Assembly: GCA_020536535.1 (NCBI GenBank)
Contig: JAHLWZ010000554.1
Span: forward strand, 1-39,944
Direction: 5' to 3'
Length of the DNA: 39,944 nucleotides
Source of the DNA: Pelomyxa schiedti
Taxonomy: Eukaryota > Protista > Evosea
A program made the position numbers and the translations under genes. The notes beneath the pieces were generated by a model. That model saw nothing but the letters and a program-made list of their open reading frames with translations, searched no databases and was not told the DNA's origin. Position 1 is the stretch's first letter, and every line of letters starts with the position of its first letter. This document shows positions 1 to 39,944 of the stretch, one piece after another.

Positions 1-1342
1 CTTTTCAATGCCTTGCATAACATACCGTAATGCTCCCAACTCGTTGGTGTTGGTGCTCTTTCTGACAACCACTTCACAACTGAAACAGAGCCCTCCTTAT
101 CATTTGCACACGTTTCCTGGAGCAACTTCACGGTGACAGGGATGTGCTTCTCCTCCACTGCCCATTGGATGAGACAAGGTTCACAGTGTGAGGCCATTTC
201 CACAAGACTCGATGGAGTTACCTCAATGTGGAAAGCAGCAATGGCCCACTTCAGCACACTCAAGCTCCCTGTTATACTGGCAATTCTAACCTCAGCCGAT
301 GAGAACTTCTCCTTTGCCCACTGACACAATTTCAACACCTCCGAGTCACTTCTGTCCTCAGTAATGGCAGTAAGGGATGTCATTAGGAGGTCACTCCCGG
401 TTTCCCACTCATTGGTGCATCCAGGGAACATTTCCATTGTGAACTCGGCCACCTCAATACCACCATAACCGAGAACCTCACCAATGTGCAGCCCAGAACC
501 CCGAAGTGCAGCACCTGAACCCCTTAACCCTGGGAACCTCTCACACAACCACTTGGCCACATCCAAATGACCCCTGTTCAGAGCACCAGCCAAGGGGTAA
601 ACAGCTTCCCACTGTTCCGTCATCCCGAGCCTCTCCACCACCCACTTTGCAGTCTCCAAGTGGCCGTTCGCACAGACACTGTACAGCAGCGGGGGGCGCA
701 GGGTATCGTCAGCAGGGTACCCAATTCTGCTCCTGATGATGTCCATCAGCTCCCTGTCACTGCGAGCATCACCCGGCCACGCCAGGCCACACTCTTCCCT
801 CCACCACCTCCTCGTCATTGTCACCGCAGCAGAAGAAGATGACGAGGATAGGTGTGGTAAACATGAGGATCCACGTGAAGCTGTTGCTTCGCCGCCATTA
901 CAATCACCAACGAGGGACTTTGCCAGCTCAGTGTGGCCACCGCTGCACAGGCCCCACAGAACTCCCATAATAGCCCTTTGCCCTCTGGCGGTTCGGGGCA
1001 TTCCTCCTCCTCGCCTCGCACGCGCCTGGTTTTTGTCGCGTGCTATCCACCTGATGCACGAGGTGGCGCCGGCGAGCGCTGCCCACTCGAGGAGCCGGCG
1101 CGTGGCCACGCCCGAGGCGACCGCGGGCAGGGCCGCGACGTGGCGGCAGGCTAGGGGCACGAGGGGCCACAGCGCCTCGCCCACGCTCATCACCCACGCC
1201 GCGTACTCCGACGCCGTGTTGAGGTCGAGGTCGAGGTCGAGGCCGGGGTTCCGGCGGGCGCGGCGGCGGGCGGGGCACCACGCCAGCATGCGGGGCACGA
1301 CGTGGGTCCACACAACGTGGGACACACTGAGGACCCATCCCA

Positions 1343-1343
<1 letters not shown>
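1..1343 (-). CDS. Intronless ankyrin-like repeat protein (3' end runs off the window)
   Basis: Open frame from ATG at 1343 (MGWVLSVSHVVWTHVVPRM...) to the window edge, about 447 codons; absent from the ORF track because it has no stop. Degenerate ankyrin motifs WGLCSGGHTELAKSLV, LYSVCANGHLETAKWVVERL, GALNRGHLDVAKWLCERF. Confidence 0.75.
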
Positions 1344-1374
<31 letters not shown>

Positions 1375-1442
1375 ACGGCTGTGCGGGACATTGGGATTTG
1401 ATTTGAAACAAAAGTTAAAATTTAATTTGTGATGATTTATGT

Positions 1443-3124
1443 TCATACGGAATTGTATTTACGACGTTTGTGTTTGCTCTTTGAACAACAACAGGTGTGT
1501 ATGCAACAGGCGATGGCAATCAGAATCAGCAGTGCAAGGGCACACAAACACATCAATTTCCAGTCTGTGCTAGTTTTAGTATTTTTTTTTATTGAGATAA
1601 GTTACGGTCTGTGATCCATTCAATCCACTCGGCTTCACTGCTTATTTCTGGACCTGTAATAATATTGAGACAGGGATAAAGGATAATACATGAATACTGT
1701 ATGCGGTTGTGTTACACTCTAAAGGGCAACTCGCGGATGTGGCTATTCCGCAGTTGTTGGCTTCATTTGCACACATCCATATATAGCCACTATGATTCGA
1801 TTTTAGAAAAAGAAATAGTTGCGGTGTTTTGGTTACCTTAGACCCCACAAGCTGCCCCAGGAGTTCCTGATAGTGATATTTATACTTCTGTCACTGGAAG
1901 GGTGGCTTACTTTACAATGTAGTAGTCATCTCCATCAAGTGAGGTACCCATCCCAACAGCAACTACAGCATGATCCAGCTCAGTTGAAGAACAGTCCGAT
2001 GGGCAGTAGACACCAGCAAAGTACAACCTTTTGACAGTTAATTCTGGCAATAGTGAGGAAGGGCAAAACTGGAAGGAAGTTGCATCAACAAGCACGGAGA
2101 CTGGCTGCTCAAGCAAAGCTGCTTGGAGACCCTTTTCTCCACCAGTGATCTCTTGATATGATAGAATATCTGCAACGTAAAGGCTACTGTTGGCACTGAA
2201 GTGCTCTCAAATTAAATTTTGGGACTTGAATCTTACTGGCAGGTTCCAACCACTTCTTCATACGGGTACTCGTTCTCCGCCATTAATCCCTCATCGATAA
2301 TGTAATCAAAAGCGTTCTCTGGGTTTCCCCCTTCACAGCCATCATTTCCATAGCCAGACTCGGCACAGTCAAGGAGGTGTTGCTCAGATAGAGACCGCAA
2401 TACTCCTGTTGCAATCGCTACACATCCTTCCACGCTCCTGTTTTAACATCACAGCAGTAACAACAAGTAGTATGTTACCCTGCAGCAGAAAACGACCAAC
2501 AGCTTCCACAATCTCCCTGCGAAAGTGAATCAGTTAAGGTTTTACAACTTCCTAAGTTTTAAAACCTGATTCTTTACATCTGTTACAGCGTCTTTATCTC
2601 TCCAGTCAATTGGCGTAACAGTTCCTAGTATTTCTGGATCCTTCACGGTGTTGTTTTTAGATACTGTAAATGGTTTGAGAAGGTATTTCGCCCTATCTCT
2701 ATGTCAGATAAAGAGTGGTGCTTGCCCGGTTACCAGACCTGAATTCCTCAGGAGTGATATCAGCAAAAGCATTCAAGCCCACGGTCCAAGAGTGACCCTC
2801 TGAGTTATGCTTCAAAACAAATTGCCTATTCTGCTTCCACACTCCAAACCGGAAACCCATCTCTTCCTCAGTGCCATACCTACAAGCAAAGTTGCACAAT
2901 CAGGACAGCTTGTACTGAAGGTATTTATTATTGAGTTTGGTTTCAATTCACTACACAAAAGAGACAAAGTAACACTACACTTTGTTATACGCGGCGGCCC
3001 AGCTGAAAAATTGATGGCGTAATTGCAACTGCGGGTCAACGTCAGGCAACAAACCCTCAGTGTCACCCCTGCATCCTAACCCACAAACAACAACCACAGC
3101 AATACAAACTAAACCCACCACCAT
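1443..3124 (-). CDS. Papain-family (C1A) cathepsin-L-like cysteine protease with I29 prodomain and C-terminal transmembrane anchor
   Basis: Signal peptide MVVGLVCIAVVVVCGLGCRG. Prodomain EEEMGFRFGVWKQN...GLNAFAD. Mature region IDWR...QGDCGSCWSF (catalytic Cys), LDHAVVAVG (His), KNSWG (Asn). Two further GT-AG introns (1697-1654, 1605-1565) extend the frame to ...WKLMCLCALALLILIAIACCIHTCCCSKSKHKRRKYNSV*. Confidence 0.92.
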
Positions 3125-3262
3125 CACATCACCTGGACTTCTGCTAAGAAAGGAATTTGGGGATGGCACCATTTTTACGAAGCCACGAACAATTTGATGA
3201 ACAGAAACAACTAGCAGTTATTTTTGTTAGTTGCAAAGGCCTGAGGTTTCGTCCCATAATTT

Positions 3263-6200
3263 TCATGATCCTTTCCCTGGGGGAGTGGAAGCCTGTTGTT
3301 GGGAGACTGATGGAGTTGTTGCTGTGGTGGATGACGATGGTGCTGATGCTGATGGTGATTGTGATGGTGAGGAAGAGGCAGGGAGGGACCTGCAGAAAGG
3401 ACATGAGCCAGTCCTTACCAGGGATAGCTCCCAGTCCTCCTCGTTGAAGAAGTGGCAGCAGGAGGGGCACAGGACCACAGGCACCTCAGGCACGACGGTC
3501 TTGTAGTACTGCGCGGGCACGTGGGGTGACAGGTGCTTCCACGAGGCTGTGAAGACCTCCCTGGGTGGCAGGAGTGACAGAACCCCGGCTCCTATCCTCA
3601 TCGTCCCTCTGGCTGCCCCTGACTGTTTTGTGTTTGTTGGTGTTAGTTTTTAGTTTTTAATTTTTAGTTTTTAGTTTTGATAGCAGGTGAAGGTGGAGGT
3701 TAGGGACTGGGAGGGAACCTCATATTGTTGTAGAAGTTGGTTGAAAATATCAAATGTATCTGTGCCCTCAAGGTCCAGAGTGTCTTTGGGTGTTAGCTTG
3801 GTTTTAGTGGGGGTGAAATGATATACCAACAGAGGGGTCACTTTGCGTTTGGGGAGTTGGCTCGGTTGCAATTTTTTCTTGTGCTTCTTCGTCTGTTACA
3901 TCTTCTGCAAGTTCAAATTCTACCAGCGGAAGCGGCTAATGACCGTGATCAGTGGGTAAGAAGAAAAAATTCCGGGAAGTACCTCAAAACTACCCCAGGA
4001 GAAAATAAACGGGTGGTCACATGAGATACACTAGTGTGGAGTTATTGTTTTAATTAAATGAGGTAAGATGCACATTATTTGTAGTAGGAATAGAAAATAC
4101 TAGTATTCATAAACCTACTACAATAGTAATGCATACCCTAGCGCCATGTGTACTGACAAGAGGATTTTTACCTCCACATCGGTAGCAGAGTGGACTCAGA
4201 TCCTGCATGGAGTGTAAAGGTAAATTTGAGGAGATAAATGTAACCTCATTGTCAGTAGCAGGCTTTGATTGTATAGCCAAACTGGCCAAGTCAACTTTTT
4301 CATCCCATGGGTGAGGAATGTGAAGGTGATGCAGCTTTTCAAAAGCAAATCTGGCCAACTTATAGGCTTCAAGGTTTCGGCTTTGTTTAGCCAGGGCATA
4401 AAGAACAAACCTGTGTGTATGTGAGCTGAGCAAGGGATGTTAAAGGGGCTATGTATACAATTTCTTTACACCAAGGGGTGCTGTGGCTTCGAGAGTGTTG
4501 ACCAGCCATTTGCTGATGTTGAAAATTGTTTCTTGGTGTAATGTAGTGAAGGGATTGACCTATGTGATGATGAAACGGCTCTATTGTAGTTTGGGAGGGG
4601 ACCATAAATTCATGCACAAACTGATAGGCAAAGTAAATCTCTGCTGTGGTGCGGAATTGCTGAAATTTATTCCAATGAAAATTATCAGCAGAAGTGAATT
4701 CTTATTGGGGCATGATAATTAGTGCCCGTAACAAATAAAACGGGTTGCACCACACCTCTTTGATTGTGGGAAATTAACTTCAAATGTGCAACTGCTAGTT
4801 GCCAGAAACAGTAGGAGGCGTCTCCAAATCGGCTTTGCTGCACAGAATTGTGGCACAGATGTTCTAAAATCTATAACCGTCATTAGTTCAAGAATAGTAC
4901 GGTGGTACTACTTTCAGTGCCGCGTCCGGTTTCCCTGCATCCAACAGAACTTTTTGTGCTTTGTCAAATTGATCTGTGATGGCCAGCCAGTTTGCATAGG
5001 GCAACCAAACTATTTCTCCTAATTTCGGATTGGCCTTAACTTCAGCTAGTGCTTTATCCCATTCGTTTTGTTCCACGTACAGCTGGACTATGCCCTGCCG
5101 ATCTTGATGATATAAGAAAAATAGTATTTTGTGGAAACTACCATTCAATTTGGTAAGTACATCAATTGCATATGCAACTTGCTTGTGCTTAATGAAATAA
5201 AAGGCGGCTTTCTTTAGTGCTGCGACTTCTTTTCTGTGCATACGAAGTTATTAACATGTGAAAAATTAATATGTAATACTTGTCGAATTTACTGGTAAGT
5301 TCATGCAACTGGGAAAACATTAAATGATCCCCATAGATTTCAACAACACGAGCATACTCCCCAATTTCCTCGTATATCTAAACTGGTTTATTTCTTTGCT
5401 GCTAAAATGATGACTATACGGCAGCGGCTTCACTCCACTTTTTATCTTTTTCTTCCGTGATTGCTTGGTTCCTCATTAAATCCTAGCAGACCATCAGTTA
5501 GGCTGTAAATATTAGGAATGCTACCATCAGATCAGTATCAGGCTTTGTGGTAGTAGTTGCGATACTTGCGTGTGAAGTTGTTGCCTTGGCAGCAAGGGAT
5601 TTTGCTTCCGACCACATTTGCAAATCTGAGTACATTTCCACTGCTTTTTTAACTGGATTTTGGTTTAGGTACATAAAATAATCGCCAGTGGGCACACCAT
5701 TTCCTGACTTTATGTATAAATCCGCGGCATATTTAAAATTTCCTACCACCTTTAGTCTGGAGAAGGAAGATTTTTCCTTAAAGAAACATAGGGACTCACC
5801 TTCATAGGCAGCAATTTCAGCTTGAAAAACCAGAGGATTGTAGTTCCTACAAAAATATTTGAGAAAAACCTTCACAAAATAAAGATACGGTAGTTTGGAG
5901 GCATGGTCAATTTTCTGGCAAAGTTCTATCATCCGCAGATCTTTTACTCTGATGAAGGCCAACTGAGCCACTCGCAGCTGGAGAGCCCTGTGTGTGATTG
6001 AGCGGTGCAGAAGGGAAGATATTTGACCTTAGTGCTTCCATCCCAAGGGTTTTCCAATCCTTTGGTGTTACACCTTAAATGAACGAATGAGACTGAAAGA
6101 AGAGTTCATTTCCACTACCAAGACAGGCAATGCCATAAGCTCCATCAAAGTCCTTTTTTTCAAGGTACCTATACAGACTAGCCGATTGGGGCATGTCTGC

Positions 6201-8759
6201 AATCAATAAATTCAATGCCATTGAAAAAGACTACTCTCACCAATTGTTTGTACACTGTTAGCATGCAATGAATAAATTTTTGAGCCTGAGGGCCATTGGG
6301 ACTATATTGAAGGAAGAATGAGTACCTTGGAATGCAACAACAAAGCCGTCTAGTTTTTGTTGATGGACAGGGTAATTGGCCACCTTGATGTTGATAGTTC
6401 CTTGCCCACTAAAGCACAACATATTTTCAATTTGGGAATTCCATGCTACACTGTTGGCGTGAGGTTCCTATAACACATCAGTGGCTGTGTAATGAAACCA
6501 AGGGAATCTTACACAAAACAGGAGTTCTTTCGTTTGTAAGTCATACACTCTAAGATTGTTTGCATCATCGACAACAGCCAATTTATTCCGACTGGAAAAT
6601 ATGTAAGTGTCAGTATTGTACATTGATACTACTTACGTGCAGTTTAAATTGACACAATTAACGCGTTTATCCAGCTTCACTAATACTGTTGGGAAAGGGT
6701 TGTGGATGAAGATTTTCAGTATTGTGCCCGATTTCAGAGCAAGTATGACTCCCTCTCTTCCAACCATTCCTCCTATCACTTTCAAGAATGAGACTTCTGA
6801 GTCAACAGACCATTCTCGTTCTTGGACCCCTTTGAAATTGTAGAGTTGCATATAAAGAGTCAAGGGTATTTCTGCAAAAAATCCAGGAAAGGTAAAAAGG
6901 AAGGATACAACTTTTGACCCTGCCACGTGTGAGTTAAGAATGGTTAAAAGTAGGAGAAAGCTTACATAGCATCTCATCACATTACTGGATAAAACAACAA
7001 GAATGGTGCACAAGTCGAGTCTCAGAGGAATTCTCCACCGGACTTGTGGGCTAAGTTCTATTGCACTATAAAAAAATCCCAGGCAATTCCATACAGACCA
7101 GTAGAATCAGGGGTTTGACCCAAGTCATAAACAAGAATACAATCAGGTAATAGTACAGCCAATCGATTGTTATACAGGGCAATCAACCTGTGAAATACAA
7201 TTAGGATGTAAGGGTGATGAATGGATGGCACCTTATGCATTGGTGACAGGACACTCGATACGTCATGTTTGATACCAGATGTTGCAGTACTACTTCTGTC
7301 AGTTCATGTCTGTATGCATAAATATCCTCCCGAAATAAGAATCAGAAATAGAGTGATGTGGGATACCTGGTGTAAAGCATGAACAGTGCCATAGTACATC
7401 TGATAACAAGTCACCTGGCCTGAATTGTCAGAAAATACCTGTGAGGATAATCCTGTGACTACATATATCACCTTAAAAAATATACCACTCTGTTTTTTCC
7501 TGGCTGCTGCTTGCAGCACCAAATCCATCCCTTTGCCTCCCCAAATGTGGACAAAAATACTCCCTCTTTTGATAAGAATGATATCTGATTTGAGAAATTA
7601 GAAATTAAAATTAATGCATTCGTAGTTGCCTTCCTATCAGACCCTCCAACACATAAACTTTCTCCATTCTCTAAATAGTTGATGGAACATGGATCAAAAC
7701 CCAGAACTTTGTCCTAAACGTTTCTTGAATTACCTCAAAGAAGAGAAGAATTTCAACCGGCCTTGCTGTTCTGCCATTCAGCTGGTAAAAGGACAGTCTT
7801 TTCTCCCAGTCACCAATGGTCAGTATGGGGTTTGGTTGTAAATCACTATGCATAAGTTATTACCTGTGGAACCACAAAATGGGAAGATACGAAGTTGGGC
7901 TCCATGCTAAACACCAAACTGGGGCATTTCTTTCTATTTTCATTTTTTCTTGTCCTTGCTTGTTTCTTATAGATACAACGCCAGTGTATTGGCCAAGGGC
8001 CATATATGAGCCAGTGTTATCCCATGCACAGCACAAAATGCGTGACTGTACAGGTGTTTTCTGAATATTTTTTACAGTTGTTACCCAAAGACCTGCCGAA
8101 AGGTAAATCTGAGGTAACTTAATTGAGTTATACCAAACTCCTGGGCCGTACAGCTGAGAAGCTGTGAATTTACAGGGTTGTAGGCTAAGCACTGAATTGA
8201 GCTGTTGTGGTTGTAGGTAAGATGCCCAGCCATTGTCTTGCTATCCCATATTATAACTGTGTTGTCTGCACTGTCAAGGTTTAGTTGGTGGATTTGCAAT
8301 TCAAGGTGCAACCCTCCACTGGCAAAATAGTCCCCAGAGCGATCATACGAAACACAATACACTGAGTTTGTGTGACCTGTTGTTTTCCCCCGTGTTTTCA
8401 TAAAGAAGAATGGTGTGAGCGAGACTACCTTTGAGATATTTGATTTTGTCACTTGGAGCACATTCATTAGTGGTGTCGTACACAGCCACTGAGGTCCCAA
8501 CACCGGCCACCATCTGGCTCCCGTCTTGTTTTGGTTTTAGTTTTTGTTAAGATATACAGTGAGCATACACACCCGGTTTAAATGCGATGTCATAAATGGG
8601 AGCAGCTTCTTCCATGGTTTTACCCTCCCACAATGTCAGTTTGGTGAATGGGAATAGAATGCAAATAAACACATAGGAGAGAGGCGGCACGACAACAAAA
8701 TAACGCAGTGTGTGGTAATACCATACCAGGCTCGTTATCCACACCAACGACGACCTCAT
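3263..8759 (-). CDS. IFT122: Intraflagellar transport protein 122 (IFT-A core; WD40 plus TPR-like repeats plus C-terminal Zn ribbon), many short introns
   Basis: Spliced translation [30 protein letters not shown]..., [86 protein letters not shown]. These match recalled IFT122 motifs in the correct order. Confidence 0.95.
6850..6908 (-). other. Putative U12-type (minor) intron with GT...AT termini in IFT122
   Basis: 5' end GTATCCTT, branch-point-like CCCTTGAC with A at -11, 3' end ...TTTATAT. Removal restores CYGQKLQLYNFKG, collinear with the recalled IFT122 CQEKRLQCLSFSG. Confidence 0.72.
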
Positions 8760-8856
8760 CTCCGCGACTGAGGGACGACGACGACCTGCTCAACAAACTC
8801 AAACCCAAACGCACTCTCGTATGTTTACGTTCCCAACCCAAACGACCTACGTCCCT

Positions 8857-8871
8857 GTTGCTTGTGGTAAC
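8857..8871. promoter_or_regulatory. X-box-like (RFX) palindrome upstream of IFT122
   Basis: GTTGCT-TGT-GGTAAC, one mismatch from GTNRCC(N0-3)RGYAAC, 98-112 nt upstream of the IFT122 ATG. Confidence 0.35.
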
Positions 8872-9207
8872 TCACCTTTGATTTCGCGAAAGCGAACCCC
8901 GGGGAGACAATAAAGTGGCGAATAGATTCGCTGCGGCAAGTAGCAGCGGCACAGATCAATAAAACCACATGGCACGGACTGTGGCTAATAGTGGTGGTAG
9001 AAGGGGGGATGGGAATGGCTCAGGCGTGAAAAAAGTAGTTGGTGTTGGCGGCGGCTCGTGTTCAGTGGCCGTGTGGTAGGTGAGTGGATCAACCTGCTTT
9101 TGTTGATTATATTGTGGGAATTAATGTACCTTGGTGTTATGTGGTGGAAAATGCTCTGCAGTGTACTTCGTATTCTTTTTCTTCTGCTTCTGGTGTAACC
9201 TATCCTA

Positions 9208-9756
9208 ATGGCCAATAGCAAGAAGACCAAGAAGAAGGCCAAGCCTGCACCAATCTATAAATCAAGCCCCACAAAGGCTAAATCCAAGTCTGCCGGCTCT
9301 GGAACATCACGGTTTTGATTGCCAACGATGTTATAAGTTTGTTGACTCTTTTGCCTAGATCTACATGGCAAAAACCCATTGTCGAGGTGCTTTTGCCCGA
9401 CTCGGAGATGGAGAAGAAAGTAGCAGCAATGTTCTCAGACTTGGAGAATGCGGAGGTTTTTAAATTACTTTGTGTGATTTGGTACTAACATTTTTCTGCA
9501 GCCTTTGATCACAGCCAGTACTACTCCATTACAGGGTGAGGCAAAGAAGAAAGTAGAAAGTGCAGAAATATTATTACACAGCAATAAGTCCAGCTCTGAG
9601 TCTGAATTGGATTCAAAGTCCTCTGAATCAGTTGGCACAGCAACACCCACAACAACAAACACCAGTACAGAAAACATTCAACAACAACAGATAAAAAGAA
9701 ATCCACCAACTAAAGCTTCCAACCCCCAAACATCCAGCAAAAGAAGGCGACTCTGA
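9208..9756 (+). CDS. Small basic, low-complexity hypothetical protein (3 exons), possibly nuclear
   Basis: MANSKKTKKKAKPAP...GTSR/STWQKPIVEVLLPDSEMEKKVAAMFSDLENAE/PLITAS...SSKRRRL*; two GT-AG introns keep the frame; basic clusters at both ends. Confidence 0.6.
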
Positions 9757-9852
9757 CTCTGGTGCTATGTTCGTTGATTTCATTCTTGATCAAAAAAAAA
9801 AAAACAACAAAAAACCATTGCCGAGACTGTGTTGGCGAGACAAACCAAGAAA

Positions 9853-10345
9853 ATGAGTGACACCAGTGAAGATCCGTACTTTGCACTTCAAGAGTATGTG
9901 AAAACGGGTTTCTCTCTCGTACTGTTCCTCACTGTGCCAGGGAAATTCAGGAGTCGTTGGATCAGATGCTCGCTTTGTGTGAGTTCCATAGGAGATCATG
10001 TCGGGAAGGGAGTTCCGATGACCAGAAGGAGGGCGACATTTGTTGTGACGCGACAACAAGACATATTAACGACACTGTGCATCATGTGGAGGAAGAGTTA
10101 GAGTGTGTTTTCGGTTGCTTGAGTGAAAGGCTAACTCTTTTTTTTTTCCAGGTTGCTTCAACAAACAATAGGTTGAGTGGGCAGCATGGCTTTTTCCTGT
10201 AATAATGAAACAAGGTATTGTGGAAGCAAACCGACTCAAGTATAGGACAATTGATGACCAGGAATTAGCTCAGAGGAAAGAATTTCTTGCCACATCCAGA
10301 GAAACACTCCAAAGAGCGAAACGTGAAATGGGGGGTATACCGTAA
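9853..10345 (+). CDS. Stand-alone syntaxin-6/Tlg1 N-terminal (Habc-like) domain protein, 4 exons
   Basis: MSDTSEDPYFALQEEIQESL...VEEELELLQQTIGIVEANRLKYRTIDDQELAQRKEFLATSRETLQRAKREM matches the recalled Syntaxin-6_N pattern (EDPFF..EV...DLEDLDETISIVEANPRKF..ELSIRKAFI). Includes a 20-nt microexon at 10152-10171. Confidence 0.8.
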
Positions 10346-10562
10346 CCCATTTTGTGCAGTACATTCATTGAAATATGTGGCCATTTGAATTGTGATAAGA
10401 GGGAGCAACAGGAAGTTCTGTTGTGGTTCTCCTTATTTATTAGAAACACTGTACACGAGGGATGAATGAACCGATCTTCTCAGTACTGCATTACGTAAAA
10501 TTTGGTAGCAGTCAGTGTTTTCCTGTCACTGGGGACAACAAACAGAGAACGTTCTCTGAGCT

Positions 10563-11171
10563 TCAAAATACCATAACTCCTAAAGCAGAATTAGGAACAA
10601 TCATAACCACACGAGGAATTTGAAATTTCCTAATAAAATAATAACAAGAACAGAATATTCCACAGGTAGGTAATAAGTTTGTTTCTTGTTATTTTTTAAG
10701 CCGTGATTTTACACACAACACAACACAACACAACACAACACAACACAACACAACACAACACAACACAACACAACACAACACAACACAACACAACACAACA
10801 CAACACAACGCAACACAACGCAACACAACGCAACACAACGCAACACAGGCACCACCACAAACACATAGTAGATACTTGTTGCACATAGTGCAAGCGGGGG
10901 CCAGATAGTATGCCGTGGTTGTGTCACAGGACGTGTTGGCGGACACCACGTGGTTGAGGCCGTCATACGCCCCGCTCGAGCAGAAGCAGCAGTTCTTGCG
11001 CGTGTCGGGGATCAGCTGCTTGGCCGCCATGGGCACAGGGTCCCCCTGCGTGCACAGCACGTTGCGCCACAGAGTGCCCTTGTCTTTGGCCTCTGTTGTC
11101 ACTGGTGGCGGGGATGATGATCTGGGGCTGTGATGATGCGCCGGGGGCGTGCCCTTCCGTGTTGAAGCCAT
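10563..11171 (-). CDS. Small Cys/His protein with HNH-like (beta-beta-alpha-metal) Zn-finger signature, 2 exons
   Basis: LWRNVLCTQGD...CCFC...LNHVV...YYLAPACTMCNK/KFQIPRVVMIVPNSALGVMVF*. The single intron contains the pentanucleotide microsatellite. Confidence 0.55.
10714..10847 (+). repeat. (CACAA)n microsatellite, about 27 units, last units alternating CAACG/CAACA
   Basis: Directly visible. It lies in the intron of the minus-strand gene and generates the spurious CCVVL/TQHNT ORFs. Confidence 0.97.
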
Positions 11172-11467
11172 GGAATACTTTTCGGGGTAGGAGATGCAGG
11201 GGGACCCTCAAGAACAAGGAAATTCTGACTAGCAACTGGAGAGTTGACAACATATAAGCAGCACACACAGTGAGTAGGGGAGAGTGGGATGAGGAAGGGG
11301 AGCCACCAATAGGAATTTTCTCGTTTGTGATTTTGCCAAGGGTAATTGAATATTTTACCCCTCCTCCCGTGGTGCTAGTTCCCGTTGTAGTTCTAATTAG
11401 CCAAACTCCCCGCCACGCCCTTCGCCGAGAATTAGAAATTTGTTTATAATATATCACACCACCGAGA

Positions 11468-12973
11468 ATGCAGGGGATGTTCGACGAGCTCACCGCTGAT
11501 CAGCAACGCCAAAACCAACCCAGCGACCCCTCGTCACACACGCAGTTTCACAGCCGAAGGGGCGCCTCTACTTCCACTTATGGGACTAGGGCTGACGGAG
11601 GAGCCAGCCGAGGGGGAGGGCGAGGGCGAGGGCGGGGCAGGGGCAGGGGAGCAGGAGCAGAAACAGGAGCAGGAGAGCGAGGGCGAGGGCGAGGGGGGCC
11701 CAGAAGGAGCGCGAGGATAATCCCAAGGACGTTCCCGGCGCCGGGCTGCGACGGCGACGGCGGGGCCGCCTCGTCGTCCTCGTCCTCGGCGGCGGTGAGC
11801 TTCGAGTCGGCCGACGAGGGAGTCCAGGCGTCCGTGAGGAAGCGCCTGTTCAACGAAATATCCGGGGGCCCGACTGCCATCTTCCCGCCTTGGATGCACA
11901 ACAACGGCGCCAACGTCGATCTCGAAGATACTACTTCCGCCACTGCTACTGGTACCTCTACGACCGCTGATAATAATAATTCATCGACTGGCAGCGGCTC
12001 GGTTCAAAGCAATGCACTACTACAACAAGTTCCATCTATTCCTATTGCTCCTCCGCCTCCACCAATGGCTACTCCTACAAGGCCTGCGCTTTCGCTCAAA
12101 GGGTCTCCTAATAAGCAGATATCTCCCTCAAGGTGCAGTGTATCCAAGAAGTCGAGGCTGCGGGATGGCTCACAGGACCAAGAGTTCCGCTCTATAGTGA
12201 ATCACGTGATTGTTTGGATGCATGACAGGGTTGGAGTGCGCGGCGCAGTTACCGTTGTTGGCGGCGGGCCTCTTCCTCGCACAGCCGCGAAGCTCGCCAA
12301 CAGCCTCGCCACAATGTCTCGCGCGGCTGTTTACGCTGACCCAAGGGTGATATTCTACCACTTGCTGTTCAACAAAGTTATTCTCATAGATGGGGAAGAC
12401 CGATTCGTGCCGAATCCGGACTGTACTGTAAGCCCCCAAACATTCATCGGCTTTGTTCCGGCAGAGGAAGCTGCTGAAGAAACTACTCCCGCCGCCTCCA
12501 CCGCCTCAAGCTCTACTAATTCCACTACTTCCGTGGCAGCCTCAGGTGAGCCTGCAAGCACTCCACCCACTAGTACCACTACTACTAACTCCAGTGTGGG
12601 GGAGAAGAAGACAGGTGTGGGCTGCTTCTCCGATGACTTTATGGCTTGCTTTTGGAAATGTGTACAGTGGGTTAAAAGCAACCAATGCATGCCCACTTCT
12701 CTTGAGCCTCTTCTCAAATCCCTATCACAATCATGCGTTATCAAGCATGACATTAACCCCCGCGACGTGGTCATAGAGCTATTTAAAAGGGGCTGCCTAT
12801 CTACCACTGATGATGAAGAATCCGGCACTAGTACCACTACTAATGGGTTGTTGGGTGGGTCTGAGAGTTCAATGGATATGATGGAGGATAATGTACCAAG
12901 TGGATTAGACTGGGAGATAAAGACCCTCCGCTACAACTTACCACCAATATCCGATGTTCACTACAGCCTGTGA
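11468..12973 (+). CDS. Intronless 501-aa hypothetical protein: RG-rich N-terminus plus two internal repeats of an unknown helical domain
   Basis: ORF with ATG and an RGRGRG tract; repeats W..PLPRTAAKLANSL..DPRVIFYHLLFNKVI and W..MPTSLEPLLKSL..NPRDVVIELFKRGCL. Confidence 0.8.
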   Translation: MQGMFDELTADQQRQNQPSDPSSHTQFHSRRGASTSTYGTRADGGASRGGGRGRGRGRGRGAGAETGAGERGRGRGGPRRSARIIPRTFPAPGCDGDGGAASSSSSSAAVSFESADEGVQASVRKRLFNEISGGPTAIFPPWMHNNGANVDLEDTTSATATGTSTTADNNNSSTGSGSVQSNALLQQVPSIPIAPPPPPMATPTRPALSLKGSPNKQISPSRCSVSKKSRLRDGSQDQEFRSIVNHVIVWMHDRVGVRGAVTVVGGGPLPRTAAKLANSLATMSRAAVYADPRVIFYHLLFNKVILIDGEDRFVPNPDCTVSPQTFIGFVPAEEAAEETTPAASTASSSTNSTTSVAASGEPASTPPTSTTTTNSSVGEKKTGVGCFSDDFMACFWKCVQWVKSNQCMPTSLEPLLKSLSQSCVIKHDINPRDVVIELFKRGCLSTTDDEESGTSTTTNGLLGGSESSMDMMEDNVPSGLDWEIKTLRYNLPPISDVHYSL

Positions 12974-13060
12974 TATCATTAGCAAAACCAAAACACACAC
13001 AAAAACAAGGAAATAGGGGAAAAAAATCACTTTTTTTAGAAACTGTTTTTTTTTTTTTGG

Positions 13061-16000
13061 TCATGACCTTTGTGTGTGCTGCTGTTGTTGCTGGAACCGT
13101 CTATTTTCCTCCTCCTTTTCCTTCTTAATTTTGAGCTTGATTTTCTCCCAGGAAACAGGTATCTGGTAGGGGTAAAAATTTAAGTCCAACCTATGGGCGA
13201 AATTTGGGATGAACCTGTGAATAGGCTGCAAACTTTTTGTTTGTTTCGGTTTTTCCCCATTCCTGTGGGTCATGTCAACATGGTGTACAACAGTTGAATA
13301 TTTACCTCAAGATAACGTTGTCTGTAGGCGAGAACTGTATCTACATGTGTGTTGTTCTGTTTGCAGTATTGAGAAAATATTAAGCGGAAATCTATAGAAG
13401 TACTTTTACAGCAATGTCAAGGGCACGCTCCCATCTGTATGCATGAATATGCATTTTGATGGCCCGGTAGAAGGCACCGCTTTGAAGTAGAATGCGTTCA
13501 GCTTCAAGGGGTGCATGCCGGTAATCATGAAGCATGGCGTTGCGTATTTCCAAGGGAGCCGGAAGGTGATTTATGTATTTGATGTGCCGGAGTTTGTCGA
13601 CCTGTTGTAGCTATGAGTGGATTCCCAAAAGGTCGAGTATGTCTTGCGTACCTCTTCAATTGCGGCTAGTGCAATTTCGGCCGTATCGAGCTCTTTTGCG
13701 GAGATTGCCATTGCAGAAACTGCAGCCCACAAATGTGGTTCCTTTACATGCCGACATAACCTCAAGCACTGTCCCCACTCCCTCTGCTGTACCAGGTTAT
13801 GCAAGGTGGGGCCAAGAGGCCCAGTGCCGGTATGGACGAGGGATCCATCTGGCCTACGTGCTGCACATAAGTACTCAGTGAAAGAAACTAGGTGTGCTGA
13901 TCCACCAAATTCTGCTCTTTGATATGTTAATTTCTTCAGTTTTTGTGCATTGCATACGCTGCTTCACGGATAATTGCAGTCTTTGGGAGAAATTCTGGGT
14001 CCACAAACACAGTTTGGGGATAATACCTAGTCAAATAAGAAGGAGGTTTTGCCCCTTTCCCTCCTACCAAACAATAAACTTTCCATCGGCAATAGCTGCA
14101 AGCATATTACATGAATCATGCCACAAAACGGAGTCTACCATTGATACAACCTTGTGGAATGACTGTGTAATAATTACCAAATAAAGATTTAGTAAATAAA
14201 ACTCACCCTTGTGGACACAGGCGAAATAAATAGATCGTTGTTTTTGTCTATCACTGCAATAGTGTGTTGATCATTAAGGTCGCTCTTTGGACTAAGTTGT
14301 ATTTGCAGGATATCCACAGTGTGAACCAATGGCTACTGAAGTTAATACTTCAATTATTGGATAATACTTACAGCAGGAAGAGCTCTCCCTGATGATAAAT
14401 CAAATATGCTGATTGCTTTATTGTTGAAGGTTAGTAGGTTTACAAATAGATCAGAGTGGTTACTTCTTGGATTAGCACGATCTACAAGTGCGATATAAGC
14501 ATCTGTCAGTGACAGTGAATCCGTATTTATAAACTCTGGTCTCAATCCAGGAAGCCGTGGTGTAAGGACATGCCTTGCGTCATAGGTGTAGACATGTACA
14601 CCTGAGCTATCATTTACAGCAAGGTACCTGCAGAATGTGAGAATTCCAAAAAGAAAATTACTGAGTTATACTTGGAGGAAAGGAGAACAAAGGTGACGTT
14701 ATCTTTCAAGTCAATTTGTGTTGGATTTGTCCACTTTGAAGTGTTGTACACGATGCAGCTCGACGAGGTACATAAAACGAGATGGTTGTAAGCCATCGCC
14801 ATCTTTACGATTTCTCTTTGGTAAGTGGGTCAGACCCGAACGCACCACAAGTTTCTATTCATACCGTTTGCCCAACTCTTCAACAAGTATACCATCTTTA
14901 TCTAGGACACGTACACATTGATTTTCGTCGATGACAACAACATAGCCACCACTTTCAACTCTCCTTGAAAGTGTAAGGTGCAAGAGCTCATTAGATACTT
15001 GAATTACCTATCAACAAGTGATGCGAAGCATACAGCCCCATTCGCACCTCCGGCGGCAAATTGTGTGCCATCTGAAGTCCACGCAATTTCGAACAGGGAT
15101 CCTGTCAGAATTGTGTCTCGAGAGTATATCCACTAAAAGGGTGGGTAGAAATTAAAATGAAACAGGGCTGCACATACACCAGCTTTATCACATAGGGCAA
15201 CAGAATTGAAGCTTCCCACAGCAAACATATCCCCATTTGGAGACCATGATACACATGTAATTGGTTGATCCCAAGGGTTACTATTATATAACATCTTTCC
15301 GTATGGATCCCACACCTACTGAAAAATCGATGAGAAAAAAAGGTGCAAGCAATATGAGAAGTAATACTCTGTATCTACAGTCTTCTGAAGCTGATATTAT
15401 CAAATTATTTACTGGATTCCAGTCTGCCTTAAGTATAATTCCACCATGTGCATTCCATTGTTGAAGCTGTTTACACTTTAGTGTATTGTTTCTTGTGGTC
15501 ACCAAGTACATGTGTTTGGGATGGCTGCATTGGCTTAATTATTAAGTTATTTCCACTTGCAATTAGCACTTGGTCCCCGTTAGGGGACCAAACAATGGAA
15601 TATATGCATTTCCCTGCCAAATACAGTGGGTAAATATCATAGAATTAACAGTTCAGTACCTGTTTGCAAAAGGGTTGCACGTGGGAGACCTTTTCTGGAC
15701 CATACCTAAGAAAAATTATCCACTGTAATAGCGAGTGAAAATGGCCTACTCTAAGGTTTCCATCCTCACCTGCCGTGAGGAGAGATGCATCAGCACACCA
15801 TACAACGCATGTAACAGCACCAGTATGGGCATTGGGCACATGCTTCTCCAGTCTGCCGGTTTTATGTACTATTCTGAAAGACCCTTTTGAGAACGCCGAT
15901 GAGATATCTTCTTAACAAAACACCAAATACCATCAGTGCATCCCACAGCAAAGACAGAGTCAGCATCACTTGCACTGGTGGTGGTGCTTGCGCGTGACTT

Positions 16001-16333
16001 GGGCAAAAAAGCTATCTGTGTGTATGAGGTAGTGAGCCTTTCACCCACAGTCCCTGTTGCACTGTGATTTTTATCCCATTTCCATACAACCCCGTCCTCT
16101 CCTATACATTCTAAGTACAATTTCTTCTGTTCTGTAGAACAAAAAAAAAAAAAATTACCACAGGAGTAGAGTTCAGATGAATTCCATGACAGTGAACTTG
16201 CAATTGAGCCGTCTGTTGGTCGTTATGAATTGAACACAATCATTAAGTGCACGGGAAATGATCCCATAAGTGGAAATAGGGGCGCTAAGCACGTACGCTT
16301 TGTCGTAGTGCCAGTGATCAACAACCGCACCAT
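13061..16333 (-). CDS. IFT80: Intraflagellar transport protein 80 (IFT-B2, WD40)
   Basis: Spliced translation includes AHTGAVTCVVW..LLTAGEDG, QWNAHGGIILKADWNPVNNLIISASEDC, WDPYGKMLYNS, FAVGSFN, RWERALDIA, HVDTVLAYRQRYL, WEKIKLKI. All introns read were GT-AG. Confidence 0.95.
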
Positions 16334-16635
16334 TATTTCTCGTTCAAACGAAACGAAAAAAACCAATTCAATGGAGGAGCCCCATTGAGCCACATTATGG
16401 AGCTGTCCCCGGCGCAGGGGAATGCCACATGGCACTGCTTTCAGACCTCTTTCCCTGAGATCGAGGGGAACTGAGACAGGATCTGTTCATTTTGTCCTTG
16501 TTCAAAGAATGAAAACCCAAAAAAAAATTTTGGTGCTGAAAGGCTTTCATGAACCGTGGCACCCTTTTTATGTATTTGTACGAGCAAAATGCAAATCATT
16601 CAAAAATCACAACAAACAAGAGAAAAACAAATTGA

Positions 16636-17391
16636 ATGGAGAACATCAAAATAGTAGCAGTTGGCGACGGAGCTGTGGGCAAGACATGCCTTCTCATCAG
16701 TTACACAACAAATGCATTCCCAACGACATACATCCCAACTGTATTTGACAACTACTCGTGCGCTGTCATGTTCAAGGACAACCTCAAGCCCTACATGCTC
16801 AGCTTATGGGACACCGCCGGGTAGGCACTCCTCCCCAATTTGACATTTGTTTTTTTGATGAGTTGCAGCTTTGTTGTGTTCGTTTGTTTTCCTCAGTTCC
16901 TTTCAATTGAATTAACATAACACAGACAAGAAGAGTATGACAGACTGAGACCACTGTCATATCCCATGACCGACGTGTATCTTGTGTGCTACAGTGTGCT
17001 GGCACCGTCATCCCTTGAAAACGTGGAGACCAAATGGTGCCCTGAGATCAGGCACCACTCCCCCGAGGTGCCATTCGTACTTGTGGGATTGAAGAAAGAT
17101 GCGAGGGCTGACAAAGCCACTCTGTCACTCCTGGCAAAGCGAAACATAATCCCGCTTTCTTATGAGGAAGGCCAAGCCGCGGCCAAGAGGCTCGGTGCTG
17201 CTAAATTCATAGGTATCTTGCATTTCCCCATTTTTCTTCTTTCTTAACAATCAAAATCAGAGTGCAGTGCAATGACCCAGGAAGGCCTCCATGAAGTGTT
17301 CAACTCCGCGATCAGAACCTTCATCGAGAGTCATGGCGGGTGCAGCCTAAAGTCCAAGAAGAAGAGGAACCACAGATGCAGCATTCTGTAG
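16636..17391 (+). CDS. rac: Rac-type Rho-family small GTPase, 3 exons
   Basis: GDGAVGKT P-loop, YIPTVFDNY effector loop, [23 protein letters not shown], polybasic KSKKKR and CAAX CSIL*. Confidence 0.97.
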
Positions 17392-17514
17392 AATATATCT
17401 GTCTCGAACCAGCACTGCTTGTTGTAGTATACTTGTAAAACAGAAAACAATTTTGCATTTGAAATGAATTTTTCTTTTTTTTTTTTGTTTTTCTCTGCAA
17501 AGAGCTATCTGGTA

Positions 17515-20500
17515 TTAATGCTGCTCAGTGTGAGGTTTCTTGGGAGAGGGGGGAATGGGTGTGGTCTGTGGTTGTGATGTTATTTTTACTTCTATTGATG
17601 GTGGGGGTGGTCTTTTCCTGTCGGAATTTGGAGCAGAATTACTACCGGTTGTTGTTGTCTGTGCTGCTTGTTGCGAAGAGGAAGAATTAGAGGGCTTTTG
17701 CTGTGCGGGAACAGGCTTTGATTGTGGGTGTGATTGCGGGGTGTTGTTGATCATAATGGAAGATGCCGGTTTTGTTATGTTACTAGAGGGTGAATGTGGT
17801 GTTGGTGTTGCGGTTGTGGAGGATTTTGTGTGTGATTGTTGTTGCAGAATAGAACTGGTGGGTTTTGGTAGAAGTGCGGAGCCGCTTGTTAGCGGAGGGC
17901 TTCCGGGTAAAGGAAGCAGTCCTTGGGAGGGACTGGATTTTGTACCGCTTGTAGGAATGGCTCTGTTACCGGATGTGAGGAGTGATGGAGTGGTGTTCAT
18001 ATATGGCGATCCAGTGGTAGTGGTGGGCAGCTTTTCTTTGGCCCTTTCGGGTTTATCACGAGGTGGGGATTTGGTGCTGGGTGACCTGAGGGTTTGTCGG
18101 TCTCGGTCTGGTGATTTGGACCTGTCTTTCTCCTTTTTCACTTTTGCTTCCCTTTTAGTAGTATCTGCGTTTCTATCTCTGTCTCTGTCTTTGTCTCGGT
18201 CGCGGTCTCGATCTCGATCTCTGTCTCTATCTCTTTCTGTAGGCCTTGGTGATTTTTCTTTCTCAATCTTCGCCTTCGCATCCTTTCTGTCTCTATCTCT
18301 ATCTGGAGATCGGGGTTCAGTTTTCTTTCTGGTGCTGTCTCTATCCCGTTCTGGGCTCCTGTGGGGTGATCGATCTTTCTCAGACTTTATTTTGGGTTCA
18401 GGCTTGGTGCTGTCTTTGTCCCTGTCACCCCCTTTTGGTGCATCAGGCTTTTTTATATCCCTATCAGGTTTCTCTGGGATTCTATCAGAAGGTTTGGGTA
18501 GAGGATCGTGGTCTTTCTCCGTTTTTATTTTTGCTTCCTTTTTGGTTGAATCTTTGTCCTTCTCTCTGTCACTTGGCTTATCGGGTCTCACCTCTCTGGA
18601 ATCAGTCTTTTCTTTAGGTTTTTCTTTTTCTGGGGCTCGTGACTTTGTATCAGGGGATTTATCATCAGTGCTTGGTTTGGCCTTAGATGCTTTCATTTTC
18701 TCATCAGGTCCCTTCATCTTCACATCAGTTTGTTCTTCAGGGCTTTTTGGTTTATCAGAGGCTTTTGACTTGTCTCTTGCTTTTGACTTCCCATCACCTT
18801 TCCGTTTTTCTTTTTCAACTTTTCCACTAGGCTTATCCTTGAGAGCCTTGCCATCGTGGTCTGCGTCCCTATCTCTACTCCAGCTCCTATCTCTGTCCCT
18901 GCTCTTGTCTCTACTTCTATCTCTGCTTCTGTCCTGATACCGATCCCTGCTCCAATCTCTACTTCTATCTCTGCTTCGGTCTCGGCTTCTATCTCGGCTC
19001 CAGTCTCTGCTTCTCCCCCTGCTCCTATCTCTGCTATCTCTAACTCTGTCTGTGCTATCCCTGCTCCTGTCTCTGCTGTCCCTGCCTCTGCTATCCCAAT
19101 CCCGGTCTCTATCCCTTCCTCTGTCTGGAGGTACATTGGCTGGGTGTGAACCGAATGAGTGAGGCGGGATTGCTTTTGGTCCTTCCCGCATATCTCCACC
19201 CCCCAACTCCACGACAGCATCATCATCATCACGTGGTCGCCGACGATTAGGAACGCCACTCACAGCGTTATTTGCATGTATCATTGCCGCTACAGCTGCA
19301 GCAGCTGCACCCACACCACTTGTCTTCGTGGCCTGTGCAACAGCAGCCAGAGCCCTCGCTGCAGCTGTTGCACTGTGAGAACCGCCAGCCACTTGCTGCA
19401 ATTCTGGTGGTAGATCTTCAACTGAGGGTTCAGAATGAGATTCGTAAACCTGTGTAAAGGGTCATCAGGTCAAGATTTCACCATTGTATGAAATACCTTG
19501 ATTTTTCCCTGCATATTCTGTTCCAAACGCAGTTGCGCCTGCCTCCGGCAGTACACACTCCAAGAGTCTTCATTGAAACCGTAATTGAAATAGTCAGTGA
19601 TCTCAGCTCCGCTTTTATATGTTAAATATCGAACCTTCTCAAACAACAATTAGCATCAGATATACGGTTTTTTCCAGGGCTTCTCCGAATCAGGGATTTG
19701 ATCAATATTGAGCTCATTCAGCTTCGTTGAAGAACCAGTGTAAGGGTAGGCCGAAGGGGTTTGTGGCATAGGGGGCAAACCATAAGGGGGCTGTGGCTGC
19801 TGGTTTGAATAACCAGATGGCAGCGGGGCATACCCAGTTCCACCAGTAGCCCCGCCCTGCGCACCGGGGGCCATGGAATTAAGTGGAACTCCGGGAGCTC
19901 CTGGTTTGCCTAGATAAGAAGGAGGCGGCGGCATCATCATCGGCATCATTGGAGGGTAGCCGTGCGGGGGAGGGTACATCTTTGGGTACATTCCGTACTG
20001 CATTCCAGGGGGGTAGTCCCCTCCCTCCTTGACCTTCTCAGTGTCCAGAATCACATCCACCTCCCCATCATCAGTCTCCGCCGGGTCATAGTTAGTCCCA
20101 TTCCCAGTACCATTCCCACTTGTTCCAGTGTTAGTACTACTACTGATGGCTGAATTGGTGGTGCTATTTGACACACCACTATTAGGTGGCTGGTTTTGAT
20201 TTTGGTTCTGACTCTGGCTCTGCTGGTTTTGCTGTGGCGGCCCTTGCTGCTGCTGCGGCATTGTGGGATCGTGCTTGGCCGTGCTCTGCAGTTGCAGTTG
20301 CCCCCGTTGTGACGTCGCCGCTCCGGAGGGCTGTGCCTGCTGCTGGGTTTGAATCGACGAAGACGACGACGACAACAGATCCCCAAACAACGAGTTGGCA
20401 TCGATCCCTGCGTCTTCTGATTGCTGTTGTTGTTGTTGTTGTTGTTGTTGCTGGGGTGGGGGTGCTTGTGGTTGTTGATGTTGTTGCTGAGAGTGATCAG

Positions 20501-20714
20501 GGGGAGGTGGGCGGCGCCGGGGGTCGTTGTCTACGTTGATTACGTTGCGGGTGGGCCGCTCCGCATTGTGGGTTGGGTGCTGCTGCTGTTGTTGGGGCGG
20601 CGGTTGCTGAGGAGGCGGCTGTTGTTGATGTTGTGGATTGTTGTTGTTTGTGTTGTTGTCCTGGAATGCCCCGTAGAACATGTCGTCGGGGATGGTGCTG
20701 TCCAGCTCGTCCAT
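17515..20714 (-). CDS. FIP1: Pre-mRNA 3'-end processing factor FIP1-like, 3 exons
   Basis: Fip1 motif EKPWKKP/GAEITDYFNYGFNEDSWSVYCRRQAQLRLE; acidic DDGEVDVIL upstream; long RD/RS-rich C-terminal region. Confidence 0.9.
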
Positions 20715-20896
20715 ATTATCGGAATTTACGGTGTGGAGACTGATGTAGCGCTGCCTGTGACTCGAATTGGCCGCAACACCCCTTGTTGGTCGCGTCCAAT
20801 TTACGAAAAAACGAAGAGAATTTGATGGCTAAAAGAGGGCCTTTTTTTTTAATTTTTTTTTCTTTGTGATGTGGGGGTGTGCGAGAGCGAGGGTGC

Positions 20897-22417
20897 TTAT
20901 TCTCGTTTCTTTGGGCTTATGGGACTGGAAGTTGTGTGTGCTGGGGGTGTGGAATTTGGGTGGTAGTTGTGTGTTGTTGGTGTGGTTGTTGTGTTGTTTC
21001 TGCTGGTGGAGGTTGTGCGGACCATGTCCACTACTACTCCGGCATAGACCGCAATGACTGATAACCACATTGTTATTGTTGTGGGGTGCTGGAACCACCA
21101 CACCGACAGCACTATCGAGGTAAACTTCCTTGAAAAGATGTGAGAAACGCTCGAACGGAAGCGGAGAAAAGCAAACCTAGCGGTGGTTATAGTGGAGCAC
21201 ACGAGCGACCCGAAATGTGTAATGACTACATAAACACACATTTGCCCGAATGCACTGCAGAGTGAAAAAAGCGTGATTGGGGCAAGGGCCAAAGGGTTCC
21301 GGATGAGAAAAGCAATGGCTCCAAAAAGCTCGCCGTTTATAATAAGGCCTTAAGTTCGTCAGGAGGCACGAAAAAATAATGTTTTCGGTTTACCAACAAA
21401 AAGCATCACTCCAGCATACAGGTTGGCGAAGCACATCAAGTGGAAGGAGGACTCCTTGTATTCATCAGCAATTTTATCCTTTGTGACGTGAGAAGTTTGT
21501 TATTGGAAGCCGTAAACTTTACTTGAAAGATTCCCGTAACACCATCCATGAAAAGGGACACAAAAAGTAATAGAATCCCCAGGGTACTAGCTCTGGTTGT
21601 TCCACTTTGGGCGGCCTGGGCTAGCTGCATTGTTTATGAGTACGTCTAATAAGAATGAATGCTATGGTTTTAGAAAATGCGTTACCTTCTCGTGCATAAA
21701 TACAGCAATTCCTCCAGTAACAATCAAAACGTATATGATTTTCTCCAAAGAGTATCTTCTACTCCGATTGAATAAAAGCCCCATTACCAAAACTTGAAAA
21801 ATGTGGGAAAAAGGTGCGGTTGAAGAAAAGAAAAACCTGGAATTGGCTTGACCGATTTTGTCATTACTAGGAACAAGAAACGGAAAAAAGTTAGAAATGG
21901 AGGATAGTACAAGTGAGGAAAGTACCTAAAGTTGGGAAGTCTACATAGAGAATAGATTTATTTGAGGCATACATGGCACCCACGTAGCCTATTGCCAGTC
22001 CCACATACGACCGTGCAGTTCCAAGTGGACGCAGAGGTTTCCGCAGAAACAAAATGACTGGATGTGGTCAGAGAAAATTGCATTCAATCGCATCACAAGT
22101 AAAGAAACTACCTAGTAATGCTGCCAAGCAGTTACCTACACACTGTGCGAATACCAAAAATGAAGTATGAACAAACTGCTCTTCATCCGGCCCGTACCGC
22201 GCACTTACTCTTAAACAAAAGTTAAAAAGATTCCTATGGACCATAGTGCATAGAAGGGGGAAAAAGAGGGAGAAAGAGGAAACACCAACACAAAAAGGGG
22301 AAAAAAAAACGGGGAAAGAGGAAACACCTACAAGTGCTCTTGTACCAGACCAATCAAAACGTAAAAGAAATAGATGCCGACACTACTACCGCACATCACT
22401 GCCCCCGACGACCACAT
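20897..22417 (-). CDS. SLC35B1: Nucleotide-sugar/ATP transporter, SLC35B1/HUT1 (UAA) family
   Basis: GIYFFYVLIGLVQE, FLVFAQCVGN, AMYASNKSILYVDFPT, KSVKPIPVLVMG, SLFMDGVTG.FQDKI, SAFGQ..V..TITTARKFTSIVLSV; C-terminal KKRE* (KKXX ER retrieval). Start codon uncertain. Confidence 0.87.
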
Positions 22418-22733
22418 CTGAAACGTAGTTCAAGATTAAAATGCGGATCTCATCATCACTGTTACCTTGAAAAGCACTCGAATCGCTGACTGGACAAAGA
22501 TGAAAACTGAGCTGGACTCCCAAGGACGTCTTGATGCACGCGTCCCTGCTGTACTCGTGGTGCTCCCCTCGGAACAACCAGTGCCTGGATTTGAGAAGTT
22601 CAACAAGATCTGTCCCCTCATCACTTTTTCCCTGAAGAAACGAATCATCTCCAGCAACGAATTCGGCTCTAGCGTCAACGCCGACGACCCACAACCAATA
22701 AAGGGGCAGTGATTGGTAGTAACAGCAGTTATT

Positions 22734-24977
22734 ATGGGAGACTCTTCAGGAGATGGCTGGGCACAACGGGCTGAGCTCTACAAGTCAAAATTAATGACCC
22801 TCATTTCTGAGGTAATTAGCAATATTTCCCATTATTGTTGGTCTGAGACCGCTCTATCCACGCCTTTATTATGAACTATTTCTTTTTTTAAAAAACCAAA
22901 AAGTCTATAATTTTTCTGTAAAACATGGAGTTCATTTTCTATTGTTTTTTTTAAGGTGAAGGAAGAGAGGCGACTCAACTCTGAAACTCTGGCAGAAATG
23001 CAGGTTCGAGTTTATGATGTCTTTGAAAGTGCAGAATGCTTATATCTTTTAGAGTAAGTTAGATGAAGCTACCTCCCAAAGGGATACCCTAGAATCCAAA
23101 TTGGTTAGAGTTGTGGAGATGCTTAGAACCGAGCGCCAAGCAAATGCTGCCGCCGCTCAAGGTACAACTCTACGTGAAACCTTTTTTGTATCCAAAAACC
23201 TGCAGGGAATGAAGCAATGAGAGCACTACAAGAACAAGTACAGAGGCTAACCGCAGAAAACTCACAAAAATCTCAAATGCTGGAAGATGCTGCAGCAGAT
23301 AATGCCACCCTGACCCAAAATATATCCGTCATGGAGACCAAGGTTGAATACTATGGAATATAACCAGCTTGGTTTTCCTCTCACAATGTTCCACCAGTGC
23401 CTTGAAGTTGCACAAGCACTTGAAGAGACTCAAAAGAGGTGCGCGCAAGCAGAAGAACAGGTATAGCTCATGCCTACCTAAAAAACCAGTTTTACATCTC
23501 CAGTGTTCCCTCTTGGAAGAATACGAGAATCAACAAAGAGACCTGAACTCCAAACTTGCTGTTGTTTCGGATGAAAAATCTGTATAGCCACCCATCTTCC
23601 TTTCTGGCCTAATCTACTTAGAAACTTGAAATGCAACTGTCTGAGTTCCAAACTCGTGTATAACAAATGAATCACTTACTGTTCGAATAACGGGCTTAAG
23701 ATAAACCAATTGGAATCACAAACATCAACACAAGATCTCTCTGCGGCTCTCAAAGCTGAAGAGCAAAGAAGAGTCGAACTTCAAGAACGAACAACAAAAC
23801 TCCTTCAAGCTGTCAAAGTGGAGCGGTTGTTTTCCTTCACAAATTACCTTCTCAATCTTTTATCGTTAAATTCTATTACAGAGAAAACAAGAAAAAAGAA
23901 ATGGATGCGTTAGAGATGCGGGCAATTAGTGCTGAAGAAAAATTGCAACAACTATCAGCCGAGGTGGTGGAGTTGAAGACTCTCTCCAATACTCCCTCCA
24001 CCAACAATTGCCAATGTGAAACTTTGCGTGATGAGGTGGCACAGTTAAAGTCTGAATGTTCCGACTCGCAAAGGAAACTACAATTGCTGGCGAATAAAAT
24101 CACTGAACAGCAGGGACATTCAGCAGAACAAGAGCGGAATGCAGCCAAATTGGCAAACGAACTGGAAGGCGAAACGGCACAACGGAAAAAACTAAGTCGA
24201 ACAATTGCTGAGTTGCACGAAGAGCTTCAAAAGAAAAATGAGAAAATAAGCTCGCTAGAAGAACAGATTGCCTCTTCTGGTAACTCCGGAGGTAACCTTA
24301 AGCAACAATCCATTCCTCTCTCCTCACTCTCGTCAGATATTACCTCTTGGCCAATGCCCGCTACTCTCACGCTGACATTACCACCAGAGTTTTCCTCAGC
24401 CCCACCTCCCCCACCGGGGCCACCCCCTCCACCCCCACCTCCACCACCTCCAGCTGGGCCAAAGGCACCTCTGAAGTTTACAAAGAAATCCGGTGGTTCC
24501 GCAGCCACTCCTGCCCAGCAAGATCAACCTTCTACAACTCAAACACCTGGTATGTGTATAATGCCTCTCACTTGTGTATTCTAACTCTTCTTATACCCCA
24601 GCGGCCCCTAAAAGTACCTCTGAGCTCATTGATGAAATTCGTAAAGGTGTCAAACTGAAACCGGCTTCTGCCCGCACAACACCCGCACAACCTCTTACAG
24701 GCCCTGCCGCTCCCGACAATAAAAAGGCAGCCAGACCAGGTAGCTATCCTCCCAAAGTTCTTTATTGCATTCCTGATTCTGTCCTATCAGGGGGTGAGTA
24801 TGCTAACTTGGGTGCAATGGCTGCAGGTTTTCCTCTTTCTGTTTGCTTAAACAAATCCTCCCGCCCTTTACACTTGGTTTTGTAGATATTGCACAAAAGC
24901 GGAAGCAGAGAATGCAAGAAAACCCAGCCACTCAAAAGCAATCATACCGTACTTTTCAAATGCATACAATAAACTGA
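22734..24977 (+). CDS. Coiled-coil / polyproline / WH2-like actin-binding protein
   Basis: Multi-exon heptad-rich region, PPPPPGPPPPPPPPPP, SELIDEIRKGVKLKPA (WH2-like), then NLGAMAADIAQKRKQRM (central-helix-like); stop at 24975-24977. Confidence 0.75.
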
Positions 24978-25237
24978 CTCTAATATCCCTTCAAAGGTTA
25001 CTCTGTCCGTCTTGATAACCTTCTCACTGAATTGGACTCTCTTTAACACATTCACCACAATCAATGTACCTCATAAAAAAAGGTTGCAAAAGAAAAAAGT
25101 TTATGCTTTTGCACTTTCGCAATTGAAAGGCCTCCACTAGCTGAATTAAAACAACACCTTCCTATGCAAACACAAGGAATTCTAAATGCCATCGATAATC
25201 TTTTTACAAGTGAGGAAATAAGAATATTATGGTAGGA

Positions 25238-26432
25238 TCACACCTTCCAATGAGACTCATCAGAACCGGGGTAAATAGTACTTTCTGACTGGAGGAATTG
25301 CACAACAGCACTGTTGAACAGTCAATTAAAATACAGTAGAAACACACACGCACTTCACATCTTCCCAGGTAAAATGAGGGATAAATCCAACGATTTCATC
25401 CACTGTGAGACCATTCTCACCCTGATTCTGGCGAAGGACATTCTTCACCTATTTTAGTGATATTAGACGCCGGAAGATTCTGAGATACAACGCACTTGCT
25501 CAGTTATATCCCCTTGGCCTTGATTGCCGCCTGGAGCAGCAGTACCCTGCTGGTTGAAATTGTCCATTGGTTGACCCTTGTTGACAATAAGAGTTGATTT
25601 GAGCGAAAATGAGCTGTTTACGGGAATTGGACCACGCTGGTTGTGCAAATGAACAAATAATGCCTCGAGCATATGATGGGTGAGCTCGTTCATACTAGTC
25701 AAAGCGTACATTCTATATGAAGTAAGAGTGCGTCTGTCGGCAAAAGACCTACATAGAGTTTGAACAGAGTACAAAAGTAGAGCCAGTTTAGTTTACCTTA
25801 AGGCTCCGTAAACTCTCACGTATGTCCCAACTGCAAATTTCTGTGAAGCTTCACCATCACCGAGATTCATGCCTTCTTGTGAATCAAGCCACAAAACTAC
25901 CTCCATTTCTGCGGTACAATCATGAAACTATCGGTGCATTAGACACTGTGAAAGGGTCTTTTCAGATACCATGTAGTGGATACTATGTTCTTGTTCCCAG
26001 ACCTTAGTGATCATTCCCACGAAAGTAACCTTGGTGGAAAAAAATGTGTCAAAGGAAAAGTGGTGGGGGAAAAAAAAAGTAAAAACCTGGTTTACTTCTT
26101 TCCCATCTATCTTAAATGTCTCCTCTGAGAAATCTTTTGTAGCTTCAAGCAATAGTTTTAATGTAACAGGTATAACTGACACCCCTGCATTCTTTGCACC
26201 TCCCTTTTGGGTTTTTTTTAATGGTTAATGAAAACAGGCGAGTTGTTTCATGTGGCTAAATAGTTTTAACAATAGACACTACGTGGCATTTATAACCTAG
26301 GCACAATGCCCTCCACTTTTTAAAATGAATAATTATATACGGATTCATTGCCTTTTTGGGGGAGTCAACTCCTGGTGAATTGGTGTAGCCCCCACCCCCG
26401 CCGTATGCCGTTGTAGACTGGCTTGTGTACAT
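25238..26432 (-). CDS. RPA2: Replication protein A 32-kDa subunit
   Basis: N-terminal YGGGGGYTNSPG..SP; OB-fold SVIPVT..FKIDG.EVNQVTFVG..GTYVRVYG.LRSF..NELTHHMLE; C-terminal winged helix ..TIYPGSDESHWKV*. Confidence 0.92.
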
Positions 26433-26851
26433 TCAATTATGGGACACTTGCTGTAGCTCACTTCCAGTCACTGATTTTTCCTGCCAAACAACTACGTCGT
26501 TTGCCGGTCGGTCTCCTACCACCAAGACAATCAATTAGCCGATCTGGTATCTGTACCAAAAAAAAGAAAAGCTATTGCCCAATGTTTTGGAACAACAGGA
26601 TCACTCAGGCATTCTAGTTGTAGGCTTTGTGGACAGTGTTGTGTGCACACTTCAAAATGTCACTTTGAGCAAACTCAGTTGCTCAAGACGGGCTGTTGTG
26701 CTGAAGTTATTGGTTTCTTGTGTGGTTAACAATCCAAAGCGACGCCCAGGAAGGCGTGATAATGGGAGTGGGGAAAAAAAAGGTGACCAAAGACAACAAC
26801 AAGGGAAAATATGTATGTTGAAGGGTATGTTAATGGGAGAGTTTTGGCTTG

Positions 26852-30366
<3,515 letters not shown>

Positions 30367-30600
30367 CGAACCTCCTCCCCTCGCTATTTATTTTTGTTTT
30401 TTTTTCTTTCCCTTGTTTGCATTCCTTGTGTTCAAAACTGGAAGGTGGTGGCAGGGGGTGAATCGCTGAGAAACCTGTCTCTGATTCCGCTCCTGGAGCG
30501 GACCAATGACTACACTACTGGGCATGTGTTGAGAGCTGAGGTGAGTTCTGATTGGGTCCCATTCCCCGAAAGTGAATAGATTGATCCTCTCTCGGGAGCG

Positions 30601-32249
30601 ATGCTTGAGCGACGAAGGGGCGTGGCCGCGGGTCACAGCACCAGGCGTGGGTGTTTGGCATCAGTTGCCTGCACGTGCACCCTGCTACTCATAGTCGTCG
30701 TCGTGGTGGTGTGGCTCAACGTCGTCGTGCTCGTGGCGTCTCGTGGTCGCCAGCCGTCGCCGCCACCACGACACCAACTCGCGCTGGACCGCGCAGCAAC
30801 AGATCAACAAAAACCACCTCCCATAAGCCCAACCGCCCACCCCCGGAGCGAGTCGCAGCAACAAAGGTCAGAAGACACTGCACTTGCATCTGTTGCCAAC
30901 CACGACGACAAGGACGCCGGGGAGGAGGCAGAGTCTGAGGCGGAGGCGGCAGCGGTGGCCGACAGATTAAGTGGCACCCAGCCTCCCACTCCCTCTTATG
31001 GGAGTACTACCGGCGGAAATCTTGGTGGTGCCAGCACTGCCGGTGGCGATGACGCCGAGAGCAATTATGGGACAGTGGAGGGCGCAGGAGTTACGAGGAG
31101 GGTGTTTCCAGAAATGGAACCGAGTGTGTGTGTTGCAGCGTTGAGCTGCAGGAGGTTGCATTTGTTGGAGAAGTCCCTCGCTGCTATTATAAACCACATG
31201 GAGCTATATGAACCCAATTTGAAGTGTGTGGAATTGCCTGTGTTGTTTTTTATTATTGTTATTTTTTTTTTTGATTTCCTTATTTGATGTGGCGCTTGTT
31301 TGTTTGTTTGTTTGTTTGTTTGTTCGGATGGATGGATTGATTGTTGTTGCTGTTGTTGTTCCTTTTTGGGTGCTTTGGGAGACAGGTATGAGATATGTTG
31401 GGTGGACAATCATAGTGAACTGGACAAAGCCTATCACATTTTGGAATCATTTCCCATAGAGAAGAACCTGCTCCTCAAGGTTTGTATTTCATTTTTTGAA
31501 GTTCTATTCACTTTATTCAAAAGCAAAACTACGGACTTGGATTTGCATTCAACACACTATTTTTTGATTTGTGCCGATGGAGTACTTATGTACTAAGCAT
31601 TGAGGAAGATTGGCTATGGCGTCCTCAGCTTAATTTCAGTGTGATCCAAATGGGCATATCTGTTCTCCGGAACGACCCAAACGTGGGTGTTATTTACCTG
31701 AAACCAAGTAAGGTGCCATTTAAATTCTTTTCGTATAAACCAACTAAACAAAATCCCACTAACAACCAACAAAGCGTCCACAGAGACCCAAGCTAGTGAA
31801 TGGCTTAAAACTCCAGACGGGGTTGTCTACCGGCGGCACTGTCCAAAACGTGACTCCATTTGGGGTGTCTGGGCCAATGGTTTGCCTCTTCTTGCTTCGG
31901 GAATCCGCTAACCCGGCAACAAATAGGGGCTGTTTTGTTCAACTTGAAGCAGCTTTCATCCAAGGTCGGCCGGCAGACGGAGGAATTCTACCATGACTAC
32001 GGCGCTGAGGCCAATTATGCTAGCCGGGCAAAGGATTCATCATTGTGCAGTGCCGAACTTAAGTAAGTTAGCATGCATACTAAGCGGAAGCAATTCTAAC
32101 ACCCCATTCAAAGGCTATTTCCTGATTGTGAATCGCGGCAGTGTAATTACGGATTTACACATATTGGAGTTAATGATGCAGGCAAAAGGGCACCCAGCCC
32201 CTGCTACTCTGATGACTTCCTCAAGTATAAAAGATGGAACCAACACTAA
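30601..32249 (+). CDS. Type II membrane GT-A fold (GT2-like) glycosyltransferase
   Basis: Short basic tail, TM helix and stem, then SVCVAALSCRR..L..SL, YEICWVDNHS, NYGLGFAFN, YVLSIEEDW (DXD-like), GFTHIG; five GT-AG introns. Confidence 0.78.
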
Positions 32250-32606
32250 TTCAGATAATATCTGTTTCATAAAATAACTTTTTTTCCATTGTAAAAAGAG
32301 GAAATTTCATCAGGCATAGGAGGGTTCATTACAAACAAAAATGACACAGGGTGTACATCGTAGTATGCGTAATATGTCACAATCGGATTCACACATCAGA
32401 ACGCCCTCTGGCCGCACAAAAATGTTGCCACAGAGGGAGGCACGTTCAGTTCTGCCATTACACTGACACCACCCACTCCTGCACGTCTTTGCCTTTTGCT
32501 TCAAAAATTCCAGTAAACCAATTTTGTTGCTAGGAAAAAGGAAAAGGGGTGAGCAAAATTCATACAATCAATCATGATCTCAGCGACACCAGAGAGCACG
32601 AGGAAT

Positions 32607-33869
32607 CTAAGCCAGAAAGGAACAACAGGATGCGATGTTCATACATTGAGCAGTGGGCACTTCAAGTGTGAAAACAACAACACCAGAAAGTGCCTCAATC
32701 ACGAGAATCTTCCCAGGAGTGATTGCAAACAGGAATCCCCTGCCACCAACAACTTGACCAAACCCATCGTCACGGTGAATGCCCCTCAGTGGTTGTGTCA
32801 AGTTGTTGCAGTCCCACAATTGATATGACCGCTTGGAAAACACACAAAACAGAGATGTGCTGACCTGTGTGAGCTCTTTGCACTCGCCTGTGAGATGTGT
32901 CACTTCTCCCGTTGTTGATTCAACTGCAACCAGATCGGTATACTGGATATAGGGCGACGTTTTGTGCAAAATGAACACAACGAGACCACTCTTTCTCCTG
33001 GTCACCAGTGCACCACCAGAGGAGAAACTGGCATGTAAGGACACTGTAACCGAGGCCACCTCCGCAATTCCCTTTGATTTGTGTGTGATTCCCACATCAA
33101 TCAGAGTCAACTTAATCTCTGGAGAGCTCTTCAATGAGATCAGAAGCGCCTCGTCAGGAACCATCTTGTTGAAAGCCATTCTGCAGTATGAACCTTCACC
33201 ACATCCAGGCATTGCCACTCTCACAGCATCTGAACTCACACCTGCATCCATTGTAGTTGCTCCCTGCTGTGGCAACTTTGAGCTCACCCACGAATCAATG
33301 CTCTTTATCAACAAATTGCTGCCGCCCTCACTCACGGCTGGTGGAGGAGTCATTGATTCATCGGCCAGGAGCCACTTCGCGTTGATGATGAAAGACCTGC
33401 ACCTGCGGCCAAGGCAAATCTGCGCCGAGCAGTAGACAGGCCCGAAGGCGCGAGATTTTTTGAGAACGACGGAGCCGTCAGGCTGGCTCTCAGAAGCCAT
33501 AACGCGAGGCGCGATCCACTCGTACTTATCTCCATGCCCCCAAATGCACCGCATCTCCGGCTCCCGAGTGAGGAACCCAAGCGCGCCGCGACGCAGCGAA
33601 AACGGGACCGAGAAGAACGGCGCGTCGTCACGCCGCTGCCGCAGCTCGTGGACAACAAAGAGCACGAAGTCGGTGGGGGCGGGGGCCAGGGCGGCGAAGA
33701 AGGAGTCCCAGAACAGGCGAGAGAGGGACTGGCACGAGAACACCGGCCGCGCCGCGCTGCCCGCCCCGCACCGGCCGTGCCACGACGCCGCGATGGCGAG
33801 GAAGACGCTCGCAGCGCGAGGCGGGGCCGTGCTCGACACAACCACGTTCGGAGGGTAATTCTTTGGCAT
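32607..33869 (-). CDS. Uncharacterised intronless paralogue family, copy 1 (420 aa)
   Basis: Shares RCGAGSAARPVFSC.SL.RLFWDSFF, FNK.V.DE.L and SYQLWDCNNL..PLRG..DDGF.QVVG.RGFLFA motifs with copies 2 and 3. Confidence 0.85.
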   Translation of the reverse strand: MPKNYPPNVVVSSTAPPRAASVFLAIAASWHGRCGAGSAARPVFSCQSLSRLFWDSFFAALAPAPTDFVLFVVHELRQRRDDAPFFSVPFSLRRGALGFLTREPEMRCIWGHGDKYEWIAPRVMASESQPDGSVVLKKSRAFGPVYCSAQICLGRRCRSFIINAKWLLADESMTPPPAVSEGGSNLLIKSIDSWVSSKLPQQGATTMDAGVSSDAVRVAMPGCGEGSYCRMAFNKMVPDEALLISLKSSPEIKLTLIDVGITHKSKGIAEVASVTVSLHASFSSGGALVTRRKSGLVVFILHKTSPYIQYTDLVAVESTTGEVTHLTGECKELTQVSTSLFCVFSKRSYQLWDCNNLTQPLRGIHRDDGFGQVVGGRGFLFAITPGKILVIEALSGVVVFTLEVPTAQCMNIASCCSFLA

Positions 33870-34126
33870 TACTAGGGCGGTGACGAAAGTGTCCTGATGA
33901 ATTCTACGAAGAACTTGTGGTGGGGTTCAATTCTAAGTCCAGATTACGGAATCGACCAGTGCTGCAATCCTCATTGATACCACCTAAGATCATCAGGGTA
34001 ACTCCATCATCCGACCTTGGATCGAATCCATACCATCAGACCAAGTTTTATGGTAATTCCCAAAAACGGAAGAGGAGAGCAAACTGGTTTCCCTCCTAGA
34101 GTTTTACCAAAAACAAAAAAGACGGA

Positions 34127-35510
34127 ATGGAGGTGGTGGTTGTGCTTCTGACAGTTGTAAGTTTTGTTTTCGGACAGAGTCCAAATGAGTGTTCTACTGG
34201 GTGCCCAATGCTCTTCACAGTGGACTACAACTGCCAGTGGGCTTGTAACAATGAGGAATGTAACTGGGATGGTGGGAAGTGCTCTCCCTGTAAGCAATTC
34301 CCTTTTTGAATGGTGGTTTTCTTTTCATGTGTTGGGGTTTTTTACCTTTCACAATAGATTGTGCTTTGAACTGCTTGAACAGTTATGTTGGGGATGGAGG
34401 GTGTTATCCACCGTGTTATTTCCCCAGCTGTGATTATGACGGTGGTGACTGCGATGGAGGTACCAAAACTCATTTAATGGTTTCTCATGGGCTTGACCTT
34501 GTGCATAGAGACGTTTTGCTCAGATGGCTGTGCCTCATGGATGATTGGAAATGGAAATTGTGATACAGCTTGCCAAACTGAAGCGTGTCTCTATGACTCT
34601 GGCGACTGTGATTCCTACGTTGGTAAGGCGCTCCCGTCGTGTGTAATTAATTAATTAATTGTTTGAAAAGGTTGTTCAGCCTTGTGCTATGAAAATGGTG
34701 GAGAAGCCATTGGTGATGGCCTATGTGATCCAGAGTGCTATTGTGCTGATTCTGATTGGGATGGGGGTGACTGTGACCCCCTGCCTGCCTGGCAATACAG
34801 GGTTGAATCATCTTATAATGATGCCTGTGAGTTCTCCAAAATTACCTCCTTCATCAATGACAACTACACAGCATGCAATACTAGCCTAGTTCGACGCACG
34901 ATATCCAGTACATACCAATGCGCCGAGCTGGAGGGCTGTGACCCTGACCAAATCTACTCCAGTAGCGATGCAAACCAATTATCTAACTCCACCCTAAAAA
35001 ATGACAGATGAGTGGGTACACGTATCCTGTGCGGAGTCAATTGAAGCCTACATCCATCAATATGGACCTGGAGGGTATCACAACTCCAGCCCCCTCATTC
35101 TCTTCTCATCCTTTCACTCCCACAATCCCTATCCACACACTCACAATCCTCATATCAGGATAAGCTACCTCTACTACGTATGGGACAACCCCGGGTACAA
35201 TTACCCATGTGGCACCGATGAAGGGCACCTGGAATACGGGCACTGGAACGCGTACGGGTGCCATGGCCAGTACAACTACTCATGCGACGGCGGCGTGGCT
35301 AGGGCGACGTACTACCCGCACTCGCAGGACGGCGCTTGCGACGGCGATGAGAACTACGTGCAGGCGTACGACGAAGGGTCCTGCACGGGGCTCGGCGGCG
35401 ACGCCTATGAATCTTGGCTGAGGGTAGTGTGCGGGTCTGCTGTTGGATTGTATGACTCCTTCTCTCCTTTGTTGGCTTTGGCTCTGGCTATTGTCGCTGC
35501 TGGAGTATGA
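34127..35510 (+). CDS. Secreted/GPI-type surface protein with four LNR (Lin-12/Notch)-like repeats
   Basis: Signal peptide; four repeats of the type C..C....GDG.CD..C....C.(W/Y)DGGDC; Cys-containing C-terminal domain; hydrophobic end GSAVGLYDSFSPLLALALAIVAAGV*. Confidence 0.85.
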
Positions 35511-35606
35511 GGGTAGGCCGGTAAAGAGTTTGTAAGTAAATACTATGAGCCCGACAGTGTGGGGGAACCTGATTTTTTTCTGAAGCACAGAAGATGCATG
35601 ATTATT

Positions 35607-36887
35607 CTAAGAAAGGAGGCAGCAACGGGTGGTGATCGACAAACTCCCAGCGGAATACACATCAAAGGTGAACACCACGACACCAGAGAGCGCCTCAATC
35701 ACGAGAATCTTCCCACGAGACACTGCAAACAGGAATCCCCTGCCACCAACAACCTGATCAAACCCATCGTCGCAGTGAATGCCCCTCAGTGGTCGTGCCA
35801 AGTTGTTGCAGTCCCACAATTGGTATGACATGGTAGGCTGGCACCACGCACAAACCACGGATGTGCTGACCTGGGTGAGCTCACTGCACTCGCCTGTGAG
35901 ATGTGTGACTCTTCCCGTTGTTGATTCGACTGCCACCAGATCGGAGCAATCCGTCATGTACAAATTCTTCATCCCACGGTCATACAAAATGAACACAACC
36001 TCGCCGTTCTTCTTTCTCGTCACCGCTGCTTGAGCGCCAGTGAACCTGGGACCTAATGTGGGCACTCTCACTGAAGCAACCACCGCCATCCTCTTTGATT
36101 TGTGTGTGACGGCCACATCAGCCACAGTGAGCTCGATTCCTGGAGGACCATTACGTGAAATCAGAAGCACTTCGTCAGGAACTATCTTGTTGAAAGCCAT
36201 TCTGCAGTATGCACCGTCATACTCATATCCAGGAATCGGCACCCTCACAAAGTCAGAACTGACACGCAGGTCCACTCTCGGTGTTGACGCCCCATTCGGC
36301 TGCGGATTTGAACTTTGACTCGTCCACGCACCAATGCTATATATGCCCATAGATCTGCCTCCAGTCATGCCCCGAGGTTGCGTAAATTCATTGGTGAGGA
36401 GCCAGTTGGCGTTGACTAAATAACCAGATCTTCCCGAAACGGGAATCTTGGCGGAGCAGTAGCCCGTGCCGTAGTCGCGCACTTTCTTGAGAAGCACAGA
36501 CCCGTCGGGCTGGCGTCCGGCCGACACGGCGTTGGGCGTGAGCCACTCCATCTCGGGCAGCGCGATGGTGCGCACTGCAGGCTCGCGGGTGAGGCACCCG
36601 AGCGGCCCCAAGCACAGAGAGAACGAGAGCCCGAAGGAGGTGGTCTCGGTCCGCGTCATGTTGGTAACAACCAGCACGAAGTGGGTGGGGGCGGGGGCCA
36701 GGGCGGCGAAGAAGGAGTCCCAGAACAGGCGAGAGAGGGACTGGCACGAGAACACCGGACGCGCCGCGCTGCCGGCCCCGCACCGAGGCTGTGACGAAGC
36801 GGCGATGGCTACGAACGCAGTCGTTCCGAGCAGTGGGGCCGTGCATGACACCACCACGTTCGGCGGCGTGTTCGTCGGCTGCAGCAT
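35607..36887 (-). CDS. Uncharacterised intronless paralogue family, copy 2 (426 aa)
   Basis: ATG at 36887; same conserved N- and C-terminal blocks as copy 1. Confidence 0.85.
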   Translation of the reverse strand: MLQPTNTPPNVVVSCTAPLLGTTAFVAIAASSQPRCGAGSAARPVFSCQSLSRLFWDSFFAALAPAPTHFVLVVTNMTRTETTSFGLSFSLCLGPLGCLTREPAVRTIALPEMEWLTPNAVSAGRQPDGSVLLKKVRDYGTGYCSAKIPVSGRSGYLVNANWLLTNEFTQPRGMTGGRSMGIYSIGAWTSQSSNPQPNGASTPRVDLRVSSDFVRVPIPGYEYDGAYCRMAFNKIVPDEVLLISRNGPPGIELTVADVAVTHKSKRMAVVASVRVPTLGPRFTGAQAAVTRKKNGEVVFILYDRGMKNLYMTDCSDLVAVESTTGRVTHLTGECSELTQVSTSVVCAWCQPTMSYQLWDCNNLARPLRGIHCDDGFDQVVGGRGFLFAVSRGKILVIEALSGVVVFTFDVYSAGSLSITTRCCLLS

Positions 36888-37021
36888 CGCTTGAAAATTT
36901 CGTTACACATGATTGAGAAATTTGTGTCGAGACTGATCAGCTTCCACTTCCAGTGATGCGCCAAAAGTTTTGTTCCAACTAAAATGTCTCAACAGGAGGT
37001 AGTTACTTCTTGTTAGTGCTT

Positions 37022-38317
37022 TTATAGAAAGCAAAAGGGAGCGATGGTGAAAGATTGCCATTGATACGGAGCATCAAAGGTGACCACCACGACACCAGAC
37101 AGAGCATCGATCACGAGAATCCTCCCACGAGAGACTGCAAACAGGAATCCCCTGACACCAACAACCTGATCAAACCCATCATCGCAGCGAGTACCCCGCA
37201 GTGGTTGTTCCAAGTTGTTGCAGTCCCACAATTGATATGAATGGTCTGTACTACACCACACACAAAACATAGATGTGCTGACCTGCGTGAGGCTGCTGCA
37301 CCTGCGTGAGAGGCGTACCACGTTTCCTGTTTTGGCATCCACTGCAACCAGGTCAACATATTCCAGATAGAAATCCTTCCATTCACTCAGGATGAACACG
37401 ACATCGCCATTCGTCTTCCTCATCACCAGAGAATCACCAGAGGCGAACCCGGGATCCAAGTTGCACACTGAGACTGAGGCTCCCACTGCCACAAATATCT
37501 TTGATTTGTGTGTGAGTTCAACATCGAACAGAGTGAACTCCATGGTGGCTGCGCCACACAGAATGAAAAGTGCCTCGTCATCGACCATCTTGTTGAAAAC
37601 GACTCTGCACAGTGTGCGCTCCTTACCACTCCCAGGAAGAGGAACCAGTGTAGTATCGATTCCCACACTCTCTATTGCAGTTGGGTCATGCAGTGGAGCC
37701 TGCACCCAATCTCCAATTCTCTTGATGATCAGAGTCCTGAAGTGAGAGCTCTCTGGATCCAAAGGGTGAGCAACAAAAGCTACCCACTTGGAATTCGTCG
37801 CCTCTTCCTGAATGCCAGTCAAAACGCAAACTGACTGCGGCGCACCTATGGCATCGTCAGGGTTGTCAGGCACTTTGGTGAGCAAGAGCCTGGGCCCCGC
37901 CGTTTCCCACAGCACCTCGGCACCCACGTTGGGTGCTATCCACCGCTGCACACTGCAAGGCAGCACACCACACCGCGCATATTCGCGGCGTGGGGGCCGG
38001 CGTATCAGGCGCCCCCTGCACAGAGCCCCAGTGCCCACAGTGAACGAGATCGAGACGGGCAGGACCACCGAGTTGGCCTCGTAAACCACCAGGGCCATTC
38101 TTGAGCACCCAGCGAAGAAGGAGTCCCAGAACAGGCGAGCGAGGGACGGGCACGAGAACACGGGCCGCGCCGCGCTGCCGGCCCCGCACCGAGGCTGTGC
38201 CGAAGCGGCGATGGCGACGAACGCGGCGGCTGAGGGGGGCGTGGTGGCGTGGGGCGTCACCGAGAAGGCGAGGCCGGGTCGTGTCTCGACCTGTATTGTT
38301 TCGCGTTGGGTCGCCGT
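37022..38317 (-). CDS. Uncharacterised intronless paralogue family, copy 3; no in-frame ATG before the conserved motif (ACG at 38317 proposed)
   Basis: Intact frame of more than 410 codons with the family motifs. An upstream in-frame TAA lies at 38357-38359, with no ATG until about codon 55 of the listed ORF. Confidence 0.7.
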   Translation of the reverse strand, partial: TATQRETIQVETRPGLAFSVTPHATTPPSAAAFVAIAASAQPRCGAGSAARPVFSCPSLARLFWDSFFAGCSRMALVVYEANSVVLPVSISFTVGTGALCRGRLIRRPPRREYARCGVLPCSVQRWIAPNVGAEVLWETAGPRLLLTKVPDNPDDAIGAPQSVCVLTGIQEEATNSKWVAFVAHPLDPESSHFRTLIIKRIGDWVQAPLHDPTAIESVGIDTTLVPLPGSGKERTLCRVVFNKMVDDEALFILCGAATMEFTLFDVELTHKSKIFVAVGASVSVCNLDPGFASGDSLVMRKTNGDVVFILSEWKDFYLEYVDLVAVDAKTGNVVRLSRRCSSLTQVSTSMFCVWCSTDHSYQLWDCNNLEQPLRGTRCDDGFDQVVGVRGFLFAVSRGRILVIDALSGVVVVTFDAPYQWQSFTIAPFCFL

Positions 38318-38404
38318 GGGAGGGGTTGTTTGTGTACTGTTACAAGAAGTGGATGTTTATTGATCCTGGGATTAGTCTGTTGATCAAAAAAAAACCGTTG
38401 GCGG

Positions 38405-38828
38405 ATGGGCAACGAACACGCACGACAGGCAACTACTACTACTTCAGCAGCTGCAACGACATCCGCGGCTGTTGATGTGACCAACGTCGATGGTGGCGTG
38501 CCTCGAAGCAGGGACGAGGAAATCCAGCTGGCGAGACGTCGCGCCAAGCACAACGAAAAAATGGAAGCGAATTTCCTGGAACGGATCGGCACGAACAGCG
38601 CGGCGTGCGACCCCCACGGGCTAATCAGAGCCGCCGTGAAGGGCAACACCCATAAGTTGCGTGCCATACTCTCCTCCCTCCTCTCACATCATCACCATCA
38701 ACATCAACAACAACAGCAACAACAACACGCGTCGTCATCATCATCAACTTCTTCTTCTTCAACTTCACACACGGGGGTCAACACCACAACCGATTCCAAG
38801 GACGATGTGGCTGCATCTACGAATAAGA
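38405..38828 (+). CDS. 5' part of a probable ankyrin-repeat, possibly N-myristoylated protein, truncated by the assembly gap
   Basis: MGNEH start; LIRAAVKGNTHKLRAIL resembles the first ankyrin helix pair; poly-H/Q/S tract; runs into Ns. Confidence 0.5.
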
Positions 38829-38928
38829 NNNNNNNNNNNNNNNNNNNNNNNNNNNNNNNNNNNNNNNNNNNNNNNNNNNNNNNNNNNNNNNNNNNNNNNN
38901 NNNNNNNNNNNNNNNNNNNNNNNNNNNN
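38829..38928. other. Scaffold gap (100 N)
   Basis: Exactly 100 Ns, typical of an unknown-size placeholder. Confidence 0.99.
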
Positions 38929-39944
38929 TTCCTTTCTGGCCTAATCTACTTAGAAACTTGAAATGCAACTGTCTGAGTTCCAAACTCGTGTATAACAAAT
39001 GAATCACTTACTGTTCGAATAACGGGCTTAAGATAAACCAATTGGAATCGCAAACATCAACACAAGATCTCTCTGCGGCTCTCAAAGCTGAAGAGCAAAG
39101 AAGAGTCGAACTTCAAGAACGAACAACAAAACTCCTTCAAGCTGTCAAAGTGGAGCGGTTTTTTTCCTTTACAAATTACCTTCTCAATCTTTCATCGTTA
39201 AATTATATAACAGAGAAAACAAGAAAAAAGAAATGGATGCGTTAGAGATGCGGGCAATTAGTGCTGAAGAAAAATTGCAACAACTGTCAGCCGAGGTGGT
39301 GGAGTTGAAGACTCTCTCCAATACTCCCTCCACCAACAATTGCCAATGTGAAACCTTGCGTGAAGAGGTGGCACAGTTAAAGTCTGAATGTTCCGACTCG
39401 CAAAGGAAACTACAATTGCTGGCGAATAAAATCACTGAACAGCAGGGACATTCAGCAGAACAAGAGCGGAATGCAGCCCAATTGGCAAACGCACTGGAAG
39501 GCGAAACGGCACAACGAGAAAAGCTAAGTCGAACAATTGCTGAGTTGCACGAAGAGCTTCAAAAGAAAAATGAGAAAATAAGCTCGCTAGAAGAACAGAT
39601 TGCCTCTTCTGGTAACTCCGGAGGTAACCGAAAACAACAATACATTCCTCTCTCCTCACTCTAGTCAGATATTACCTCTTGGCCAATGCCCGCTACTCTC
39701 ACGCTGACATTACCACCAGAGTTTTCCTCAGCCCCACCTCCCCCACCGGGGCCACCCCCTCCACCACCACCTCCACCACCTCCAGCTGGGCCAAAGGCAC
39801 CTCTGAAGTTTACAAAGAAATCTGGTGGTTCCGCAGCCACTCCTGCCCAGCAAGATCAACCTTCTACAACTCAAACACCTGGTATGTGTATAATGCCTCT
39901 CACTTGTGTATTCTAACTCTTCTTATACCCCAGCGGCCCCTAAA
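38929..39944 (+). repeat. Near-identical second copy of 23597-24612 (part of the WH2 gene)
   Basis: Collinear without indels at offset 15332; about 21 substitutions in 1016 nt by manual count. Confidence 0.95.

Follow-up and report, generated by a model that had tools for sequence, protein, structure and literature searches.

The IFT122 gene of Pelomyxa schiedti contains a 59-nt segment that is translated in the public gene model, and the question raised by this locus is whether the segment is instead a minor-spliceosome (U12-type) intron with the non-canonical ends GT-AT. The window, by which we mean the whole stretch of 39,944 nt that was analyzed, encodes an IFT122-like protein, KAH3761194.1. 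Mapping this protein exon by exon placed the IFT122 gene at positions 3263 to 8759 of the minus strand, with its stop at 3263. Pfam matches on KAH3761194.1 comprise two IFT122 propellers, a TPR domain and a zinc ribbon (PF23381, PF23377, PF25295, PF25144). The gene has 34 annotated introns, or 35 with the corrected junction, and 30 of the 34 are between 39 and 55 nt long. Its major-intron donors (window 8726-3623, minus strand) are extremely loose, with 32 different hexamers in 34 introns, including one GCAACT donor. As GTAT begins 11 of the 34 annotated introns, a donor alone is weak evidence.

Two further features of the window were noted in passing. KAH3761194.1 fuses IFT122 with an independent protease of the papain family located downstream (I29 inhibitor and Peptidase C1; window 1446-3172, minus strand) by means of a 390-nt "intron" at 3418-3029, through which the IFT122 stop at 3263 is bypassed. 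An intergenic run of a 5-base repeat lies at approximately 10700-10850, where the frames read TTQHN or CCVVL.

Reading along the minus strand, the upstream exon (6966-7057) ends in VMRCY, which aligns with the homologue consensus HLILCQ. It is followed by a 46-nt major-type GT-AG intron in phase 0 (6920-6965; GTAAGC...CAG), an 11-nt exon (6909-6919) that encodes G-Q-K and two bases of a Leu codon and fills the consensus EKKL exactly, and the 59-nt segment (6850-6908), which begins with GT, ends in TAT and would be a phase 2 intron. The downstream exon (6637-6849) opens with QLYNFKG and corresponds to PF23377 positions 100-169 and to solved IFT122 chains. These boundaries and lengths (46, 11 and 59 nt) are those given in the preliminary description, and all were confirmed on the minus strand. 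The same applies to the U12 motifs it had claimed: the donor GTATCCTT occupies 6901-6908 and the branch site CCCTTGAC occupies 6859-6866, with the branch A at 6860, position -11, 10 nt before the end of the segment. The sole internal AG (6872-6873) lies upstream of the branch site. Either motif alone occurs at chance level in the window (2 donors versus 3.2 expected, 5 branch motifs versus 5.6 expected); their combination at intron spacing would arise by chance approximately 0.003 times per window. The segment's 59 nt agree with the other U12 candidates in this genome, which measure 51-65 nt, and the 46-nt length of the preceding intron is typical for the IFT122 gene. The position of this 46-nt intron is widely shared, being common to a leafhopper (L038) and another eukaryote (L076), and independently favors donor 6965 over the donor at 6985.

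The latter donor is the one used in the GenBank model. There, GTAATG at 6980-6985 opens a 66-nt intron (6985-6920), and the 59-nt segment is translated. In total, 754 junction models whose 3' end was left free were scored against a position matrix derived from 86 homologues; the queries of the protein searches were single exons or the unbroken, unspliced frame. The span from a conserved Cys to the Gln that opens the next exon is 19 residues in 86 of 102 homologues. The model consisting of the 46-nt GT-AG intron, the 11-nt exon and a 59-nt GT-AT intron ranked first of the 754 with 26.8 bits, reproduced the 19 residues without a gap and restored the conserved reading frame, bearing out the gapless IFT122 alignment that had been claimed. 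The runner-up scored 19.9 bits, and the best model limited to GY-AG introns reached 7.3 bits with 23 residues. Joining the U12 donor to the internal AG ending at 6872 gives a frameshift, as previously described, and also a stop; stops likewise result from use of a nearer AT or from skipping of the 11-nt exon.

These scores bear on the proposal that the mRNA uses canonical sites only, either the GenBank junction (6985-6920) or a GC donor at 6961 joined to 6872, and that the protein simply has an altered loop. The deposited model speaks for this, having been produced by Augustus, PASA and EVM with transcript data (PMC8887013). We nevertheless consider it very unlikely. Against 26.8 bits, the GenBank junction scores -24.1 bits with 32 residues in the Cys-to-Gln span, 13 more than the homologues, and the GC donor scores 6.6 bits with 5 additional residues. 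The GenBank version also drops NVMRCY, including the conserved Cys, both versions disregard the shared phase 0 intron position, and the annotation pipeline gave zero AT-AC or GT-AT introns. On the side against the GT-AT junction, no transcript-derived Pelomyxa protein was found in three size ranges or among representatives. We conclude that the public IFT122 gene model very probably reads a 59-nt intron as protein and that the GT-AT model, which derives from genomic sequence, corrects it.

The preliminary description had further claimed that the organism has a working minor spliceosome. The assembly that we searched (52,367,397 bases in 5,337 contigs, approximately 82% complete; PMC8887013) contains genes for U11 (67.5 bits), U6atac (62.7 bits) and U12 (58.2 bits), all above the Rfam cut-offs, as well as a weaker second copy of U12. 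The 5' end of U11 (L005) pairs with the donor GTATCCTT, and U12 (L001) pairs with the branch site CCCTTGAC, leaving the A bulged. A match to PF18036 over the cut-off indicates a U11/U12-25K-type domain. U4atac was not found: screening with Rfam, with two patterns of complementarity and by rescanning turned up nothing firm, all of these being insensitive searches on an assembly of this completeness. The best pattern match, L068 (G000:C794:51271), has approximately 21 bases complementary to U6atac but neither stem I nor an Rfam match, and is probably a chance occurrence. CENATAC, PDCD7 and SCNM1 (PF14968, PF16021, PF15803) were not detected in searches that are insensitive, offering short exons only from the same ~82% complete assembly. 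U6atac is represented by a single gene (L003:1501-1619; G000:C841:53279-53397) that carries GCCGA in place of AAGGA, the [GU]CCGA or CC variant, and pairs poorly. This variant is known from Acanthamoeba and Physarum (PMC2396436) and now extends to the Archamoebae. A class of RTATCGG introns suggested by the odd U6atac box was rejected, with 5 matches versus 15 in the control, and the box is the known variant.

Taken with the motifs and the junction scores, these components make it highly probable, in our judgment, that the minor spliceosome excises the 59-nt segment as a U12-type GT-AT intron. U11 would bind the donor and U12 the branch site; here the complementarity is observed and the binding is inferred. 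The distance from the branch A would then set the 3' end, such that the AT found 10 nt further on is used where neither AG nor AC is present, as suggested by the published behavior of U12 introns and by a spacing of 8-11 nt in the other candidates. The 46-nt intron would be removed by the major spliceosome, and the 11-nt exon would be retained, presumably since such short introns are recognized individually. A normal propeller blade of IFT122 is the predicted outcome; should the U12 intron remain unspliced, translation would stop prematurely, as is usual when a minor intron is not removed.

The major spliceosome might instead excise the same 59 nt, treating them as a major intron with GT-AT ends. 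U2-type GT-AT introns exist (PMC1557818), the major donors of this gene are very loose and often begin with GTAT, and U4atac was not found. Set against this are a full U12 donor, a U12 branch site spaced from the end as in U12 introns, a segment without a pyrimidine tract ending in AG, and a length that fits the U12 group of 51-65 nt and not the bulk of 39-48 nt, so that removal by the major machinery appears highly improbable.

A regulatory switch through retention of both introns had also been suggested. The two introns total 105 nt (46 + 59) and are free of stops when both are kept, and the net gain is indeed 35 residues. The predicted change is not the clean in-frame insertion that had been described, however: the reading frame of the 11-nt exon shifts, and 39 residues take the place of 4. 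Minor introns can reportedly serve as switches elsewhere (PMC3728624), but here either intron retained singly gives a stop, the U12 intron included. Stop-free in-frame retention is frequent in IFT122 by chance, applying to 8 of 34 single introns and 1 of 33 annotated neighboring pairs, and the longer isoform would destroy the conserved EKKL strand. The suggestion of a switch is unsupported by these results, and we regard a regulated isoform with 35 extra residues as extremely unlikely.

The intron of IFT122 does not appear to be isolated. An exact pattern of donor plus branch site matched 39 times genome-wide, compared to 20 matches for the reversed pattern and approximately 4 expected from a Markov model; 27 of the 39 start with AT and 12 with GT. 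A looser GT pattern was discarded as being at chance level (44 versus 69). We examined 30 of the 39 matches, a sample chosen for perfect motifs, and provisionally assigned ends for 24 of them from open frames and conserved motifs. The resolved ends comprise 14 AT-AC, 5 GT-AG, 2 AT-AA and one each of GT-AT (IFT122), GT-CG and AT-AT. One of the two AT-AA candidates has an in-frame AC alternative, giving 4-5 non-canonical introns among the 24. In 23 of the 24 the intron ends 8-11 nt past the branch A. The 14 probable AT-AC introns are 51-63 nt long (L008, L009, L013, L014, L016, L018, L019, L020, L026, L027, L028, L032, L033, L035) and lie in genes that include Kae1/OSGEP, an AAA ATPase, a formate/nitrite transporter, a RAE1-like protein, kinases and a DEAD helicase; three of these AT-AC introns join Pfam positions without a gap. 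A probable GT-CG intron of 59 nt occurs in the gene for U5-40K (SNRNP40; L012:1501-1559, G000:C347:76733), and in the solved human chain its flanks meet directly, residue 260 adjoining residue 261 with no gap. Four further loci (L022, L031, L030 and L007) were assigned a probable AT-AT intron in an OTU protease gene, probable AT-AA introns in VPS13-like and RhoGEF genes, and a possible AT-AA intron. The ends of these four were set from reading frames and motifs that we presume to be conserved, and comparison with Pfam and the PDB did not fix them.

The genome paper reports only GT-AG, GC-AG and one GT-GG intron for P. schiedti (PMC8887013), and the AT-AC introns and odd ends are therefore unannotated. 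With IFT122 excluded, 3-4 of 23 candidates in this perfect-motif sample are non-canonical, compared to approximately 4% in animals and plants (P = 0.06-0.01). This is suggestive only of an excess of non-canonical 3' ends among the minor introns of P. schiedti.

Such ends also bear on whether the IFT122 intron is a U12-type intron that truly ends in AG, its final T having arisen through misassembly or representing a rare allele in a sample subjected to whole-genome amplification. The assembly does derive from the amplified DNA of seven cells (PMC8887013). However, other odd ends are present in the same genome, GT-AT recurs among U12 introns elsewhere, making up 0.43% in animals and 17% of the non-canonical ones in Physarum, and by our own estimate a single-base error at exactly that site is unlikely. 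We consider a hidden AG end improbable and retain the GT-AT assignment.

Comparison of orthologues, which the preliminary description had proposed, did not reveal conservation of the GT-AT intron position. It is absent in six orthologues (leafhopper, Perkinsus, L036, two fungi and L076), none of them amoebozoan and two of them intron-poor; the offset is 6 nt in Perkinsus and 4 nt in L036. Nor was a shared intron seen among homologue fragments that begin at the same Leu. A classic U12 intron is present towards the end of the leafhopper IFT122 gene, and at the same codon and phase Pelomyxa has a 48-nt intron with the donor GTATAC (4411-4458, minus strand) that keeps a leftover CCTTTAAC far from its end. 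We interpret this intron as a probable case of minor-to-major conversion, in line with the large-scale conversion published for P. schiedti.

A broader reading is possible, although we hold it as doubtful: P. schiedti may contain a hidden set of very short minor introns dominated by AT-AC, of which about one fifth have odd 3' ends (GT-AT, GT-CG, AT-AT, AT-AA) versus approximately 4% in animals and plants. Such a fraction would imply an acceptor chosen almost only by its distance from the branch point. In IFT122, the GT-AT intron would be a lineage-specific gain and the older minor intron would have turned major. If true, the excess of odd ends and the gain would bear on how the minor spliceosome chooses its acceptor and on minor-intron gain outside Physarum.

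Much of the setting is already known, and novelty is low to that extent: P. schiedti has minor introns, GT-AT is an established subtype, and IFT122 is a minor-intron gene. What the genomic data add is a very probably real GT-AT intron missing from the gene model and a probable, unannotated group of similar minor introns. Published work credits P. schiedti with 90 minor introns (PMC10639083), which share organism and class with the IFT122 intron. That count was built on the annotation described above, and the IFT122 intron and the AT-AC group probably lie outside it; the annotation pipeline probably accounts both for this count and for the near-absence that has been claimed for non-canonical ends. 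Since the minor spliceosome has been lost from Mastigamoeba and Entamoeba (PMC8136499), its late history among archamoebae can be followed in Pelomyxa.

The closest parallels are the known GT-AT U12 introns, of which 319 are listed in animals, where they make up 0.43% of conserved minor introns, and 19 in plants (PMC10639083 supplement). Such introns are competent for U12 splicing, with human examples in DEADC1 and SLC24A6 (PMC1557818). The Pelomyxa intron resembles them in its RTATCCTT donor, a CCTTRAC branch site near the end, the lack of a pyrimidine tract and the AT end. It differs in its length of 59 nt, in lying 11 nt from a major intron, in its archamoebal host and in being known from sequence alone. 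At the level of the gene, a minor intron is already recorded for human IFT122 (PMC7507305), and both human and leafhopper IFT122 bear a minor intron as does that of Pelomyxa. The leafhopper U12 intron, however, occupies a late position at which the Pelomyxa gene has a donor of the major type, and the Pelomyxa U12 intron sits elsewhere. The transformed minor system of Physarum polycephalum (bioRxiv 2020.10.12.336362) is likewise amoebozoan, has non-canonical 3' ends, GT-AT constituting 17% of its non-canonical U12 introns, and shares the U6atac CC variant. The Physarum type is otherwise distinguished by a TTTGA branch site, a matching change in U12 and thousands of introns, none of which is seen in Pelomyxa. 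In contrast, Pelomyxa keeps the canonical branch site and a canonical pairing box in U12, and its minor introns show no expansion on a large scale, with 39 perfect pairs of motifs in the genome.
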